From contig JBLILN010000001.1 of assembly GCA_047635695.1 (NCBI GenBank), positions 46,559 through 110,558 of the forward strand: 64,000 bases of DNA, in the 5' to 3' direction. This document shows positions 1 through 64,000 of this stretch, piece after piece (position 1 is the first letter of the stretch; each line of letters begins with the position of its first letter). The DNA is from Alphaproteobacteria bacterium (GTDB lineage Bacteria > Pseudomonadota > Alphaproteobacteria > UBA2136). A model generated the notes under the pieces. That model saw only the letters and a list, made by a program, of their open reading frames with translations, was not told where the DNA came from and did not search any database. The position numbers were made by a program, and so were the translations under genes.

Positions 1-219
1 ATGTTCATTCAGGTTTTCACCTTCGATGAAATACCTGTAGTCGGCTTCATTTTTGCGGATAACACTCTCGCCAAGTTGTTTGATAGCCTCAAGTAAAATT
101 TCTTTTTCCATCGGTTTTTCGAGGTAAAGTTTCACATCCACATCAAAACCTTTTTCTTCGAGTAAGTTAAAGGCTTGGCGTGATTTTGAGCATCTCGGGT
201 TATGGTAGAGTGTTATCAT
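1..219 (-). CDS. ArsC/Spx-family reductase (3' end of the gene runs off the window)
   Basis: Reverse-strand translation from ATG 219-217 gives MITLYHNPRCSKSRQAFNLLEEKGF..., the thioredoxin-fold CxxS/ArsC-family N-terminus. SD GAGGA lies upstream. The ORF is open to position 1. Confidence 0.6.
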   Translation of the reverse strand, partial: MITLYHNPRCSKSRQAFNLLEEKGFDVDVKLYLEKPMEKEILLEAIKQLGESVIRKNEADYRYFIEGENLNEH

Positions 220-245
220 ATTTTGCGTCCTCGTTGAATTGCGGT

Positions 246-554
246 CTACATGCCTGGTATTTGCATGCCACCTGTTACTTTATTCATTTCAGTGCTGACA
301 TGTGTTTCAACACGGTCGGCTACGTCGTTAAAAGCCACCATTAAAAGGTCTTCGAGTGTTTCAATGTCCTCTGCATCAACAACGTCTTTGTTTAATTTTA
401 TAGCGCTTACTTTGTGTTTGCAAGTCATGGTTATTTCAACGGCGCCACCGGCAGCAGAACCTGTCATTTCGTGATTTTCAAGCTCAGCTTGAAGTTTTGT
501 CATGTTTGATTGCATTTGTTGTGCTTGTTTCATCATTGCGGCCATGTTTTTCAT
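246..554 (-). CDS. ybaB: nucleoid-associated protein YbaB/EbfC
   Basis: 102 aa with MKNMAAMMKQAQQMQSNMTKLQAELE... C-terminal GGMQIPGM is typical of YbaB. It lies next to dnaX as in the conserved dnaX-ybaB locus. Confidence 0.85.
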   Translation of the reverse strand: MKNMAAMMKQAQQMQSNMTKLQAELENHEMTGSAAGGAVEITMTCKHKVSAIKLNKDVVDAEDIETLEDLLMVAFNDVADRVETHVSTEMNKVTGGMQIPGM

Positions 555-574
555 ATTCTATATTTCCTTTGTGA

Positions 575-1015
575 TTATAGTTCTAATTTAAAATTTCTGT
601 GGGGGATGCGTGCATCCATAAACTCATCGCCATAAGGCTTAAAGCCAAATGACTGATAAAAACCAAGGGCGTGTGTTTGCCCGCTTAAAAGGACTGTTTT
701 AATGTTTTTATCTTGAATGTCTTTGAGTATTTTCTTCATGATTTGGCGACCAACGCCATGACCACGGTAGTCTTTTGCAACGCATAGGCGTTCAATCTTT
801 ATTTCATCTATAGATATTTCACGTAAGCGCACCGTCCCTGCAACAATACCAGCCACTTTGGCAAGGTAGTGTGTACATGTATCATCTAAACCGTCAAATT
901 CTTCTTCTTCAGTTACAGACTGTTCATCCATAAAAATATCGCGGCGTAATTTATAAGATTGTTCAAGCTCGGCTTGTTCACCGATAAGGCGAATATCGAT
1001 CGCAGTTGCTATCAT
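575..1015 (-). CDS. GNAT-family N-acetyltransferase
   Basis: 146 aa with an acetyl-CoA binding motif RGHGVGRQIMKKIL (Q/RxxGxG/A) and GFKPYG. It is inserted between dnaX and ybaB. Confidence 0.75.
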   Translation of the reverse strand: MIATAIDIRLIGEQAELEQSYKLRRDIFMDEQSVTEEEEFDGLDDTCTHYLAKVAGIVAGTVRLREISIDEIKIERLCVAKDYRGHGVGRQIMKKILKDIQDKNIKTVLLSGQTHALGFYQSFGFKPYGDEFMDARIPHRNFKLEL

Positions 1016-1033
1016 TTATTTTACCTCATTCAT

Positions 1034-2677
1034 TTAGTTTGTATTTACTTTTACCACTTCTGAGCCGGGGAATGCATCTAAAATCTTTCGAATTTCAGAA
1101 GATTTTAACGCTTTTTCTTTGCGTTCGCTCGCTTCTCTGGTGAGTGTTTCAGCCAATGTTTCATTTGTATTTTCACTGTCAAACGATATATGCCAACGCT
1201 TGGCTGTTGTTTTAAAAAGCGCTTCGCTTAATTTCTTATGCAGTTCGTCTTGGCTGCGCAGGCCTTTAACGAACATAAGTTCAAGCTTTTTATCTGTAAT
1301 AGATTCCGCTCTAATTTGCGTTTCGAGCGAGCCTGCTAAAGGGCTAAACTCATGACGCAATGAATTTACCAATGTACGCCAAGCTTCGGCACAGTTTGAT
1401 ACTTGTGGTTCAGCTTGAACCGCCACTTCTTTTTGAGGTGCGGCAGTTGTGGCTGTTGGTTGAGCAGTTTGACGAGGCTCTAAAGGAGCCTCAGACGGCT
1501 TTTTTACGGAGGGTGACCCCGCATTCGCTGCCATCTCGATCAGGGCGCTCATCGCTGGTAGTGGTGCCATGTGTGTAACACGGATAAGCCCCATTTCAAC
1601 AATTTCAAATGGCCTTGTGCCTGCTTTAGCTTCTGTGACCACGGTCAACAACATTTGGTAAGCACGGGAAAGGTTTTCAAGACCGAGCTTTTCACTTAAT
1701 TGAATGCCACGTGTTTTTTCAAGTTCACTTAATGTATTTGATTGAACCAAGCTTGGTATTGTTTTAAGCCTTGTAATAAGGTGTGCAACTGAAAGAAGAT
1801 CACTGACAATTAACATCGGGTCGTGCCCTGTTTCATGCATGCTATTCAGCTTTTCAAGCATTTGCGTAATATCGCCTGCCATTAAAGCTTCAAAAAGGTC
1901 GTAGGCACGGGCACGGTCGGCCATGCCTAACATACCATTTACCGTTTCAATATTTACTTTTTCACCCGCACTTAATGCAATGGCTTGATCAAGCAATGAA
2001 AGACCATCACGGGCAGACCCATCAGCGGCTTTGGCAATTTGCATCACCGCAGCAACGTCAAATTCAACCGCTTCTTTTTCTAAAATGCCTGTGTAAAGGC
2101 CGCATAAATCTTCGGCGCTAATACGCTTAAGGTCAAAACGCTGGCAACGTGAAAGAACGGTAACAGGTATTTTATTTACTTCTGTTGTGGCAAAGATGAA
2201 TTTGACATGTGTTGGTGGTTCTTCCAACGTTTTAAGCAAGGCGTTAAATGCTTGCTTAGAAAGCATGTGCACCTCATCAATAATATAGACTTTGTACTTG
2301 CCTTGTACAGGGGCGTAATTCACACCTTCAAAGAGTGAGCGAATGTCGTCCACACCTGTGTGTGATGCGGCGTCAAATTCAAGTACGTCAACATGGTTGC
2401 CATTTTCAATGGCTTTGCAGTTTGCATCGTCTTCTGCCCATGTAATAGAAGGGCCATTTTCGCAGTTCAAAACCTTTGCAAGCAGGCGGGCAGTGGTTGT
2501 TTTACCTGTGCCTCGAATACCTTGTAGCACGTAAGCGTGGTGCAATCGGTTGCTTTCTACGGCATTTTTAAGTGTACGCACCAATGCGTCTTGGCCGACA
2601 ATATCGGCAAACGTTGTTGGGCGGTATTTTCTCGCCAGAACGAGATAATCTGTTTTGCCTTTGGCTTGTTCTACCAC
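1034..2677 (-). CDS. dnaX: DNA polymerase III subunit gamma/tau
   Basis: 547 aa. It has a clamp-loader AAA+ N-terminus (YRPTTFADIVGQ, Walker A GTGKTT, SRC motif LSRCQRF). It uses a GTG start with an AAGGGG SD. Confidence 0.9.
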   Translation of the reverse strand: MVEQAKGKTDYLVLARKYRPTTFADIVGQDALVRTLKNAVESNRLHHAYVLQGIRGTGKTTTARLLAKVLNCENGPSITWAEDDANCKAIENGNHVDVLEFDAASHTGVDDIRSLFEGVNYAPVQGKYKVYIIDEVHMLSKQAFNALLKTLEEPPTHVKFIFATTEVNKIPVTVLSRCQRFDLKRISAEDLCGLYTGILEKEAVEFDVAAVMQIAKAADGSARDGLSLLDQAIALSAGEKVNIETVNGMLGMADRARAYDLFEALMAGDITQMLEKLNSMHETGHDPMLIVSDLLSVAHLITRLKTIPSLVQSNTLSELEKTRGIQLSEKLGLENLSRAYQMLLTVVTEAKAGTRPFEIVEMGLIRVTHMAPLPAMSALIEMAANAGSPSVKKPSEAPLEPRQTAQPTATTAAPQKEVAVQAEPQVSNCAEAWRTLVNSLRHEFSPLAGSLETQIRAESITDKKLELMFVKGLRSQDELHKKLSEALFKTTAKRWHISFDSENTNETLAETLTREASERKEKALKSSEIRKILDAFPGSEVVKVNTN

Positions 2678-2873
2678 TGCATTCCCCTTAAAAAAATAAA
2701 TTAAATATAGTTACGTGAAAGTTATACACCAACTGCCCATATAAGGCAAAAAATCCATGCCTTAAATGCTTTATTTTTACATAAAGGTTGATAAAATCAT
2801 GTGGAAATTATATTGTGTGGGTACTTATATTGTATACCTTATCTTTTCTTTTTAAATCTTAGGAGGTTCTCCT

Positions 2874-3179
2874 ATGTCAAATATAATCTTATTTAATGGC
2901 GCGCATTTAACATCAAACCCGACGCAAATCGTCACAGTTTGTAAAGTTGTTAAAAATGGAGCGCATATTAAAGTGCCTGTTTATAATAAAATGAATGACC
3001 GACGTTTCCGTAACATCTTTGATGACTATAATTATATACCCGTACCTGTGGGTAGCTACATTTTAACCGACTCTGATGGGCTAGAATTTTCCATTACATT
3101 TGAAGTTTTATCATTGCATTATAAACCTTTAAATAACACGCTTATGGGCGCCGACGGTATGTATCAAATTATTGTTTAA
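2874..3179 (+). CDS. hypothetical small protein (paralog A)
   Basis: 101 aa with a strong SD AGGAGG 7 nt upstream. The C-terminus ...HYKPLNNTLMGADGMYQII resembles that of the next ORF. Confidence 0.5.
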   Translation: MSNIILFNGAHLTSNPTQIVTVCKVVKNGAHIKVPVYNKMNDRRFRNIFDDYNYIPVPVGSYILTDSDGLEFSITFEVLSLHYKPLNNTLMGADGMYQIIV

Positions 3180-3206
3180 ATTCATTCAACTTCAAGGAAT
3201 ATTCCG

Positions 3207-3464
3207 ATGCAGGGAAATCTTGTTTATTTACGTAAAGTTACCAAAAAACAAGGCGAGTTGATTAGAACTTGCCCTATGGATACCCGTGGTTTTGCCGCTA
3301 AAAGCAAACTTGTCAGAGACATTAAAGTTCTTTGTGGGTCTTTTATTGGCACCTATAATGGCGACGATTTTATTTTAACAATTGATGAACTAACAGCAAA
3401 ATATAAACCTGTTAAAGCCACTGTTAGTGGTGAAACCGTTTGGTACCAACTTAAAACATCTTAA
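3207..3464 (+). CDS. hypothetical small protein (paralog B)
   Basis: 85 aa with SD AAGGAA. The C-terminus YKPVKATVSGETVWYQLK aligns with ORF A and weakly with the GxWxWKK family in the flagellar locus. Confidence 0.5.
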   Translation: MQGNLVYLRKVTKKQGELIRTCPMDTRGFAAKSKLVRDIKVLCGSFIGTYNGDDFILTIDELTAKYKPVKATVSGETVWYQLKTS

Positions 3465-3474
3465 ATATCGCAAA

Positions 3475-3507
3475 AAACACTCTATTTATACAGGGTGTTT
3501 TTTTTAT
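3475..3507 (+). terminator. rho-independent terminator
   Basis: Stem acactct/agggtgt with an 8-nt loop followed by T8. Confidence 0.5.
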
Positions 3508-3605
3508 GCACTTGTAGTTGATGGGGAATGAGCTTACTTAAATAATAAGTAGAATCACTTATTCTTTTTTTGGCGTTTTGTCCGTTAACTTTGGAGGACA
3601 TATTT

Positions 3606-4058
3606 ATGTCTGATCAACCAGAACAACGCACTACAAATATTTTTAGTTTGAGTGCGCTTTTATTTTTTATATCCATCATTGCTTCGCTGATATTTTTTGG
3701 CTCTTTTGAGCTTACTATATTTTCAGCAGTCACTGTATTTCTAGTGTGGGGTGTTTTGATTTCTTTATTTGCCTATAATCGAATTGATAAAGGTGTTTAT
3801 TGTTGTTTAGCGTTTGCGTTCGTTGCGTTGGTTGCTTTCGTGTCGCCTATGGAGAGCACCTCTGCTGTAAGTTTGCAAAAATCTATAGGTCAGGTGCCAA
3901 AGGTGGCCGTTTCTGCTGTTATCTGTAGAGATGATATTTGCCAAGCATCTCTTGATGAGGTGCGTCAAAATAATGAAAAGCAACGGCATTATGATAGGGA
4001 GATGTTTGGTGTGAGGCTAAAAGCACTTGATGCTAGTTTTTATTTACCTACCAACTAA
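3606..4058 (+). CDS. hypothetical membrane protein
   Basis: ATG at 3606 preceded by a GGAGGA SD. There are two predicted TM helices (FSLSALLFFISIIASLIFF, VFLVWGVLISLF). Confidence 0.5.
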   Translation: MSDQPEQRTTNIFSLSALLFFISIIASLIFFGSFELTIFSAVTVFLVWGVLISLFAYNRIDKGVYCCLAFAFVALVAFVSPMESTSAVSLQKSIGQVPKVAVSAVICRDDICQASLDEVRQNNEKQRHYDREMFGVRLKALDASFYLPTN

Positions 4059-4076
4059 ACCGTATATAGCGAAAAA

Positions 4077-4103
4077 AAGACCTCCTTAAGGAGGTCTTTT
4101 TTG
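4077..4103. terminator. bidirectional rho-independent terminator
   Basis: aagacctcc-ttaa-ggaggtctt flanked by A- and T-runs, between convergent genes. Confidence 0.6.
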
Positions 4104-4148
4104 TTTCTGGTTGTTCTTATTGTGATGGGATAACTGCGATCAAACGTA

Positions 4149-5069
4149 CTACGTTTGCATTAACGCTTTGGCGTAAGCCTTGGCTTCAAAGGGGCGCAGG
4201 TCTTCAACGCTTTCACCAATGCCAATAAAGTGTACGGGTAGTTTATGTTTATCGGCTAAGGCCACAACAACACCACCTTTGGCTGTGCTATCAAGCTTGG
4301 TGATCACAATACCCGAAACGCCAGCCACTTTTTTAAAAGCTTCGGTTTGCATATGGGCGTTTTGACCAACGGTGGCGTCGAGCACTAATATGGTCGCGTG
4401 CGGTGCCGTTTCGTCATGTTTTTTCAGGACACGGATAACTTTTGCCAATTCGTCCATCAGTTCCTTGCGGTTTTGCAAGCGACCCGCTGTGTCGGCAATT
4501 AAAATATCTACACCTGCGGTTTTGGCTTCTTCGTAGGCTTTAAATATAACGCCTGCAGGGTCGGCACCTTCTTTGTGTGGTTTCACAATGGGTATGCCAT
4601 TTCTGTCCGCCCAAACGCTTAATTGTTCAACCGCACCCGCACGGAAAGTATCTCCCGCAGCCAGCATCACGCTTTTGCCTTCGGCTTTATATTTGGCGCT
4701 GAGTTTACCTATGGTTGTTGTTTTGCCGCTACCGTTAACGCCCACCATCATAATAACGGCAGGGCCATCTAGGTTTTTGGGTAGGTTAATGGCTTGTTCG
4801 CAAGGGGCAAGCTTGGCTTCAATTTTTTCACTTAAATAGTCGCGTAATTCTTCTTCTGTTGTTTCTTTGTCGAAGCGGTCACGGCGTAGAGAGTCGACCA
4901 ATGATAGTGACGTTTCCACACCCATATCGGCAGCAATGAGTACCTCTTCCAGTGCTTCACAAGTATCGTCGTCAACCTTCTTGCGTACAAGAATGTCTTT
5001 TAAACCTTCGCTGATACCCGTGGATGATTTTTTTAAACCGTCTTTAAGTTTGCTAAACCAACTTGCCAT
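4149..5069 (-). CDS. ftsY: signal recognition particle receptor FtsY (NG domain only)
   Basis: 306 aa with GVNGSGKTTTIGKL, DTAGR and TKLD GTPase motifs. ATG at 5069-5067. Confidence 0.9.
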   Translation of the reverse strand: MASWFSKLKDGLKKSSTGISEGLKDILVRKKVDDDTCEALEEVLIAADMGVETSLSLVDSLRRDRFDKETTEEELRDYLSEKIEAKLAPCEQAINLPKNLDGPAVIMMVGVNGSGKTTTIGKLSAKYKAEGKSVMLAAGDTFRAGAVEQLSVWADRNGIPIVKPHKEGADPAGVIFKAYEEAKTAGVDILIADTAGRLQNRKELMDELAKVIRVLKKHDETAPHATILVLDATVGQNAHMQTEAFKKVAGVSGIVITKLDSTAKGGVVVALADKHKLPVHFIGIGESVEDLRPFEAKAYAKALMQT

Positions 5070-6025
5070 TATAATGCCGCTTCTTTGTGTGTGTTTGATG
5101 CTTGGAAAAATTCAATAAGTTCCATAATGCTTGGTGCCACTTCTTTTGGTTTTTTACTAAAGTCGTGTATATGTTTGGGCTGTAATGCTTTCCATGACTG
5201 CATATGTTCTAAGCGGTTGTTGTGAGCAGTTTCAGTGGCCAGCGTACTGGTATGAAACATGCCGATAATATAAATAAAACTGGCAAATGAACCAAAAACA
5301 AATCCGTATCCCCAGTGTTTGGCTTTCATTGCTGTCATGACGGCATAAAAGAACGACGCTGTAATGGCGAGTATTAAAATACCCGCAGCAAAATAACCAA
5401 GGTACATATAGCCAACCCCTGGAATAAGTGAAAGCATGGTTGCTGTTTCAATGATTTGGGCGCTATTGACAGGGTTTTCGAGTAGTTTTGTTTTAAGAAG
5501 TGTTGCTTTTTTTGTATAAACATTGGCAAAGTTATCGCTATAAGTTAGGCCTTTTGCCCAAAGGTTATGAAGTTCTGCTTGGGTGGTGAGTAGGTTGTCT
5601 TTATGCAGGCGAACAAGCCGGCTTCTTGCGCTATTGCCACTTAAATTGTCACCTATAAGGTCTGACAGGCGGCTAATTTGATATAAAACGGCTATTTGTC
5701 TTTTTGTATTCGGAAAAACGGTGAGCAGGCGTTGGTAAGCACGAATACTTTTTTCGTATGCGCCCATTTTATGATAAAGGCCTGCAATACGGTAAAGGGC
5801 ACGGCTACGTAAATTAGCGTCCGATGTTTCGTAGACGACGCGTTGCCATTCAAGGGCAGCGCTTTGATAGTCACCTTGTTGTTCAAGGTAAGTGGGAAAC
5901 TTATCGTTTGCCACCATTGTCTGGAATAATTGTGGTGTCGAAATAGCTGCAAGCGAAGGCAACGCCTCGGCTTGTGCATTGAGAACGCTTAAAAATAGGC
6001 ATATAGCTGTCATTAGTTTTTTCAT
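5069..6025 (-). CDS. TPR-repeat protein with signal peptide and C-terminal TM helices
   Basis: Signal peptide MKKLMTAICLFLSVLNAQA, TPR-like repeats (YQSAALEWQ..., AYEKSIRAYQRLL) and two C-terminal hydrophobic helices. Its stop overlaps the ftsY start (TAATG). An upstream TTG at 6034 is possible. Confidence 0.55.
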   Translation of the reverse strand: MKKLMTAICLFLSVLNAQAEALPSLAAISTPQLFQTMVANDKFPTYLEQQGDYQSAALEWQRVVYETSDANLRSRALYRIAGLYHKMGAYEKSIRAYQRLLTVFPNTKRQIAVLYQISRLSDLIGDNLSGNSARSRLVRLHKDNLLTTQAELHNLWAKGLTYSDNFANVYTKKATLLKTKLLENPVNSAQIIETATMLSLIPGVGYMYLGYFAAGILILAITASFFYAVMTAMKAKHWGYGFVFGSFASFIYIIGMFHTSTLATETAHNNRLEHMQSWKALQPKHIHDFSKKPKEVAPSIMELIEFFQASNTHKEAAL

Positions 6026-6207
6026 AACATGCAAGATAACACGCCATTTGGCGTTTTTAAAGTAATTTATCGGTATGTGTGGCTACTGTTAGTATACGGT
6101 TTTATCTTGACAATCATATGTAGTGGTTATATAAATGCCTTACCTTTTAGGCACATACAGTGCCTTAATCTTTAATCTTTTCCACTCTCTTCTTTGAGGT
6201 AAAAATT

Positions 6208-6675
6208 ATGTCTGATGATAAAAATGATGACGACAAAAATCTTGTCGATCTTGACTTTAGTGATAAACGTCCAAGCCGCAATAATGCAAAACCAAAGCCT
6301 GCGCCAAGTGAACCTGTTAATGCAAAACCAAAACATGTTTATAAGGCTGTGCAAGACCCAAGCGTGCAAGAGTCGCGTATGTTTGGTGTACCACGCGGTC
6401 AATATCCAATACTTGATAAAATAAGTGATTATATGGGAATGGGCTTAGCTTCGCGTTTAGGTTGGCATTCTTTTCTAGGCTTGTTGGCCTTTATTGGTAC
6501 AGCTTACTTGTTAGATATTGTCGCCTTGTCTTATATAAGTGGCCCTTTAATAAATTATCTGGCCTTTGGGAAGGTTTCGGCAACACTTTTAGGCATTGCT
6601 TGGTTTCTGTTTGTGAGTTACCCCATTGCAAGCCGTGTGCTTTTCCATAGCGTTATATTCTTTCGACGCAGATAA
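6208..6675 (+). CDS. hypothetical membrane protein with disordered acidic/basic N-terminus
   Basis: 155 aa with SD GAGGT. The N-terminal 70 aa are low-complexity (DDKNDDDKN, KPKPAPSEP), followed by 3 TM helices. Confidence 0.5.
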   Translation: MSDDKNDDDKNLVDLDFSDKRPSRNNAKPKPAPSEPVNAKPKHVYKAVQDPSVQESRMFGVPRGQYPILDKISDYMGMGLASRLGWHSFLGLLAFIGTAYLLDIVALSYISGPLINYLAFGKVSATLLGIAWFLFVSYPIASRVLFHSVIFFRRR

Positions 6676-6705
6676 AACCGCTAAAATATCGACGCCTTAA
6701 ACGGC

Positions 6706-6736
6706 AAAAAACCTCCCATTTGGGAGGTTTTTTTAT
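6706..6736 (+). terminator. rho-independent terminator
   Basis: aaaaaacctccca-tt-tgggagg followed by T7. Confidence 0.65.
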
Positions 6737-6843
6737 GCGCTAATGTTGAAAAGATCCTGTTTTAATAAATGACCTTGCTTGTAAAGTTGTCTTTTTACTA
6801 TGCACAATAAACATATGATCTTTATGTGTACTGCTTTATTTGT

Positions 6844-7311
6844 TTAGCCTTCACGGTGGTAGGGGTGGCCGGCGAGCACGGTGCCTGCACGGTAAATTTG
6901 TTCGAGTATAATGGGGCGCACCATCATGTGTGGGAAGGTCATTGGGCTTAAAGAGATAAGTTTTTTGGCTTGGCTTCTGATACTGTCGTCTAAGCCTTCG
7001 GCACCCCCAATAATGAAAACAAGGTTTCTTGTGCCGCTATCCCTCATTTTGCCGAGCTGTTTTGCAAATTTTGATGTTGCCATCATCTCGCCTTTTTCAT
7101 CCAGAGCAAAAATAACGCTGCCTTCAGGTATTTTGGCGTTTTGGAGCTTGGCTTCGCCTTTTTTAATTTCGTCGACCGTTTGCGCCTTTACTTGCGGCAC
7201 TTCTATGAGTTTTGTCGGGAAAAGAGGCTTAAGGCGTTTTATAAATTCATCAGCCATGCTGTTAATATGCTTGTCCTTGCATTTACCTGTAGCGATGACG
7301 GTGATGTTCAT
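6844..7311 (-). CDS. rlmH: 23S rRNA (pseudouridine1915-N3)-methyltransferase RlmH
   Basis: 155 aa SPOUT-fold protein. It follows rsfS and nadD in the same orientation, the conserved nadD-rsfS-rlmH arrangement. Confidence 0.85.
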   Translation of the reverse strand: MNITVIATGKCKDKHINSMADEFIKRLKPLFPTKLIEVPQVKAQTVDEIKKGEAKLQNAKIPEGSVIFALDEKGEMMATSKFAKQLGKMRDSGTRNLVFIIGGAEGLDDSIRSQAKKLISLSPMTFPHMMVRPIILEQIYRAGTVLAGHPYHREG

Positions 7312-7411
7312 TTTTTGCCCTTTGTGTTTAATATTTTGATGTAGATTAGCATATTGTAAAATATAAATACACCTCTTGAAGGCTTGTTATTTGTGCGCCC
7401 TTGGAGGTTGT

Positions 7412-7792
7412 ATGTCTATAGTTAAGTTTTTTGAAAAACTGGTTGATGGCGAAATTTCTTTTTCTATGATTTTGTCTCGGACCAAAATTGTTTCTGGTTT
7501 GCATGGTTTTGATCTGACCGTTACAAAAACTCTTGATGGTTTTCATATTAAGGTGGTTAATAATGGTCATAATACTAACTACCCTTTAAATGAAGAGAGG
7601 GTCAAAAAGGTTGTTTATAATAATTATGTGAAACAGCCATTAAAGTCTATTGCAGTTCAACAAAGTTGGGACCCTTCAGCTAGCCACAGGTGTCTTGCGA
7701 TGCTATATTTACGTGATGGTAAGCACCGCTGCGCTTATGGCGAATCTATTGCTTGTGGCGAAGTACGTGGCACTATAATAGTTGGCATGTAG
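7412..7792 (+). CDS. hypothetical protein
   Basis: ATG 7412 with a GGAGG SD, followed by a terminator. No recognisable family. Confidence 0.45.
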   Translation: MSIVKFFEKLVDGEISFSMILSRTKIVSGLHGFDLTVTKTLDGFHIKVVNNGHNTNYPLNEERVKKVVYNNYVKQPLKSIAVQQSWDPSASHRCLAMLYLRDGKHRCAYGESIACGEVRGTIIVGM

Positions 7793-7947
7793 TTTTATAT
7801 CGAATAACTAAAGCGCCTGCGGGTGCTTTTTTTTGTGAAAAAAAACATATAGCTTTTGTGAAGCTACTTTATTTTAGTTATACAAAGCACAAATATTTAC
7901 ACTGGCTTTTGCCAGGCTTTCGCTTCTTCTTTGTAAAAGAAACTTTT

Positions 7948-8277
7948 TTAGCAGGCGGTAAGTGTGCCAGGTTGCGGTTTGTCGTCATCAAAGTCATCAT
8001 CATCGAAGTCAATGTAGAGCTTCTCTAGGTTATAGAGCGTTCTTGTTGCTTCATTGAACACGTGTACAACAACGTCGCCGGCGTCAACAATAACCCACTG
8101 GTTATTTGGTGAACCTTCCATGCTGTCAATAATATGACCGCTTTTAACGAGATATTCAGCAACACGGTCGGCAATGGCTTGCACATGCGTGTTGGATGTC
8201 CCTGTTGCGACGATGAGGTTATCGGTGTATGTTTTTCTTTTGATTAAAGAAATCACCTTGATGTCCTGCGCTTTCAT
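7948..8277 (-). CDS. rsfS: ribosomal silencing factor RsfS (Iojap)
   Basis: 109 aa. LIVATGTSNTHVQAIADRV...WVIVDAGDVVVHVF matches the RsfS/YbeB family. It has an acidic C-terminal tail. Confidence 0.85.
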   Translation of the reverse strand: MKAQDIKVISLIKRKTYTDNLIVATGTSNTHVQAIADRVAEYLVKSGHIIDSMEGSPNNQWVIVDAGDVVVHVFNEATRTLYNLEKLYIDFDDDDFDDDKPQPGTLTAC

Positions 8278-8391
8278 ATCTTCAAGCGCGCTTTTACATA
8301 CCAGTAGTGGATCCGTAGCGGATACCTGCCTGAATGCCCTGTTTTTAATTTCTATATGTTTGCTCGTCTTTCGACCCTCCTTATCAATTAC

Positions 8392-9030
8392 TTATGTACC
8401 TACGCAAAAGCTATGCCGTTTTTGTATGCAATGGAGTTGCTCTGCGGTTAAATGTTCAGGTGATTCACCTTTTTTAAGGGTATCCCTGATGTTTGTCGCA
8501 CGGCCCGCATGGGGTCGCATGAACAAAACGCGCCACTGTGGTGGCTTGCCAATGGGGCTACTTTCTTCACAGCGGAAACTTTTAAACCTTGTAATGGCAG
8601 GGCTTTTAAGGGCTGCGAAGGGTTTTTCCTCGCGATAAAATGAAGCGATAGGTATCATTTTCATAATATCTTGCCAGTTGTGCCATTTGTGAAAATGTTG
8701 CCAGTTCTCACAACCCATTAACCATACGAATTGATGGTTTTTGTGCTGTTTTGTGATCAGGCGGATGGTGTCAGATGTTTTATTGACACTTTTATTTTTT
8801 TCGAAGTCGCTGACCTTAATATAAGGGTCATTCTTCATTAAAATCTGACATTGTTCCATGCGCAAGGCATAGTCTTCCATGTCTTTTGTGCTTTTGTGAG
8901 GGTTTTGCGGGCTAACCAGCATCCATATTTCGTGCAGGTGTAAGCGTTTTTTTGCTTCACGCATAAGGCGTAAGTGCCCAAGGTGTGGGGGGTTGAATGA
9001 TCCACCGAATATACCTATACGTCTGACGAT
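8392..9030 (-). CDS. nadD: nicotinate-nucleotide adenylyltransferase NadD (non-canonical start)
   Basis: The track ORF starts at Met 8964, but the reading frame upstream encodes RIGIFGGSFNPPHLGHL (the HxGH nucleotidyltransferase motif). There is no ATG/GTG/TTG before it. ATC at 9030-9028 lies 5 nt after a perfect AGGAGG. Confidence 0.7.
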   Translation of the reverse strand: MVRRIGIFGGSFNPPHLGHLRLMREAKKRLHLHEIWMLVSPQNPHKSTKDMEDYALRMEQCQILMKNDPYIKVSDFEKNKSVNKTSDTIRLITKQHKNHQFVWLMGCENWQHFHKWHNWQDIMKMIPIASFYREEKPFAALKSPAITRFKSFRCEESSPIGKPPQWRVLFMRPHAGRATNIRDTLKKGESPEHLTAEQLHCIQKRHSFCVGT

Positions 9031-9157
9031 ATGAGCCTCCTACATTTGTATATAGTAAAATTATATCGTGTGCTGAAAGGCTTTGCAACTTATAAGTCGC
9101 TGATTGATAGGCTTCCTATGGGCTTATGTGACAAAATAAACATGCGTTATAATGCGA

Positions 9158-10222
9158 CTAAAACCCTTGAAGTTCTTCATCTATAACTGATTTAAGCATG
9201 TTTATGCCAATATCGCTGTCATTAAGGCAAGGCACAACGCTAAAGCTTTTGCCACCAGCTTCTAGGAATGTTTCCTTGCTTTCCATAGACAGCTCTTCGA
9301 GTGTTTCAACGCAGTCCGAAGCGAATGCAGGGGAGATGATAATAATATCCTTAACACCTTTTTGCGGCATTTCTTTCAATGTGGCATCAAGGTATGGCTT
9401 CACCCATTCTTCACGGCCAAAACGTGACTGATAAGCCGTTTGTATTGTGTCATCGCTCAATTTTAATGTTTCTTTGATAAGGGCGGTTGTTTTAACGCAG
9501 TGGCATGGGTAGGGGTCACCACTTTGGAAATATTTTTGTGGAATGCCATGGTAAGAAAAAACCAGTGTGGTTGTGTTGAAGTTTTTGCCTTCATCTTTCA
9601 TGTGCTTTTTAATAGAAGCGCATAAGGCATTTGTATAAGCTTTGTTGTTATAGTAAGGTTTGGCCGTTTTTATGGCAGGCATCCATCTTAATTTTTTAAG
9701 GGCTGCAAAGGATGCGTCAAAAGTCGACGCTGTCGTTACGGCGCTATATTGTGGATAAAGCGGGAACAAGAGTATTTTTTTACAGCCTTTGGCCTTAAGT
9801 GCATTGATTTTTTGCTCAATGCTTGGGGTGCCGTAGCGCATAGCATATTCAACAATAACATCTTCACCTTCGTAAGCTTTTTGCAGTTTTTCGCCTTGTG
9901 AACGTGTGAACGTTAAGAGAGGGGATTCGTTTTTGTCCGTATTCCAAATCTTTTTATAATTTTTTGCACTTCTAAAGGGAATGAAGCTAAGGAGTATAAT
10001 ATTGAGTACGAGCCACCACTTTATGCGGTTACCTTCCACCACGCGCGGGTCACTTAAAAATTCTTTTAAGTAGCGGCGCAGGGAAAAATAGTCAAGTGCA
10101 CTGGGTGTGCCAAGGTTCATAATAAGCACACCTGTATTGTTGGTGCGGCGCTTGTGATCGTGTGTGGGTTCTGTTTTGTAATTCATAGCTGAGAGTTTTA
10201 CATGGAATGCAAAAGGGTGCAA
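9158..10222 (-). CDS. hemH: ferrochelatase
   Basis: GVLIMNLGTPS, YPQYS, SYHGIP and RFGREEWVKPY match ferrochelatase. The start is either TTG 10222 (3 nt after the upstream stop) or ATG 10186. Confidence 0.85.
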   Translation of the reverse strand: MHPFAFHVKLSAMNYKTEPTHDHKRRTNNTGVLIMNLGTPSALDYFSLRRYLKEFLSDPRVVEGNRIKWWLVLNIILLSFIPFRSAKNYKKIWNTDKNESPLLTFTRSQGEKLQKAYEGEDVIVEYAMRYGTPSIEQKINALKAKGCKKILLFPLYPQYSAVTTASTFDASFAALKKLRWMPAIKTAKPYYNNKAYTNALCASIKKHMKDEGKNFNTTTLVFSYHGIPQKYFQSGDPYPCHCVKTTALIKETLKLSDDTIQTAYQSRFGREEWVKPYLDATLKEMPQKGVKDIIIISPAFASDCVETLEELSMESKETFLEAGGKSFSVVPCLNDSDIGINMLKSVIDEELQGF

Positions 10223-10225
10223 GCG

Positions 10226-10801
10226 CTAGATGAGCATACCTTCGGTCACTGTTTGGCATCCACGGTCGGCTTGTTTGAATCTATCGAGCCTGTGTGCATC
10301 ATCGAGGGCGTAAATAAAACTGTTTAAAATAAACTCACTGTCAGGCTTCATGCCCTCACTCTCAAGTATGCCTGCAAAGGCTTTGGCGCGTGTTTTTACC
10401 CATTCAAGCGCTATAGGGTATATTGTTTGAGAATTAACAAGTGCGGGGTCTATGGCAAAAGTAATGGTGTTTGGAATAAGTTTGCCGTGGCTTTCGTGTA
10501 CGGAACGTATAATGCAGGCTGTTATTTTATCACCTTGAATAACATCTTCTATGTCGTAATGCTTACTACCTTGCTTTATATAAGGGCGTTCGAGTTTGTT
10601 TTCTTTTCTAAGGTGGTCTAGCAGTTTACTGTCTTTCATAAAGCCTGAAAGCTGTAAGTTTTCAGCTTCAAGGTCAATATCTGTCTGGTTGCCAATGTAA
10701 ACTTCTGCGTCATTGTCGTTTGTACAAAACAAAAGGGCTGCCGTACTTGTACCAGCAGATACAACTATATAGCGCTTTTCTGTTAAGTTTTCACTGCTCA
10801 A
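10226..10801 (-). CDS. hypothetical protein
   Basis: 191 aa with a TTG start, translationally coupled to hemH. No family recognised. Confidence 0.45.
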   Translation of the reverse strand: MSSENLTEKRYIVVSAGTSTAALLFCTNDNDAEVYIGNQTDIDLEAENLQLSGFMKDSKLLDHLRKENKLERPYIKQGSKHYDIEDVIQGDKITACIIRSVHESHGKLIPNTITFAIDPALVNSQTIYPIALEWVKTRAKAFAGILESEGMKPDSEFILNSFIYALDDAHRLDRFKQADRGCQTVTEGMLI

Positions 10802-10850
10802 TTTTACTGTACCTTGTTGAAAATTATTTACTTATTAGTTGTTCATTTTA

Positions 10851-10881
<31 letters not shown>

Positions 10882-10973
10882 GGTTTTTTCGTCTACATGC
10901 TTGTTAATAGCATTATTCCATGGTAAAAAACGAGTGCAAAATTAACTTAACTTATAAAGGTTAAAGAGTTTAG

Positions 10974-11516
10974 ATGAAAATGACAATGGGTCCAGAGATG
11001 CGTTACGGAAAGGCACTTTATGCACTTTCTATGGAATCTGGTAATGAATCTATTTCTAAAGATGTGGCCTCAGCACTGGCTCTCTTTACAGTAAGTGATT
11101 CTTTACAGGAAACTTTAGCCAACGCTATTATTGAAAAAGAAGCGAAGAAAAAAGTGTTGTTAACACTGCTCGCTGACTTAAAGGCAACAGGTGCTGTGAT
11201 GAATTTTGCCGCACTTATGTGTGACAAAGGTCGTGCAGGTTTGTTTGCAGGCGCCCTTTCATGGTTCCATTTCTACGAAATGGAAGCAAATGGTGTTGTA
11301 ACGGCTAACGTACGCACAGCCATGGCGCTAACAGCGACACAGAAGACAAGTATTAAAAAGTTTGTAAAAGATAATGCGCAAGGCGTGAAAACAGTTGAAT
11401 TAGAAGAAGAATTAGATGCTTCTTTGATTGCTGGTTTCCGTGTACGCATTGGTTCAATTGAACATGATATGAGCGTGCGTGGTCGTTTAGACGTCCTACG
11501 TACATCGTTAAATTAA
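10974..11516 (+). CDS. atpH: F0F1 ATP synthase subunit delta (OSCP)
   Basis: 180 aa, first gene of the atpHAGDC operon. It has a conserved OSCP C-terminus (GFRVRIGSIEHDMSVRGRLDVL). Confidence 0.85.
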   Translation: MKMTMGPEMRYGKALYALSMESGNESISKDVASALALFTVSDSLQETLANAIIEKEAKKKVLLTLLADLKATGAVMNFAALMCDKGRAGLFAGALSWFHFYEMEANGVVTANVRTAMALTATQKTSIKKFVKDNAQGVKTVELEEELDASLIAGFRVRIGSIEHDMSVRGRLDVLRTSLN

Positions 11517-13962
<2,446 letters not shown>

Positions 13963-13993
13963 GAAGCCTCACTATAAATATTAAATTTCTTAA

Positions 13994-15439
<1,446 letters not shown>

Positions 15440-15498
15440 TTAAAAAGCAGTGCCTTACTTCGGTAGGGCACTCCTATTAAAATTAAAGGACTAAACAC

Positions 15499-15900
15499 AT
15501 GCAATTTGATCTTGTAACACCAGAGGAACTTCTTGTAAGCCATGAAGTGACTTACGTGAGTGTACCTGGTAGTGAAGGCTCTTTCGGTGTCTTAGAGGGT
15601 CACCAACCAACACTTTCTACCTTGCAGCCAGGCGCTGTTGAAGTTGAAGTGGACGGTGAAACAAAGCTTTACTATGTTGGTTTTGGTTTTGTTGATGTGA
15701 CAGCCGAAAAAGTAACGGTTCTTGCAGAAGAAGCTATGGCTAAAACGGATATTGATGCAGTCGATACTGAATCACAGCTAGCAGCCGCTTCAGACAAGCT
15801 TTCAAAGCTTATTAAAAGTGCAGGCGAAAAGAGTGATATTGAACAGCTTACACGCAAGGTAACTTGCCTAGAAGCTTGTTTAAAATTAGCAAAAAGCTAG
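15499..15900 (+). CDS. atpC: F0F1 ATP synthase subunit epsilon
   Basis: 133 aa, last gene of the operon, followed by a terminator. Confidence 0.85.
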   Translation: MQFDLVTPEELLVSHEVTYVSVPGSEGSFGVLEGHQPTLSTLQPGAVEVEVDGETKLYYVGFGFVDVTAEKVTVLAEEAMAKTDIDAVDTESQLAAASDKLSKLIKSAGEKSDIEQLTRKVTCLEACLKLAKS

Positions 15901-15916
15901 TTTAACAACATTATAT

Positions 15917-15948
15917 AAGCCCCTATATGTTTTAGGGGCTTTTTATTT
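15917..15948 (+). terminator. rho-independent terminator
   Basis: aagcccct-atatgtttt-aggggctt followed by a T-run, after atpC. Confidence 0.6.
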
Positions 15949-15972
15949 AAATATTAAAAAAGGGTATAAGCC

Positions 15973-16218
15973 ATGATGGTTGTAACAGAAGCTGACCGCG
16001 ACAAGGTTAAGCAGTATTTAAAAGAAGCTGTAAAAGCAACAGAACGTTTAACAGAAGAACAAGCGCATATCCGCGATATTCTTAATACTTTAAAAGCGGA
16101 CCACGATATTCCACCAAAAATTTCTCGTAAAATTATCACGGCGATGCGTAAAGGTAACGCACCAGAAGTGAAAGAAGAGAACGACATGTTTGAAGATCTC
16201 TTCGAAATTGTTGGCTAA
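15973..16218 (+). CDS. GapR-like DNA-binding protein (DUF2312/UPF0335)
   Basis: 81 aa. The coiled helical pattern IRDILNTLKADHDIPPKISRKIITAMRK...EENDMFEDL resembles alphaproteobacterial GapR. Confidence 0.6.
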   Translation: MMVVTEADRDKVKQYLKEAVKATERLTEEQAHIRDILNTLKADHDIPPKISRKIITAMRKGNAPEVKEENDMFEDLFEIVG

Positions 16219-16397
16219 AAATTAAAGCTACAGGCAATATAGTTTTATAAAAAGCTCCGTTTTAGGGGCTTTTTTTTATACTTGTAATGAACCCTAAATA
16301 CCCCCATACTTCTAAGTAAGGAATAAACTTTACCCTTTTAAAACTGCTTGCAGTTAAATAACTTCGCCGCACTTTTTCGAGTGCTAAGGAACCTCTA

Positions 16398-17006
16398 ATG
16401 CAAAACTTAAACGCCATTGAACGTGCATATCATGCATGTGTAAAAGGTGAGGCTGACGCCTTAAAAATGTTAAAGAAAAAGCTGTGGGCGAAGTGTAAAA
16501 CAAACCCCAAAGCTGCTATTTTAACCATGCGCCGTTTGTTGATGCCTTTTGCTGAATATAAACAATATTTAATGAATTTTGACCCCACAAATGACGCTGA
16601 AGGCGCGCATTTATTTGCCGACCTTTTAAATTATGCCGCCAAAGACCCTGCTATTGGTCACAAGGATGTTTATTATCTCTTTAAAGGTTATGCTATTTGG
16701 TTTGCCATCCGTATGGGTTGTAAGCCTTATTGGGCAAACCCTAAAATTGCTGGTAATAACATTGTGAGTATTGCGCTTGTAAGTGCCACAGGTGCTTCTT
16801 TTTATCATGATCCTGACAGGTCAAAATTAGAAACCCTAAAAGTACATTACGCTGATATTTTAGAAAAACGCAGTGCAGAAGGTTTTACACCTTCCGTCTC
16901 ACGCTTTAAAAAAATACGCGCCTTTTTTGAATATTATAAAAAAGGTAAAACCCATCCCTTATCTAAAAAGAGTATAAAATTTTTAGAACGCACACAAAAA
17001 TGTTAA
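16398..17006 (+). CDS. hypothetical protein
   Basis: 202 aa with a clean ATG. No family recognised. Confidence 0.45.
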   Translation: MQNLNAIERAYHACVKGEADALKMLKKKLWAKCKTNPKAAILTMRRLLMPFAEYKQYLMNFDPTNDAEGAHLFADLLNYAAKDPAIGHKDVYYLFKGYAIWFAIRMGCKPYWANPKIAGNNIVSIALVSATGASFYHDPDRSKLETLKVHYADILEKRSAEGFTPSVSRFKKIRAFFEYYKKGKTHPLSKKSIKFLERTQKC

Positions 17007-17020
17007 TGAAGTCTAAAACA

Positions 17021-17052
17021 AAAAAGCTCCTGGTCGGGAGCTTTTTTGTTTG
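17021..17052. terminator. bidirectional rho-independent terminator
   Basis: aaaaaagctcc-tggtc-gggagc followed by T6, between convergent genes. Confidence 0.6.
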
Positions 17053-17176
17053 TTGAGAGGGTATGTTATCTTCATTAGAATCGACCTAATTAGGAGAACA
17101 AGTGTTTTTTCAGTATTAAATTTAACCTATTAGTTTATCGTTTGCAATAACTTTATTAACTCATTTGTTGAATGTG

Positions 17177-18799
17177 CTAAAATTTATACTTGTTTACAAG
17201 AGGGTAGCGCCAGTCTGAGTTGAAGGAAATCTTATGTATTTTAACACCTGGAGCGCCCTGATAGCGTTTGTGCTCGCTATTTTTAAGTAAATTTAAAACT
17301 TTTTCAACCGTTTCTTTTTCATAGCCTTTGTCTGATATTTGTACGGCACTTAATTTTTCTTCAATGGCATATTTTAAAATAGCATCTAATATTTTGTAAG
17401 GCGGTAGGTTATCACTGTCTTTTTGCCCAGGTGCAAGCTCTGGCGTCGGTTCTTTTTCAATGCTATGGGTTGGGATAATGGTTTTGTGACGATTTATATG
17501 GCGGCTGAGTGCGTAAACTTCCGTTTTATAAAGGTCTTTAATAATGTTGAAACCGCCGTTCATGTCCCCATACAGCGTGCAAAAACCTACGGCCACCTCA
17601 CTTTTATTACCTGTTGTCAGCAACAAGGCACCTGTATTGTTTGATAATGCCATTAATATTGTGCCTCTGGCACGGGCTTGTAAATTTTCATGCGTGACAC
17701 TGTTCAGGTCACCTGTTTGTTCAAGCACTTTGGTGATGGCTTTGACAGTGTCTTTAATGGGCAAGGTGTGGGTTTGAATGCCGAGGTTGTTAGCAAGTTC
17801 AAGGGCGTCATTATTTGAATGGTCGCTAGTGTGTTTGGACGGTAATAAAGCGCCTGTCACATTTTGAGCGCCTAAAACATCGACAGCAATGGCCGCTATC
17901 AGCGCACTGTCAATACCACCGCTTAAGCCGAGAATAGCTTTTGTAAACCCTGATTTTTGCATATAGTCGCCAAAGCCCATTTTAAGGGCGCTATATATGT
18001 TTTCTTGCAGTTGTAATGCAGGTTCTGAAGCAACAGTTTTTTCAAACTTGTATAATGCGCCATTTTGCACAAGTGATAAAACGTCGCCTTGAGTGGCCCA
18101 TGGCGCAAATTTGTTTTGTGCGTCTTCGTTTGGGTTAATGGTGAAGCTACGGCCGTCGAATAAAATATCGTCTTGGCCGCCCACAAGGTTGTTATAGAGT
18201 AGGGGTAAACCTGTTTCCCACACACGGTCTTGACAAAAGCCAACACGGAAATCTTCCTTGCCTAATTCGTAGGGTGAGGCGTTGATGGAAATGAAAAAAT
18301 CGGCACCTGCTTTTTTAAGGGTAGAGGCAACTTCAGGCCACCATGTGTCATGGCAAACGAGTAAACCGATATTAATACCTTTAAAAGGAATGGTTTTATT
18401 GTTAATACCCACCGTAAAAACACGTTTTTCATCCATCACACCGAAGTTGGGTAAACACTGTTTGTAAATTGTCTGCTGAATTTTTCGGTTGTGAATAAAA
18501 TGCACGGCATTGTAAATTTGGCCGTCAATGGCATCGCGCCATGGCACGCTAAGGAAGAGGGCGGTATTTTCAACTTTGGCCACAATATCAAGCGTGGCTT
18601 GTTGAAGGTCGTCAATGAATTGTGGTCTTAAAATAAGGTCTTGTGGTGTATATCCACATAAAACAGCTTCAGGCAGAACGCAAATATCGGCTTTTTGCGC
18701 ACATGCCATATTATATTGCTGCAAAACTAACTTAGTATTGCCGACTATATCACCCACTGTGGGGTTTATTTGACCGTTATAAATACGCAGATTAACCAT
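17177..18799 (-). CDS. nadE: glutamine-dependent NAD+ synthetase
   Basis: 540 aa with an N-terminal CN-hydrolase (nitrilase) domain plus a C-terminal NAD-synthase PP-loop (GLSGGIDSAL). Confidence 0.9.
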   Translation of the reverse strand: MVNLRIYNGQINPTVGDIVGNTKLVLQQYNMACAQKADICVLPEAVLCGYTPQDLILRPQFIDDLQQATLDIVAKVENTALFLSVPWRDAIDGQIYNAVHFIHNRKIQQTIYKQCLPNFGVMDEKRVFTVGINNKTIPFKGINIGLLVCHDTWWPEVASTLKKAGADFFISINASPYELGKEDFRVGFCQDRVWETGLPLLYNNLVGGQDDILFDGRSFTINPNEDAQNKFAPWATQGDVLSLVQNGALYKFEKTVASEPALQLQENIYSALKMGFGDYMQKSGFTKAILGLSGGIDSALIAAIAVDVLGAQNVTGALLPSKHTSDHSNNDALELANNLGIQTHTLPIKDTVKAITKVLEQTGDLNSVTHENLQARARGTILMALSNNTGALLLTTGNKSEVAVGFCTLYGDMNGGFNIIKDLYKTEVYALSRHINRHKTIIPTHSIEKEPTPELAPGQKDSDNLPPYKILDAILKYAIEEKLSAVQISDKGYEKETVEKVLNLLKNSEHKRYQGAPGVKIHKISFNSDWRYPLVNKYKF

Positions 18800-18892
18800 G
18801 TTTTTTATGACCCTTATTAAAAAGAGATTATAGCATAAAAAAAGAGAGCAATTAAGCTCTCTTTTTATGTCGATATTGCAGTTGAACAGTGT

Positions 18893-19251
18893 TTAAAATA
18901 ATGACCAGTTACGCCAGAATTTTAAATTTCTGAAGCGTGCTTCACGGTAATGTTCCGTGTAAATGACTTCGAGTTCTTTGTTAACGTCCAATAAAGCATC
19001 ATCCGTTTCATTTTTTTCTGAGTCCGTTTGAATATAAAAAGAACCATGCATATTCCAAAATTTATAACCTAGGCTGCCATTAAGTCTATATTCGACGCAA
19101 ATATGTGGCTCATCTTCTATTTGACGGTCAGTGAAATCGCGCCTGTTATATTCGCCTTCCTGCATACAGTTGTGTTTAAGCAAGGTGTCAAAAACTTGGT
19201 TGGCGGTTTTTGTGGTTAAGGTGTAGTTTTTTCTATGGTATCTGTGTTGGG
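18893..19251 (-). CDS. hypothetical small protein (tandem paralog 1)
   Basis: ATG 19251 with an AGGAGC SD. It shares AxxVFDxLxK and FYIxxDxxK...NKELxxIYxxH segments with the next ORF. A terminator lies downstream. Confidence 0.5.
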
Positions 19252-19352
19252 ACATAGGATTGCTCCTGTTGAAAAAACAATAAGTGTGTATCAAAATAAA
19301 GTATAAGATCTTTTATGTTACTTTACAAGTGGTTGTATGTTTTTAGGTGTTG

Positions 19353-19679
19353 TTATGATGCTGCAATTTCTGCGCAATGCTGTTGGTAAATAATAGCCAA
19401 CTCTTTGTTGGCGTCATTTGTAGATTCATGCGGTGTTTTAACGCCGTCATTTTCAATGTAAAATTGACGATTGGCGTTGTAAAATCTATCGTGCGTATAA
19501 TGGCTTAAAACATAGCGTGTGCAAATATTTTTGCTATCACATTGAATAGACATAAACAATTTGTGCTCGTAGTATTTGTTGCGTAAGAATTTGTATTTTA
19601 CCAAAATATCAAAAACAGCTTGGGCAATTTTTGCGCTTAAATAACTTTGACGTGGTAGGTTGTCTTTGTTGTTAGGCAT
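19353..19679 (-). CDS. hypothetical small protein (tandem paralog 2)
   Basis: 108 aa with SD AAGGA. It is a paralog of the 18893-19251 gene. Confidence 0.5.
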   Translation of the reverse strand: MPNNKDNLPRQSYLSAKIAQAVFDILVKYKFLRNKYYEHKLFMSIQCDSKNICTRYVLSHYTHDRFYNANRQFYIENDGVKTPHESTNDANKELAIIYQQHCAEIAAS

Positions 19680-19823
19680 AGTTTTTCCTTAAAGGGAAAG
19701 TAAAAGAAGAGGTGTGTCGATTGATATTTTTAAACTATCCTTTTTGCACTTGCGCTGTCAATCCTTTATTTTTAAGGCTTTTTATGGCATAAAAGCATGT
19801 AGAAAAATTATTGAGCGAAATTG

Positions 19824-20582
19824 ATGAAAAATTTAAACCTGCCTTGTGAATATGTTGACCCTTTCCGTGAAGAAGACCCTAATTTATGGGTGAAGATAGA
19901 GCATTTAGGGCGTTATATGTTTGCCCGTGACCAGCTTGCGGCTAAAGGGTCTAAATTACACCTCGACCTAGGCTGTGCAACAGGCTACGGTTTGCGTGAA
20001 CTAGAAGGCGTTGTCACACAAGCTGTGGGGATGGACTATGACCAAGATGCATTAGACATCGCGTCAAGCCGCCTCGAGAAAACAAAACTCATTCATATTG
20101 ATTTAGATGAAGCCCCTATTTCTTCTCAAATCAAAGAAAATAGCGTTACGTCTGTTACGGCGTTTGAGTTTATGGAACATGTCGATAATGTCGAAAAACT
20201 TATAGATAACTTGCGCACGGTTATGGTGGAAGGCGGCACTGTAATTGCTTCTGTACCTAATATTTTATTTGAAAAAGAAGACGATCACGGTAACCCAATG
20301 AACCCACACCACGACCGTATTTTTAAAGACGGTGAATTTAAAGCTATTTTAGAAGCGCGTGGTTTTTCAGTGGAAATGGAACTTGGGCAACCACTGGTAG
20401 GCGATTTACCTTTGAAAGAAAAGAAGCTGACAAAGAAAAAAATTATTACAAGCAAGCCTTCACGTTTGCCTGAAATGCAAAAGCCAGACGTGGTACGTGC
20501 CTTTGCCTATATGTTTGCTTATCCACAATGTGAAAATATTGCTAAAACTTATGCTTACACTTTTGTCGCAAAAGCAGTATAG
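19824..20582 (+). CDS. class I SAM-dependent methyltransferase
   Basis: LDLGCATGYGL (motif I) and the acidic motif II. ATG at 19824; the track start at 19821 is TTG. Confidence 0.7.
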   Translation: MKNLNLPCEYVDPFREEDPNLWVKIEHLGRYMFARDQLAAKGSKLHLDLGCATGYGLRELEGVVTQAVGMDYDQDALDIASSRLEKTKLIHIDLDEAPISSQIKENSVTSVTAFEFMEHVDNVEKLIDNLRTVMVEGGTVIASVPNILFEKEDDHGNPMNPHHDRIFKDGEFKAILEARGFSVEMELGQPLVGDLPLKEKKLTKKKIITSKPSRLPEMQKPDVVRAFAYMFAYPQCENIAKTYAYTFVAKAV

Positions 20583-20611
20583 TAAAAAAAATTTTATGAA
20601 GGAGTAAACCT

Positions 20612-20845
20612 ATGACTATTGAAACAGCACTTGAAGCCGTCTATGAATCACTTCATGCCGACAATGACGCGATCGATGCATGTATCGCAAACCTCAAAGC
20701 CGCTATGATCGAAGAAAAAGCGAAAGAAGTTGAAGTAGCGGCTGCACGTTTACCTGTTCCAAACCGTGAAGGACGCAACATGATGAAGTCATACTTTAAA
20801 AAGCGTGGCGTTAAATTGAAGTTTATTATAGCCGCTGCAGAATAA
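20612..20845 (+). CDS. hypothetical small protein
   Basis: 77 aa with SD AAGGAG, followed by a strong terminator. Confidence 0.45.
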   Translation: MTIETALEAVYESLHADNDAIDACIANLKAAMIEEKAKEVEVAAARLPVPNREGRNMMKSYFKKRGVKLKFIIAAAE

Positions 20846-20875
20846 GCATTCTTACAGGTTTGTTTGATTAATTAA

Positions 20876-20906
20876 AAACACTCTCCTTGAAGGGTGTTTT
20901 TTTATG
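20876..20906 (+). terminator. rho-independent terminator
   Basis: 8-bp stem aacactct/agggtgtt with loop ccttga, then T7. Confidence 0.6.
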
Positions 20907-21082
20907 TATACATAAAGTCGAAATTATTGTTGCGGTATTTGTCTGTAAGCGTTATATATAACAGCGACATTATATAGCCTAAGGGCAATCCTTTTTTAAA
21001 GTCTGTTTTTAGGCTAATTCCTACTTATAATACATATTTATGTATTTAAAAGTTTTTAACTTTCACTATGAGGTAATTTATT

Positions 21083-21255
21083 ATGACACCATTTTTATGG
21101 GTTATACTTGTAATAGTTGTGGTTTTTTCACTGGTTTGTGCGGCTCAATGGCTCGCAATGAAATCAAAAGAAAAGCGAGAGGCTGATATGGAATCGTTAA
21201 CGCAGCATGATAATATTTATGATTCTATTCATGATGATAAACGCACCAAATATTA
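21083..21255 (+). CDS. small membrane protein (57 aa, not in ORF track)
   Basis: MTPFLWVILVIVVVFSLVCAAQWLAMKSKEKREAD... has one TM helix. There is a GAGG SD, and a perfect terminator follows at 21268-21300. Confidence 0.4.
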
Positions 21256-21267
21256 ATACTTATATCG

Positions 21268-21300
21268 AAAAAAACCCTGCTTTATGCAGGGTTTTTTATT
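21268..21300. terminator. bidirectional rho-independent terminator
   Basis: aaaaaaccctgc-ttta-tgcaggg followed by T6. It serves the small + gene and the petC (-) operon end. Confidence 0.65.
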
Positions 21301-21326
21301 TGTTGCTTATAGCGCTATATCGTTGG

Positions 21327-22025
21327 CTATTTTTTCACACTTTGCCAAATACGGCGCTTTGTGAAGTAAAGAAGTATCGCCAATAGGAATACGTAAATAA
21401 GAACGAATATCCCAAGCTGTTGACGGCTTTTAAGTTCAGGTTCGGCTGTCCACTGCAAGAAGTAGGTAACATCCTTCGCCATTTGCTTAACAGTCGCTTC
21501 TGTACCATCAATGTATTCTACCTGTTCGTCGCTTAACGGTGTGGGCATGGCAATGTTGTGCCCTGCAAAGTACCTGTTATATGAAGCGCCTTCAGGCAGT
21601 TCATGGTCTGATGGTGCATCCTCGTAACCTGTTAGAAGTGCGTAAACGTAGTTTGCACCGTCACCACGTGCTTTGTTCATAACACTCAAGTCAGGTAATA
21701 TCTTGGCATATACTGCCGCTGCATCTTCGTCTGCAAGGCTTGACATGAAAGGCGCACCGATAGACATTTCCATGTTTGCAGCAAGGCGTTTAATTTCGTC
21801 TTCAGTGAAACCAACCTTTGCAAGGTCACGGTGTTTTATATACTTCATGCTGTGGCATGACATACAAACTTCTGTTGCCACTTGGTAGCCACGTAGTATT
21901 GTATCTTTTTCCCAGTCCGATGTTGCTTTATTAAAGCTCCAGTCTTGCTGAGGGTAATGCATTGCACCAGATGCATAGGCATTACCCGATACAATAAGAA
22001 GGGCCGCTAATAGTAGTTTTTTCAT
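21327..22025 (-). CDS. petC: cytochrome c1 of the bc1 complex
   Basis: A signal peptide, the CMSCH heme-binding motif and a C-terminal TM anchor. It is the last gene of petABC. Confidence 0.9.
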   Translation of the reverse strand: MKKLLLAALLIVSGNAYASGAMHYPQQDWSFNKATSDWEKDTILRGYQVATEVCMSCHSMKYIKHRDLAKVGFTEDEIKRLAANMEMSIGAPFMSSLADEDAAAVYAKILPDLSVMNKARGDGANYVYALLTGYEDAPSDHELPEGASYNRYFAGHNIAMPTPLSDEQVEYIDGTEATVKQMAKDVTYFLQWTAEPELKSRQQLGIFVLIYVFLLAILLYFTKRRIWQSVKK

Positions 22026-22039
22026 ATTTTTAATCCTTC

Positions 22040-23263
22040 TTATATGCTTTTTGGCAGTGGTTTTGTTTTTTCAAACTTCGCAACCCAAGGTAAGGCGAAG
22101 AAGAAGCCAAAGTATAGGAATGTTGCTACTTGAGACATCCATGTATATGGCTGTTCAGCAGGTTTACCACCTAACCAACCAAGGAAGAAGAAGTTAACAA
22201 CAAATAACCAAAACATAACTTTATAGACAGGGCGGAACCTTGCACTGCGCACTTTTGATTTATCCAACCAAGGAAGGACAAACAAAATAGCAATCGCACT
22301 TACCATGGCAATTACACCCAACAACTTACTATCAAGGAAGAAGATGTTGAAGTTGATGGCACGTAATATTGCGTAGAAAGGTAGGAAGTACCATTCAGGC
22401 ACAATATGCGCAGGTGTGCTCATAGGGTCAGCAGGGATGTAGTTATCAGGGTGACCTAAAGCATCTGGCATATAAAATACCATGTAAAGGAAAGGCAGCA
22501 TGTAAATAGACAATCCAAACATATCTTTCACCGTATAGTAAGGGTGGAAAGGTATAAAGTCGGTGTCTTTTTTCAAGTCGATACCTGTCGGGTTGTTTGA
22601 CTTCACCTTACGGTTATGTAGCGCCCATAGGTGTAGGAAAACAAAGGCCAGTATCACAAATGGTAATAAGAAGTGTAATGAGAAGAAACGGTTTAACGTC
22701 GCGTCATTCACACCATAACCACCCCAAACCCAAACAACAATGTCTTCACCCACAAGTGGGATAACAGAGATAAGGTTGGTGATAACTTGCGCACCCCAGA
22801 AGGACATTTGTCCCCAAGGTAAAACGTAGCCAAGGAATGATGTCGCCATCATTAGGAAGAAGATAACAACGCCCATCCACCATAAAACTTCACGCGGGGA
22901 CTTGTAAGACCCATAGTAAAGGCCACGGCCCATGTGCATATAAACCACCATAAAGAAGAAGCTAGAGCCAACCATGTGAAGGTTACGGATTAACCAACCC
23001 CAGTTAACGTCACGCATGATGTGCTGAATACTATCAAAAGCCAAGTTAGCGTCGGCTTTATAATGCATTGTTAAAAAGAAGCCTGTTAAAATTTGCAATA
23101 GAAGTGCAATACCAGCAAGAGAACCAAAGTTCCATGCATAGTTTAAATTTTTAGGTGCAGGGTAGTCTACCAGTTCTTTTTTCATTAAGCTGAAAATTGG
23201 TAGGCGGTCTTCAAACCATTCGAGTTTTGTTTTCGGGTTTGGGTTTACGCTGTGTTTAGCCAT
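22040..23263 (-). CDS. petB: cytochrome b of the bc1 complex
   Basis: A multi-TM protein with the conserved histidines. The ATG giving [24 protein letters not shown] matches the canonical cytochrome b N-terminus. The track start at 23311 is an upstream TTG overlapping petA. Confidence 0.9.
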
Positions 23264-23282
23264 TTTATATAATCCTTTCCCG

Positions 23283-23810
23283 TTAACCGATTTTAATCGT
23301 GTTGTTGTCAATAAATGAATATGGTGGAATTGTTAGGTTTGATGGGGCAGGGCCACGCATTACACGACCAGAACCATCAAAAAGTGAACCATGACAAGGG
23401 CAAGCCCAGCCGTCCTTACTACCTGCATCAATAGGGATACAGCCAAGGTGTGTGCAGTGAGCAATGGTGACAAGCCACTCTGGGCGTTGTACACGTTCAG
23501 CGTCAGTTTGTGGATCAATAATAGCTTTTTCGTCACCGGCACGTGCTTCTTTAATTTCAGCAGCTGTACGGTGTTTAACAAAAACGGCTTTACCGCGCCA
23601 AATAACCTTCTTCGTGTCACCTTCAGCAATTTCGCTTAAAATTACTTCAGTGGTTTTTTGTGCTTCAACATCAGCGCTTGGGCTCATGCTTTTAATGAAA
23701 GGGTAACAAGCACAAGCAGCACCTGCGGCACCAAAGGCTGTGGTAGTGGAAGTTAAAAAGTCACGTTTATCGTGATCAACAGTGCCTTTTGGCGTTTTTT
23801 TGTCCGTCAT
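23283..23810 (-). CDS. petA: ubiquinol-cytochrome c reductase Rieske iron-sulfur subunit
   Basis: CTHLGC...CPCHGS Rieske 2Fe-2S motifs and an N-terminal TAT-like/TM region. Confidence 0.9.
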
Positions 23811-23957
23811 GAAAAAAATTCAATCTTTATTTATTTTATTACAAATTTGCACCGAAAACTATAACCGAAAAAGTGCCTGTGTGCCAAGGCTTTTCATTGG
23901 CTTATATGGATATAAATTCATTTTTTTTATTTAAGAAGTATTTTTGCCCTATAAGCA

Positions 23958-23992
23958 AAAAAAACACCCTCAAATTGGAGGGTGTTTAAAGT
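23958..23992 (-). terminator. rho-independent terminator
   Basis: 8-bp perfect stem acaccctc/gagggtgt between A- and T-runs, downstream of the 24023-24295 gene. Confidence 0.6.
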
Positions 23993-24022
23993 CGATAGGT
24001 CGGGTTATTGAGGATTGATAAC

Positions 24023-24295
24023 CTAAACAGTCATTGCAATGACGTTACCTGGTAATTGAACATCAGTCACAACGTACTTTACTTTTTTTAAAACGTCTGC
24101 AGGCAATTTTTCAATTTTTAATTGAATTATTTTTCCAGAATGTTGCTCACGATAATAAGTATAAGTGCTATCGGCTAATATATCTAAGCTATCTGTCACC
24201 TTTTTTAAGCTTATTAAATTATTAAAGGCGGCTTGTGTGATAACTTGAAATGTTGCCTGTTCTTCAGTTTGTGTACCAGGTATTGCTACTTTCAT
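24023..24295 (-). CDS. hypothetical protein (weak FlaG-like C-terminus)
   Basis: 90 aa. SGKIIQLKIEKLPADVL loosely resembles the FlaG family motif TGEVIRQIPPEE.L. The RBS sits in the 3' arm of a hairpin. Confidence 0.4.
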   Translation of the reverse strand: MKVAIPGTQTEEQATFQVITQAAFNNLISLKKVTDSLDILADSTYTYYREQHSGKIIQLKIEKLPADVLKKVKYVVTDVQLPGNVIAMTV

Positions 24296-24725
24296 GGTTT
24301 ATCCTTAAAGGCTATGGCCTTTTAAAAAAGTGAGGTGCACGGATGCACGATATTTACCTCAAAAGAGGTGGTTTGAATAAGTTATGGGGCGTGTGGATTG
24401 TTTTTTTCAAGTCTTTTTAAAAAAATAGTAACTTGTAGGTATAAATATATAATAACCTCTTTTTTGAGAGCGAAACATCACAAGCTTTTTGGTAGGTTGT
24501 GTTTTTTCAATCCCACCAACTTACAGGGAAAAGGCATTAAAAGGCTTTTGTTACAACTAATGGTTGGTTTTTTAGTGCAAATAAGGCGCTAAAAGAATTT
24601 AATACGCCGTAATTCGCTTTCTATTCCACCGCTATGCCTGTTTGGTTCGCTGCTAATTCGCCCAAAATTCGCCATAAAACAAGTGTTTTCAACTTTTGGT
24701 TGTATTTAACACTTTTATCGGGCAA

Positions 24726-24752
24726 AAAAAACCGCCCCAAGGGACGGTTTAA
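24726..24752 (-). terminator. rho-independent terminator after fliW
   Basis: The minus-strand reading gives accgtcccttggggcggt followed by T8. Confidence 0.5.
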
Positions 24753-24777
24753 TTTTAGCAAATGCTCTAAGCAGATT

Positions 24778-25248
24778 TTACAACTTGTGTTGTGTTGTGT
24801 AGTCTTTACTTGTAAGAACGTGCTGACGTGCTTTTCTGGTACGGCTGTCAATAAGCAGTGGCGCACGTAAGTTAGCTGTTAGGTAGTATGAGTCTTCTTG
24901 GTCATACATAGTAAGGATAACCATCAGTTGAGTTGACTCTTTGCTCATGCCCGCTTCTTTAAGCGCCTTTGCAACGTCTTCGTCTTTAATTTCAAGGCCG
25001 AGAATTTTTGGATCGGCAACGAGGAAGCCAATTTCAGGTTCGTTGACGCACTGCAAAAGCATAATTGGTGATTCGTCAGCGTTTGGAAGCTTACAAAGAC
25101 CAAAAGTTGTGCATTCGTTAAAGCCTAATAGGCCTTTGTCGAAGCTGATAAGGCGGTCTTCGCGAAGTGTAACTTCACCAAAACGTGTATCATAGTTTAA
25201 TGCTTTATCTACTGGAACTTTTTGTTCTGTTAATGTTGTTTGTTGCAT
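24778..25248 (-). CDS. fliW: flagellar assembly factor FliW
   Basis: 156 aa. FGLCKLP...MLLQCVNEPEIGFLVADP fits the FliW family. AGGAG SD. It lies 4 nt after csrA. Confidence 0.8.
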   Translation of the reverse strand: MQQTTLTEQKVPVDKALNYDTRFGEVTLREDRLISFDKGLLGFNECTTFGLCKLPNADESPIMLLQCVNEPEIGFLVADPKILGLEIKDEDVAKALKEAGMSKESTQLMVILTMYDQEDSYYLTANLRAPLLIDSRTRKARQHVLTSKDYTTQHKL

Positions 25249-25252
25249 ATGG

Positions 25253-25483
25253 CTACTCCTTGTTTTTTATGCTACTTAGCAATTTGCTAATGTCACCTAC
25301 ATTGCTGGCGGCAACTTTGTTCTCTTCTTGAATTTTCAAGTAGAGTTCTTTACGGTAAACTGTATTGCCTTCTGGGTATTCAAACCCAAGCTTTACACGT
25401 CCACCGCGTACTTCAACAACCGTAATTTCGATGTTATCGTTAATTACAATCGATTCGTCTGTACGCCTGGTTATAAGGAGCAT
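25253..25483 (-). CDS. csrA: carbon storage regulator CsrA (FliW-binding type with C-terminal extension)
   Basis: MLLITRRTDESIVINDNIEITVVEVRGGRVKLGFEYPEGNTVYRKELY is closely similar to Bacillus CsrA, including the extended C-terminus. Confidence 0.85.
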   Translation of the reverse strand: MLLITRRTDESIVINDNIEITVVEVRGGRVKLGFEYPEGNTVYRKELYLKIQEENKVAASNVGDISKLLSSIKNKE

Positions 25484-25570
25484 TTTTTATGTTTTTCCAT
25501 ATTATTTTGAACAATTAGCTATAGTTTTACCAAATAAAAGGAACCACGGCTAGTTTTTGTTCATTTGCTC

Positions 25571-26476
25571 CTAAATATAGTCAAGTAATGACAGCCTGTT
25601 TAACTGTGTAATAACAGCCATCGACGCTTCAAGCGTGGTTTGCTGTTGCGTAAAACGTGTCATTGCTTCGGCGATATCAACTTTTTCAATATTATCGACC
25701 TGTTCTGTTAAGAATAGGTTTGTGTTTACATGGCGGGTTTTAAGTAAGTCAAAGCCTGACTGCTGTCCGCCAATTTCACCAAGCATGTTAGAAAGGTCTA
25801 CTTGTGCTTGGTTCAAAAGGTTAATGGCGCCATCAATATCAGATTCAGAGTTATTCTCTAAACCAAACCAAAGGGCTTCAAGACCAGCTTTCATGTTGGC
25901 AAAACCATCTTCACCACCTGTGATACCGTAAGTTTGTGTTACGTCGGTCGATGTAATCACCAAAAGTTCTTGTGAGTCACCATTATAATAAGTGTTGGGT
26001 GCAGGAATACCTGCGGGTACTGTTGTCGCAACAGGGCTAGACGTAATCGGCGGGCGATCACCAGAAGCGCCTGAAAATATGTATCGGCCATCAAATTTTG
26101 TTTTAAATAAAGAGTAAAATGTTTCTGTTAACCCCTCTGCCTTAGGTGCAAGGTTTGCACGCACTTCAGCAGTATTTTCATTACGACCAAGTGTCCATAA
26201 ATTTGCGGCTTCGACAACTAGGTCAACCATACCTTGGATAGAATTTTCGCTTGACTGTAAACGTGAATCGACGGTTTCCATGTTTTTGATAAACTGTTCA
26301 TTGATACCACGCAAGTCTTGCAAGTTTAAAAGTTGTCCAGCTTGAGCAGCAATGTCTTCAAAGCGCTCCGCTTTAAGGCCGGATGTTACCTGAAACGATG
26401 TTTTGGCTAAATCTGCATTACTTTTTTGCATTTGCTCTAGTGTGTTTCTATGGATGGAGGCTGTTGCAACACGCAT
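25571..26476 (-). CDS. flgL: flagellar hook-associated protein 3 FlgL
   Basis: 301 aa with flagellin-like N- and C-terminal helices (N-term MRVATASIHRNTLEQMQKSNADLAKTSFQVTSG, C-term QTTLEASMAVITQ). Confidence 0.8.
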   Translation of the reverse strand: MRVATASIHRNTLEQMQKSNADLAKTSFQVTSGLKAERFEDIAAQAGQLLNLQDLRGINEQFIKNMETVDSRLQSSENSIQGMVDLVVEAANLWTLGRNENTAEVRANLAPKAEGLTETFYSLFKTKFDGRYIFSGASGDRPPITSSPVATTVPAGIPAPNTYYNGDSQELLVITSTDVTQTYGITGGEDGFANMKAGLEALWFGLENNSESDIDGAINLLNQAQVDLSNMLGEIGGQQSGFDLLKTRHVNTNLFLTEQVDNIEKVDIAEAMTRFTQQQTTLEASMAVITQLNRLSLLDYI

Positions 26477-26492
26477 CTTCTATTCTCCTTTT

Positions 26493-28298
26493 TTAAACAA
26501 TGTTTACAAGCGTCTCAAGCATCTCATCCACAAGGGATATGATGCGCGCTGAGGCTTGGTAACTACGTTGAAATACAAGTAGGTTAGATAGTTCTTCGTC
26601 AATGTTCACGCCAGCAGTTCCGCTGAGACGTGTTTCCATGTCGGTTAATATAGCTTCGTTAAATTCTTGCGTTTTACTTGTGTCTTGTAGGCGGATAGCA
26701 AGGTTACTAGAAATACTAATGAAATATTCATTTATGCTTTTTGATTGCACAGCAAGGCTACCAGCAGCGGCAAATGTAACAGGTGCCTCTGAAAGCAGTG
26801 CGAGCTCAATAATATTACGGTTATCAAGGAATGATACACCGCCATCTGTGTCACGCATACGGGCTGTGGCCACACGTGCCGGGTCGGCAATAATGTCGGC
26901 GCGAATGGCCATGTCTGTGGCATTTTCACCTGTGAAGAAATTGTTGACACCTATTTCGCCAAGTACGTTACCAACGTTATTTTTCATGACAACACCGTGT
27001 GCAGCATTGTTTGCTGTAATACGTAGTTGTTCGTCGCCATTTGTGTCAATGAATGTTGAGGCTGTCACGTCCACATTCACATCTGGGTTTGCGTTAATAG
27101 CGTTTGCAATATCAGTTAAGGTTGTTGGTGCGACGGCAATTGTGAGAGATCCGACACCGCCACCAGCAAGTAATGTTGTTGAAATAGGTGAGCCTGTTGC
27201 GATATCAATAATTGAAATATCAAAGCTGTCGCCGACGTTAATGTCCAATTCGGCTGTAATATCAGCGCCAGCACCAGAAAGTTCTATGCCATTACCAGAG
27301 TCAAGTTGGTTTAATGGTGGGATCGATGTACCTTGGCTGTGTATGCGGTTGAAGCTATCAATCATGTTTGCAGCAAGGTTGTTTACTTCAGCGAGCAAGT
27401 TAACCATTTCTGTATCACGTACATCAACAAGGCCTTTTATGCTGCCGTCAGTCATGCGATTGGTTAAAATAGGGAACACAATAGTGCCAGGTATACCGTC
27501 TTCAGTAAAAGGTCTTGTGGAAATATCTTGGAATGTTGATGGTGCAACCGCAGGGGCTCTTTCAAGCTGAACATAGCTTGTGTCGACAAGGCGTCTACCT
27601 GTTTCTGTTGAAACAGATGCACGGTCAAGGCTGTCATAAATAACATTCACATTCATGTGTTTGGCAATGGTGTTAATTTGGCGAGAGCGTTCGTCAATAA
27701 GGTCGTTGGCATTTGCACCACCGTTTTTAACAACACCAAGAGAAACAATTTCTTTGTTCAGGGTGTCAATTTTACGAATAGCTTCGTTCACTTCAACAAT
27801 AGCAGAGTCAATTTGTGCATCGGCGCGGAATTGTGCACCGACAATTTCGTTCGACAAGTTTTTAAGAGAGTCGACGACGAATTCAGCGTTTTTAACAGCG
27901 TTAAGCTGTAGTGATGTAGAATCTGGCGCATTGGCCAAGTTTGACATGTCACTAAAAAAATTACCTATAACCTTTTCAAGGCTAGTGTTCGCCCCAGGTG
28001 TACCGAAAAGAACTTCAAGGTTATCCATGAAAGTACTTTTTGCTTCATCATAACCAACGGCAGAAACTTGTTCTGTGATACGTTCACTTAAAAAGTTGTT
28101 GGTGACCTGGCGAATATCATTAATACCAACACCACCACCAAAACCTTCAATGGCAATGTTACCTGTGAGGACTTGCTGACGTGTATAACCTTCAGTATGG
28201 ACGTTAGAGATGTTGTGTGAGATGGTGCTGATAGTTGTTTGCGTTGTTTGCATCGAACTAATGGCAATACCAAGTGTGGAATTAAGTGTAGCACCCAT
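26493..28298 (-). CDS. flgK: flagellar hook-associated protein 1 FlgK
   Basis: 601 aa. N-term GIAISSMQTTQTTISTISHNISNVHTEGYTRQ and C-term LLVFQRSYQASARIISLVDEMLETL. Confidence 0.9.
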   Translation of the reverse strand: MGATLNSTLGIAISSMQTTQTTISTISHNISNVHTEGYTRQQVLTGNIAIEGFGGGVGINDIRQVTNNFLSERITEQVSAVGYDEAKSTFMDNLEVLFGTPGANTSLEKVIGNFFSDMSNLANAPDSTSLQLNAVKNAEFVVDSLKNLSNEIVGAQFRADAQIDSAIVEVNEAIRKIDTLNKEIVSLGVVKNGGANANDLIDERSRQINTIAKHMNVNVIYDSLDRASVSTETGRRLVDTSYVQLERAPAVAPSTFQDISTRPFTEDGIPGTIVFPILTNRMTDGSIKGLVDVRDTEMVNLLAEVNNLAANMIDSFNRIHSQGTSIPPLNQLDSGNGIELSGAGADITAELDINVGDSFDISIIDIATGSPISTTLLAGGGVGSLTIAVAPTTLTDIANAINANPDVNVDVTASTFIDTNGDEQLRITANNAAHGVVMKNNVGNVLGEIGVNNFFTGENATDMAIRADIIADPARVATARMRDTDGGVSFLDNRNIIELALLSEAPVTFAAAGSLAVQSKSINEYFISISSNLAIRLQDTSKTQEFNEAILTDMETRLSGTAGVNIDEELSNLLVFQRSYQASARIISLVDEMLETLVNIV

Positions 28299-28335
28299 AG
28301 TTAACGTCCTTTCTGTAGGTTTATATTAATTACTG

Positions 28336-28352
28336 TTAGATTACATGCAAGC
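28336..28352 (-). promoter_or_regulatory. sigma-54 (-24/-12) promoter upstream of flgK
   Basis: Minus strand reads cTGGCACaaggcTTGCAtg, a perfect TGGCAC-N5-TTGCA, about 40 nt upstream of the flgK ATG. Confidence 0.55.
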
Positions 28353-28410
28353 CTTGTGCCAGTTTTGTTGATAAGGGCGAAAAACGCCGCTATTTCGTCT
28401 TAAAACAATA

Positions 28411-28436
28411 AAAAAGCCTCCACAGAGGAGACTTGA
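28411..28436 (-). terminator. rho-independent terminator after P1
   Basis: Minus strand gtctcctctgtggaggc followed by T6. Confidence 0.55.
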
Positions 28437-28458
28437 TTTCGATATAAGTGAAGAGTTG

Positions 28459-28716
28459 TTATAAGGCAGGCCTAATATGGTATGTTATAATTCTGATTGT
28501 CTTTCTCCATAGCCAACCCCCACTTTCTTTATAAGGCATATCTGAAGACATGATCACAGTATAACCTTCATTTTCTAAGGTCTTGATTATGTCTTTGTTG
28601 CTAAAGCTGTAGTTTACAGGTTTAGGTAGAAATGTAAGTGTGACGGAATCTTTTAATTGAGTTTTAAAACTATCAATAACGTCTTGTGTAATATCCGTTA
28701 TTTTTGGTGCTTTCAT
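28459..28716 (-). CDS. hypothetical small protein P1 (GxWxWKK family)
   Basis: ATG 28716 with AGGAGAG SD, 85 aa. The C-terminus YKESGGWLWRKTIRII is shared with P2/P3. Confidence 0.5.
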   Translation of the reverse strand: MKAPKITDITQDVIDSFKTQLKDSVTLTFLPKPVNYSFSNKDIIKTLENEGYTVIMSSDMPYKESGGWLWRKTIRIITYHIRPAL

Positions 28717-28844
28717 AAATTCTCTCCTAAAGAGGAATAAAAAGAGATGTGCAAAAAGCATGATGTTTTGCATATAAAATGCGGTTATAACTAATAAATA
28801 GTGCTTTTGTGCTGTATTTTAAGGGGTAGGGGACAAAAAAACAC

Positions 28845-28870
28845 CCTGCTGCCGCAAGGTGTTTTTCGTT
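28845..28870. terminator. rho-independent terminator after the flgI-rod binding-flgN unit
   Basis: aacaccctgc-tgcc-gcaaggtgtt with T-runs on both strands. Confidence 0.5.
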
Positions 28871-28974
28871 GAGAAAAAACTTTAATATCTTTATAAGCCC
28901 TCGCCTTCGTATGTTTAAAATAAAACAGTAGTGCCAGTGGGCTTAATCAGATTAAACGCGGTGCGTTTATGCGT

Positions 28975-29409
28975 TTAAATGTCTTTGTTAACAAGCTTCG
29001 TTGAAGGTTGGTGTTGGTTCATTGTACCTGTTTTGCCATAAGTGTTGGCTTTTGGTTTTTTAATTTCAACAGCTGTACGTACAAGGTTTAAAAAGTCATT
29101 TGTCACGGTGTAGGCGGCTTGCAAAAGTGTTATGTTTTTGCGTGCAGCTGACTGGTAATTGTCAATACATGCTTGTAGCTCAGGCATTTTTGCGAGCGCA
29201 CCTTCATCGGCTTTAATTTTGTGCACAGATGTTTTAATGGTGGAAAGTAATTTTTCAACTTTAGCGGCAAGGTGACGCTTTTCTTTGATTTTACCTTCAA
29301 TAGCATCCATGTCTCTGTCTTTAAGCAGAGCATTTTCATCATGTAATAAAGTTGCAAATTTTTCACATGATTCTATTGTGTTCGATACAAGTTCTATGGC
29401 ATGGCTCAT
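28975..29409 (-). CDS. FlgN-like flagellar chaperone (putative)
   Basis: 144 aa, helical. It lies downstream of flgI and the rod-binding gene, in the position FlgN occupies. SD AGGAGA. Confidence 0.45.
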   Translation of the reverse strand: MSHAIELVSNTIESCEKFATLLHDENALLKDRDMDAIEGKIKEKRHLAAKVEKLLSTIKTSVHKIKADEGALAKMPELQACIDNYQSAARKNITLLQAAYTVTNDFLNLVRTAVEIKKPKANTYGKTGTMNQHQPSTKLVNKDI

Positions 29410-29738
29410 TGGTTGTTCTCCTGTATTTTAAGTAATTGGTCGTAAATGGTATCGGCTATGCCAATGCCACCGGCTTTTGTCATGGCATCCGCAACATGTT
29501 CGTTGCGAATTTGACGAAACATTTCTTCACCCTTACCACCATCAAAGCCTTCAGCTGTACCTGGGTCGGTCAGTTCGAGCATTTGATAGAGAAAGAATGA
29601 TTCAAAGTCATGGGCGGCTTTTTCGGCCTTTTCAGCAGAGCTCTTACTTGGCGCAAGGAACTTAACACTACTTGCGCGCTGAAGTTCTGGGGCACTTCCG
29701 TATTGTTTGTTGGCTGTCGCTGTACTGAGTATATCCAT
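29406..29738 (-). CDS. flagellar rod-binding protein (FlgJ N-domain-like)
   Basis: 110 aa. FESFFLYQMLELTD is the hallmark of Rod_binding/FlgJ N-terminal domain proteins. Confidence 0.7.
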   Translation of the reverse strand: MDILSTATANKQYGSAPELQRASSVKFLAPSKSSAEKAEKAAHDFESFFLYQMLELTDPGTAEGFDGGKGEEMFRQIRNEHVADAMTKAGGIGIADTIYDQLLKIQENNQ

Positions 29739-29753
29739 GGGTTCATACCTTTC

Positions 29754-30875
29754 TTACATAATCACTATTTCTGCTTGCAATGCGCCTGCAGATTTGATGG
29801 TTTGTAGAATACTAATAATGTCGCGTGGTGACACACCAAGGGCGTTTAAACCATCGACAAGGTCGGCAAGGTTTGCACCGCTATCGATAACGTGAAACTT
29901 TGCTGTCTCTTCATCAACTTCAATGGCTGTGGCTGGTACAGCGGCAGTAATACCGTCGCTAAAGCCGTCAGGTTGAATAATGTCAGTCAACTCTGTGACA
30001 CGAATGTTTAAGTTGGCATGTGAAATGGCGACATCACTAATTTGTACGCCAGCACCCATAACAACAGTACCTGTTTTTTCGTTGATAATAATTTTTGCGG
30101 CTGCGTCAGGGCGCACATATGTATTTTCAATTTTGTGAATGATAGGTACCAAGTTGTCACGTAAAGCAAGTGGAACGGCAATGTCGATTGTTTGGTTGTC
30201 TAAAGCTTTGGCAATAGGCTCGTTAAATGTTTTATTGATAGCGTCTTTTAAGCGTAATGCCGTTGTAAAATCGGGGTTACGTAGGATAATGCGTAGTCTT
30301 TTGCTGTCAGATAGTTCGTGGCCTGTTTCCATTTCAATAGTGGCACCGCCAGCAATGTGACCAGATGTCGGGTGGTTTTTTGTCACCGTACCAGCTCTAC
30401 CTGTTGTGGTGAACCCACCAATAACCACAGGGCCTTGCGCAATGGCGTAAGTTTGGCCGTCGGCAGCAATAAGAGGGGTTGCTAAAAGTTGTCCGCCTTC
30501 AAGAGATTTTGCGTCACCCAGTGAAGAAGCTGTAATGTCAATTTTACTACCTTGACGGGCATAAGAAGGCATGTTGGATGTGATCATCACAGCAGCAACG
30601 TTTTTCGTTTTAATTTGTGCTTCGGCAGCCTTGGCGTTGACGCCTAGCTTTTCGAGCATGTTAATTAACGTTTGGCGTGTGAAGGGAATAGAGTTTGCAC
30701 TGTCGCCTGTGCCGTTTAAACCAACCACAAGGCCATAACCGATAAGAATGTTACTACGAACACCTTCAAAGTCGGCAATGTCTTTAATGCGTGAAACAGG
30801 GTTTGAGGCAAAGCTTGAACCCGCCATTAGGCAAATCATAACTGTGGTTGTGAAAAATCTTATCATTTTTTTCAT
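29754..30875 (-). CDS. flgI: flagellar P-ring protein FlgI
   Basis: 373 aa with a signal peptide and IGYGLVVGLNGTGD. Confidence 0.9.
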   Translation of the reverse strand: MKKMIRFFTTTVMICLMAGSSFASNPVSRIKDIADFEGVRSNILIGYGLVVGLNGTGDSANSIPFTRQTLINMLEKLGVNAKAAEAQIKTKNVAAVMITSNMPSYARQGSKIDITASSLGDAKSLEGGQLLATPLIAADGQTYAIAQGPVVIGGFTTTGRAGTVTKNHPTSGHIAGGATIEMETGHELSDSKRLRIILRNPDFTTALRLKDAINKTFNEPIAKALDNQTIDIAVPLALRDNLVPIIHKIENTYVRPDAAAKIIINEKTGTVVMGAGVQISDVAISHANLNIRVTELTDIIQPDGFSDGITAAVPATAIEVDEETAKFHVIDSGANLADLVDGLNALGVSPRDIISILQTIKSAGALQAEIVIM

Positions 30876-30886
30876 AGTGTTAACCC

Positions 30887-31084
30887 TTATCCGTTCAATA
30901 TTACTTGTGTTTTGTTTTCCATAATAGACACAAGGTTGTTATTGCGTGCATCAACCGCAAAAGCTGATGTGAGTGTGAGAACAATAATAAAAACAGTACC
31001 AAACACGGTCATGATCTGTTCTTTTTTCTGCGCTGTTAAAGGCTTTTGCTTGTCTAAGTTTTTATACAATTCTAATAGCTTCAT
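30887..31084 (-). CDS. small membrane protein (first gene of the flgI operon)
   Basis: ATG 31084 with GGGAGA SD, 65 aa and one TM helix. It lies 11 nt upstream of flgI. Confidence 0.4.
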   Translation of the reverse strand: MKLLELYKNLDKQKPLTAQKKEQIMTVFGTVFIIVLTLTSAFAVDARNNNLVSIMENKTQVILNG

Positions 31085-31124
31085 CTTTTTTCTCCCCAGA
31101 AAGTTTATCTTTACGAAGGGATAT

Positions 31125-31140
31125 ATGCATATGCCGTGCC
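31125..31140 (-). promoter_or_regulatory. sigma-54 (-24/-12) promoter of the flgI unit
   Basis: Minus strand TGGCACggcatATGCA, about 43 nt upstream of the ATG at 31084. Confidence 0.5.
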
Positions 31141-31184
31141 AAAACACACTTATACGCCGTTTATTTATAAATAGAGCCAAAAAA

Positions 31185-31212
31185 AAGCCCCCTAAAAGGA
31201 GGCTTTGCCAAA
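31185..31212 (-). terminator. rho-independent terminator after P2
   Basis: Minus strand agcctcc-tttta-gggggct followed by T8. Confidence 0.5.
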
Positions 31213-31232
31213 AATGGCTTATTCGAACGGTT

Positions 31233-31562
31233 TTAATTTTCAGTGGGTTCTAAGGGCTTTGTCCACGCAATAGCGATGGTATAAACTTGCTTTTTCCAGA
31301 ACCAAGAACCTGTTTGCGTATGGCTTACGTGTGCCGATATATCGGTTAGGTTTAATTTAGAAATTTTATTTTGAACATAGTCATCGTAAGCTTGGCGAAG
31401 TTCTTCTGTTTTTGCGTGGTTGTTAAATTTAAATTCCAATGCAAGGTAGCTACCGAGAGAGCTTTCGTCTCTAGTGTTTTCCTGTATTTCAATGAGGTTG
31501 CTGTCTATTCTGACTTTACCATGGGCTTCATCGATAACAATGCTATTTGTAATTTTAGACAT
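31233..31562 (-). CDS. hypothetical small protein P2 (GxWxWKK family)
   Basis: 109 aa. YLALEFKFNN...TGSWFWKKQVYTI is homologous to P3 over about 55 aa and to P1. Confidence 0.5.
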   Translation of the reverse strand: MSKITNSIVIDEAHGKVRIDSNLIEIQENTRDESSLGSYLALEFKFNNHAKTEELRQAYDDYVQNKISKLNLTDISAHVSHTQTGSWFWKKQVYTIAIAWTKPLEPTEN

Positions 31563-31571
31563 AATTTTCTC

Positions 31572-31955
31572 CTAAATTTCAGTTTCAACATCAGTGATGT
31601 CGGACGTTCTTTTAATAGCGTTGACTTCAAGAACAAAAAAATGTTCTTTCCACCATAAAATTCCAGTAGAGAGAATGCTTACGCTAGACTTTATTTCCAT
31701 CTTCAAGTTTTGATTTTCAATATGAGTTTTTAGGTGATCTTCTAACATTTCAGCTTTAATTTCGGGGTAGCTGCAGTTATTAAAAAAATGTGAATATTTT
31801 AAATATTTTGAGCCAAAGCCTGAGCGGTGGTCAAAATCACTCAGCTTTTCAACTATTTCTTCTATATAGTTATACTCTTCTTTAGAAAGCCTTATAACGC
31901 TTTCATTGAAGGAACGGGCGCATCGTGGCTCAGTTATATTCATCGATTTCTTCAT
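31572..31955 (-). CDS. hypothetical small protein P3 (GxWxWKK family)
   Basis: 127 aa. YLKYSHFFNN...STGILWWKEHFFVL. It lies 9 nt upstream of P2 and overlaps P4 by 4 nt. Confidence 0.5.
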   Translation of the reverse strand: MKKSMNITEPRCARSFNESVIRLSKEEYNYIEEIVEKLSDFDHRSGFGSKYLKYSHFFNNCSYPEIKAEMLEDHLKTHIENQNLKMEIKSSVSILSTGILWWKEHFFVLEVNAIKRTSDITDVETEI

Positions 31956-32404
31956 AATTTTCTCCCTGCTGGAGGTGGTGAGCTGGGCTTTTTATCGCCT
32001 AAAAATTTAGTTAGGGTGTCGGCGCTGTTGGGTTTGGGTAATTGAACCTCGAATACAAAAAGGTAACTATTGGTGAGAAATGTAAATAAGATAAAATCTT
32101 TGCGCTGACGTTGCTTAAAAAAATCTATTACTATAATGCCTTTGTTTATAAGTTGTTGGACTAATGTATCCTCAAATAAATTTGCTTTATTAATAGGGCA
32201 GGCGCGGTCACTGAAATTTGCGCTCATATAAACGTATTCAGATACATCTTTAGACGTCTTTAATTCTTTTAAAGCAGTTTCAGCGAATTCATCAATGGAA
32301 TCAGTGTCTTTTATGCTCATTAAGGGTTTTTTGTCGCCCTTTTGTTTTTTGATATTGGTTATAGTATTACCCTCCGTTAAAGGGTGTTTTGATTTTGAAA
32401 TCAT
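31952..32404 (-). CDS. hypothetical lysine-rich protein P4 (first gene of P4-P3-P2 unit)
   Basis: ATG 32404 with AAGGAGA SD. Lys-rich N-terminus, hydrophobic FILFTFLTNSYLFVFEV core and a proline-rich tail. Confidence 0.45.
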   Translation of the reverse strand: MISKSKHPLTEGNTITNIKKQKGDKKPLMSIKDTDSIDEFAETALKELKTSKDVSEYVYMSANFSDRACPINKANLFEDTLVQQLINKGIIVIDFFKQRQRKDFILFTFLTNSYLFVFEVQLPKPNSADTLTKFLGDKKPSSPPPAGRKL

Positions 32405-32431
32405 AAATTTTCTCCTTATGGGAGATGTATG

Positions 32432-32452
32432 GTCACTATGAAAAATAGTGAC
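32432..32452. promoter_or_regulatory. perfect 8-bp inverted repeat GTCACTAT-N5-ATAGTGAC upstream of P4
   Basis: It lies 15-35 nt upstream of the P4 SD. It is an operator-like palindrome or a 5' UTR hairpin. Confidence 0.35.
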
Positions 32453-32641
32453 GTATAAAAAGAATATGTGTGTATGTTGTGTACAATATGGCATTTATAC
32501 TGCTTTTTCAAGTGTTTTATGTAAGCTTTTTAGTAAAATTGCTTGCATATACTTTTTTTTATGTTACTTTCGCTTTACCTGCATGCGTCGGAATGTATGT
32601 TGGCTTGTGATTAATCTCTCTTATATTGAGGAAAATGGAAA

Positions 32642-32857
32642 ATGAAAACAGGTATCCACCCAGACTACCACACTCTTAACATTGTTATGACTGATGGCAC
32701 AAAATTTACAACACGCTCAACATACGGTAAAGATGGTGACGAAATGCGTCTACAAGTAGACCCATTGACACACCCAGCTTACACAGGTAAACGCCGTGAG
32801 CTAGATACTGAAGGTCGCGTAGATAAATTCCGTAACCGTTATGGTATGAAAAAATAA
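32642..32857 (+). CDS. rpmE: 50S ribosomal protein L31
   Basis: [30 protein letters not shown]... is a canonical L31. Confidence 0.9.
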
Positions 32858-32872
32858 GTCTTTCTTATTTAA

Positions 32873-32898
32873 AAGAGCCCTTCGGGGCTCTTTTTTTA
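32873..32898 (+). terminator. rho-independent terminator after rpmE
   Basis: agagccc-ttcg-gggctct followed by T7. Confidence 0.75.
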
Positions 32899-32933
32899 TG
32901 GATACTATTGAATGGTTACCTATCTGCTACCCA

Positions 32934-32965
32934 CAAAAAAAACCGCCAGAAGGCGGTTTTTTAAT
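32934..32965. terminator. bidirectional rho-independent terminator (cheW end)
   Basis: A8-ccgcc-agaa-ggcgg-T6. Confidence 0.7.
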
Positions 32966-32974
32966 AGGATTTTT

Positions 32975-33559
32975 TTAGTGCTCTAGGGATGACAAATTTT
33001 CCATTTCATCATTGCTAAATACTTTAAGCAGATCAACCAGAATAATCATCTTCTCGTCGTAATGTGCAATACCTTGAATATATTCAGCGCCAATACCACT
33101 TGAAACAATTTGCGGTGCTGCATTGACAGTTTCTTCAGGAATACGTAGAACTTCGTTCACGCCATCCACAATTAAACCGATCAGGTTGTTGTTAATTTCA
33201 ACAACAACAATGCGCGTGTCGTCATTTGCTTCAGAACTTTCGAGGTTAAAGCGCTTGCGTAAGTCAATAACGGGTAAAATTTGACCGCGTAAGTTAATAA
33301 CACCTTCAACAAAGCTAGGTGAGTGCGGCACAGGTGTCACTTCAACCATACGGATAATTTCGCGTACATCTAAAATAGGTAGGCCAAATTCTTCGCCGAC
33401 AAGGTTGAAAGTTACAAGCTGTAAAAGAACGTCGCTAGATCTGGCGCTTCGGTCAGAATGGTTATGTGTTGAGAGCTCATTTTTGTTTTTTTGTTCTACA
33501 ATTGCGTTCATAGATGTGCTGCTTTCCTTAAAATTGCTTATTTTACTTTTTTTATGCAT
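32975..33559 (-). CDS. cheW: chemotaxis coupling protein CheW
   Basis: LQLVTFNLVGEEFGLPILDVREIIRMVEVTPVPHSPSFVEGVINLRGQILPVIDL is a CheW domain. The N-terminal extension makes the start uncertain (ATG 33559 or the internal ATG about 45 nt downstream). Confidence 0.8.
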   Translation of the reverse strand: MHKKSKISNFKESSTSMNAIVEQKNKNELSTHNHSDRSARSSDVLLQLVTFNLVGEEFGLPILDVREIIRMVEVTPVPHSPSFVEGVINLRGQILPVIDLRKRFNLESSEANDDTRIVVVEINNNLIGLIVDGVNEVLRIPEETVNAAPQIVSSGIGAEYIQGIAHYDEKMIILVDLLKVFSNDEMENLSSLEH

Positions 33560-33734
33560 AGAAAAATATATCTTCTCATAAATATATGGTGATCGGAAAG
33601 GTAAATTTCAATGTCACGGTCTAAATATTATCAGATTTCTTTATTCATTATATGAAGTATGCCATAATATTATTGAATTTACGGCTAAGAAATTCAAAAA
33701 AATAAAATTTTTATAAATTAAACAGGCTGTTTTT

Positions 33735-35081
33735 ATGTCAGATGTATTTCAAGATCTATCTAAGCAAATTTTAACACTTAACAAAGTGAAGTTTTTTGGC
33801 TCTGTTGTGAGTGCAAGTGGGCTTTTGTTAACATGTGAAGGCGTTGAAAAAACAACAATTGGTAGCCGCTGTTCAGTGGAAGATGTTTCGGGTGAGAAAT
33901 GCGCCGCTGAAGTTGTGGGCTACAAAGATGGCCAAGTGCTTATTATGCCTTACGGATCCATGGAAGGTTTTGGCCCTGGTTGTCGCGTCTATGTTGAAAA
34001 TATGAAGTTGAGTGTTTTCATTAACGACAGCTTTAAAGGACGTGTGATTAACGCATTGGGCGAACCTATTGATGGTAAAGGCCCATTAAGATCAGGTGGT
34101 GTAGAATGTGCCTTGAAGCGTAAGCCACCATCACCGGGCATGCGTAAAGCTGTCGGTAAAAAGCTTGATGTGGGCGTACGCGCACTCAACACATTCGTAC
34201 CAATCTGTGAAGGGCAGCGTCTTGGTGTTTTTTCAGGTTCTGGTGTTGGTAAGTCGGTTCTTATGTCGATGATGGCTAAATTTTGTGAGGCTGAAATTAA
34301 CGTTATTGGTCTTGTTGGCGAACGTGGTCGTGAGGTTAAAGAATTTATTGAAAAAAACTTAGGCAAGGACGGCTTAAAAAATTCCGTTGTCATTGTCGCT
34401 TCGGGTGACGAAGCGCCACTAATGCGCCGCCAAGCAGCTTATATGACCATGGCTGTAGCAGAGTATTTCCGTGATGAAGGCAAAAAAGTGATGTTGTTTA
34501 TGGACAGCGTGACAAGGTTTGCCTTCGCACAGCGTGAAGTAGGTTTAAGTGCTGGAGAACCGCCAACAACACGTGGTTTTACACCTTCTGTTTTTTCAGA
34601 ATTACCAAGGCTTTTAGAACGTGCAGGGCAGGGCGAGGAAGGTTGCGAAGGCTCTATTACAGCTATTTTCACTGTCCTTGTAGAAGGTGGTGATATGGAC
34701 GAACCTGTGGCAGATGCTGTGCGTGGTATTGTTGATGGTCATATTTTACTTGATAGATCTTTGGCCGAACGTGGCCACTTTCCCGCTATCCAAGTTTTGA
34801 AATCGGTTAGCCGAATGCTACCAGATTGCCATAACGCAGGAGAGCTTAAATTAATGCAGCGTGCACGCGATTTACTGGCAACTTATAACGATATGGAAGA
34901 GCTAATTCGCTTAGGCGCTTATGCAAAAGGCAGCGATATTAAAGTGGATGAGGCTATTTTTTATTATGATAAAATTGAAGCTTTTTTGAAGCAACTTCAT
35001 AATGAAAAAATGGATGTGGATACTGGGTTTGCTTTGTTGGCAAATGTTTTGAAAGACACTATTGTTAATGAAAATTCATAG
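33735..35081 (+). CDS. fliI: flagellum-specific ATP synthase FliI
   Basis: 448 aa with GSGVGKS Walker A, an F1-like fold and a C-terminal domain typical of FliI. Confidence 0.9.
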   Translation: MSDVFQDLSKQILTLNKVKFFGSVVSASGLLLTCEGVEKTTIGSRCSVEDVSGEKCAAEVVGYKDGQVLIMPYGSMEGFGPGCRVYVENMKLSVFINDSFKGRVINALGEPIDGKGPLRSGGVECALKRKPPSPGMRKAVGKKLDVGVRALNTFVPICEGQRLGVFSGSGVGKSVLMSMMAKFCEAEINVIGLVGERGREVKEFIEKNLGKDGLKNSVVIVASGDEAPLMRRQAAYMTMAVAEYFRDEGKKVMLFMDSVTRFAFAQREVGLSAGEPPTTRGFTPSVFSELPRLLERAGQGEEGCEGSITAIFTVLVEGGDMDEPVADAVRGIVDGHILLDRSLAERGHFPAIQVLKSVSRMLPDCHNAGELKLMQRARDLLATYNDMEELIRLGAYAKGSDIKVDEAIFYYDKIEAFLKQLHNEKMDVDTGFALLANVLKDTIVNENS

Positions 35082-35090
35082 GCTTGCATT

Positions 35091-35510
35091 ATGAAAACAC
35101 TTGAAACACTTTTAAAAATAGCGAGCAAAAAAGTTGAAGAAAGCCATGAGGATATTGGTAAGCTTCTACATGTTATGCAGAATATGGACAAGCGTCAGGC
35201 GGACCTAAATTCCGGTATAGAGAGTGAATATGAAGTTGCCACTATGGGGAATGACTCAGCCCTATTGAGCTTTGCTGGCGCTTTTTCATTGAAGTCAAAC
35301 GATGAGATTCTCGATATAAAACAAGCGAGAATTGACGCACAAAAATTAATGGCCAAAAAACGTGAGCTATTACGCCAGAGGTTTGCCGAGCAAAAAAGAT
35401 ATGAAATTTTACTTGATCGTAAACGTGTCGAGCTTAAAAAAGAGCGTCAAAAAAAGCAGCAGGCTGAACTCGATGACTTAAGTATAATGCGCCAACAAAC
35501 TAAAGGCTAA
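35091..35510 (+). CDS. fliJ: flagellar export protein FliJ (putative)
   Basis: 139 aa, an all-helical coiled-coil immediately after fliI. Confidence 0.6.
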   Translation: MKTLETLLKIASKKVEESHEDIGKLLHVMQNMDKRQADLNSGIESEYEVATMGNDSALLSFAGAFSLKSNDEILDIKQARIDAQKLMAKKRELLRQRFAEQKRYEILLDRKRVELKKERQKKQQAELDDLSIMRQQTKG

Positions 35511-35511
35511 C

Positions 35512-35883
35512 CTAGGCTTTAAGTAAGGCCACTAATTCTTCTGGTATGGCATAATTTGGCTGTTTTTTGATAGTCTGTACACGCTGTACAAGCCCTGTTT
35601 TGTGATGGATACGGATATCCATGGCAATATAATAAGGTAGCACTTCATTATAAAATATACTTAACATCTGGCTTGAAACAATTTCAGGAGTACTTTTTTC
35701 ATGCCCTGTTTGTGATTTTTTAAACCAGTCTACAAATGTTTTTTCGGTGATAATTTCTCGGTCGGGAATATACTGAATCAGTACACTCGCATCGTCAAAA
35801 TTTAAAAACCCAAGTTGTTTAAAACTTAATACAACACTTTCACCACGTAAGGGGTTTGAAATTTGCTTATTCTTAAGCGGCAT
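35512..35883 (-). CDS. hypothetical protein downstream of cheR
   Basis: 123 aa with an ATG start. No family recognised. Confidence 0.4.
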   Translation of the reverse strand: MPLKNKQISNPLRGESVVLSFKQLGFLNFDDASVLIQYIPDREIITEKTFVDWFKKSQTGHEKSTPEIVSSQMLSIFYNEVLPYYIAMDIRIHHKTGLVQRVQTIKKQPNYAIPEELVALLKA

Positions 35884-35901
35884 TTTATCTCTGCTTTCTC
35901 A

Positions 35902-36831
35902 TTACAAGCGTGACTTCTCTGTACCTGGAGGAGCTTTGGCGTAAGCGTGTGCTTGGCTATGTTCTTTGAGTGATTTAAATATATGTCTTTGGCTGTAAAG
36001 GTTTTCACTGTGCCCCGCAATTAAAAACCCATCTTCAACGATAGAATTGTAAATGTTTCTTAAGGCGACTTCTTTTGACGCATCGTCGAAATAAATGAGA
36101 ACATTACGGCAAAACGCAAAGTCAAACTTGCCAATCATGCGAATACGGTCTGCATCCATCAGGTTACATTCCTGGAATTTAACCATATTACGTATATCTT
36201 GTTTAAGTGTATGTGTGTGACCATCAGTTGACGTTGTAAAGTTTTGCGCAAGCATATTGGTAGGAATGTTACGGATACCATACTTTCTATATTCAGCTTT
36301 TTTTGCTTTTTCAATTGCATCGCGGCAAATATCGGTCCCGATAATTTTAAATTGCATGCCACGTGCTTCAGCAAGGTTTAAAATTTGCAATGCCATTGTG
36401 TAAGCTTCGTCACCAGTAGATGAAGCACAGCTCCACAGTCTTATTTTGTTTTTACCCTCAGCCTTACGTTTACGAATAAGGGGGATAAGAAACTCTTTTT
36501 CGAATATTTCAAGCTGCGGCTGATTTCTAAAAAAGAAGGTTTCGTTAATTGTAATTTCGTCCATCAATTTATGATTTTCAGTTTGCTTGGCAGAAGCTGT
36601 ATTTAAGAAGTTAAAATATTCGTCAAAGCCCTTTAGGCCTAGATCTTCATAACGTTTTTGCAATTTTGAAGATAAAAAGTAATTTTTTGATATTTGAAAG
36701 CGAATGCCACAAATTGTGTAAATAAATTTACTGAATTTTTCAAACTCATGGTCAGAAAGTGTCTTTTTTTCTGAACCCGCGACTTTGCTTATTTCCTGTC
36801 TTCTTTGTCTGGCTGCTTCGAGTAAACTCAA
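35902..36831 (-). CDS. cheR: chemotaxis protein methyltransferase CheR
   Basis: Has the N-terminal CheR helical domain and a SAM-MTase domain (RLWSCASSTGDEAYTMAL, FCRNVLIYFD). TTG start. Confidence 0.85.
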   Translation of the reverse strand: MSLLEAARQRRQEISKVAGSEKKTLSDHEFEKFSKFIYTICGIRFQISKNYFLSSKLQKRYEDLGLKGFDEYFNFLNTASAKQTENHKLMDEITINETFFFRNQPQLEIFEKEFLIPLIRKRKAEGKNKIRLWSCASSTGDEAYTMALQILNLAEARGMQFKIIGTDICRDAIEKAKKAEYRKYGIRNIPTNMLAQNFTTSTDGHTHTLKQDIRNMVKFQECNLMDADRIRMIGKFDFAFCRNVLIYFDDASKEVALRNIYNSIVEDGFLIAGHSENLYSQRHIFKSLKEHSQAHAYAKAPPGTEKSRL

Positions 36832-36938
36832 GTGTGAAAATCTCTTTTTTTATTATTTCATTGCAGTGATTGATGTAATTTCCTGCTGTATATATTTTGG
36901 GGGCATTGCTTGCTAAAAACAAGTACAAAATTAATATT

Positions 36939-39053
36939 TTATATTGTTACCTTGTATTGGTGTGCTTTATTTACGATCAAAGATAACGGTTTTTCTGCAT
37001 GCGCCTGTTCTTTTTTAATGTGAATATCACCCGTCATATCTAGCTTTTCTAAGGTTTGTCTAACAACTGATTTTATACCCTGTACATGTTCTTCTTCTAA
37101 AGGTGTACCTGTGCTTAGTTTAAGCTGAATATCACTTTTTTGTACAAGGCCATCAATTTGAATGGCACCCATGGCTGTTAACTCTAGGTGGACAATAAAC
37201 CGTGTGTTCTCAGCATGACCATCCTCATCTTCTTGATTGTGCCAGAAAAAACCACCTTGCCTGGGGTCAGCGTCCTCGCCTTCTAAATAAGGGAAAAGTA
37301 GGGCACGCCAACTTTCTGGTTGTTCGCTATTTTTTTGTGTGGTGGCTTGTAAATTTTTTATATCTGCTGAAAAATCGATTCCCAGTGCCTTAAGTAAGTT
37401 TAATGTTTCTTCGCCTGCAAGGCGCTTCATGGACTTTGTGTTGACGGCATCAATAAAGCTTATCAAATTCGGTAAAAAAGTTTCTTTTTCTAAATTAGGT
37501 AAGTTGTTTTTCAATTGCTGTCCATCGCTGGGGCTTGCATATTTGAGAGCATTTAAACTTTTAAGGAGTGTGCTCCACTTGTTGGCCATATGGGTGAGTG
37601 TTATGGCCTGTGAAACGGTTTGCGGTATTTGTGTCTGAATAATTTCTGGCACGCCGTCTTCTGCAATCATGACCGTTACTTTGGCACCAATAGGTATGGC
37701 TGTTTTTGCCTTCACGTCGATGATTTTACCGTCTGCGAATGATAAAGTTATTTTACCATCGCCTTTTTGTTCTGTCACAGTGCCACTATGTTGGCTACCA
37801 GGTTTAAATGGAAGTTGGCTTTGTTGCTGATGATGTTCTTGTTGCCCTTTGGGCTGTATAAATGTTTGTGCGGAATGCCTAGAGCCTGTGGCTGTTTCGT
37901 TGTTTACTTTAATAACCTGCACGCCACCTGTTTTGTCTATTTTAATAGTCATTTCAGAACCTTCTGCTATATTTGTTTGGCTTGTTAGGGAGAGTTTTAT
38001 ACCACCTGACGTCACGGCTTTATGCGTAAATTGTGCTAAAGCCGTTGTTTTAACCTCACCAAGCGTCAATGTTTTTGTTTCAATTAAGTCGGGCTGTTTG
38101 ACTGCACCTGATATTGTTTTTATGGTGAGCTCAGCACCTATGGGTAGGTTTTTTTCAAAGCCTGTGATTTTTGTGCTTAAAATGATGGACTGCGCTTGCG
38201 TGCTTGAAACTTGAGGTAAGACGACTTCTTTGGTGGCAAGTACCGCGACATTTTTTGGTGGCGTGATATCTAGTATTTCACCTTTGCCTGATACGATGTT
38301 CATTTTAATAACGGTACCAGTTGGCACGACCGTTGGAAATTTGGCCTGAAAAGGCGGTATGTTTTTGAGGGCACCGTCAGAAGCCGTTATCGTTAACAGA
38401 GCGTTGTTTTGTGGTTGCAGTGTTTGCAACCCATTATCGGGTTTAGATACCACAACAGTGACAACACCGTTTGCATTTGCGAGTACTTGCCCTTTAGGTA
38501 AAGTGAGGGCAACTTTTTGTCCTATAAGTGGACGTAGCTGTTTGAAGGGATCATCTTTATGGACTTCTGCAACGTTTGTTGCGCTGGATTTTAACAATGC
38601 GTCCGTGAGTTGAGGTTTATTTTCTGCAAGAAGGGTAAGTTTGCTATTGGGTGCTGTATTTTTACCTTGTGTGAGTAAATCACCGAGCTGTTTGCCGCCC
38701 GCTTGCTTTTGTTGGTTAGACCCCATGTCTTGTTGTTTTTTATCACTCGTTTCTTTGCTGAAATTATCAACAACCATGGCGGTTATTTTGTTCTCACCGC
38801 TTTTCATAGAGATGAATGAAATAGGGCTACCAATTTTAGGTGCAGGCGTTATTTTCGCTTGAAGGGTTTGACCGTCTTTCAGCTGAAGTTTGTAATGCCC
38901 GTTCGAGTATTTTTCAATCACTTTCGAATTGACTGTTTTACTCTGTAAAGATTTAGGAATGGGTTTGCTGAATTCAATTTTAGCATCGGCTGGTACTTTG
39001 CCACTTGAAGAACGTGGTACATGTGGTGCTAAGTCGTTATCAATATGAACCAT
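36939..39053 (-). CDS. flagellar hook-length control protein FliK-like
   Basis: 704 aa. The Q/K-rich central region has repeated Gx(V/I)x beta-segments. The C-terminal segment RFIVHLELTAMGAIQIDGLVQKSDIQLKL...VRQTLEKL fits the FliK C-terminal (Flg_hook) pattern. Confidence 0.6.
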   Translation of the reverse strand: MVHIDNDLAPHVPRSSSGKVPADAKIEFSKPIPKSLQSKTVNSKVIEKYSNGHYKLQLKDGQTLQAKITPAPKIGSPISFISMKSGENKITAMVVDNFSKETSDKKQQDMGSNQQKQAGGKQLGDLLTQGKNTAPNSKLTLLAENKPQLTDALLKSSATNVAEVHKDDPFKQLRPLIGQKVALTLPKGQVLANANGVVTVVVSKPDNGLQTLQPQNNALLTITASDGALKNIPPFQAKFPTVVPTGTVIKMNIVSGKGEILDITPPKNVAVLATKEVVLPQVSSTQAQSIILSTKITGFEKNLPIGAELTIKTISGAVKQPDLIETKTLTLGEVKTTALAQFTHKAVTSGGIKLSLTSQTNIAEGSEMTIKIDKTGGVQVIKVNNETATGSRHSAQTFIQPKGQQEHHQQQSQLPFKPGSQHSGTVTEQKGDGKITLSFADGKIIDVKAKTAIPIGAKVTVMIAEDGVPEIIQTQIPQTVSQAITLTHMANKWSTLLKSLNALKYASPSDGQQLKNNLPNLEKETFLPNLISFIDAVNTKSMKRLAGEETLNLLKALGIDFSADIKNLQATTQKNSEQPESWRALLFPYLEGEDADPRQGGFFWHNQEDEDGHAENTRFIVHLELTAMGAIQIDGLVQKSDIQLKLSTGTPLEEEHVQGIKSVVRQTLEKLDMTGDIHIKKEQAHAEKPLSLIVNKAHQYKVTI

Positions 39054-39098
39054 ATATACCTAAACCTTTTATCTGTTGCTTATATTCTTATGTTATAT

Positions 39099-39115
39099 GG
39101 CAAAAAGAGTGCCAA
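39099..39115 (-). promoter_or_regulatory. sigma-54 (-24/-12) promoter upstream of fliK-like gene
   Basis: Minus strand tTGGCACtctttTTGCCat, about 49 nt upstream of ATG 39053. Confidence 0.5.
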
Positions 39116-39185
39116 GCAAACGCTAGACACTCAATTTAACATGCATAAAAATAGGATAAAAGCGAATTATGGAAAACGCCTTTGC

Positions 39186-39977
39186 TTAACCTATGCGCCT
39201 ATCATCCACTTCACGGTGTCCATATTCTTCTATAAGTTTGAGGGCAATTTTTTCAATAGCCACTGCCGAGTCACTGTTTGGAAAGGCAATACTTGTCAGT
39301 TGCTGCATTTTAACAGCTGTGCTGTACTGTCTGTCGTAAGGTATAATGCCGACAAGTGGTAAGTTGATTTTTAAAAACTTCTCAGCGGCCATACGCAGTT
39401 TAGCAAAGGTGTTTTTACCTTCAGGTAATGACCCTGCTTGGTTAATAATAACCTCACAGTTTTCTTTGTCATGTTTTGTCTTAAGTAGTTTTATAACGGC
39501 ATAAGCGTCTGTAATAGAGCTTGGGTCGGGCGTCACAACTAAAAATGATTTGTCGGCAAATTTTGTGAAGTTTAAAACTTCTTGGTCAATACCCGCGGCA
39601 ACATCCAAAAAGACATAGTCGTAGGCACCAGCAAGGTCGCGTAGTTTTTTAAGAATATCACGACGTTCGAGTGTTGTCATGAAGGGTTGTTTTTCAAAAC
39701 CACTGCGGCCAGGGATAATATAAAAACCTTTTTCACTTTTAGCGATAATATCTTCTAGGCTTGCAAACCCCTGAACGACATCGCTTAGGTCTTTCATGGT
39801 GTTAATGCCGAGTTGTACGTCAATGTTAGCAAGGCCAATATCCGCATCAAAAACTAAAACACGTTTGCCTTTTTGTGCTAATTGATAGCAAAGGTTTAGT
39901 GTAAAACTGGTTTTACCTGCACCACCCTTACCGCTGGCAATGGCAATAATTGGTGTGCGTCCGTTTGTATCTATCAT
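39186..39977 (-). CDS. flhG: flagellar number regulator FlhG/FleN (MinD-like ATPase)
   Basis: IIAIASGKGGAGKTSFTLNL deviant Walker A. The ATG at 39977 overlaps the flhF stop (ATGA) and has a GGAGAG SD. An upstream ATG at 39992 is also possible. Confidence 0.8.
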   Translation of the reverse strand: MIDTNGRTPIIAIASGKGGAGKTSFTLNLCYQLAQKGKRVLVFDADIGLANIDVQLGINTMKDLSDVVQGFASLEDIIAKSEKGFYIIPGRSGFEKQPFMTTLERRDILKKLRDLAGAYDYVFLDVAAGIDQEVLNFTKFADKSFLVVTPDPSSITDAYAVIKLLKTKHDKENCEVIINQAGSLPEGKNTFAKLRMAAEKFLKINLPLVGIIPYDRQYSTAVKMQQLTSIAFPNSDSAVAIEKIALKLIEEYGHREVDDRRIG

Positions 39978-41005
39978 ACTTCTCTCTCCCATGGTAAGCG
40001 CGGTTTGCGCATCAATTTTTCTGCAAGCATTGAGGCGTCAAGTTCAACAATGTCATCTGGCACGTTGGTGCCGTCGGTAACAAAACATACTTTAAGGCCA
40101 CTGGTAATAGCCACATTTGTGAGGCCACCAAGGTATGTTGTTTCGTCAAATTTTGTAAATAGTATGCTTTCTGGATGAAGCGGTGCCATGGCAGCTGGTA
40201 TAGCAGCCATTTCAAGTGGGTTAAGCGTTGCGGGTAACACCAAATGTACGGCTTTATTTGTAATATTAAGAGCTTCGATACGCTTTTTAAGATGGTTCAC
40301 CTGTTCGCTATTGAAGGCGTTAATGCCGGGGGTGTCAATAAATAGATAGTCCTTATTTGCTAGGGCGTCTTTGGCATTGTGCCAATCTTCTTCACCACGA
40401 ATAAGCAAGGCTTCTTCACTTAAGGCGTGTGCAAAAATAGCCATTTGTTCAAAGCCACCCATTTTTTGATTGTCCATAGTGGTGAGGGCAATACTATGAC
40501 GGTCAATTTTTTTAGCCGCAGCCAGTTTGCAAATGGTGGTGCTTTTACCTGCCCCTGTAGGGCCGATGAATATATGCGTTTTACCCTTGGCTAAAGTTTT
40601 GGCAGGGGCTTCGAATGGGATCATTTTTGCTAAAATAAGATCTAAAGTACCAAGGTCGTCAAAGCCGGCATCGCTTAATGCAATGACGGCATTGTCAATT
40701 TTCTTTGATATGTTGGGCAAAATACCGTGCTTATCGAGTAGTTTTTGTAAATCTGATGCATCACGGCCAATTTCAGGGAAGTTATCTGGTATTTTTTCAA
40801 AGACTTTTCTCGGGCGGGCTTCTTCAATGCGGCCGGCGTCAGCTTCTTTGGGCATATCTACTGCGGCGGTAACCTCTAGCAAGTCTTCACCATTAGGGCC
40901 TTCAATGCGGCGATTAGCAAGCATAACAGCGTCCTCGCCAAGTTCAGCGGTAATCATCGCCATGGCGTCAGACATTGTTTTTGCTGTAAATCTTTGCAGA
41001 TGCAT
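39974..41005 (-). CDS. flhF: flagellar biosynthesis GTPase FlhF (SRP-like)
   Basis: IFIGPTGAGKSTTICKLAA, DTPG and TKFDET motifs of SRP-family GTPases. Confidence 0.85.
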   Translation of the reverse strand: MHLQRFTAKTMSDAMAMITAELGEDAVMLANRRIEGPNGEDLLEVTAAVDMPKEADAGRIEEARPRKVFEKIPDNFPEIGRDASDLQKLLDKHGILPNISKKIDNAVIALSDAGFDDLGTLDLILAKMIPFEAPAKTLAKGKTHIFIGPTGAGKSTTICKLAAAKKIDRHSIALTTMDNQKMGGFEQMAIFAHALSEEALLIRGEEDWHNAKDALANKDYLFIDTPGINAFNSEQVNHLKKRIEALNITNKAVHLVLPATLNPLEMAAIPAAMAPLHPESILFTKFDETTYLGGLTNVAITSGLKVCFVTDGTNVPDDIVELDASMLAEKLMRKPRLPWEREV

Positions 41006-41219
41006 TAAAAATTCCCTGTAAAAATCATATTTTAATTAGATTTTATTCCCCTGCGTTCACTATACATAAAAACGCATAAAATTACCATCAATCGTGATAA
41101 TTTTACCCATAATTCTACATTTATGTTCTTTTTTTGCAATTTATTGACATAATGCCTTGAATTTTAATGTTTAAATAGCTATATAGTTAATTAATTATAC
41201 CGACCACGAGTAACGTTTT

Positions 41220-41624
41220 ATGAGCAATATTATTGCGAACCACCTCAAGAAGGTTTTTCACGGACTACCTGTGAAAAATATTGAAGCTTCAGTTCAGTTT
41301 GCATCTCGTAATCTTCAACAAGCGGCGACGCATGTGTTGAATTTTTATAGTGAGCAAAATGCCCAAAATTTTAAAAAATTAAAGGCCGATCAAATTTATT
41401 GGCAGAGTTTTTTAAGTGATTGGGTGGCTGATATTGAATTAAAATGTGCTGTTTTAAGTTTGATGAATAAGAAAAAGGCGCTTGTTCTTCAAGTTCATAT
41501 ACCATATTTAAAACAACTTGCTGCCAACCCTGATGCCATGCCTGAAAACAAAGCGGCACCAAAAAAGAAACCTAAAGGTGAAGCGCCTTTGGCTTTGAAG
41601 CAACCGCCACGTATGATGCATTAG
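41220..41624 (+). CDS. hypothetical protein divergent from flhF
   Basis: 134 aa with a Lys/Pro-rich C-terminal tail, followed by a terminator. Confidence 0.45.
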   Translation: MSNIIANHLKKVFHGLPVKNIEASVQFASRNLQQAATHVLNFYSEQNAQNFKKLKADQIYWQSFLSDWVADIELKCAVLSLMNKKKALVLQVHIPYLKQLAANPDAMPENKAAPKKKPKGEAPLALKQPPRMMH

Positions 41625-41638
41625 CCTTTTATCGAATT

Positions 41639-41670
41639 AAAAAGACCTCTCATGTGAGAGGTCTTTTTTT
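41639..41670. terminator. bidirectional rho-independent terminator
   Basis: aaaagacctctca-tg-tgagaggtc followed by T7. Confidence 0.7.
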
Positions 41671-41791
41671 GCCATAGCCGTAAAGGTTAAAAATAAAATA
41701 ATATTGTCTATGAGGTTAAGTCAGGCGAACCTGCCGTAAAGTGTCTAAAAAGAGGATGACCATGTTTATGGGATTAAAACGCCACGAGTGG

Positions 41792-43882
41792 CTAGACGCT
41801 AGCGACCGTTTTAATTTTCATCCGAGGGTGAATTTCTGCCTGTGACATAACGCTAATAGAAGGCAGGGCACGCTCTAGCACGCTACGGACAAAGGGGCGC
41901 ATGGACGGTGACGTCAGTAAAATAGGCTGCAAGCCTGACATCATCTGCGTGTCGAATATATCGCGGGTTGTTTTTATGAACTGCTGTACCTTTGTCGGCT
42001 CCATCGCAAGTTGACGTTCGTCACCGTCTATATGGATGGACGACCCAAATTCTTTTTCCCAAACGCCGCTTAACGAAACAATGTTGATCACCCCTGTGTG
42101 GTCAAGGTGCGTTGTGCATATTTGACGGCTAAGGCGCTGGCGTACCATTTCAGTAAGCTGTGTGATGTTGCGAGTACTTTGAATACCGTCACTTAAAGAT
42201 TCTAAAATGGTAGGCAAGTCACGGATAGAAACACGTTCTGAAAGTAAGTTTTGCAATACTTTTTGTAACATACCAATGGTGATGGTTGTAGGTACAAGTT
42301 CATCAATTATCTTGCCGTGCTCATGACGGATTTCGTCGAGTAGTTTTTCCGTTTCATTACGGGTGAGAAGTTCAGCTAAATGATCTTTCACAATTTCTGT
42401 GAGGTGCGTGGTAATAACGGTCGCGCAGTCAACCACCGTATAACCATTGAAATTGGCTTCTTCACGTTTGCTTTCGTCAACCCATTTAGCAGGTAAACCA
42501 AAGGTTGGCTCAATCGTGTCTTCACCTTCCATAGGTGGCGCACTGCCTGTTGGGTCCATGGCCATCAAGCTACCTGGCTTAAGGCCACCGTTACCGGCCG
42601 AAATGTCTTTAATCGTAATTTGGTAAGCGCCACTATCGAGCTGCATATTATCTTGAATACGAATAGAAGGGACAACAAAGCCCATTTCCTTGGCCATTTG
42701 ACGACGCATCGCTTTAATTTGTTCGGTTAATTTACCGCCTTTGGCCTCGTCAATAAGGCCAAGTAGGCCATAACCAAGTTCAAGGCGTAATGTATCAATA
42801 TGCAAAATGCTGGCAATAGGTTCTTCTGAAGGCTTGGCTTCTTCCGCTTTTTCTTCGTCGGCATCCATTTGTACTTTGGCAGCGGCTTTGGATGTTTGTT
42901 GTTGTGTATAATAAGCCGTACCGCCTAGTAATGCGGCCATAAACCAAAATGGCAATATAGGCATATTTGGTAAGAGGGACAGGAAAAACATCAACGATGC
43001 AGCCATATAAAGCGGCACAGGGTTTTCAGATATTTGTGAAAATATCGCTTCACCTGCGGCTTCTTTAGAGCCTGATTTGGCTACTAAAATACCCGCAGCT
43101 GTTGAAATAACAAGGGCTGGAATTTGTGCAACCAGTCCGTCACCAACTGTAAGCAACATATAGCGGTCAGCCGCTTCACCCGCAGCCATATCGTAGGTTA
43201 CCATACCAATACCCATGCCAACAGTAATGTTGAGGGTGGTAATAATTAAACCAGCAATGGCATCACCACGTACAAATTTACTGGCACCATCCATGGCACC
43301 AAAGAAGCCTGTTTCTTGTTCAAGGTCGGCACGCCTTTGACGGGCATCGTCTTCTGAAATGAGGCCTGAGTTTAAGTCGGCGTCAATGGCCATTTGTTTA
43401 CCAGGGAGTGAATCTAAAGTGAAACGTGCGGCAACCTCAGCAATACGTCCAGAACCTTTGGTAATAACCACAAAGTTGACGATTACTAAGATCAGGAAAA
43501 TGATAAGACCAATAATAAATTGTCCACCCATCACCAGTTCACCGAATGTTTCAATAATTTTACCAGCGGCGGCGCCGTTTTCATGTCCGTGGCCAAGGAT
43601 AAGCCTTGTGGATGCAACGTTAAGGGACAAGCGTAACATGGTGGTAATTAAAATGAGCATAGGGAAGGCGCTAAATTCCATGGCTTTTTTTACAAATAAG
43701 ACAGTGAGTAATACAATGATGGCAGCGGTAATGTTCAGCGCGAACATAAGGTCTAAAAGCCATGCAGGAATAGGCACGAAAAGAAGGGAGAGTATAAAGA
43801 TAACTCCCATTGCCAGAATGATTTCACTCTGCTTCAGCGTGTTTAAAACACCGTTTATATTTTGTCTTGTTTTTGTCGCCAT
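41792..43882 (-). CDS. flhA: flagellar biosynthesis protein FlhA
   Basis: A type III export-gate membrane protein with 8 N-terminal TM helices plus a cytoplasmic domain. ATG at 43882 (MATKTRQ); the track start at 43900 is TTG. Confidence 0.9.
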   Translation of the reverse strand: MATKTRQNINGVLNTLKQSEIILAMGVIFILSLLFVPIPAWLLDLMFALNITAAIIVLLTVLFVKKAMEFSAFPMLILITTMLRLSLNVASTRLILGHGHENGAAAGKIIETFGELVMGGQFIIGLIIFLILVIVNFVVITKGSGRIAEVAARFTLDSLPGKQMAIDADLNSGLISEDDARQRRADLEQETGFFGAMDGASKFVRGDAIAGLIITTLNITVGMGIGMVTYDMAAGEAADRYMLLTVGDGLVAQIPALVISTAAGILVAKSGSKEAAGEAIFSQISENPVPLYMAASLMFFLSLLPNMPILPFWFMAALLGGTAYYTQQQTSKAAAKVQMDADEEKAEEAKPSEEPIASILHIDTLRLELGYGLLGLIDEAKGGKLTEQIKAMRRQMAKEMGFVVPSIRIQDNMQLDSGAYQITIKDISAGNGGLKPGSLMAMDPTGSAPPMEGEDTIEPTFGLPAKWVDESKREEANFNGYTVVDCATVITTHLTEIVKDHLAELLTRNETEKLLDEIRHEHGKIIDELVPTTITIGMLQKVLQNLLSERVSIRDLPTILESLSDGIQSTRNITQLTEMVRQRLSRQICTTHLDHTGVINIVSLSGVWEKEFGSSIHIDGDERQLAMEPTKVQQFIKTTRDIFDTQMMSGLQPILLTSPSMRPFVRSVLERALPSISVMSQAEIHPRMKIKTVASV

Positions 43883-44085
43883 AGGCGTAGCGTAACACAA
43901 GCTCAGCCAGTTTTACAGCAAACAACGACATTGGCAGATAGATCGTTATTTAAGGTTTGGCAATTAAGCCACTTTTTTTTGTTTAGGGCTTGAAATTATA
44001 AATAAAGTTACTATTTTAAAGGTAGCACTAAAAACTTGAGCTTTAACTCTATTCCTTTTTACTTAATCCCTTTAAGGGGAAAACT

Positions 44086-44523
44086 ATGAAATTCTTAACA
44101 TTTATTTTTATTGTAATACTACCTTTTTCTGCCTTATCAAGCGAAGTAGCTGGTGATAATAAAGAAGATCACCGATACGCTTGTGAGTCATTTGTGAAAC
44201 CAATCTATTTGAAACATCAAAAGGTATTGAAAACTTATTTTACAGAAAGTGTAGCTGGGGATGGTAGGACTTATGGGTTAGCAATTATTTATACTTATGG
44301 TTTAAACGGCTGGGCGTCTGCTTTAGGTTTACAAGTGATTATGGACGCGGCAACACAAAAACTTCACGATGCAGCTGAAGATTGTCAGACAGTAAAATCA
44401 TTGTCGGCTGACGATATAATTCATTTAAACACATATTTTACTGAAGTTAATACTAAGGTGAGGGTTATTGTAGATGATTTTATCAAAAATGTTTACAACC
44501 CCGCACATGTAAAGCCTGAATAA
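44086..44523 (+). CDS. hypothetical secreted protein
   Basis: Signal peptide MKFLTFIFIVILPFSALS, with a terminator after. Confidence 0.5.
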   Translation: MKFLTFIFIVILPFSALSSEVAGDNKEDHRYACESFVKPIYLKHQKVLKTYFTESVAGDGRTYGLAIIYTYGLNGWASALGLQVIMDAATQKLHDAAEDCQTVKSLSADDIIHLNTYFTEVNTKVRVIVDDFIKNVYNPAHVKPE

Positions 44524-44536
44524 CTGGATATCGGTT

Positions 44537-44570
44537 AAAAAAAAGCACTCTTGGGTGCTTTTTTTTTCGT
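44537..44570. terminator. bidirectional rho-independent terminator
   Basis: A8-gcac-tcttg-ggtgc-T9. Confidence 0.65.
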
Positions 44571-44578
44571 TGTCGCTT

Positions 44579-45748
44579 TTAACTAAATGCTTGGATACCT
44601 GTAAGTGCGCGGCCGATGATGAGTGCATGAATATCAGCCGTACCTTCGTACGTTACCACTGCTTCAAGGTTCATCAAATGGCGCATAATTTGATATTCGT
44701 CATTCACGCCGTTACCGCCGTGCATATCACGGGCAATGCGTGCAATCTCTAAGGCTTTTATTGTGTTGTTACGTTTGGCATAACTTGTCATGTGGTAGTT
44801 GTCTTGCCCACTATCTTTCAAACGGCCAAGCTGTAATGAAAGTAGGCGGCCTGTCGTAATGTCAGTACTCATGTTCGCGAGTTTGAATTGAATAAGCTGA
44901 TTGGCTGCAAGCGGTTTATTAAACTGTTTACGTTCCATTGTGTAGGCCATTGTTTGGTCAAGGCAAGCTTGCGCCGCACCCATGGCACCCCATGAAATAC
45001 CGTAGCGGGCACTGTTTAAACAGCTAAATGGTCCTTTAAGGCCTTTAACTTCGGGGAATTTGTTTTCTTCAGGTACGAAAACGTCTTGCATGACAATCAT
45101 ACCCGTTTCAGAAGCAAGGAGTGAAAGTTTACCTTCAATGGTTGGGCAGGTAAGGCCTTTCATGCCTTTTTCGAGCACGAAACCACGAATATCACCTTCG
45201 TCATCCTTCGCCCAAACAACCAATACGTCGGCAATAGGGCTGTTGGTGATCCATGTTTTTTCACCGTTTAAAAGGTAACCACCGTCTACGGTTTTAGCAC
45301 GTGTGCGCATAGATGATGGGTCAGAGCCTGCGTCAGGTTCGGTTAAGCCGAAACAACCGATATATTCACCCGTGGCAAGTTTTGGCAACCATTTTTCCTT
45401 TTGTGCATCGGGTGCAAATTCGCGAATAGGGTGCATAACCAAAGAACTTTGTACGCTTAAAAACGAACGAAAAGCACTGTCGCAATATTCAACTTCTTGA
45501 TTGACGAGGCCATAGGAAACATAGCCTAAATCGAGGCAGCCATAACCTTCAAGTTGTAGGCCAAATAAACCCATTTCTCCCATTTTGGCGACAATTTCAC
45601 GGGGGAATTTTTTATGACGGTTCGCTTGAATAATAAGCGGCTGAAGTTCACCTGTGACAAAGTCCCTTGTGGTATCACGTAACATGCGCTCATCTTCGCT
45701 TAATAAGCTTTCAATATTTAAAGGGTCTTGGGCGTTGAATGTTGTCAT
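44579..45748 (-). CDS. acyl-CoA dehydrogenase, glutaryl-CoA dehydrogenase-like
   Basis: ACAD fold (N-terminal, middle beta-barrel and C-terminal domains; YEGTxDIHALIxGRALTG). The track start is at 45763 and an alternative ATG lies at 45748. Confidence 0.8.
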   Translation of the reverse strand: MTTFNAQDPLNIESLLSEDERMLRDTTRDFVTGELQPLIIQANRHKKFPREIVAKMGEMGLFGLQLEGYGCLDLGYVSYGLVNQEVEYCDSAFRSFLSVQSSLVMHPIREFAPDAQKEKWLPKLATGEYIGCFGLTEPDAGSDPSSMRTRAKTVDGGYLLNGEKTWITNSPIADVLVVWAKDDEGDIRGFVLEKGMKGLTCPTIEGKLSLLASETGMIVMQDVFVPEENKFPEVKGLKGPFSCLNSARYGISWGAMGAAQACLDQTMAYTMERKQFNKPLAANQLIQFKLANMSTDITTGRLLSLQLGRLKDSGQDNYHMTSYAKRNNTIKALEIARIARDMHGGNGVNDEYQIMRHLMNLEAVVTYEGTADIHALIIGRALTGIQAFS

Positions 45749-45944
45749 AAGTTCAGCTCTCATATGTATTATTATTAATTTTATTTAACTAAAATACCAT
45801 GGTTTCGGCTAATGGCTCAAGTAATTGATTGTCTTGTACATGTTTTACTGCCTAAACTTTTATATACGAACAATATAACAAGGCAAAACCTTAAAAAATG
45901 AAGAACCTTAAAACTTGCTTTTGTAAATATACAGGAGAAATTAA

Positions 45945-47159
45945 ATGTCCATTCGCATAAAAATGATGCTGATCTTTTTTTGCCTTGCCACACTACCATT
46001 GGTTACACTTTGGGGTGCGCATAAAGACCTTCAAAAAAAGGCCACGCAAGATTTTTTATCCTTTATGGAAGGTACTTTTGTGGACTGGACAGACGGCGAG
46101 TTTGAAAGTATTTCACTCGATGCTTCCATTCACATGCGGGAGAAGATTTTATTTTTAAACAAAGTGGCTTCTTATCAAGCCAACCTACTCGAACGAGAGC
46201 TATTGACGCCTGAAGGTAAGGTGGAAAATGTTTGGCAACAAATGAGCCTCTCTAACTTTATGGGTTTTGCAGAAAGTACCTTGCATCAGGTTTCCCTTTT
46301 ATCGGGAGAACATAGCGCTTTCCCAAAAGAAGGATATAGCGACGTACAAAATAAGGTTTGGTATCAAAATGCCTTGAAATCAAAGGAAATTATAACCCTG
46401 ATTGATAATGATGCGGGCACATTTTTAGAACCTGAATTTGTATTGGCAAAGTCATTGAAAAACTCAAATGGACGTGTTTTAGGGGTGAGCTCTATCCATT
46501 TTAAATTACCTGGTATTTTTCCAAGTAAAGGCAGTTTTGCTTTGAGTAATAGCACTTATAGAAATAGCAGTATTGAAGGTTTTCTTTTAAGTGTCGATGA
46601 TAAAGATACGATGAATGTTATTGTAACACAGAGACGAGATTATAGGTCTCCTGCTTTGAATTGGAATATTCCTTTTTTACCAGATACTTTAGATAATAAA
46701 AAAGAAGTCATTGAAAAAATAAAACAAAAAGTACTGCGTGAAAAACGTATCTATATTGTTAAAACGGCATTAGGAGGTGAGCGCTACTTGTGGTCCTTTT
46801 CACCCGTGGGTGACGATAATATCGTGCTTGCCATTTTAAAACCCCTCGAGACGGTCAATGACCAAGTGGGCGTGGTGACATCTGTAGGTGAAACAGTTTT
46901 ACTAAATCAACAAAATAAATTTATGTTGGTTTGGGGTGGGTCTATATTATTTGCTGTTATTATTTCGCTGTTTTGTTCTTTCTTCTTTGTACGCAGACTT
47001 AAAAAACTGATTTATTCTATAAACCGTGCAGAAGAAGGCGCACCCTTTGCTTTTGAACATGAAGGGGGCGGTGACGAAATTAGTGATTTATCGTACAGCA
47101 TAGAAAGTTTTATGCGTCACCAAAAAGAGAAAGATGCAAAACCCCCACCAACGCTCTAG
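45945..47159 (+). CDS. hypothetical membrane protein with periplasmic sensor-like domain
   Basis: An N-terminal TM helix, an approximately 300-aa extracytoplasmic region, a second TM helix (ILFAVIISLFCSFFFV) and a short cytoplasmic tail. SD AGGAGA. Confidence 0.5.
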   Translation: MSIRIKMMLIFFCLATLPLVTLWGAHKDLQKKATQDFLSFMEGTFVDWTDGEFESISLDASIHMREKILFLNKVASYQANLLERELLTPEGKVENVWQQMSLSNFMGFAESTLHQVSLLSGEHSAFPKEGYSDVQNKVWYQNALKSKEIITLIDNDAGTFLEPEFVLAKSLKNSNGRVLGVSSIHFKLPGIFPSKGSFALSNSTYRNSSIEGFLLSVDDKDTMNVIVTQRRDYRSPALNWNIPFLPDTLDNKKEVIEKIKQKVLREKRIYIVKTALGGERYLWSFSPVGDDNIVLAILKPLETVNDQVGVVTSVGETVLLNQQNKFMLVWGGSILFAVIISLFCSFFFVRRLKKLIYSINRAEEGAPFAFEHEGGGDEISDLSYSIESFMRHQKEKDAKPPPTL

Positions 47160-47163
47160 CGCT

Positions 47164-48312
47164 TTAAGATAAAATACTGCGTGCAATCACAATGCGTTGT
47201 ACTTCTGATGTGCCTTCACCAATTTGTAAAATACGTTGGTCACGCCAAAAGCGTTCGACCGGGTATTCTTTCATGAGGCCATATCCACCATGAATTTGAA
47301 TAGCCATGTCTGTCACTTCACCTGCCATTTCTGTGCAAAAAAGCTTCGCCATTGCCGCTTCTTTTGTAAAACGGACATGCTTGTCACGTAGCGGACAAAT
47401 GCTGTAAAGGAAGGTGCGTGCATGTTCAATTTTCATTGCCATGTCGGCAAGCTTGAATGAAATGCCTTGAAAATCAGCAATAGCATGGCCAAATTGTTTG
47501 CGTTCTTTAGCATATTCAATAGCCGCTTCATAAGCGCCTTGCGCGGCACCTAAGGCCATGGCTGCAATACCCAGTTTACCACTGTCTAATGTTTTAAGCA
47601 TTTGCTTAGAACCTTCGCCAAGCTTGCCTAAAATATGTGCGTCTGTTACTTCAACGTCGTCAAAATAAACTTCAGCTGTGTCCGACGCACGCCACATTAA
47701 TTTTTCATGCATGGGTTTTGTGCTTAACCCTTTGCTACCCGCTTCAACAATAAAACAAGTGAGCTCAGGCGAACCATCGGCCTTCTCCCCAGTTTTTGCT
47801 TGCACGGTAATGCCTGCATTCATAGAGGTAGATGCATTGGTGATGAATATTTTAGAACCGTTAATTACCCATTTATCAGCCACTTTTTGAGCGGTTGTTT
47901 GCGTACCGCGTGAGTCTGACCCTGCGTTGGATTCTGTGAGGCCAAACGACCATAATTTTTCACCTGTACAAAGGGCAGGGAGATATTTTTGTTTTTGTGC
48001 GTCACTGCCAAAATAAACAAGTGGGCCACAGCCAAGCGAATTGTGTGCTGTGACGGTTGCGGCTTGTGAACCATCCACGCGGGCTATTTCTTCCATGGCA
48101 ATAACATATGAAAGTGTGTCCATGCCGTGGCCACCAAATTCTGTCGGTACATAAATACCAAATAAGCCAAGCTCACCCATTTTTTTGGTGAGGTCTTCAC
48201 AAAATGTTTCGCTATCTTCAAGTTTAGCGGCCACAGGTTTAATGTCGCTTTCTGCAAATGCGCGTACGGCGTCTCTTAGTAAAATATGTTCTTCTTTTAA
48301 AAGGTGGTTCAT
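47164..48312 (-). CDS. acyl-CoA dehydrogenase (short/branched-chain type)
   Basis: 382 aa with canonical ACAD motifs and a C-terminal QIxGGxG. Confidence 0.85.
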   Translation of the reverse strand: MNHLLKEEHILLRDAVRAFAESDIKPVAAKLEDSETFCEDLTKKMGELGLFGIYVPTEFGGHGMDTLSYVIAMEEIARVDGSQAATVTAHNSLGCGPLVYFGSDAQKQKYLPALCTGEKLWSFGLTESNAGSDSRGTQTTAQKVADKWVINGSKIFITNASTSMNAGITVQAKTGEKADGSPELTCFIVEAGSKGLSTKPMHEKLMWRASDTAEVYFDDVEVTDAHILGKLGEGSKQMLKTLDSGKLGIAAMALGAAQGAYEAAIEYAKERKQFGHAIADFQGISFKLADMAMKIEHARTFLYSICPLRDKHVRFTKEAAMAKLFCTEMAGEVTDMAIQIHGGYGLMKEYPVERFWRDQRILQIGEGTSEVQRIVIARSILS

Positions 48313-48339
48313 AAGTTATTTCTTCTTTTGTTATGGTTA

Positions 48340-51300
48340 TTACGTTTGTGTATCGTTAAATGCCGTTAATAATAATTTTTCTTTTGCTTTAGCGGCTATA
48401 AAGTTGTTTTGTTTAATATGCCCGTAACCTTTAATGTCTGCAGGGATACTTAAAATATCTAAAGCAAGTTTAACATTGTTTTTGTCTAGGTTATTTAAAA
48501 CATGGTGCACACATGTAAAATAGTCGTCTATCAGTTGACGTTCCATTTGACGTTCAGCGTTATAGCCAAAAACATCAAATGGCGTGCCACGTAAAAACTT
48601 AAGTGTTTTAAGTAGTTTAAACACAACCATCATCCAAGCGCCAAAGCGCATTTTAGCTGGCACTTCACCTTCTTTAGGTTTGGTGAGTGCGGGCGGTGCG
48701 AGGTTAAATTCAATTTTAAAATCACCGCTAAAGGCATGTTTTAAACTTTCCATAAAGGCCTGGTCTGTATAAAGCCTTGCCACCTCATATTCGTCTTTGT
48801 AAGCCATCAACTTAAAGGCGTTTTTGGCAACGGCTTCTGTTAGTTCGTCATTTTTATGCGTCTTTACTTTTTCAATAAGTTGTAAATATTTAAGCGCATA
48901 GGGTGTATTTTGATAATCGCTTAAAAAGTTAGATCTTGTTTCAATAACATCGTCTAAACTTTCTGATATTTTAATACGGTGAGCGGGTTTATCTTGCTCT
49001 GCTAATACCTTAAATACTTTGTCAGGGTCATGCGCCATGAGGCGCCCCCATGTGAGGGCTGTTATGTTCATATCAACCGCAACACCGTTGATGCGTAAAG
49101 CATTTTCAATGGCTTTTAAACTCACAGGAATAAAACCACATTGAACGGCATAGCCAAGCATAAACATGTTGGTGGCAATGCTGTCACCCATCAGTTTTGT
49201 TGCAATGTCGGACGCATTAACGTGGTCGGTTAGGTCAGCGTTTAAAGCTTTTTCGATATCCGTTATAATATCATTTTTATGGTTAGACGCCGTGGTGTCG
49301 AGGGTAAATTCTGCTGTGGGTACAAAGTGGCTATTCATAATAGCCTTTGTTTTTTCTTTGTTTAAATAGGGTAAAATATCATGGCTGGCGCTCACGACAA
49401 TATCACACCCCAGCAACAGGTCAGCGCTGGCAGTGGATACACGCACACTGTGTAAATCGTCTACGTTTTTTGCAATTTTTAAGTGGCTGGCAACGGCGCC
49501 ATTTTTTTGTGCGAGACCTGTTTGGTCAAGTACTGTCACACCTTTACCTTCGCTATGTGCGGCCATGCCCAAAATAGCACCGATGGTAATAACACCCGTA
49601 CCACCCACACCTGTAATAACCATATTAAATGGTTTTTTGAGCGGCGCTTCAATCGTTTTAGGGATATCTTTAAAGAGGGCTTCAAGTCGGCTACTGTCGA
49701 CCTTTGTTTTGCGTGGTTCACCACCATAAACGGTGACAAAACTTGGGCAAAAACCTTTAACGCATGAAAAGTCTTTGTTGCAGGTTGACTGGTTAATTTG
49801 GCGTTTACGGCCAAACTCTGTTTCTTTCGGTTCAATGGAAACACAGTTTGACTGTTCGCTACAGTCGCCACAGCCTTCACAGACAAGGTCATTAATGAAA
49901 ACACGTTTAGCTGGGTCGACCATTTGCCCACGTTTACGACGGCGGCGTTTTTCAGCGGCGCAAGTTTGGTCATAAATAATAACAGTGGTGCCTTCAACTG
50001 TTTTAAGGCGGTCCTGAATTTGGGCGAAATCATCACGGTGGTGTACAGTTACTTTGGGTGGAAATGGTGCGCTGTATTTTTTAATATCATCGCTCACAAT
50101 AACAATTTCTTTCACACGTTCACCGTATAACTGCCATGCGATATTATTAACGGTAGAGCTTCCCTCAACAGGTTGTCCACCTGTCATCGCCACGGCGTCG
50201 TTATATAAAATTTTGTAAGTCATGTTAACCTTGGACGCTACAGCTGCGCGAATAGCCAAAATACCGCTATGCTCATAAGTGCCGTCACCAAGGTTGGCAA
50301 AAACATGTTTTTCAGAAGTAAAGGGTGCTTGCCCTAACCACTGCACACCTTCGCCACCCATTTGCGAAAAGACGTTGGTGTTACGGTTCATCCACATCAC
50401 CATAAAATGACAACCAATACCTGCAAGGCCTCGGCTTCCTTTAGGTACTTTGGTCGACGTGTTATGCGGGCAACCCGAACAGTAATAAGGTAAACGGGTC
50501 GATTTGTTTATATGGTCTGCCATTTCAACGTCTTTTTGTGCCAACTGGTTGAGCCTGTTTATAATGACATTACCTTGTTTAGCGACACCTAAATGGTTCA
50601 CAATAGCGCGGGCAATTTGCGCAATACTCAATTCACTATGAATGGGTAGTTGATAAAATTTATTTAGATCATGTTTACCCGTTACCTGTGGGCGCATGTC
50701 AGTATCAAATAAAATTTCTTTAAGTTGTTTTTCTATTGTTGGGCGTTTTTCTTCTATGACCAATATACGTTCTAAACCCTTGGAAAATTCTTGAAGGCGC
50801 TTTGCTTCTAGTGGCCAAACCATACCTACTTTATAAATGCGTACACCTAAATTCGTCAGTTCTGTTTGACCAAGGCCTAGTTCTTCGAGGGCACTGAGCG
50901 TATCAAGATACGACTTACCTGTCGTTACAATACCAAGATTCGCCTTGTCATTTTTATAGATAATTTTATCAATGTTATTTTCGTAGGCAAAGGCTTTGGC
51001 CGCCTCTGATTTTTCCTTGAGGCGTTTTTCTTGGTCGAAGCGGTTGTCGGGGTAATGAACGTTGAGGTCTTCTGATTTTTTAAAATCTTTAGGTTCAATC
51101 GTTTTAAATGTTTTATTTAAAACAACAGACGCAGAACTTTCAACAATTTCGCTGATACATTTCAGGGCCACAATACCGCCCGTGTAGCGGCTCATGTCCC
51201 AACCGATCATGCCATAGTCGAGGTATTCTTGAATGGATGAAGGGTACAATGTCGGTATATCAGCAGATGCTAATGCTTGTTCACTTTGGTGTCCAAGGGT

Positions 51301-51783
51301 GCTGGATACACAGGCATGGTCGTCGCCAACAATAGCGAGAAAGCCACCGTTTTTTGATGTGCCGTTTGCGTGCGCATGTTTAAAGCAATCGAGTGCTCTG
51401 TCAACGCCTGGGCCTTTGCCGTACCACATGCCGAAAATGCCGTCATACTGTGCGCCTTCGTATAGGTTGCTCATTTGGCTACCCCAAACGGCAGTGGCGC
51501 CGAGCTCTTCATTAATGCCTGACGTAAATGTGATGTGATGTTCTTTTAATAAACTTTCAGCTGCCCATAATTGTTGGTCTAAACGGGCAAGGGGTGAGCC
51601 ACGATAGCCCGAAATAAAACCAGCTGTATTAAGCTTTTTGGCCATGTCGGCCTTACGACGCATAAGTGGTAAACGTACAAGCGCTTGTGTGCCTGTTAAA
51701 AAGGCGGTGCCTGTTTCAAGCGTGTATTTATCGTCTAATTTGACATGAAGTAATTCTTTTTGTGTTTGTTTTTTTGTCGTCAT
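48340..51783 (-). CDS. indolepyruvate/2-oxoacid:ferredoxin oxidoreductase, fused alpha-beta
   Basis: 1147 aa with TPP-binding regions and two 4Fe-4S cysteine clusters (CSGCPHN, CEGCGDC). It matches the fused IOR family that sits next to acyl-CoA dehydrogenases in alphaproteobacteria. Confidence 0.85.
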   Translation of the reverse strand: MTTKKQTQKELLHVKLDDKYTLETGTAFLTGTQALVRLPLMRRKADMAKKLNTAGFISGYRGSPLARLDQQLWAAESLLKEHHITFTSGINEELGATAVWGSQMSNLYEGAQYDGIFGMWYGKGPGVDRALDCFKHAHANGTSKNGGFLAIVGDDHACVSSTLGHQSEQALASADIPTLYPSSIQEYLDYGMIGWDMSRYTGGIVALKCISEIVESSASVVLNKTFKTIEPKDFKKSEDLNVHYPDNRFDQEKRLKEKSEAAKAFAYENNIDKIIYKNDKANLGIVTTGKSYLDTLSALEELGLGQTELTNLGVRIYKVGMVWPLEAKRLQEFSKGLERILVIEEKRPTIEKQLKEILFDTDMRPQVTGKHDLNKFYQLPIHSELSIAQIARAIVNHLGVAKQGNVIINRLNQLAQKDVEMADHINKSTRLPYYCSGCPHNTSTKVPKGSRGLAGIGCHFMVMWMNRNTNVFSQMGGEGVQWLGQAPFTSEKHVFANLGDGTYEHSGILAIRAAVASKVNMTYKILYNDAVAMTGGQPVEGSSTVNNIAWQLYGERVKEIVIVSDDIKKYSAPFPPKVTVHHRDDFAQIQDRLKTVEGTTVIIYDQTCAAEKRRRRKRGQMVDPAKRVFINDLVCEGCGDCSEQSNCVSIEPKETEFGRKRQINQSTCNKDFSCVKGFCPSFVTVYGGEPRKTKVDSSRLEALFKDIPKTIEAPLKKPFNMVITGVGGTGVITIGAILGMAAHSEGKGVTVLDQTGLAQKNGAVASHLKIAKNVDDLHSVRVSTASADLLLGCDIVVSASHDILPYLNKEKTKAIMNSHFVPTAEFTLDTTASNHKNDIITDIEKALNADLTDHVNASDIATKLMGDSIATNMFMLGYAVQCGFIPVSLKAIENALRINGVAVDMNITALTWGRLMAHDPDKVFKVLAEQDKPAHRIKISESLDDVIETRSNFLSDYQNTPYALKYLQLIEKVKTHKNDELTEAVAKNAFKLMAYKDEYEVARLYTDQAFMESLKHAFSGDFKIEFNLAPPALTKPKEGEVPAKMRFGAWMMVVFKLLKTLKFLRGTPFDVFGYNAERQMERQLIDDYFTCVHHVLNNLDKNNVKLALDILSIPADIKGYGHIKQNNFIAAKAKEKLLLTAFNDTQT

Positions 51784-51974
51784 ATTCAGCCCCTTAAAGG
51801 TATAAGTCCGTCAATATGAGAACACAAATTTCATAATTTGTAAAATTAGGAATAACCACCTAAGCGTCATTTGTTACCCTATCATATATATCTGCGTTCA
51901 TTATTTTGACGATTTAAAAATTTAGACATAAAAAAAAGGCAGCCGAGGCTACCTTTTTAAGTTCGATATTTTAA

Positions 51975-52247
51975 TTAATTTTGTGGTGGAGGGTTAAAAT
52001 CTTCATTGACGCAGGTTTCTAATGTTTTGGTGGGATGGTTTGCACAATCTATCATGCGTCTACCATCTTCGGTGATAAACAAAAGCGCACACATTACAAT
52101 CAAACCAACAATGGTCATTTTATAACCACTCATAATATTGAGGACTAAAAGTAACATAATGGGTGTGGATATCATAGCTAGTAGCCAATATTCACCAAAA
52201 AAATTTCTTACTGTATCGGAGGAAACGAAAGCATCAGCTTCCTCCAT
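51975..52247 (-). CDS. hypothetical small membrane protein
   Basis: 90 aa with two TM helices. Confidence 0.4.
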   Translation of the reverse strand: MEEADAFVSSDTVRNFFGEYWLLAMISTPIMLLLVLNIMSGYKMTIVGLIVMCALLFITEDGRRMIDCANHPTKTLETCVNEDFNPPPQN

Positions 52248-52404
52248 AATAAAACCTCATAGTGAGTGTGTAAAAAGGTATGGTAGATACGTGTATCTGA
52301 CTGGAATGTATACTATTACTTGGGATGGGTCAAGCAACTACCGTAAAATGAAAGAAAATAAAGATATGAATTCAGTGGGATTAATCGGGTTAAGCGCCGC
52401 GCGC

Positions 52405-53592
52405 TTAGCTTGCAGCAAAACCTGAAGACCATGCCCACTGGAAGTTATAACCACCAAGCCAACCTGTCACGTCAACTACCTCACCGATGAAGTGTAGGTT
52501 TTCTACCCTTTTAGCCATCAACGTTTTACTGTCAAGCTCTTTGGTTGAAACACCACCAAGGGTTACTTCGGCCTTGCGGTAGCCTTCTGTGCCGTTTGGT
52601 TTTACAACGTAATGGCTAAAGTAGCTTTCAATGTCGCTTATGTATTTGTCGCTTACTTGACCGAGAGGTTTGTTCTTTAAATCACCCCATTCAAATAGCC
52701 GTGCCACAAAACGTTTTGCGAGAATTTCATAGAGAACAGTTTTAAGTTCTGTCTTTGGGTTCTCAATACGCTTGGCTGAAATGAAGGCATGCCAGTCCAT
52801 GTCGGGCAACATGTTAATTTTAATTTCTTGTCCTGGTTTCCAGTAGGACGATATTTGTAATATAGCAGGGCCACTGACACCACGGTGGGTAATAAGAACA
52901 TTTTCTCTAAAACTACGTTTGCCACAACTCACGTCGGCGTCAATACTAATACCGCTTAAACCTTCATAGCGTTCAAGGTCTTTGGTGGAAAATGTAAAGG
53001 GCACAAGGGCAGGGGTTAGGTCTGTTACCTCTAGGCCAAACTGTTCAGCTATTTTATGGCCAAAGTTTGTCGCCCCCATTTTGGGGATAGATAAACCACC
53101 TGTAGCAATAACCAATTTGTTTGCTTTAAATGTCCCTTTACTACTAGAAACGGTAAACGTGCCGTCGTCGTCTTTACTTACTTTATCAACCGTGGTGTTT
53201 AAATTAATTTTTACTTTGGCGTTGTCGCATTCTTTTATCAACATATCGACAATCTGCTGCGCTGACTCATCGCAAAACTGTTGCCCTAATTTCTTCTCGT
53301 GGAATTTAATACCGTGTTTACTCACAAGCGCAATGAAGTCGTCTTGTGTATAACGGCCAAAGGCACTTTTACAAAAATGTTTGTTATTCGATATATATCG
53401 GTCAGCGCCTGCGCCTGTATTGGTAAAGTTGCAACGACCACCGCCAGAAATAAGAATTTTCTTGCCGATCTTTTCGCTGTGGTCAAGCACGATAACCTTT
53501 TGATTTTTTTTGCCAGATTCGATGGCACACATAAGCCCTGCACCACCAGCACCTATAATAAGCGTATCGCATAATGTAAATTCATTTGTCAT
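52405..53592 (-). CDS. HI0933-family NAD(P)/FAD-dependent flavoprotein
   Basis: TLIIGAGGAGLMCA Rossmann motif plus GGGRCNFTN, typical of the HI0933/BaiN family. The start is probably ATG 53592 (MTNEF) rather than the track start 53697. Confidence 0.7.
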   Translation of the reverse strand: MTNEFTLCDTLIIGAGGAGLMCAIESGKKNQKVIVLDHSEKIGKKILISGGGRCNFTNTGAGADRYISNNKHFCKSAFGRYTQDDFIALVSKHGIKFHEKKLGQQFCDESAQQIVDMLIKECDNAKVKINLNTTVDKVSKDDDGTFTVSSSKGTFKANKLVIATGGLSIPKMGATNFGHKIAEQFGLEVTDLTPALVPFTFSTKDLERYEGLSGISIDADVSCGKRSFRENVLITHRGVSGPAILQISSYWKPGQEIKINMLPDMDWHAFISAKRIENPKTELKTVLYEILAKRFVARLFEWGDLKNKPLGQVSDKYISDIESYFSHYVVKPNGTEGYRKAEVTLGGVSTKELDSKTLMAKRVENLHFIGEVVDVTGWLGGYNFQWAWSSGFAAS

Positions 53593-53696
53593 AGGCATAA
53601 AATAGTCATTTTTAAGTAAATTACAAGGGTATAGACAAATTCTTTTTAAAAGGAGACAATATAACGGCTTAATAATACAAAAAAAGGAACAGTCCA

Positions 53697-54881
53697 TTGA
53701 AGCAAGACCCTATCGTTATTGTGAATTATGCCAGAACACCAATGGGAGCCTTTGATGGCGCATTGGCTACAGTAAAATCAACCAAGTTAGGGAGCGTGGC
53801 TATTGAAGCAGCTCTGGAACGTAGCGGTATAGAAAAAACAGATGTCGATGAAGTGATTATGGGTGCTGTTTTATCTGCAGGGCTTGGACAAGCACCTGCA
53901 AGGCAAGCGGCTATAGGTGCTGGTGTTCCTTTAAGTGCATCATGCACAACCATTAATAAAATGTGTGGTAGCGGCATGAAAGCTATTATGATGGCGCATG
54001 ACCAAATTATGGCTGGCACAAGCAGTGTTATGGTAGCGGGTGGTATGGAAAGTATGACAAATGCGCCGTATCTTTTACCAAAAGCACGCAGTGGTTTGCG
54101 TATGGGACACGCAGAAGTTAAAGACCACATGTTCCTCGACGGCCTTGAAGACGCTTATGATCAAGGTAAATTGATGGGTTTTTTTGCCGACGCCACCGCC
54201 AAAAAATACGGTTTCACCCGTGAAGATCAGGACGCCTTTGCGATAGAATCAGTCAAACGTGCCCAAAAAGCCATTGAAGAAGGTTCTTTCAAAAAAGAAA
54301 TTGCGTCAGTTATTATTGAGAACCGTAAAGGTACAACTGTGGTTGGCACCGATGAGTCCCCACTTAAAGCACGCCTCGAAAAAATACCAACATTACGCCC
54401 TGCTTTTGCTAAAGACGGCACAGTAACAGCCGCCAATGCCAGTTCTATCAGTGACGGTGCGGCCGCTGTTGTGATGATGCGCCAAAGCGAAGCTGAAAAA
54501 CGTGGTTTAAAACCCGTTGCAAAAATTGTGGCACATAGCAGCCATGCCCATGAACCGGCTTGGTTTACAACAGCCCCTGTCGGCGCGATAGAAAAATTAT
54601 TTAAACAAACAAGTTGGACAGACGACGACGTTGACCTTTACGAAATTAACGAAGCCTTTGCCGTGGTAACCATGGCCGCTATGAAAGACCTTAACTTACC
54701 GCACAGCAAGGTGAATATACACGGTGGTGCTTGTGCCTTGGGTCACCCTATTGGTGCTTCAGGTGCACGTATTGTTACAACGCTTATTGCCGCGCTCGAA
54801 AAAGTAAATGGCAAAAAAGGTATTGCCAGTCTTTGTATTGGTGGTGGTGAAGCTGTGGCAGTGGCTGTGGAGGTTCTTTAA
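53697..54881 (+). CDS. acetyl-CoA C-acyltransferase (thiolase)
   Basis: 394 aa with an active-site Cys region (NKMCGSGM) and a C-terminal GGGEAVAVAV. TTG start with an AAGGA SD. Confidence 0.85.
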   Translation: MKQDPIVIVNYARTPMGAFDGALATVKSTKLGSVAIEAALERSGIEKTDVDEVIMGAVLSAGLGQAPARQAAIGAGVPLSASCTTINKMCGSGMKAIMMAHDQIMAGTSSVMVAGGMESMTNAPYLLPKARSGLRMGHAEVKDHMFLDGLEDAYDQGKLMGFFADATAKKYGFTREDQDAFAIESVKRAQKAIEEGSFKKEIASVIIENRKGTTVVGTDESPLKARLEKIPTLRPAFAKDGTVTAANASSISDGAAAVVMMRQSEAEKRGLKPVAKIVAHSSHAHEPAWFTTAPVGAIEKLFKQTSWTDDDVDLYEINEAFAVVTMAAMKDLNLPHSKVNIHGGACALGHPIGASGARIVTTLIAALEKVNGKKGIASLCIGGGEAVAVAVEVL

Positions 54882-56005
54882 TGTTTACAGAAGAACATAA
54901 CTTAATCGCCGATATGGTTGCCCAACTTTGTATAGACGAAGTTAAGCCGCGCACCGAAGCGCGTGACAAAGCAAAAGAATATCCAAAGGATGAATTAGAC
55001 GCTTTATTCGCCCATGGCCTGATGGCGATGACAGTACCAGAAGAGTTTGGCGGTTCAGCGGCTGATTATAAGTCACAAGGCTTAGCGATAGAAAATATCG
55101 CAAGTGCAAACGGTGGTCTTTCAACCATTGTTTGTGTCCAAGCGATGGTTTGTAGCGTTTTAATGAGCTGTGCAAATGCCGCACAAAAAGAAAAATATTT
55201 AACCAAGCTTACAAGTGAGTGGGTGGGTGCTTTTGCTTTAACAGAAGCAGGTGCAGGGTCCGACGCTTCAGCCATTGCAACAACAGCTGTTAAACAAGGT
55301 GATCATTATATTCTTAATGGCACAAAACAATTTATTACGTCTGGTAGAAATGGTCAATTGGCGATTGTTTTTGCCGTCACCGATAAATCGGCTGGTAAAA
55401 AAGGCCTCAGTGCTTTTATTGTCGAAACAGACACAAAGGGCTATAGCGCCCCAACGATTGAAGATAAAATGGGGCAGCACTGTAGCGACACCGCACAGCT
55501 TGTTTTTGAAGACATGAAGGTACCAGCAGAAAACTTACTAGGAAACGAGGGGGACGGCTATAAAATAGCCTTATCAAACCTTGAAAATGGCCGTTTAAGT
55601 ATTGCCGCACAAAGCTTAGGCCTTGCAAGGGCTGCTTATATGGAAGCATTGGATTATGCCAGAGAACGTAAAACTTTCGGTAAAGAAATTATTCAGCACC
55701 AAGCTGTTGGCTTTAAGCTTGCTGAAATGAAAACGAAGTTAAAAGCAGCTGGCCATATGGTTTATGACGCCGCCCATTTAAAAGATAACGGTAAACCTTG
55801 TTTAGAAGCCGCCTGTATGGCCAAGCTTTATGCGTCAGAAGTCGCCGAACAAATAGCCAACGACGCCATACAAATTCATGGTGGTTACGGCTACTTAAAT
55901 GACTTCCCCATTCAGCGCATTTACCGTGACGTGCGTGTTTGTTCTATTTATGAAGGCACAAGCGACATTCAAAAAATGATTATCCTAAAAGAGATATTAA
56001 AATGA
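54881..56005 (+). CDS. acyl-CoA dehydrogenase
   Basis: 374 aa ACAD with GGAGG SD. It overlaps prpB (ATGA). Confidence 0.85.
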   Translation: MFTEEHNLIADMVAQLCIDEVKPRTEARDKAKEYPKDELDALFAHGLMAMTVPEEFGGSAADYKSQGLAIENIASANGGLSTIVCVQAMVCSVLMSCANAAQKEKYLTKLTSEWVGAFALTEAGAGSDASAIATTAVKQGDHYILNGTKQFITSGRNGQLAIVFAVTDKSAGKKGLSAFIVETDTKGYSAPTIEDKMGQHCSDTAQLVFEDMKVPAENLLGNEGDGYKIALSNLENGRLSIAAQSLGLARAAYMEALDYARERKTFGKEIIQHQAVGFKLAEMKTKLKAAGHMVYDAAHLKDNGKPCLEAACMAKLYASEVAEQIANDAIQIHGGYGYLNDFPIQRIYRDVRVCSIYEGTSDIQKMIILKEILK

Positions 56006-56919
56006 TCCATAAAACCCCAGGCGCTCAGCTTAAATATGCGATAAAACAAGAAAGCCCCTTGCAGTTATTGGGTGTTTTAAACCCTTTTATGGCCATGCAA
56101 CTGGAACATAATGGCTTTAAAGCAGCTTACTTAAGCGGTGCGGGTCTGGCTTGTTTTAATTACGGTATTCCAGATGTAGGCGTGGTTGAATTAGACGAAT
56201 TTGCCTACCACATTGGCTGTATCACAAGGTTGAGCAACATTCCTCTATTAGCAGATGCGGATACAGGTTTTGGTGACCCCGAAAAAACGGTGCAGACTTA
56301 TATCGAAAAAGGTGCCGCAGGTTTACATATTGAAGACCAAGGCGAAGACAAACGCTGTGGCCACCTTGACGGTAAGTCAATTGTCTCGAAGGCTGAAATG
56401 GTTCAGCGTATAAAAGCCGCTGTTAAAGGTAAAACATCAGGCAATAAAGTAGACGAAGACTTTGTTATTATGGCGCGCACAGACGCCCTAGCTGTGGAAG
56501 GTTTTAACGCCGCTGTTGAACGTATTATATCTTACATTGAGGCAGGTGCTGACGCTGTTTTTGCCGAAGCTATGCCCGATTTAGAACAGTATGACCGTAT
56601 CCGTGGTGCCATTGGCCCCGATATCCCGCTTTTGGCAAATGTCACTGAATACGGTAAGATAGACCTATACACAGCCGATCAACTAAAAGCACACAAGGTT
56701 GATATTGTCTTATACCCTGTGTCTCTAGCACGTGGTATGCACGGGCTTGTAAATAACTGGATGACTGAAATTAAACAGACAGGCACAACAAGGGGTATGG
56801 TTGATAGGGGCGAGTTGCGCCAACGCAGTGAATATAATGCCATATTAAATTACGACCCAAAGGTCGATAATCGTGACACAATATTAGAACGTTTACGTCA
56901 ATTAAAGAGAGAGAAATAG
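56002..56919 (+). CDS. prpB: 2-methylisocitrate lyase
   Basis: 305 aa in the PEP-mutase/ICL superfamily. KRCGH is the methylisocitrate lyase catalytic motif. Confidence 0.85.
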   Translation: MIHKTPGAQLKYAIKQESPLQLLGVLNPFMAMQLEHNGFKAAYLSGAGLACFNYGIPDVGVVELDEFAYHIGCITRLSNIPLLADADTGFGDPEKTVQTYIEKGAAGLHIEDQGEDKRCGHLDGKSIVSKAEMVQRIKAAVKGKTSGNKVDEDFVIMARTDALAVEGFNAAVERIISYIEAGADAVFAEAMPDLEQYDRIRGAIGPDIPLLANVTEYGKIDLYTADQLKAHKVDIVLYPVSLARGMHGLVNNWMTEIKQTGTTRGMVDRGELRQRSEYNAILNYDPKVDNRDTILERLRQLKREK

Positions 56920-56920
56920 C

Positions 56921-58051
56921 ATGACAAAAAAAGTAGGTGGCCTCGCAGGTATTAGTGCCGGAGAAACAAAAATATCATCCGCAGGTGGGGCGCATAACTT
57001 GCGTTACCGTGGTTACAGTATTTATGACCTTTGTGAACATGCTTGTTTTGAAGAAGTCGCACACTTATTGGTACATGATCATCTGCCAAGTGCAGATGAA
57101 CTTACGGCTTATAAAGGCCGCCTTTGCGCCATGCGTGAGCTACCTGTTCAACTTAAAGCAGTGCTGGAACAAATTCCATTTGACGCCCACCCAATGGATG
57201 TTATGCGTACGGCTGTTTCCTTTCTCGGTAATATTGAACCTGAGGGTGATGGCAATGACCAGTTGGAAGTAACCGACCGTTTGATAGCCACTTCTCCGGC
57301 CATTTTAAACTATTGGTGGCACTTTAGCCGTGACGGTAAACGTACCCCATGTGTGACCGACACCGACAGCGTTGCCGAACATTTTCTCACGCTTTTACAT
57401 GGTAAAAAGCCTTCTGCCTTGCATAAGGAAATGATGGAAAAATCACTTATTTTATATGCAGAACACGAATTTAACGCCTCTACATTTACAGGGCGCGTCA
57501 TTGCGGCGACATTGTCCGATATGCACAGTGCTGTAACGGGTGCTATTGGCGCTTTGCGTGGGCCCCTTCATGGAGGTGCAAACGAAATGGCCATGGAACT
57601 GATTGCCAAATTTGAAACACCAGAAGACGCTAAAAAAGGCGTGCTTAAAATGCTGACAAACAAAGAACTTATTATGGGTTTTGGCCACCGTGTTTACACA
57701 GAAGCCGACCCACGTAACCGCGTGATAAAAGTTTGTTCAAAGGCCTTGGCACAAGACGCAGATGACATGAACCTTTATAATATTTCAGAAGCCATTGAAA
57801 AAGTTTTGTGGGACGAAAAACACATGTTCCCGAATCTCGATTTTTATAGCGCTTCCGCTTACCATTTTATGGGCATACCTACAGGCATGTTTACACCTAT
57901 TTTTGTCATGAGCCGTATTACAGGCTGGGCTGCACATATATTTGAACAGCGTGCCAATAACAAACTTATTCGCCCCGCAGCCGACTATACTGGCCCCGCT
58001 GACCAAAACTATCTACCGATAGAAAAACGTCATGGTAAAGCTGCTACATAG
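56921..58051 (+). CDS. prpC: 2-methylcitrate synthase
   Basis: 376 aa citrate-synthase fold (GFGHRVY). Placed between prpB and prpD. Confidence 0.85.
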   Translation: MTKKVGGLAGISAGETKISSAGGAHNLRYRGYSIYDLCEHACFEEVAHLLVHDHLPSADELTAYKGRLCAMRELPVQLKAVLEQIPFDAHPMDVMRTAVSFLGNIEPEGDGNDQLEVTDRLIATSPAILNYWWHFSRDGKRTPCVTDTDSVAEHFLTLLHGKKPSALHKEMMEKSLILYAEHEFNASTFTGRVIAATLSDMHSAVTGAIGALRGPLHGGANEMAMELIAKFETPEDAKKGVLKMLTNKELIMGFGHRVYTEADPRNRVIKVCSKALAQDADDMNLYNISEAIEKVLWDEKHMFPNLDFYSASAYHFMGIPTGMFTPIFVMSRITGWAAHIFEQRANNKLIRPAADYTGPADQNYLPIEKRHGKAAT

Positions 58052-58151
58052 TCGTTAGGGTAACGCTTTGAAAATTTTAGCTACGTGTTTGTAGCTGTCA
58101 AATTTTCATGTGCGCCTATGCATTAAAATTATATAATAAGGGTAAAAAATA

Positions 58152-59591
58152 ATGAGCACTGTCGAAAAAAATGTTCGCCAAGGTTACGATAAAGTTATTT
58201 ATGATATTGCCGACTATGTCATGACCTATGAAGGTTATTCAGAAGAAGCCTTAGAAACGGCGCAGTATTGTCTTATGGATAGTTTAGCTTGTGCTATGTT
58301 GGCGCTTAAATTCCCTGCTTGTCTTAAGCATTTAGGTCCTGTGGTTGAAGGTACAGTTGTGCCAAACGCCACACCTATTCCAGGTACGCACTATAGCCTC
58401 GACCCTATCAAGGCAGCTTTTGACATTGGCTGTATGATCCGCTGGCTTGACTATAACGACACGTGGCTTGCCGCTGAATGGGGTCACCCGAGTGATAACT
58501 TAGGCGCTATATTAGCCGTGGCTGATTATATCAGTCGTCAAAATGTGAAAAAGGGCAAAGACGCTCTCACCATGCAAACAGTGCTTGAATGTATGGTTAA
58601 AGCACATGAAATTCAAGGCTGTATTGCGCTTGAAAACAGCTTTAATAAAGTTGGTTTAGACCATGTGTTACTGGTTAAAATTGCGTCAACAGCTGTAGCG
58701 GCAAAGTTAATGGGTGCCGATAAAGAAACTGTGAAGTCTGCCCTTTCTCAAGCCTTTGTAGATGGGCAGTCACTGCGCACTTACCGCCATGCCCCTAATG
58801 CAGGCCCTAGAAAAAGTTGGGCAGCGGGTGACGCGACGTCACGTGCTGTGCGTTTGGCCATGGTTGCTATGTCGGGTGAAACGGGCTATACAAGCGCACT
58901 TTCAGCACCAACATGGGGTTTTTATGATGTGCTCTTTAAAGGCCACCCTTTTGAATTTCAACGCCCTTATGGTTGTTATGTGATGGAGAATGTCTTGTTT
59001 AAAATTTCATTCCCCGCAGAATTTCACGCGCAAACAGCGGTGGAATGTGCGGTGACTTTACATGAGTCAATCAAAGATCGCATCGACGACATAGAAAAAA
59101 TTGACCTCATCACCCATGAATCGGCTATCCGTATTATTTCAAAAGAAGGTGCATTGCATAACCCTGCTGACCGTGATCATTGCCTGCAATATATGGTGGC
59201 TTGTGGTTTGTTGTTTGGAGACTTAGAGGCAAAGCATTATGAAGATGACGTGGCGTCAAACCCACAAATTGATGCCTTGTGCCTTAAAATGAATGTGAGC
59301 GAAAATAAACAATTTAGTACCGATTACCATGACCCTGAAAAGCGATCTATCGCGAATGCTATGCAAATTACATTTAAAGATGGAAGTCAGACTGACCTTA
59401 TAACGGTGGAATACCCTATTGGCCATAAACGCAGGCGTGCAGAAGGTATGCCCGTGCTTGTCAGTAAGTTTAAAAAAGCAATTTATGGGCGTTTTGCTAG
59501 CAATAAGGCCAATAATATTATTGAGGCAATGTCGGCAGATAAATTCCCACAAATGGCTGTGCCAGTGTTTATGGATATGTGGAAAATTTAA
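58152..59591 (+). CDS. prpD: 2-methylcitrate dehydratase
   Basis: 479 aa in the MmgE/PrpD family. Confidence 0.85.
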   Translation: MSTVEKNVRQGYDKVIYDIADYVMTYEGYSEEALETAQYCLMDSLACAMLALKFPACLKHLGPVVEGTVVPNATPIPGTHYSLDPIKAAFDIGCMIRWLDYNDTWLAAEWGHPSDNLGAILAVADYISRQNVKKGKDALTMQTVLECMVKAHEIQGCIALENSFNKVGLDHVLLVKIASTAVAAKLMGADKETVKSALSQAFVDGQSLRTYRHAPNAGPRKSWAAGDATSRAVRLAMVAMSGETGYTSALSAPTWGFYDVLFKGHPFEFQRPYGCYVMENVLFKISFPAEFHAQTAVECAVTLHESIKDRIDDIEKIDLITHESAIRIISKEGALHNPADRDHCLQYMVACGLLFGDLEAKHYEDDVASNPQIDALCLKMNVSENKQFSTDYHDPEKRSIANAMQITFKDGSQTDLITVEYPIGHKRRRAEGMPVLVSKFKKAIYGRFASNKANNIIEAMSADKFPQMAVPVFMDMWKI

Positions 59592-59600
59592 TATAATTTT

Positions 59601-59765
59601 TTAGGCGGCCTGTTTAATGCTTTTATGTTTTTCAATAAACTCAAGCATTTCTTCATAGGTAAGGCCTGTATGCTTTTTTATGTAAAAACATGGTTTTTTA
59701 AGCTCTTCAATGAGGATGGTATAGGTACCATCAGATGCATATAACACTTGAAAATTTAAATCCAT
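59601..59765 (-). CDS. HicB-like (UPF0150) antitoxin-fold small protein, orphan
   Basis: 54 aa. MDLNFQVLYASDGTYTILIEELKKPCFYIKKHTGLTYEEMLEFIEKH fits the HicB N-domain pattern (DG.Y.v..P.LPGC...G.T.EEA). No hicA is nearby. Confidence 0.3.
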   Translation of the reverse strand: MDLNFQVLYASDGTYTILIEELKKPCFYIKKHTGLTYEEMLEFIEKHKSIKQAA

Positions 59766-59952
59766 AAAATTCTTTTACCTATCTGTAATGTTTTAATTAA
59801 ATAAGCCCTATACTTATACCTATATCTATATATTGGTATTATGGAACTATATTTCAAGAATATATTCAAATTTTTATGAAAAAAAATGTCGTGCCCAAAA
59901 ATAATTTGAGACACATGGTTGAAGTAGGTGGCGGAGAAGGTTTTAGAATAAG

Positions 59953-60029
59953 TGGTAGGGCGAGAGGGACTTGAACCCCCGACCAAAGCATTATGAGTGC
60001 TCTGCTCTAACCAACTGAGCTACCGCCCC
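59953..60029 (-). tRNA. tRNA-Met (anticodon CAU; elongator-type, could alternatively be lysidine tRNA-Ile2)
   Basis: 77-nt cloverleaf on the minus strand: GGGGCGG-UA-GCUC-AGUUGGUUA-GAGC-A-GAGCA-CUCAUAA-UGCUU-UGGUC-GGGGG-UUCAAGU-CCCUC-UCGCCCU-A-CCA, with an encoded CCA. Confidence 0.85.
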
Positions 60030-60311
60030 ACTTGATGAAGAGTTATATATCATACTTAGATGTCGGTCAAGCGGGGTTATGCGCTTTATTGTTATTTGAA
60101 TCGTTCCGTAAGCAATTGAGGTTGTTGATTACTGACGAATTATATATCTCAGCACTATTTTTGACGTAAAAAAGTGATAGTGACAATAAAGCCCTGTTTA
60201 TTTGTTTTATATTTTTTTAATCCATGCCTTTTTACGATAAAAACGTGACGTCAGGGTATTTTTTTGCCAAAATAGAAGCGATATAAAACTTTTAAAAGGC
60301 GCTATAGGAAA

Positions 60312-61718
60312 ATGACTGAAGTATTTCGCACTGAATATGACACCATGGGTACAGTTGAAGTGCCGTCGCACCGTTATTGGGGTGCTCAAACACAAAGATC
60401 ACTACAAAATTTTGAGATTGGTGACGAAAAGCTACCAAACGAACTTATTCGTTCCTTTGCTATTTTGAAAAAGGCAGCTGCAACCGTTAACGCTGATTTA
60501 GGGCTTATTGATCGAGATATTTCAATGAATATCGCCAAAGCTGCTGAAGAAGTTATTTCAGGGCACTTGAACGATCATTTCCCACTTGTTGTTTGGCAAA
60601 CAGGTAGCGGCACGCAAACAAATATGAACGTTAATGAAGTTATTGCCAACCGCGCGATTGAAATTATGGGCGGCGCTTTGGGGTCCAAAACACCTGTGCA
60701 CCCGAATGACCATGTCAATTATGGACAGTCTTCAAACGATACATTTCCAGCGGCTATGTATATTGCAGCTTTAGAGTCAGTTGAAGGGGCTGTTTTACCA
60801 GCCTTAGAAAAAATGCACGACGCTCTTGAAGCTAAATCGGAATCTTTCCGTTACATTATTAAAATTGGTCGTACACATTTACAAGACGCAACACCGTTAA
60901 CACTTGGGCAGGAATTTTCTGGATATGCGTCACAAATGAGCCATTCCATCCGCCGTGTGAAGGACTGTATGGATGGCTTGCGTGAACTTGCTATTGGCGG
61001 CACAGCCGTGGGTACAGGTTTAAACACACACCCAGAATTTGGTGAACGTGTGGTGGCCGAAATTTCACGCCTGACAAACCGTGACTATGTTAAAGGTGAA
61101 AACTACTTTGAAGGCCTAGCTGCACATGATGCAATTGTTTATGCCAGCGGTGCTTTAAAAACAGTTGCCACGTCATGTATGAAAATTGCCAACGACGTGC
61201 GCTTACTGGCTTCGGGCCCAAGGTGCGGTTTAGGTGAACTTATTTTACCTTCAAACGAACCGGGCAGCTCTATTATGCCTGGTAAAGTAAACCCAACACA
61301 GTGCGAAGCTTTAACTATGGTTTGCGCGCAAGTGATGGGTAATGACACAGCTATTACCATTGGTGGTATGAATGGCCATATGGAATTAAACGTTTTTAAA
61401 CCTGTGATGATCTTTAATTTCTTACAGTCCTGTCGTTTACTTTCAGACTCCTGTCAAAGCTTCACAGATAAATGCTTGGTTGGTATAGAACCTAATCATG
61501 AACGTATTGAACGTAATTTAAATGAATCATTGATGTTGGTGACAGCATTAAATCCTCATATTGGTTACGATAAGTCGGCTCAGGTTGCGAAAAAAGCGCA
61601 CGAAGACGGCATTACATTAAAAGAATCAGCCATTGCCCTTGAATTTCTAACGGCAGACGAGTTTGATAAACTTGTCCGCCCAGAAGAAATGATAGGACCA
61701 AAAGCAACGGCTAAATAA
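60312..61718 (+). CDS. fumC: fumarate hydratase class II
   Basis: 468 aa with [15 protein letters not shown], the aspartase/fumarase signature. Confidence 0.9.
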
Positions 61719-61734
61719 AACTTAAGGGGAAAAA

Positions 61735-62808
61735 ATGCGAGGCTTACATATTTTTGTAGCGTTTATAATGGCATCGATATTGATGTCGGGCGCTTACTGT
61801 GGTGTGTGGAAGTACACCATGTCATATAGCCTTGAAAACCTCCCAGCTATTTTAAATAACACAATGCCAGGGCAGGTGAAGTACACTAATACAGAGACGA
61901 ATTATCACCCGTTTAAGCCTAAGGTCACACTAAAAGACACATCTATTGTGGTGAGTGACCCTAAAACAGGCGGTACAGCGGTACTTAACCTGGGAGATGT
62001 TGTTTTAAATATTACACCTTTTGGCTCTAAGGATATTGTTATACAAGTACCAAAAAAAATAACCATGGTAACAACTTATCAAGGACGCAGTAATGACTAC
62101 CGCATTTCATTAATAGAGCCGACCTTAGAACTTAAAGGCAAAGATAAAAACTTTGAAGCTATTTTGTCAGTTAGCGGTATGGTTGTTAAGGGGCGTACAA
62201 AAGGCTATTTTTCCAATCTCATTAAAATGGGTTATAGCTATATTTCTAAAAATGAACAGTCCGATGAATTTGGCCTTATGATGACTAATTTAGACCTTAC
62301 GTCTATACCTTTATTTAAAAAAGCACCCGTCTTTAAAAGTCTTTCACTTATATGGCATCCAAAACTTGAAAATACGTTCCCACTTGGTTACGCCTTGGCA
62401 GGTGCAGGTTCAAAAGATAAAGTCATTTTTGACACGATGTTGATGGATGTTTTTAAAATTTACGCAGGTAATAGTAAAGTTCTCCTTACAGATGCGCGCC
62501 TTGCTTATAATGGTATTTGGTATGCATTTAACGGTGACGTGGCTTTAAATGAAAACCTTGTTTTAAAAGGGCAGGGCGCATTATCGTCTAATAAATTTGG
62601 TGATATGCTTGGCAATATTGAAAATGTGATGGACGGTTTCCCTATTGCATTGTCACGTATGATGGAAAGAATTGGCGGTAAAGAAAATAAAACACAAAGC
62701 ATCAGTGTGGGTGTTTATAAAGACGTATTAACGATTAACGGAGCACCCGTTGGTATTATGCCGACAGTGCCAGAACTTATACATTTACACGGTAGGGGAC
62801 AACGCTAA
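61735..62808 (+). CDS. hypothetical exported protein (possibly DUF2125-like)
   Basis: 357 aa with a signal/TM N-terminus. SD AAGGGGA. Confidence 0.5.
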   Translation: MRGLHIFVAFIMASILMSGAYCGVWKYTMSYSLENLPAILNNTMPGQVKYTNTETNYHPFKPKVTLKDTSIVVSDPKTGGTAVLNLGDVVLNITPFGSKDIVIQVPKKITMVTTYQGRSNDYRISLIEPTLELKGKDKNFEAILSVSGMVVKGRTKGYFSNLIKMGYSYISKNEQSDEFGLMMTNLDLTSIPLFKKAPVFKSLSLIWHPKLENTFPLGYALAGAGSKDKVIFDTMLMDVFKIYAGNSKVLLTDARLAYNGIWYAFNGDVALNENLVLKGQGALSSNKFGDMLGNIENVMDGFPIALSRMMERIGGKENKTQSISVGVYKDVLTINGAPVGIMPTVPELIHLHGRGQR

Positions 62809-62811
62809 ATT

Positions 62812-63375
62812 ATGAAACCAATATGGACACCATCACCCAACTTCTCAAAACGAGAACAGGAAATTAAATACATTGTTTTACACGGCACATGGATGCAGAG
62901 CACACAAGAGGCTTTAGACCGCCTATGCGATAAAGAAGCAGGTGTAAGCTGTCACTATTTAATTGATGAAAAAGGCAAACTGTTTCAACTGGTAAAAGAC
63001 AGCTGCGTTGCTTGGCACGCAGGCATTAGCGCATGGAAAGACGACGTCAGCCTAAACCAATATAGCCTTGGTATCGAACTTTCAAACCCGGGTGACGGCT
63101 CACCTTATACAGAAGCCCAATATAAATCACTCACCATTTTGCTTAAAGTACTTTTAAGTATTCATAAGCTAGAAGGTAACGCGGTACTTGCACATAGCGA
63201 CATTGCACCCGACCGCAAAAATGACCCTGGTGCGGCCTTTGACTGGCAACGTTTATACGAAGCGGGTGCTGCAGCACCACTGATAGAAGACGCCAACCCA
63301 AGCTACGTACAATTGAAATTTGCTGGTTATATTGGCAAAGAAGACATTGTGCAAAAGGCTTACGCCTTGCGATAA
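62812..63375 (+). CDS. N-acetylmuramoyl-L-alanine amidase, AmpD-like (amidase_2/PGRP)
   Basis: YIVLHGT...CHYLIDEKG...AWHAGIS...AHSDIAPDRKNDPG are the amidase_2 zinc-site motifs. Confidence 0.75.
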   Translation: MKPIWTPSPNFSKREQEIKYIVLHGTWMQSTQEALDRLCDKEAGVSCHYLIDEKGKLFQLVKDSCVAWHAGISAWKDDVSLNQYSLGIELSNPGDGSPYTEAQYKSLTILLKVLLSIHKLEGNAVLAHSDIAPDRKNDPGAAFDWQRLYEAGAAAPLIEDANPSYVQLKFAGYIGKEDIVQKAYALR

Positions 63376-63401
63376 ATTGTTTGTTTAGAAAATAAAGCAG
63401 T

Positions 63402-63788
63402 TTACCTATAAGCCGGGTCATGTACTCAAATAACATTACATTATAAGGCGATTATCATTCATCTAGGCGTTACATTACTATAACGCTCAAGCGACCTACC
63501 CGTTCCTTCTCACACGAGAAATGCTTATTCAAGCGAACTTGAAGCGAGGAACCTATTTGGTCTTGCACCGGATGGGGTTTACCATACCCAAAGTTGTTAC
63601 CAACTTGGTGGTGCGCTCTTACCGCACCGTTTCACCTTTACACGGGCCAAAGCCCATGAAGTCTATTCTCTGCTGCACTTTCCGTTAGCTTGCGCTACCT
63701 GGACGTTATCCAGCATCCTTCTCTATGGTGCCCGGACTTTCCTCTCGTTTGTAAACAAACCAGCGATAATCCAGTAAACTGCCAAGGC
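63402..63788 (-). ncRNA. rnpB: RNase P RNA (bacterial type A)
   Basis: The minus strand contains GAGGAAAGUCCGGGC (P4), GGUAAGAGCGCACC, GGUAAACCCCAUCCGGUGCAAGACCAAAUAGG, GGGUAGGUCGCUUGAGCG and GCCUAGAUGAAUGAUAAUCGCC. The ends pair as P1 (GCAGUUUAC / GUAAACUGC). Confidence 0.8.
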
Positions 63789-63910
63789 CACTTATACCGA
63801 ATAAAACAATAATTTACTATTAAAACTTGAAATTCATTTGTATAGCCCCCACAATATTACTAATAAATACTTTTTCTTTTTACACAGGGTTCCCCTGTAA
63901 ACGAGGTCTC

Positions 63911-64000
63911 ATGACTGATTCAAGAAAGTTGTCTTTAAACGATTTAAACCACGACGTTAATATTATCCTTATGTACGATATGGCTAAAATGGAAGAAGCT
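63911..64000 (+). CDS. hypothetical protein, 5' part only (runs off window)
   Basis: ATG 63911 gives MTDSRKLSLNDLNHDVNIILMYDMAKMEEA... and is open to the window end. Confidence 0.3.
   Translation, partial: MTDSRKLSLNDLNHDVNIILMYDMAKMEEA

What the first reader, a model, noticed from the sequence alone, without database searches (positions are those of the whole stretch)
2874..3464. Tandem pair of small paralogous genes upstream of dnaX, possibly distant members of the same GxWxWKK family
ORF A (101 aa) and ORF B (85 aa) sit 27 nt apart with strong SDs and a shared terminator. Their C-termini align (A: HYKPLNNTLMGADGMYQII; B: KYKPVKATVSGETVWYQLK). The B tail (SGETVWYQLK) also resembles the P1/P2 tails (SGGWLWRK / TGSWFWKK). 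If related, the genome carries at least five copies in two loci.
Basis: partly seen in the sequence, partly recalled or inferred. Interest (0 to 1): 0.5.

Follow-up and report, generated by a model that had tools for sequence, protein, structure and literature searches.

The report
Tandem duplicate of an orphan small gene
Two small neighbouring genes beside dnaX are real, related copies of a tiny protein family found only in one group of marine alphaproteobacteria, they are not related to the flagellar-cluster "GxWxWKK" proteins, and their function remains unknown.

Summary
ORF A (2874-3179) and ORF B (3207-3464) are as described: 27 nt apart, each with a Shine-Dalgarno site, and one terminator hairpin after B. 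They are true paralogs. BLASTP gives E 9e-7, and an HMM built only from orthologs in other genomes finds A (E 9e-28) and B (E 3e-6, full length).

The family is very narrow. Among 1.84 billion representative proteins only two other clusters match. Every member with genomic context sits in the same place, divergent from dnaX and before ftsY, in marine metagenome contigs. It is single-copy there, so the duplication was seen only in this genome.

Orthologs are under purifying selection (dN/dS 0.08-0.20) but evolve fast: 31-41% identity against 72% for DnaX. B has lost the N-terminal tail and the RFRN and NY motifs that are invariant in A and its orthologs.

The proposed link to the P1-P3 GxWxWKK proteins is not supported. 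hhalign probability is 0.06-0.2%, no better than permuted controls, and the predicted secondary-structure patterns differ.

The AlphaFold model (pLDDT 77) is a small beta-rich protein with no significant PDB match. It has only a marginal resemblance to a phage family of unknown function (phrog_419). This is an ordinary lineage-restricted gene of low interest.

The parts
2788..2831 (+). Two overlapping sigma-70-like promoter candidates (TTGATA-17-TATTGT and TGGAAA-18-TATATT) in the dnaX/ORF A divergent intergenic region
   Evidence: Consensus scan. Relatives have TTGACA-type sites at the matching place in the intergenic alignment. Consensus match only; not shown to be functional.
2836..2847 (+). 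ACCTTATCTTTT, a short block kept about 25-45 nt upstream of the start codon in all five aligned loci. Likely a 5'-UTR or promoter-proximal element.
   Evidence: Intergenic alignment of the window with L003, L010, L012 and L013. Not enriched elsewhere in the window: 5 matches against 3.2 expected.
2861..2866 (+). Shine-Dalgarno site AGGAGG of ORF A, 7 nt before the ATG
   Evidence: Read from the sequence
2874..3179 (+). ORF A, 101 aa. The full-length member of the family and the ortholog of the single-copy gene in relatives.
   Evidence: AlphaFold2 model: pLDDT 76.6, pTM 0.66.
3194..3199 (+). Shine-Dalgarno site AAGGAA of ORF B, 7 nt before the ATG
   Evidence: Read from the sequence
3207..3464 (+). 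ORF B, 85 aa. A diverged tandem paralog of A that lacks the N-terminal tail, has a 4-residue deletion, and has lost the RFRN and NY motifs.
   Evidence: pI 9.5 against 6.8 for A.
3470..3509 (+). Intrinsic-terminator-like hairpin with a T-run, closing the A-B unit
   Evidence: RNA fold -13 kcal/mol, z -5.1, 0 of 200 shuffles as stable

Best explanation
**Shown.** ORF A and ORF B are two real protein-coding genes that probably form one short operon: a promoter-like site, two Shine-Dalgarno sites and one terminator. They are paralogs within a very narrow, previously unnamed family of about 100-residue cytoplasmic proteins. The family was found only in a group of marine alphaproteobacteria. In the relatives, a single copy sits at this same position, divergent from dnaX and ahead of ftsY. 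The duplication was seen only in this genome.

- A keeps all family hallmarks. These are a conserved N-terminal peptide, M-[AS]-x-I-[IH]-x-F, in a tail predicted to be disordered, and invariant RFRN, NY, GS, G, L, Y and G..Y positions.
- B keeps the core pattern (GS.I, G, L, YKP, Y) but has lost the tail and the RFRN/NY motifs and has become basic.

**Inferred, low confidence.** The protein is a small soluble beta-rich binding module. The model has nine short strands and one short helix. Its C-terminal half is loosely like SH3, chromo or HypC-type small barrels. I propose it acts through protein-protein contacts made by the conserved RFRN/NY surface and the N-terminal peptide. B would then be either a decaying duplicate or a copy with changed partner specificity. 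No biochemical function can be assigned.
For: - **Coordinates and signals:**
- **Paralogy:** BLASTP E 9e-7. An ortholog-only HMM finds A at E 9e-28 and B at E 3e-6 across profile positions 9-101.
- **Narrow distribution:** the word-index search of 5.8 billion proteins finds only self. Full HMMER over 1.84 billion representatives finds only P0003 and P0004, plus one false positive. A profile search adds P0006-P0008. The GTDB species genomes gave no true hit. The viral contigs gave none, and the metagenome-contig scan returned only another copy of P0003.
- **Synteny and single copy in relatives:**
- **Purifying selection:** dN/dS is 0.08-0.20 among P0003, P0006, P0007 and P0008.
- **Fast evolution:** A is 31-41% identical to its orthologs, while DnaX is 68-72%, FtsY 72% and YbaB 74%.
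- **Structure:** the model has pLDDT 76.6 and pTM 0.66, with residues 1-10 below pLDDT 50.
- **Motif loss in B:** alignment.
- **A+B-only residues** (M40, T75) suggest that the duplication occurred within this lineage.
Against: - No family, structure or defence-system match gives a function: Pfam, PHROGs, NCBIfam, PADLOC and PDB sequences.
- The fold assignment therefore rests on one medium-confidence model built from seven sequences.
- The binding-module mechanism is inference only.
- Synteny with dnaX is part of a long conserved block (recR, arsC, ybaB, GNAT, dnaX | A | ftsY, TPR), so it does not by itself imply a functional link.
- All three sources of this locus are 100% identical or carry exactly the same protein, so selection on B cannot be measured.
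Confidence: 0.85

Rival explanations
1. A and B are distant members of the same family as the flagellar-cluster proteins P1-P3 (GxWxWKK tail), so the genome carries five or more copies in two loci.
Against:
- The score of 8.9 is equalled by 140 of 200 permuted controls.
- HMMs of each family find only their own members among 1015 window ORFs.
- BLASTP of B against P1 and P2 gives E 1.7-2.1.
- The W in B's tail is not conserved in the A family.
- The secondary-structure patterns differ.
Confidence: 0.03
2. The family is a domesticated relative of a widespread phage small-protein family (phrog_419/1810/4502). That family has a C-terminal GDYIIxGxxGEFYPCKPDIFExTYE module, is sometimes fused to MazG-like nucleotide pyrophosphohydrolase, and weakly overlaps Pfam PGDYG. 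A/B would share that module and perhaps its unknown role.
For: - Foldseek against BFVD gives top hits at E 4.8e-4 (TM 0.56) and E 2.7e-3 (TM 0.58). Weaker hits go to Arthrobacter-phage proteins, entries named 'PGDYG protein', and a MazG fusion.
- hhalign of the A family against 10 phage members gives E 0.004. It aligns GSYI..G.EF.I..E.L..YKP with GDYII.G.GEFYPCKPDIFE.TY, and 0 of 200 permutations reach that score.
- The A/B region has a lower GC content, 33-36%, than its flanks, 44-48%.
Against: - With a deeper 41-sequence phage alignment the score falls to 18.0 (probability 2.9%, E 0.016), and 9 of 200 permutations reach it.
- The phage HMM does not hit A or B.
- PHROGs and Pfam scans of family members find nothing.
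- tblastn of P0003 against 50,697 phage records finds nothing below E 3.
- I picked the phage family after seeing the Foldseek list and recalling a motif from memory, so the test is not blind.
- The gene is fixed in chromosomal synteny.
- The phage family itself has no known function, no Pfam model that its members reach and no solved structure.
Confidence: 0.2
3. A and B form a two-gene functional module of unlike parts, such as a toxin-antitoxin pair or a small defence system.
For: Two small adjacent co-oriented genes of 101 and 85 aa with one terminator, an acidic/basic pairing (pI 6.8 and 9.5), and low GC.
Against: - The two proteins are homologous to each other over B's full length.
- Relatives carry only one gene at the locus.
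- There are no PADLOC, Pfam or NCBIfam hits.
- The gene is syntenic across the four clusters of relatives with context (P0003, P0006-P0008) rather than mobile.
Confidence: 0.03
4. B is a non-functional, decaying duplicate, a young pseudogene that still has an open frame. Only A carries the family's function.
For: B has lost the N-terminal tail, has a 4-residue deletion, and has lost the RFRN and NY motifs that are invariant in A and all orthologs. B is unique to this genome in 1.84 billion representative proteins.
Against: The frame is intact for 85 codons, with its own Shine-Dalgarno site at the correct spacing. The core positions are retained (GS.I, G, L, YKP, Y) and the hydrophobic pattern looks preserved by eye. 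The ortholog-only HMM aligns it end to end.
Confidence: 0.3

Closest known systems
Phage small-protein family phrog_419 / phrog_1810 / phrog_4502 (N-terminal module of MazG-fusion phrog_4159). Function unknown.
   Same: Similar size (about 70-110 aa). Both are beta-rich with a C-terminal strand-turn-strand-short helix module following the pattern G-[SD]-Y-I-I ... G-x-E ... [DE]-x-[FL] ... Y-[KE]-P. Foldseek hits in BFVD and a weak hhalign match fall exactly on that module.
   Different: Sequence support is marginal and weakens with a deeper alignment. The N-terminal halves do not align. The A family lacks the YPCKPD core and the KKPV start. It is chromosomal and syntenic rather than phage-borne.
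Pfam PF14083 (PGDYG protein). Function unknown.
   Same: Some BFVD structural hits are named 'PGDYG protein'. The phage family above touches positions 2-34 of that model, below the cut-off.
   Different: No A-family member hits PF14083 even at E up to 1 (up to 10 for A and B themselves). The PGDYG motif itself is absent; the family has KGSYI or VGSYI there.
Small beta-barrel domains of the SH3, chromo, Tudor or HypC type
P1-P3 GxWxWKK proteins of the same window (28459-28716, 31233-31562, 31572-31955, minus strand)
   Same: Small, unannotated, tandemly or locally duplicated genes in the same genome.
   Different: No sequence or profile similarity. The predicted secondary structure differs. The context differs too: they lie in a flagellar cluster next to flgK, flgN, a rod-binding protein and flgI.

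Membership tests
GxWxWKK family (P1-P3 of this window) | C-terminal G-x-W-x-W-[KR]-[KR] motif followed by a hydrophobic strand | tested here: not met
   A has GADGMYQII and B has GETVWYQLK. There is no W-x-W. B's single W is not conserved in its own family.
GxWxWKK family (P1-P3 of this window) | Detectable profile similarity to the P1-P3(-P4) alignment | tested here: not met
   hhalign probability 0.06-0.2%. 140 of 200 permutations score as high. HMM cross-searches are negative.
GxWxWKK family (P1-P3 of this window) | Same predicted fold | tested here: inconclusive
   The secondary-structure patterns differ: nine short strands plus a 7-residue helix, against two strands, an 18-residue helix and two strands. 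The P2 model has pLDDT 49.7, and no superposition tool was available.
A/B family (this report: A, B, P0003, P0004, P0006-P0008) | Full-length match to a profile built from orthologs of other genomes | tested here: met
   A at E 9e-28 and B at E 3e-6; next-best window ORF at E 5.4.
A/B family (this report) | Invariant RFRN and NY motifs and the conserved N-terminal M-[AS]-x-I-[IH]-x-F peptide | tested here: met
   Met by A and by all orthologs, not by B. B has GFAA and RD at those columns and lacks the tail.
A/B family (this report) | Position between divergent dnaX and convergent ftsY | tested here: met
   Seen in the window and in L003-L008, L010, L011, L013, L014 and L016. L012 shows the dnaX side only. 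P0004 has no context because its contig is 501 bp.
Phage phrog_419-like family | Match to the PHROG profile or to an HMM of family members | tested here: not met
   No PHROG hit for A, B, P0003, P0004 or P0007. The phage HMM does not hit A or B.
Phage phrog_419-like family | Profile-profile and structural similarity over the C-terminal module | tested here: inconclusive
   hhalign gives E 0.004 with 0 of 200 permutations reaching it. With the deeper alignment it gives E 0.016 with 9 of 200. Foldseek BFVD's best hit is E 4.8e-4, TM 0.56.
Pfam PF14083 PGDYG | Score at or above the gathering cut-off (27 bits) | tested here: not met
   No hit for any of the seven members.
Type II toxin-antitoxin or other known defence pair | Two unlike partners matching known toxin, antitoxin or defence profiles | tested here: not met
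   A and B are homologous to each other. There are no PADLOC or Pfam hits. Relatives have a single gene.

The most novel reading that the evidence does not exclude
The family could be a small regulator that docks onto the replication machinery, either the beta sliding clamp or the clamp loader. Docking would go through its conserved, disordered N-terminal peptide: NIILF in A, EIIPF or TIHVF in orthologs. From my own knowledge, this loosely recalls the QL[SD]LF clamp-binding motif, which the Hda protein carries close to its N-terminus. Such a role would give a reason for its fixed position head-to-head with dnaX. B, which lacks the peptide, would then be a non-docking variant. Nothing here tests this. 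It rests on a motif resemblance recalled from memory and on gene position.
Probability: 0.05. Interest if true: 0.6.

Novelty: new member of a known kind. Interest (0 to 1): 0.18.

Why it matters
It matters little. The result tidies the annotation. The two ORFs are real genes and define a tiny lineage-restricted family with one duplication seen only in this genome. They should not be pooled with the flagellar-cluster GxWxWKK proteins.

The family is a clean small example of a fast-evolving but constrained taxonomically restricted gene, whose duplicate has shed the conserved motifs. It would become interesting only if the conserved N-terminal peptide or the faint phage resemblance turned out to point to a replication-linked or phage-linked role.

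Tried and rejected
- **Library scans.** Pfam, PHROGs, NCBIfam and PADLOC scans of A, B and the orthologs gave nothing usable.
- **P0005.** This 1440-aa eukaryote-type Ig-repeat protein was rejected. Its E of 1.7e-5 is the sum of ten repeats scoring 0.9-6.9 bits each. It is not hit by the better family profiles.
- **Butyrivibrio locus L015.** Rejected. The match is an RFRNVLDDFN string inside a 429-aa ORF whose neighbouring ORFs look like polysaccharide-synthesis genes (my reading of the translation, not scanned).
- **Collection scans.** The genome contigs and viral-contig scans added no new members, and the metagenome scan returned only another copy of P0003. One alignment was too divergent to scan with.
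- **Rfam.** No RNA family lies in 2500-4300.
- **PilZ-type motifs** (RxxxR and D/NxSxxG). I looked for these by eye and did not find them.
- **The conserved upstream block ACNTTATCTTTT.** Tested as a possible regulon motif and not enriched in the window.
- **Literature.** Searches for PGDYG and PF14083 gave nothing relevant.

Full report
**1. The observation**

The window has ORF A at 2874..3179 (101 aa) and ORF B at 3207..3464 (85 aa), both on the + strand and 27 nt apart.
- AGGAGG (2861-2866) lies 7 nt before A's ATG, and AAGGAA (3194-3199) lies 7 nt before B's ATG.
- A hairpin with a T-run follows B at about 3470-3509. It folds at -13 kcal/mol with z -5.1, and none of 200 shuffles is as stable.
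- dnaX is at 1034..2677 on the minus strand, so the pair is divergent from it. The 196-nt spacer between them holds sigma-70-like sites.
- No Rfam family lies in the region.

**2. A and B are paralogs**

BLASTP aligns the C-terminal 45 residues at 38% identity, E 9e-7.

A stricter test used an HMM built only from orthologs found in other genomes, with neither A nor B in it. Among 1015 six-frame ORFs of the window it finds A at E 9e-28 and B at E 3e-6. The B match spans profile positions 9-101. The next ORF scores E 5.4. B is therefore homologous over its whole length, not only in the tail.

**3. The family**

- Word-index searches of 5.8 billion proteins find only A and B themselves. NCBI names them as hypothetical proteins of an "Alphaproteobacteria bacterium" MAG.
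- A full HMMER pass over 1.84 billion cluster representatives with the A+B profile adds P0003 (102 aa, E 2e-13) and P0004 (108 aa, E 4e-13).
- It also adds P0005, a 1440-aa Ig-repeat protein. That hit is the sum of ten repeats scoring 0.9-6.9 bits each, and it vanishes with better profiles, so it is a false positive.
- A profile search adds P0006, P0007 and P0008.
- Scans of one genome per GTDB species and of IMG/VR found no further true member. A scan of JGI metagenome contigs returned only another copy of P0003. The one Butyrivibrio hit is a chance motif inside a 429-aa ORF.

Every member with usable context lies at the same place: divergent from dnaX and before a convergent ftsY. The surrounding block is recR, arsC, ybaB, GNAT, dnaX | gene | ftsY, TPR protein. 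These loci are marine metagenome contigs, including Tara Oceans. In all of them the gene is single-copy. In L003 only 29 nt separate it from ftsY. The tandem copy B was therefore seen only in the window genome. B's cluster has no other member in the 1.84-billion-representative library. Residues shared only by A and B (M40, T75) suggest that the duplication occurred within this lineage.

**4. Coding status and evolutionary rate**

Among the closer orthologs P0003, P0006, P0007 and P0008, dN/dS is 0.08-0.20 with dS of 0.9-1.6. This frame therefore encodes a protein under purifying selection.

The family also evolves fast. A is 31-41% identical to its orthologs. Between the same genomes, DnaX is 68-72% identical, FtsY 72% and YbaB 74%. 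The A/B region has 33-36% GC against 44-48% in dnaX and ftsY.

**5. Anatomy**

The alignment of A with its five orthologs shows these invariant positions: M1, I4, F7, V22, P35, R44-F45-R46-N47, N53-Y54, V57, G60-S61, I63, G69, E71, I74, L79, Y83, G95 and Y97.

B differs in several ways:
- It lacks the first 14 or so residues.
- It has a 4-residue deletion.
- It has GFAA in place of RFRN and RD in place of NY.
- It keeps GS.I, G, L, YKP and Y.

A has pI 6.8, the close orthologs 5.1-5.5, and B 9.5. No member shows an obvious signal peptide or membrane segment by eye, and all have low overall hydrophobicity; no predictor was run.

The AlphaFold2 model of A, built with the seven-sequence alignment, has pLDDT 76.6 and pTM 0.66. 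It has nine short strands and one short helix (76-82). Residues 1-10 fall below pLDDT 50. The conserved N-terminal peptide therefore sits in a tail predicted to be disordered.

**6. Comparison with known families and folds**

- Pfam, PHROGs, NCBIfam, PADLOC and PDB sequences give nothing.
- Foldseek against the PDB has a best E of 0.66.
- Foldseek against BFVD gives two unnamed viral proteins at E 4.8e-4 (TM 0.56) and E 2.7e-3 (TM 0.58). Weaker hits go to Arthrobacter-phage proteins, entries called "PGDYG protein", and a MazG-fusion protein.

I followed the BFVD lead as follows.
- I wrote a consensus for a phage family from memory. It retrieved real members in 890 phage records.
- These members belong to phrog_419, phrog_1810 and phrog_4502, all of unknown function, and to the MazG fusion phrog_4159.
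- None of the seven members scanned reaches any Pfam model's cut-off, and the family has no solved structure.
- hhalign of the A family against ten members gives score 21.8 and E 0.004. It aligns the module GSYI..G.EF.I..E.L..YKP with GDYII.G.GEFYPCKPDIFE.TY. None of 200 column permutations reaches that score.
- With a deeper 41-sequence alignment the score drops to 18.0 (E 0.016), and 9 of 200 permutations reach it.
- The phage HMM does not hit A or B, and tblastn of P0003 against phage genomes finds nothing.

I treat this link as marginal. It is a possible shared module, not an established membership, and the phage family has no known function either.

**7. The proposed relation to P1-P3**

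The GxWxWKK proteins lie at 28459-28716, 31233-31562 and 31572-31955 on the minus strand. A probable fourth member lies at 31952-32404. They sit in a flagellar cluster between flgK, flgN, a rod-binding protein and flgI. P2 and P3 are related to each other (BLASTP E 3e-6).

Tests against the A/B family were all negative:
- hhalign probability is 0.1% and 0.2%.
- The score of 8.9 against the four-member alignment is reached by 140 of 200 permuted controls.
- HMMs of each family find only their own members in the window.
- BLASTP of B against P1 and P2 gives E 1.7-2.1 without aligning the tails.
- The P2 model is two strands, an 18-residue helix, then two strands. That differs from A's pattern, but its pLDDT is only 49.7, so the fold comparison alone is inconclusive.

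Overall the relation is not supported. The window holds two separate small families, not five copies of one.

**8. Mechanism**

Shown: these are real genes, they are paralogs, the family is narrow and syntenic, it is under purifying selection, and B has lost the family motifs.

Inferred: the protein is a soluble small beta-rich binding module that uses the RFRN/NY surface and the N-terminal peptide. B is either decaying or has changed partner. I put about 0.85 on the descriptive part and about 0.2 on the binding-module mechanism.

A toxin-antitoxin or defence-pair reading is unlikely. The two proteins are homologous, relatives have one gene, and no defence profile matches.

The most novel reading not excluded is that the N-terminal peptide (NIILF, EIIPF or TIHVF) is a clamp-binding-like motif, which would link the gene to its neighbour dnaX. 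That rests on memory of the QL[SD]LF consensus and on gene position only. I give it about 5%.

**9. Verdict**

- The feature is an ordinary taxonomically restricted small-gene family with one duplication seen only in this genome.
- Interest is low.

Noticed in passing
window 28459-28716, 31233-31562, 31572-31955 and 31952-32404 (all minus strand): The GxWxWKK proteins form their own local family of three clear members, plus a probable fourth without the motif. They lie inside a flagellar cluster (flgK 26493-28298, FlgN 28975-29409, rod-binding protein 29406-29738, flgI 29754-30875). They have no Pfam or NCBIfam match. P2 against P3 gives BLASTP E 3e-6. The P2 model has low confidence.
   Followed up: partly
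window 3606-4058 (+); L013 4679-5368: The slot between the A-family gene and ftsY is variable. This genome has a 150-aa ORF with several long hydrophobic stretches and its own terminator at 4073-4102. The P0008 lineage has a 229-aa ORF, also with a hydrophobic N-terminal region, that is only faintly similar (31% over 42 aa, E 0.015). The P0003 and P0006 lineages have nothing there.
   Followed up: partly
window 2836-2847 and the matching sites in L003, L010, L012 and L013: A short block, ACNTTATCTTTT, is kept about 25-45 nt upstream of the start codon in all five lineages, within an otherwise diverged intergenic region. It is not enriched elsewhere in the window.
   Followed up: partly
window 2874-3464: A and B are in the same reading frame, with starts 333 nt apart. 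They are separated by one TAA and nine codons, so readthrough of that stop would give a two-domain protein of about 196 aa. Sharing a frame has a 1 in 3 chance expectation, so it is probably meaningless.
   Followed up: no
window 2600-3800: GC content is 32-36% here, against 44-49% in the flanking dnaX and ftsY genes and 40.8% for the whole window.
   Followed up: no
window 246-2677 (minus strand); L003 6423-9828: A GNAT acetyltransferase gene sits between dnaX and ybaB, inside the usual dnaX-ybaB-recR arrangement (as I recall it). In the relatives an ArsC-family gene sits between ybaB and recR. The arrangement is conserved in this lineage.
   Followed up: no
phage loci L017-L106: A very widespread phage small-protein family (890 of 50,697 phage records; phrog_419/1810/4502) has the module GDYIIxGxxGEFYPCKPDIFExTYE. 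The members scanned reach no Pfam model's cut-off, and it has no solved structure. It occurs alone, in longer proteins, or fused to MazG-like pyrophosphohydrolase.
   Followed up: partly
window 63393-63782 (-) and 59956-60029 (-): Bacterial class A RNase P RNA (311.6 bits) and one tRNA gene.
   Followed up: no

Follow-up and report, generated by a model that had tools for sequence, protein, structure and literature searches.

A late flagellar operon with the widespread FliW/CsrA pair in an uncultured marine alphaproteobacterial lineage

Layout and boundaries of the operon

Open reading frames and profile searches define a flagellar operon, flgK-flgL-csrA-fliW, on the minus strand of the window, by which we mean the whole 64-kb stretch of DNA analysed. 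The gene for hook-filament junction protein 1, flgK (26493..28298, 601 aa), matches TIGR02492 with 275.7 bits (cutoff 170.75) and also matches PF22638 and PF06429. It is followed by flgL (25571..26476, 301 aa), the gene for hook-filament junction protein 3, which matches TIGR02550 (146.1, cutoff 127.2) and encodes Flagellin_N and Flagellin_C domains. The last two genes are csrA (25253..25483, 76 aa; PF02599, 75.3 bits, E = 3.6e-21; TIGR00202, 77.2, cutoff 70.1) and fliW (24778..25248, 156 aa; PF02623, 86.1 bits, E = 2e-24). For every NCBIfam FliW model, the score of FliW falls short of the equivalog cutoff, which makes it a divergent member of its family. Both CsrA and FliW of this metagenome-assembled genome (MAG) are already correctly named by NCBI. 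The csrA/fliW junction reads TAG-ccat-ATG, and the fliW Shine-Dalgarno sequence, AAGGAG, is located inside the final two csrA codons. This tight junction is suited to coupled translation. The preliminary description had placed the four genes on one strand, with csrA and fliW separated by 4 nt; the profile matches of all four genes and the sequence of the junction bear this out.

Downstream of the operon, 28 nt past the fliW stop codon, we observe a terminator consisting of a 9-bp stem with five GC pairs and a run of eight T residues (24729..24750, minus strand). A second terminator on the same strand (28414..28434; 8-bp stem and T run) follows a strain-specific 104-aa ORF and closes the upstream unit. 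It sets the 5' limit of the flgK operon, insulating it from the upstream genes. The terminator search returned no coding-strand terminator between flgL and csrA, and neither inspection by eye nor a search gave a convincing sigma-28 or sigma-70 match for an internal csrA-fliW promoter in the flgL-csrA spacer.

In front of flgK lies a sigma-54 (-24/-12) promoter, TGGCACaaggcTTGCA (28347..28361, minus strand), which matches the TGGCAC-N5-TTGC consensus exactly. The promoter, TGGCACaaggcTTGC, precedes the flgK ATG by about 49 nt. Exact matches to the consensus occur twice in the 64 kb, against 0.20 expected, a count reached by 2 of 100 shuffles, and both are positioned approximately 47-49 nt upstream of start codons within the flagellar cluster. 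The flgK promoter is exact in five of the six aligned genomes (the window and the related loci L003, L004, L006 and L007), with diverging flanks, and carries one mismatch in the sixth, L005. A sigma-54 promoter ahead of the operon and a terminator behind it had both been proposed previously, and both are upheld, the promoter also by its conservation in relatives. Neither RpoN nor its activator was seen in the 64-kb window.

The earlier assignment of the host to the Alphaproteobacteria agrees with its NCBI label ('Alphaproteobacteria bacterium') and with several markers in the window. AtpD reaches 765-747 bits with mitochondrial and Paracoccus chains, compared with about 655 for the E. coli protein, and the best matches of cytochrome b are those of Rhodobacter capsulatus and mitochondria. 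An atpHAGDC-like F1 operon, recognised from the AtpD match and from the lengths of its ORFs, lacks neighbouring Fo genes; separation of the F1 operon from the Fo genes is an alphaproteobacterial trait. The mid-distance relative L012 shows a weak match to the FliX domain. The NCBI labels of the relatives vary (Magnetococcales, Proteobacteria, Pseudomonadaceae), and a literature search on UBA2136 yielded nothing that bears on order-level taxonomy.

Conservation of CsrA, FliW and gene order

CsrA is 76 aa long, compared with 61 aa for E. coli CsrA, and can be aligned to B. subtilis CsrA through residue 73, consistent with the extended C-terminus reported in the preliminary description. Its best matches in the PDB are 1t3o from B. 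subtilis and 5dmb_D from the Geobacillus CsrA-FliW complex, with the E. coli and Pseudomonas CsrA/RsmA structures ranking below these two. In an alignment that includes E. coli CsrA, the RNA-binding residues L2, R6, R44 and E46 are invariant, as is I14. N55, a contact for FliW (bioRxiv 10.1101/2020.07.02.184341), is present in all clade members, in Bacillus and in Geobacillus, and is replaced by K in E. coli. The best PDB match of FliW is 5dmb_A (E = 5.9e-15). The equivalents of FliW Q124, N108, A111, P112 and F58, on which binding to CsrA depends in B. subtilis (bioRxiv 10.1101/2020.07.02.184341), are invariant in the FliW alignment. Of P26, another residue of the cluster near CsrA N55, L007 keeps the proline, whereas the close clade has L.

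A survey of csrA-fliW in relatives, suggested along with the initial observation, shows that the order flgK-flgL-csrA-fliW is kept in 11 of 11 related loci, all from metagenome-derived contigs, down to 51% FliW identity. In a more distant alphaproteobacterial FliW clade, L014 and L015 keep flgL-fliW but have no csrA between the two genes, indicating that FliW can persist without an adjacent csrA.

Probable function of the CsrA-FliW pair

Because the contact residues of CsrA and FliW are kept, the sequences point to a FliW-CsrA partner switch as the most likely function, and we consider it probable that the locus is a sigma-54-dependent late flagellar operon carrying a canonical module of this type. 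Judging from the homologous systems of B. subtilis, C. jejuni and G. sulfurreducens, a CsrA dimer would block translation of flagellin mRNA by binding to GGA motifs at its ribosome-binding site, with FliW held by cytoplasmic flagellin. Once the hook-filament junction (FlgK/FlgL) is complete and flagellin is exported, FliW would be freed to bind the CsrA face around N55, releasing the mRNA. As FliW would free the mRNA only after flagellin export, flagellin synthesis would follow secretion. With csrA and fliW on the flgK-flgL transcript, the regulator pair would be delivered as filament assembly starts. Several observations weigh against this reading: FliW is divergent, its P26 is replaced by L in the close clade, the B. 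subtilis salt bridge between CsrA D41 and FliW K123 is not conserved, and searches of the window, its flanks and the related loci found neither a flagellin gene nor, among the window leaders, a convincing pair of GGA sites.

Alternatively, CsrA could act mainly as a global post-transcriptional regulator whose targets lie in metabolism, biofilm formation and elsewhere outside the flagellum, with FliW as one input and flagellin homeostasis as a minor task. We regard this as possible but rather unlikely. CsrA shows the highest conservation in the operon (92-96% identity among close relatives, 69-89% for the other proteins), which fits a protein with many targets, and passages in PMC7366521 (citing Li 2018), PMC13407953 and PMC11934962 provide precedents in non-flagellar proteins of C. 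jejuni and in Geobacter biofilm. It also counts in favour of this alternative that no flagellin target was found in the window, its flanks or the related loci. Using the N-terminal domains of E. coli FliC, B. subtilis Hag and Caulobacter FljK as queries, tblastn detected no flagellin gene in the window or in 19 loci, only FlgL, weakly. The 10 kb beyond either end of the window contain only housekeeping genes and no flagellin, and the neighbourhoods of 10 FliW/CsrA homologues have no Flagellin_N/C gene except flgL. The 63 leaders of the window show no outlier in GGA or A.GGA counts (mean 0.75, maximum 2), and none contains a convincing pair of GGA sites. As for RNA antagonists, the 64-kb window has no 150-nt stretch with at least 8 GGA on either strand, the pattern sought for a sponge-like RNA, and no Csr/Rsm RNA of Rfam at gathering score. 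Against a mainly global role, csrA lies within a sigma-54 flagellar operon, and all relatives with a csrA have it coupled to fliW. A global role and the partner switch are, moreover, not mutually exclusive.

It is improbable that FliW serves solely to chaperone flagellin or to assist assembly, with its allosteric inhibition of CsrA lost or rewired. This idea arises because a salt bridge between CsrA D41 and FliW K123, needed in B. subtilis for inhibition after binding, is missing here. CsrA has T at position 41. B. subtilis has D there and Geobacillus E, which shows that this residue is not fixed even among established members of the module. At the position of FliW K123, the close relatives carry R, and L005 and L007 carry V or M. 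The flgL-fliW loci L014 and L015, with no csrA in between, would also suit a FliW of this kind. However, the N55/Q124 binding couple and its surrounding residues are invariant, and a natural FliW-CsrA fusion protein, P0118, occurs in metagenomes. The csrA-fliW junction is also tight in most relatives: the gap is 4 nt in L003, L004 and L006 and 6-11 nt in L016 and L018, and in L007 and L005 the genes are about 2 nt apart or overlap. The exception is L019, with 77 nt.

The spacer between flgL and csrA (25484..25570, minus strand) is predicted to be structured, with a minimum free energy of -26.1 kcal/mol and z = -4.7. In the predicted closing helix, AGGAGCA, which overlaps the flgL stop codon, pairs with UGCUCCU at the csrA start, and the predicted inner stem joins UGAACAA to UUGUUCA. 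Conserved blocks are found in an alignment of the spacer among relatives. An analogous arm occluding the csrA start is predicted in L003, L004 and L019. The upstream arm is at the flgL stop codon or within about 15 nt of it in the window, L006, L003 and L004, whereas in L019 it lies about 80 nt past that codon. RNAalifold identified 0 compensatory pairs in four sequences, no Rfam family matched the spacer, and in a duplex test with shuffled spacers as reference only some genomes gave a significant result. We entertain, as a doubtful joint reading, that the spacer gates csrA translation and that the lineage records stages in the loss of FliW/CsrA. With such gating, CsrA would be made only once ribosomes finish translating FlgL. 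If this reading is true, the spacer would couple CsrA dosage to FlgL synthesis in addition to the classical partner switch, and the lineage, together with the FliW-only loci L014 and L015, would record how the ancestral FliW/CsrA system was lost in stages in Alphaproteobacteria, prior to the takeover by FlaF/FlbT.

Relation to known flagellin-control systems

The preliminary description presented the arrangement as Firmicute-style and unusual for its host, a framing that does not hold. Passages of PMC13443453 (citing Mukherjee 2011) and bioRxiv 10.64898/2026.06.11.731707 regard FliW/CsrA as an ancestral, widespread system, the gene order is shared with Geobacter, and Magnetococcus had already been listed. 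That the module came recently by horizontal transfer from a Firmicute, or from some other donor outside the proteobacteria, is very improbable and was rejected: although Bacillus and Geobacillus proteins are the best solved-structure matches, mostly because the FliW-type complexes solved are from these organisms, the operon, its sigma-54 promoter and the adjacent petABC are syntenic across relatives down to approximately 51-57% FliW identity, regional GC is uniform (0.38-0.44), those of the closest CsrA/FliW homologues that bear a source name, a minority, are all from proteobacterial MAGs, and the gene order is as in Geobacter and unlike that in Bacillus (PMC13407953).

In Geobacter sulfurreducens, flgJKLMN-csrA-fliW is a co-transcribed operon, as described in passages of PMC13407953 (Hernandez-Eligio 2025 as cited there), and FliW binds CsrA (PMC13407953). 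The window resembles it in the order of flgK, flgL, csrA and fliW, in late flagellar co-transcription and in a broadly proteobacterial host. It differs in that flgJ and flgN are in a separate upstream unit beyond a terminator, the operon has a dedicated sigma-54 promoter and no flgM, and the host is alphaproteobacterial.

The Hag-FliW-CsrA partner switch of B. subtilis is described in Mukherjee 2011 and 2016 and in passages of Oshiro & Kearns (bioRxiv 10.1101/2020.07.02.184341). The window pair shares with it the extended CsrA C-terminus, CsrA N55 and I14, FliW Q124, N108, A111 and F58, and the linkage to flgK-flgL. In Bacillus, however, hag directly follows the pair, whereas no flagellin gene adjoins it here; the window promoter is of the sigma-54 type, and the D41-K123 salt bridge is not kept. 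The Bacillus order is fliW then csrA, the window order csrA then fliW. The flagellar hierarchy of Campylobacter uses sigma-54, like the window operon; csrA and fliW of C. jejuni are non-adjacent. [quoted passage not shown]

Magnetococcus MC-1 and MO-1 and Magnetofaba IT-1 have flgKL-fliW-flaG-fliD-fliS clusters (PMC7175107, PMC5088516). As in the window, fliW comes after flgK-flgL in a deep-branching alphaproteobacterial lineage, and some relatives of the window are labelled 'Magnetococcales bacterium' in NCBI. The published Magnetococcus and Magnetofaba clusters have no csrA between flgL and fliW and have fliC, flaG, fliD and fliS adjacent, whereas in the window csrA stands between flgL and fliW and petABC follows. 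In a 2015 survey, Magnetococcus marinus was the only alphaproteobacterial case listed with CsrA and FliW and was among six species possibly bearing both a BarA-UvrY component and FliW; alpha-Proteobacteria were absent from the groups likely to use FliW (PMC4682653).

In Caulobacter, FlaF and FlbT, which are unrelated proteins, perform an analogous task, post-transcriptional flagellin control tied to assembly (PMC4894983). Scans of 39 window ORFs, several of them small unannotated frames of the flagellar cluster, gave no Pfam match to FlaF (PF07309) or FlbT (PF07378), and the Pfam listings for genes called at the related loci contain none either.

The locus is thus a late flagellar operon with the widespread FliW/CsrA flagellin-control pair. 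It adds a further example, from an uncultured marine lineage of Alphaproteobacteria; the mechanism itself is not new, since the pair is already known from many bacterial groups. If the proposed partner switch is true, this clade would use the ancestral FliW/CsrA switch instead of the Caulobacter-type FlaF/FlbT system. This would fill a gap in the known distribution of FliW/CsrA and offer comparative material on how the two solutions replaced each other.

Organization of the operon and its surroundings

Four genes, flgK, flgL, csrA and fliW, lie in one orientation on the minus strand of the window. FlgK (28298..26493, 601 aa) matches TIGR02492 at 275.7 bits (cutoff 170.75), as well as PF22638 and PF06429, and FlgL (26476..25571, 301 aa) matches TIGR02550 at 146.1 bits (cutoff 127.2). 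They are followed by csrA (25483..25253, 76 aa; PF02599, 75.3 bits; TIGR00202, 77.2 bits) and fliW (25248..24778, 156 aa; PF02623, 86.1 bits). The csrA/fliW junction reads TAG-ccat-ATG, a gap of 4 nt, and the fliW ribosome-binding site, AAGGAG, is formed by the final two codons of csrA. Upstream of flgK is an exact sigma-54 motif, TGGCAC-N5-TTGC (TGGCACaaggcTTGCA, 28361..28347, minus), itself preceded by a predicted intrinsic terminator (28434..28414, minus). The operon ends 3' of fliW at a 9-bp terminator hairpin followed by a T run (24750..24729, minus); no coding-strand terminator was found between flgL and csrA. The gene set, shared strand, 4-nt gap, sigma-54 promoter and downstream terminator given in the preliminary description are confirmed in every detail.

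Exact sigma-54 motifs occur twice in the 64-kb window, compared with 0.20 expected. The second (39114..39100, minus) lies ~47 nt 5' of a 704-aa ORF (39053..36939, minus) that has no Pfam match. By eye, the ORF looks like the hook-length protein FliK, judging from a Q/P-rich middle and the C-terminal sequence RFIVHLELTAMGAIQIDG.... A one-mismatch motif, TGGCACggcatATGC (31127-31141, minus), is located ~40 nt 5' of position 31087, the probable true start of the small ORF preceding flgI, and may drive transcription of flgI-flgJ-flgN.

The flagellar and chemotaxis genes of the window form a scattered, polar-type set: flgI, the rod-binding flgJ and flgN lie 5' of the operon, and cheW, fliI, fliJ, cheR, flhG, flhF and flhA are more distant. 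On the 3' side of fliW are petABC, the cytochrome bc1 genes. Small ORFs in the flagellar cluster (28773..28459, 31562..31233, 31955..31572 and 32494..31952, all minus) have a C-terminal G-x-W-[FLW]-W-[KR]-[KE] motif in common; two of them, of 109 aa and 127 aa, share 30% identity across 79 residues.

Several genes bear on the identity of the host. The exact FliW and CsrA of the window are present in NCBI under the name 'MAG: ... [Alphaproteobacteria bacterium]'. AtpD best matches mitochondrial and Paracoccus beta subunits (765-747 bits, versus ~655 for E. coli), and cytochrome b best matches those of Rhodobacter capsulatus and mitochondria. No Fo genes adjoin the F1 operon, which was called as atpHAGDC from the lengths of its ORFs and the match of AtpD; a split between F1 and Fo genes is an alphaproteobacterial trait. 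Related metagenome-assembled genomes (MAGs) are labelled 'Magnetococcales bacterium', 'Proteobacteria bacterium UBA2136', 'Pseudomonadota bacterium' or 'Pseudomonadaceae bacterium'. Assignment of the host to the Alphaproteobacteria is sound at the class level. The 'Pseudomonadaceae' genome (L005, JACKLD010000013.1) carries flgK-flgL-csrA-fliW beside petABC, which is here upstream of the operon on the opposite strand, and its FliW is 63% identical to that of the window. This label is implausible and probably wrong.

The interface between CsrA and FliW

CsrA of the window is more similar to CsrA of B. subtilis (1t3o) and Geobacillus (5dmb_D, the CsrA chain of the Geobacillus CsrA-FliW crystal complex) than to CsrA/RsmA of E. 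coli, Yersinia and Pseudomonas. The extended C-terminus attributed to it is indeed present: the 76-aa protein aligns with B. subtilis CsrA across the C-terminal extension, up to residue 73. The homologues listed are 74-124 aa long and therefore all bear such extensions. FliW aligns with 5dmb_A over residues 23-156 (E = 5.9e-15).

Oshiro and Kearns describe CsrA N55 and FliW Q124 as an invariant contact pair, ringed by FliW P26, F58, N108 and A111; a salt bridge between CsrA D41 and FliW K123 is required for inhibition, and CsrA I14 matters too (bioRxiv 10.1101/2020.07.02.184341). We aligned CsrA from the clade with those of Bacillus, Geobacillus and E. coli (A3), and compared FliW sequences in a second alignment (A4). 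N55 is found in all clade members and is K in E. coli; I14, R6 and R44 of CsrA are invariant, as are the FliW equivalents of Q124 (Q142 in this FliW), N108, A111, P112 and F58. In the close clade, FliW has L in place of P26 and R in place of K123; L005 and L007 have V or M at the latter position. CsrA carries T at position 41. The alignments thus show a retained binding interface that lacks the specific D41-K123 salt bridge. Geobacillus CsrA has E41, so position 41 is not fixed among known members. One metagenome protein (P0118, JGI/Logan, 229 aa) carries FliW (PF02623) and CsrA (PF02599) domains in a single chain, a natural fusion that is consistent with physical interaction of the partners.

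Conservation in relatives and the flgL-csrA spacer

The survey of related alphaproteobacteria proposed earlier recovered the csrA-fliW pair, in the order flgK-flgL-csrA-fliW, in 11 related loci: each of the five species-representative genomes identified (L003-L007, with FliW 57-89% identical), and L012, L013 and L016-L019. Conservation within the operon is highest for CsrA (92-96% identity among close relatives, versus 72-89% for FliW and 69-78% for FlgK), and purifying selection is evident. The csrA and fliW genes are separated by 4 nt in L003, L004 and L006, by 6-11 nt in L018 and L016 and by 77 nt in L019; in L007 and L005 they overlap or lie ~2 nt apart. The sigma-54 motif 5' of flgK is retained in L003, L004, L006 and L007, and with one mismatch in L005; the sequence around it has diverged among the same genomes. 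In most of the 11 loci petABC adjoins the operon; it lies ~6 kb downstream in L013 and was not seen beside the operon in L016/L017.

Two ORFs of the window, of 104 aa (28773..28459, minus) and 90 aa (24295..24023, minus), are missing from the relatives and look like strain-specific insertions. The former is located between flgN and the flgK promoter, with a terminator on each side. The latter has no family match and sits in the fliW-petA gap, which is ~970 nt in the window versus ~110-350 nt in most relatives.

The 87-nt spacer between flgL and csrA (25484-25570, minus) is predicted to form a stable fold (-26.1 kcal/mol, z = -4.7). In its closing helix, AGGAGCA, overlapping the flgL stop codon, pairs with UGCUCCU, made up of the csrA start codon and the four bases after it; the inner stem, UGAACAA/UUGUUCA, is conserved. 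In relatives, too, an upstream arm is predicted to pair around the csrA start, though its sequence and position differ: UAUAAGGAGC / GCUCCUUAUA in L003, GGUAAAAGUAGCAUC / GAUGCUUCUUAUUACC in L004 and GGUAAAAAGAGCA / UGCUACUUAUUACC in L019. The short spacers of more distant genomes have no such arm. Compared with 500 dinucleotide-preserving shuffles per spacer, the best-duplex energy gave p = 0.002 in L004, 0.004 in L003, 0.02 in L019, 0.046 in the window, 0.07 in L018, 0.30 in L006 and 0.70 in L016, in genomes that are not independent of one another. For this reason, and because no compensatory changes were detected in the spacer structure, conservation of a start-occluding arm is suggestive only. 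The spacer matches no Rfam family. It is plausible that csrA is translated only by way of ribosomes that terminate at flgL. The spacer structure leaves the verdict on the FliW/CsrA module unchanged.

A second, more distant FliW clade comprises MAGs labelled Geminicoccales, Rhizobiales or Alphaproteobacteria. In two of its loci (L014, 5307-12695; L015, 977-8362) the order is fliX-flgI-flgJ-flgN-flgK-flgL-fliW, followed directly by a gene for a TPR and GT41 protein whose architecture resembles that of FlmG. These loci lack csrA, both between flgL and fliW and elsewhere; FliW here is without its usual partner nearby.

Relation to known FliW/CsrA systems

The preliminary description called the operon Firmicute-style and its csrA/fliW order inverted. 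The first of these labels is not borne out. FliW/CsrA is treated as the ancestral arrangement of flagellated bacteria in PMC13443453 (citing Mukherjee 2011), and a 2026 survey groups the pair with widely co-present flagellar genes (bioRxiv 10.64898/2026.06.11.731707). In Geobacter sulfurreducens, where FliW binds CsrA, fliW is directly 3' of csrA and co-transcribed with it as part of the operon flgJKLMN-csrA-fliW (PMC13407953). The order csrA-then-fliW after flgK and flgL is common to that operon and ours, and was therefore already characterized in a proteobacterium. Zere et al. (2015) include Magnetococcus marinus among genomes carrying both CsrA and FliW, and do not name the alpha-Proteobacteria among groups likely to use FliW (PMC4682653); flgKL-fliW clusters are known in MC-1, MO-1 and IT-1 (PMC7175107, PMC5088516). 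It remains true that well-studied Alphaproteobacteria use FlaF/FlbT, which PMC4894983 names as an analogous system. We found no experimental work on alphaproteobacterial FliW/CsrA in the literature.

By homology, CsrA would bind GGA motifs at the flagellin ribosome-binding site and repress translation, and unexported flagellin would sequester FliW. Once the FlgK/FlgL junction is assembled, flagellin would be exported, and FliW would bind CsrA and lift the repression. Of this scheme, the present data show the gene identities, operon architecture, conserved interface and purifying selection; binding to the target, binding of FliW to flagellin and the switch itself are inferred. The window, the 10 kb flanking each end and all related loci contain no flagellin gene. 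Leaders in the window have at most two GGA motifs, and we found neither a sponge-like GGA cluster nor an Rfam match to a Csr/Rsm RNA.

The preliminary interpretation is partly supported. The system of the window is a divergent instance of the known, widespread FliW/CsrA system, in a lineage where it is already annotated. In homologue searches, a FliW/CsrA module is standard in a sizeable clade of uncultured MAGs, which carry an alphaproteobacterial label wherever a source is named.
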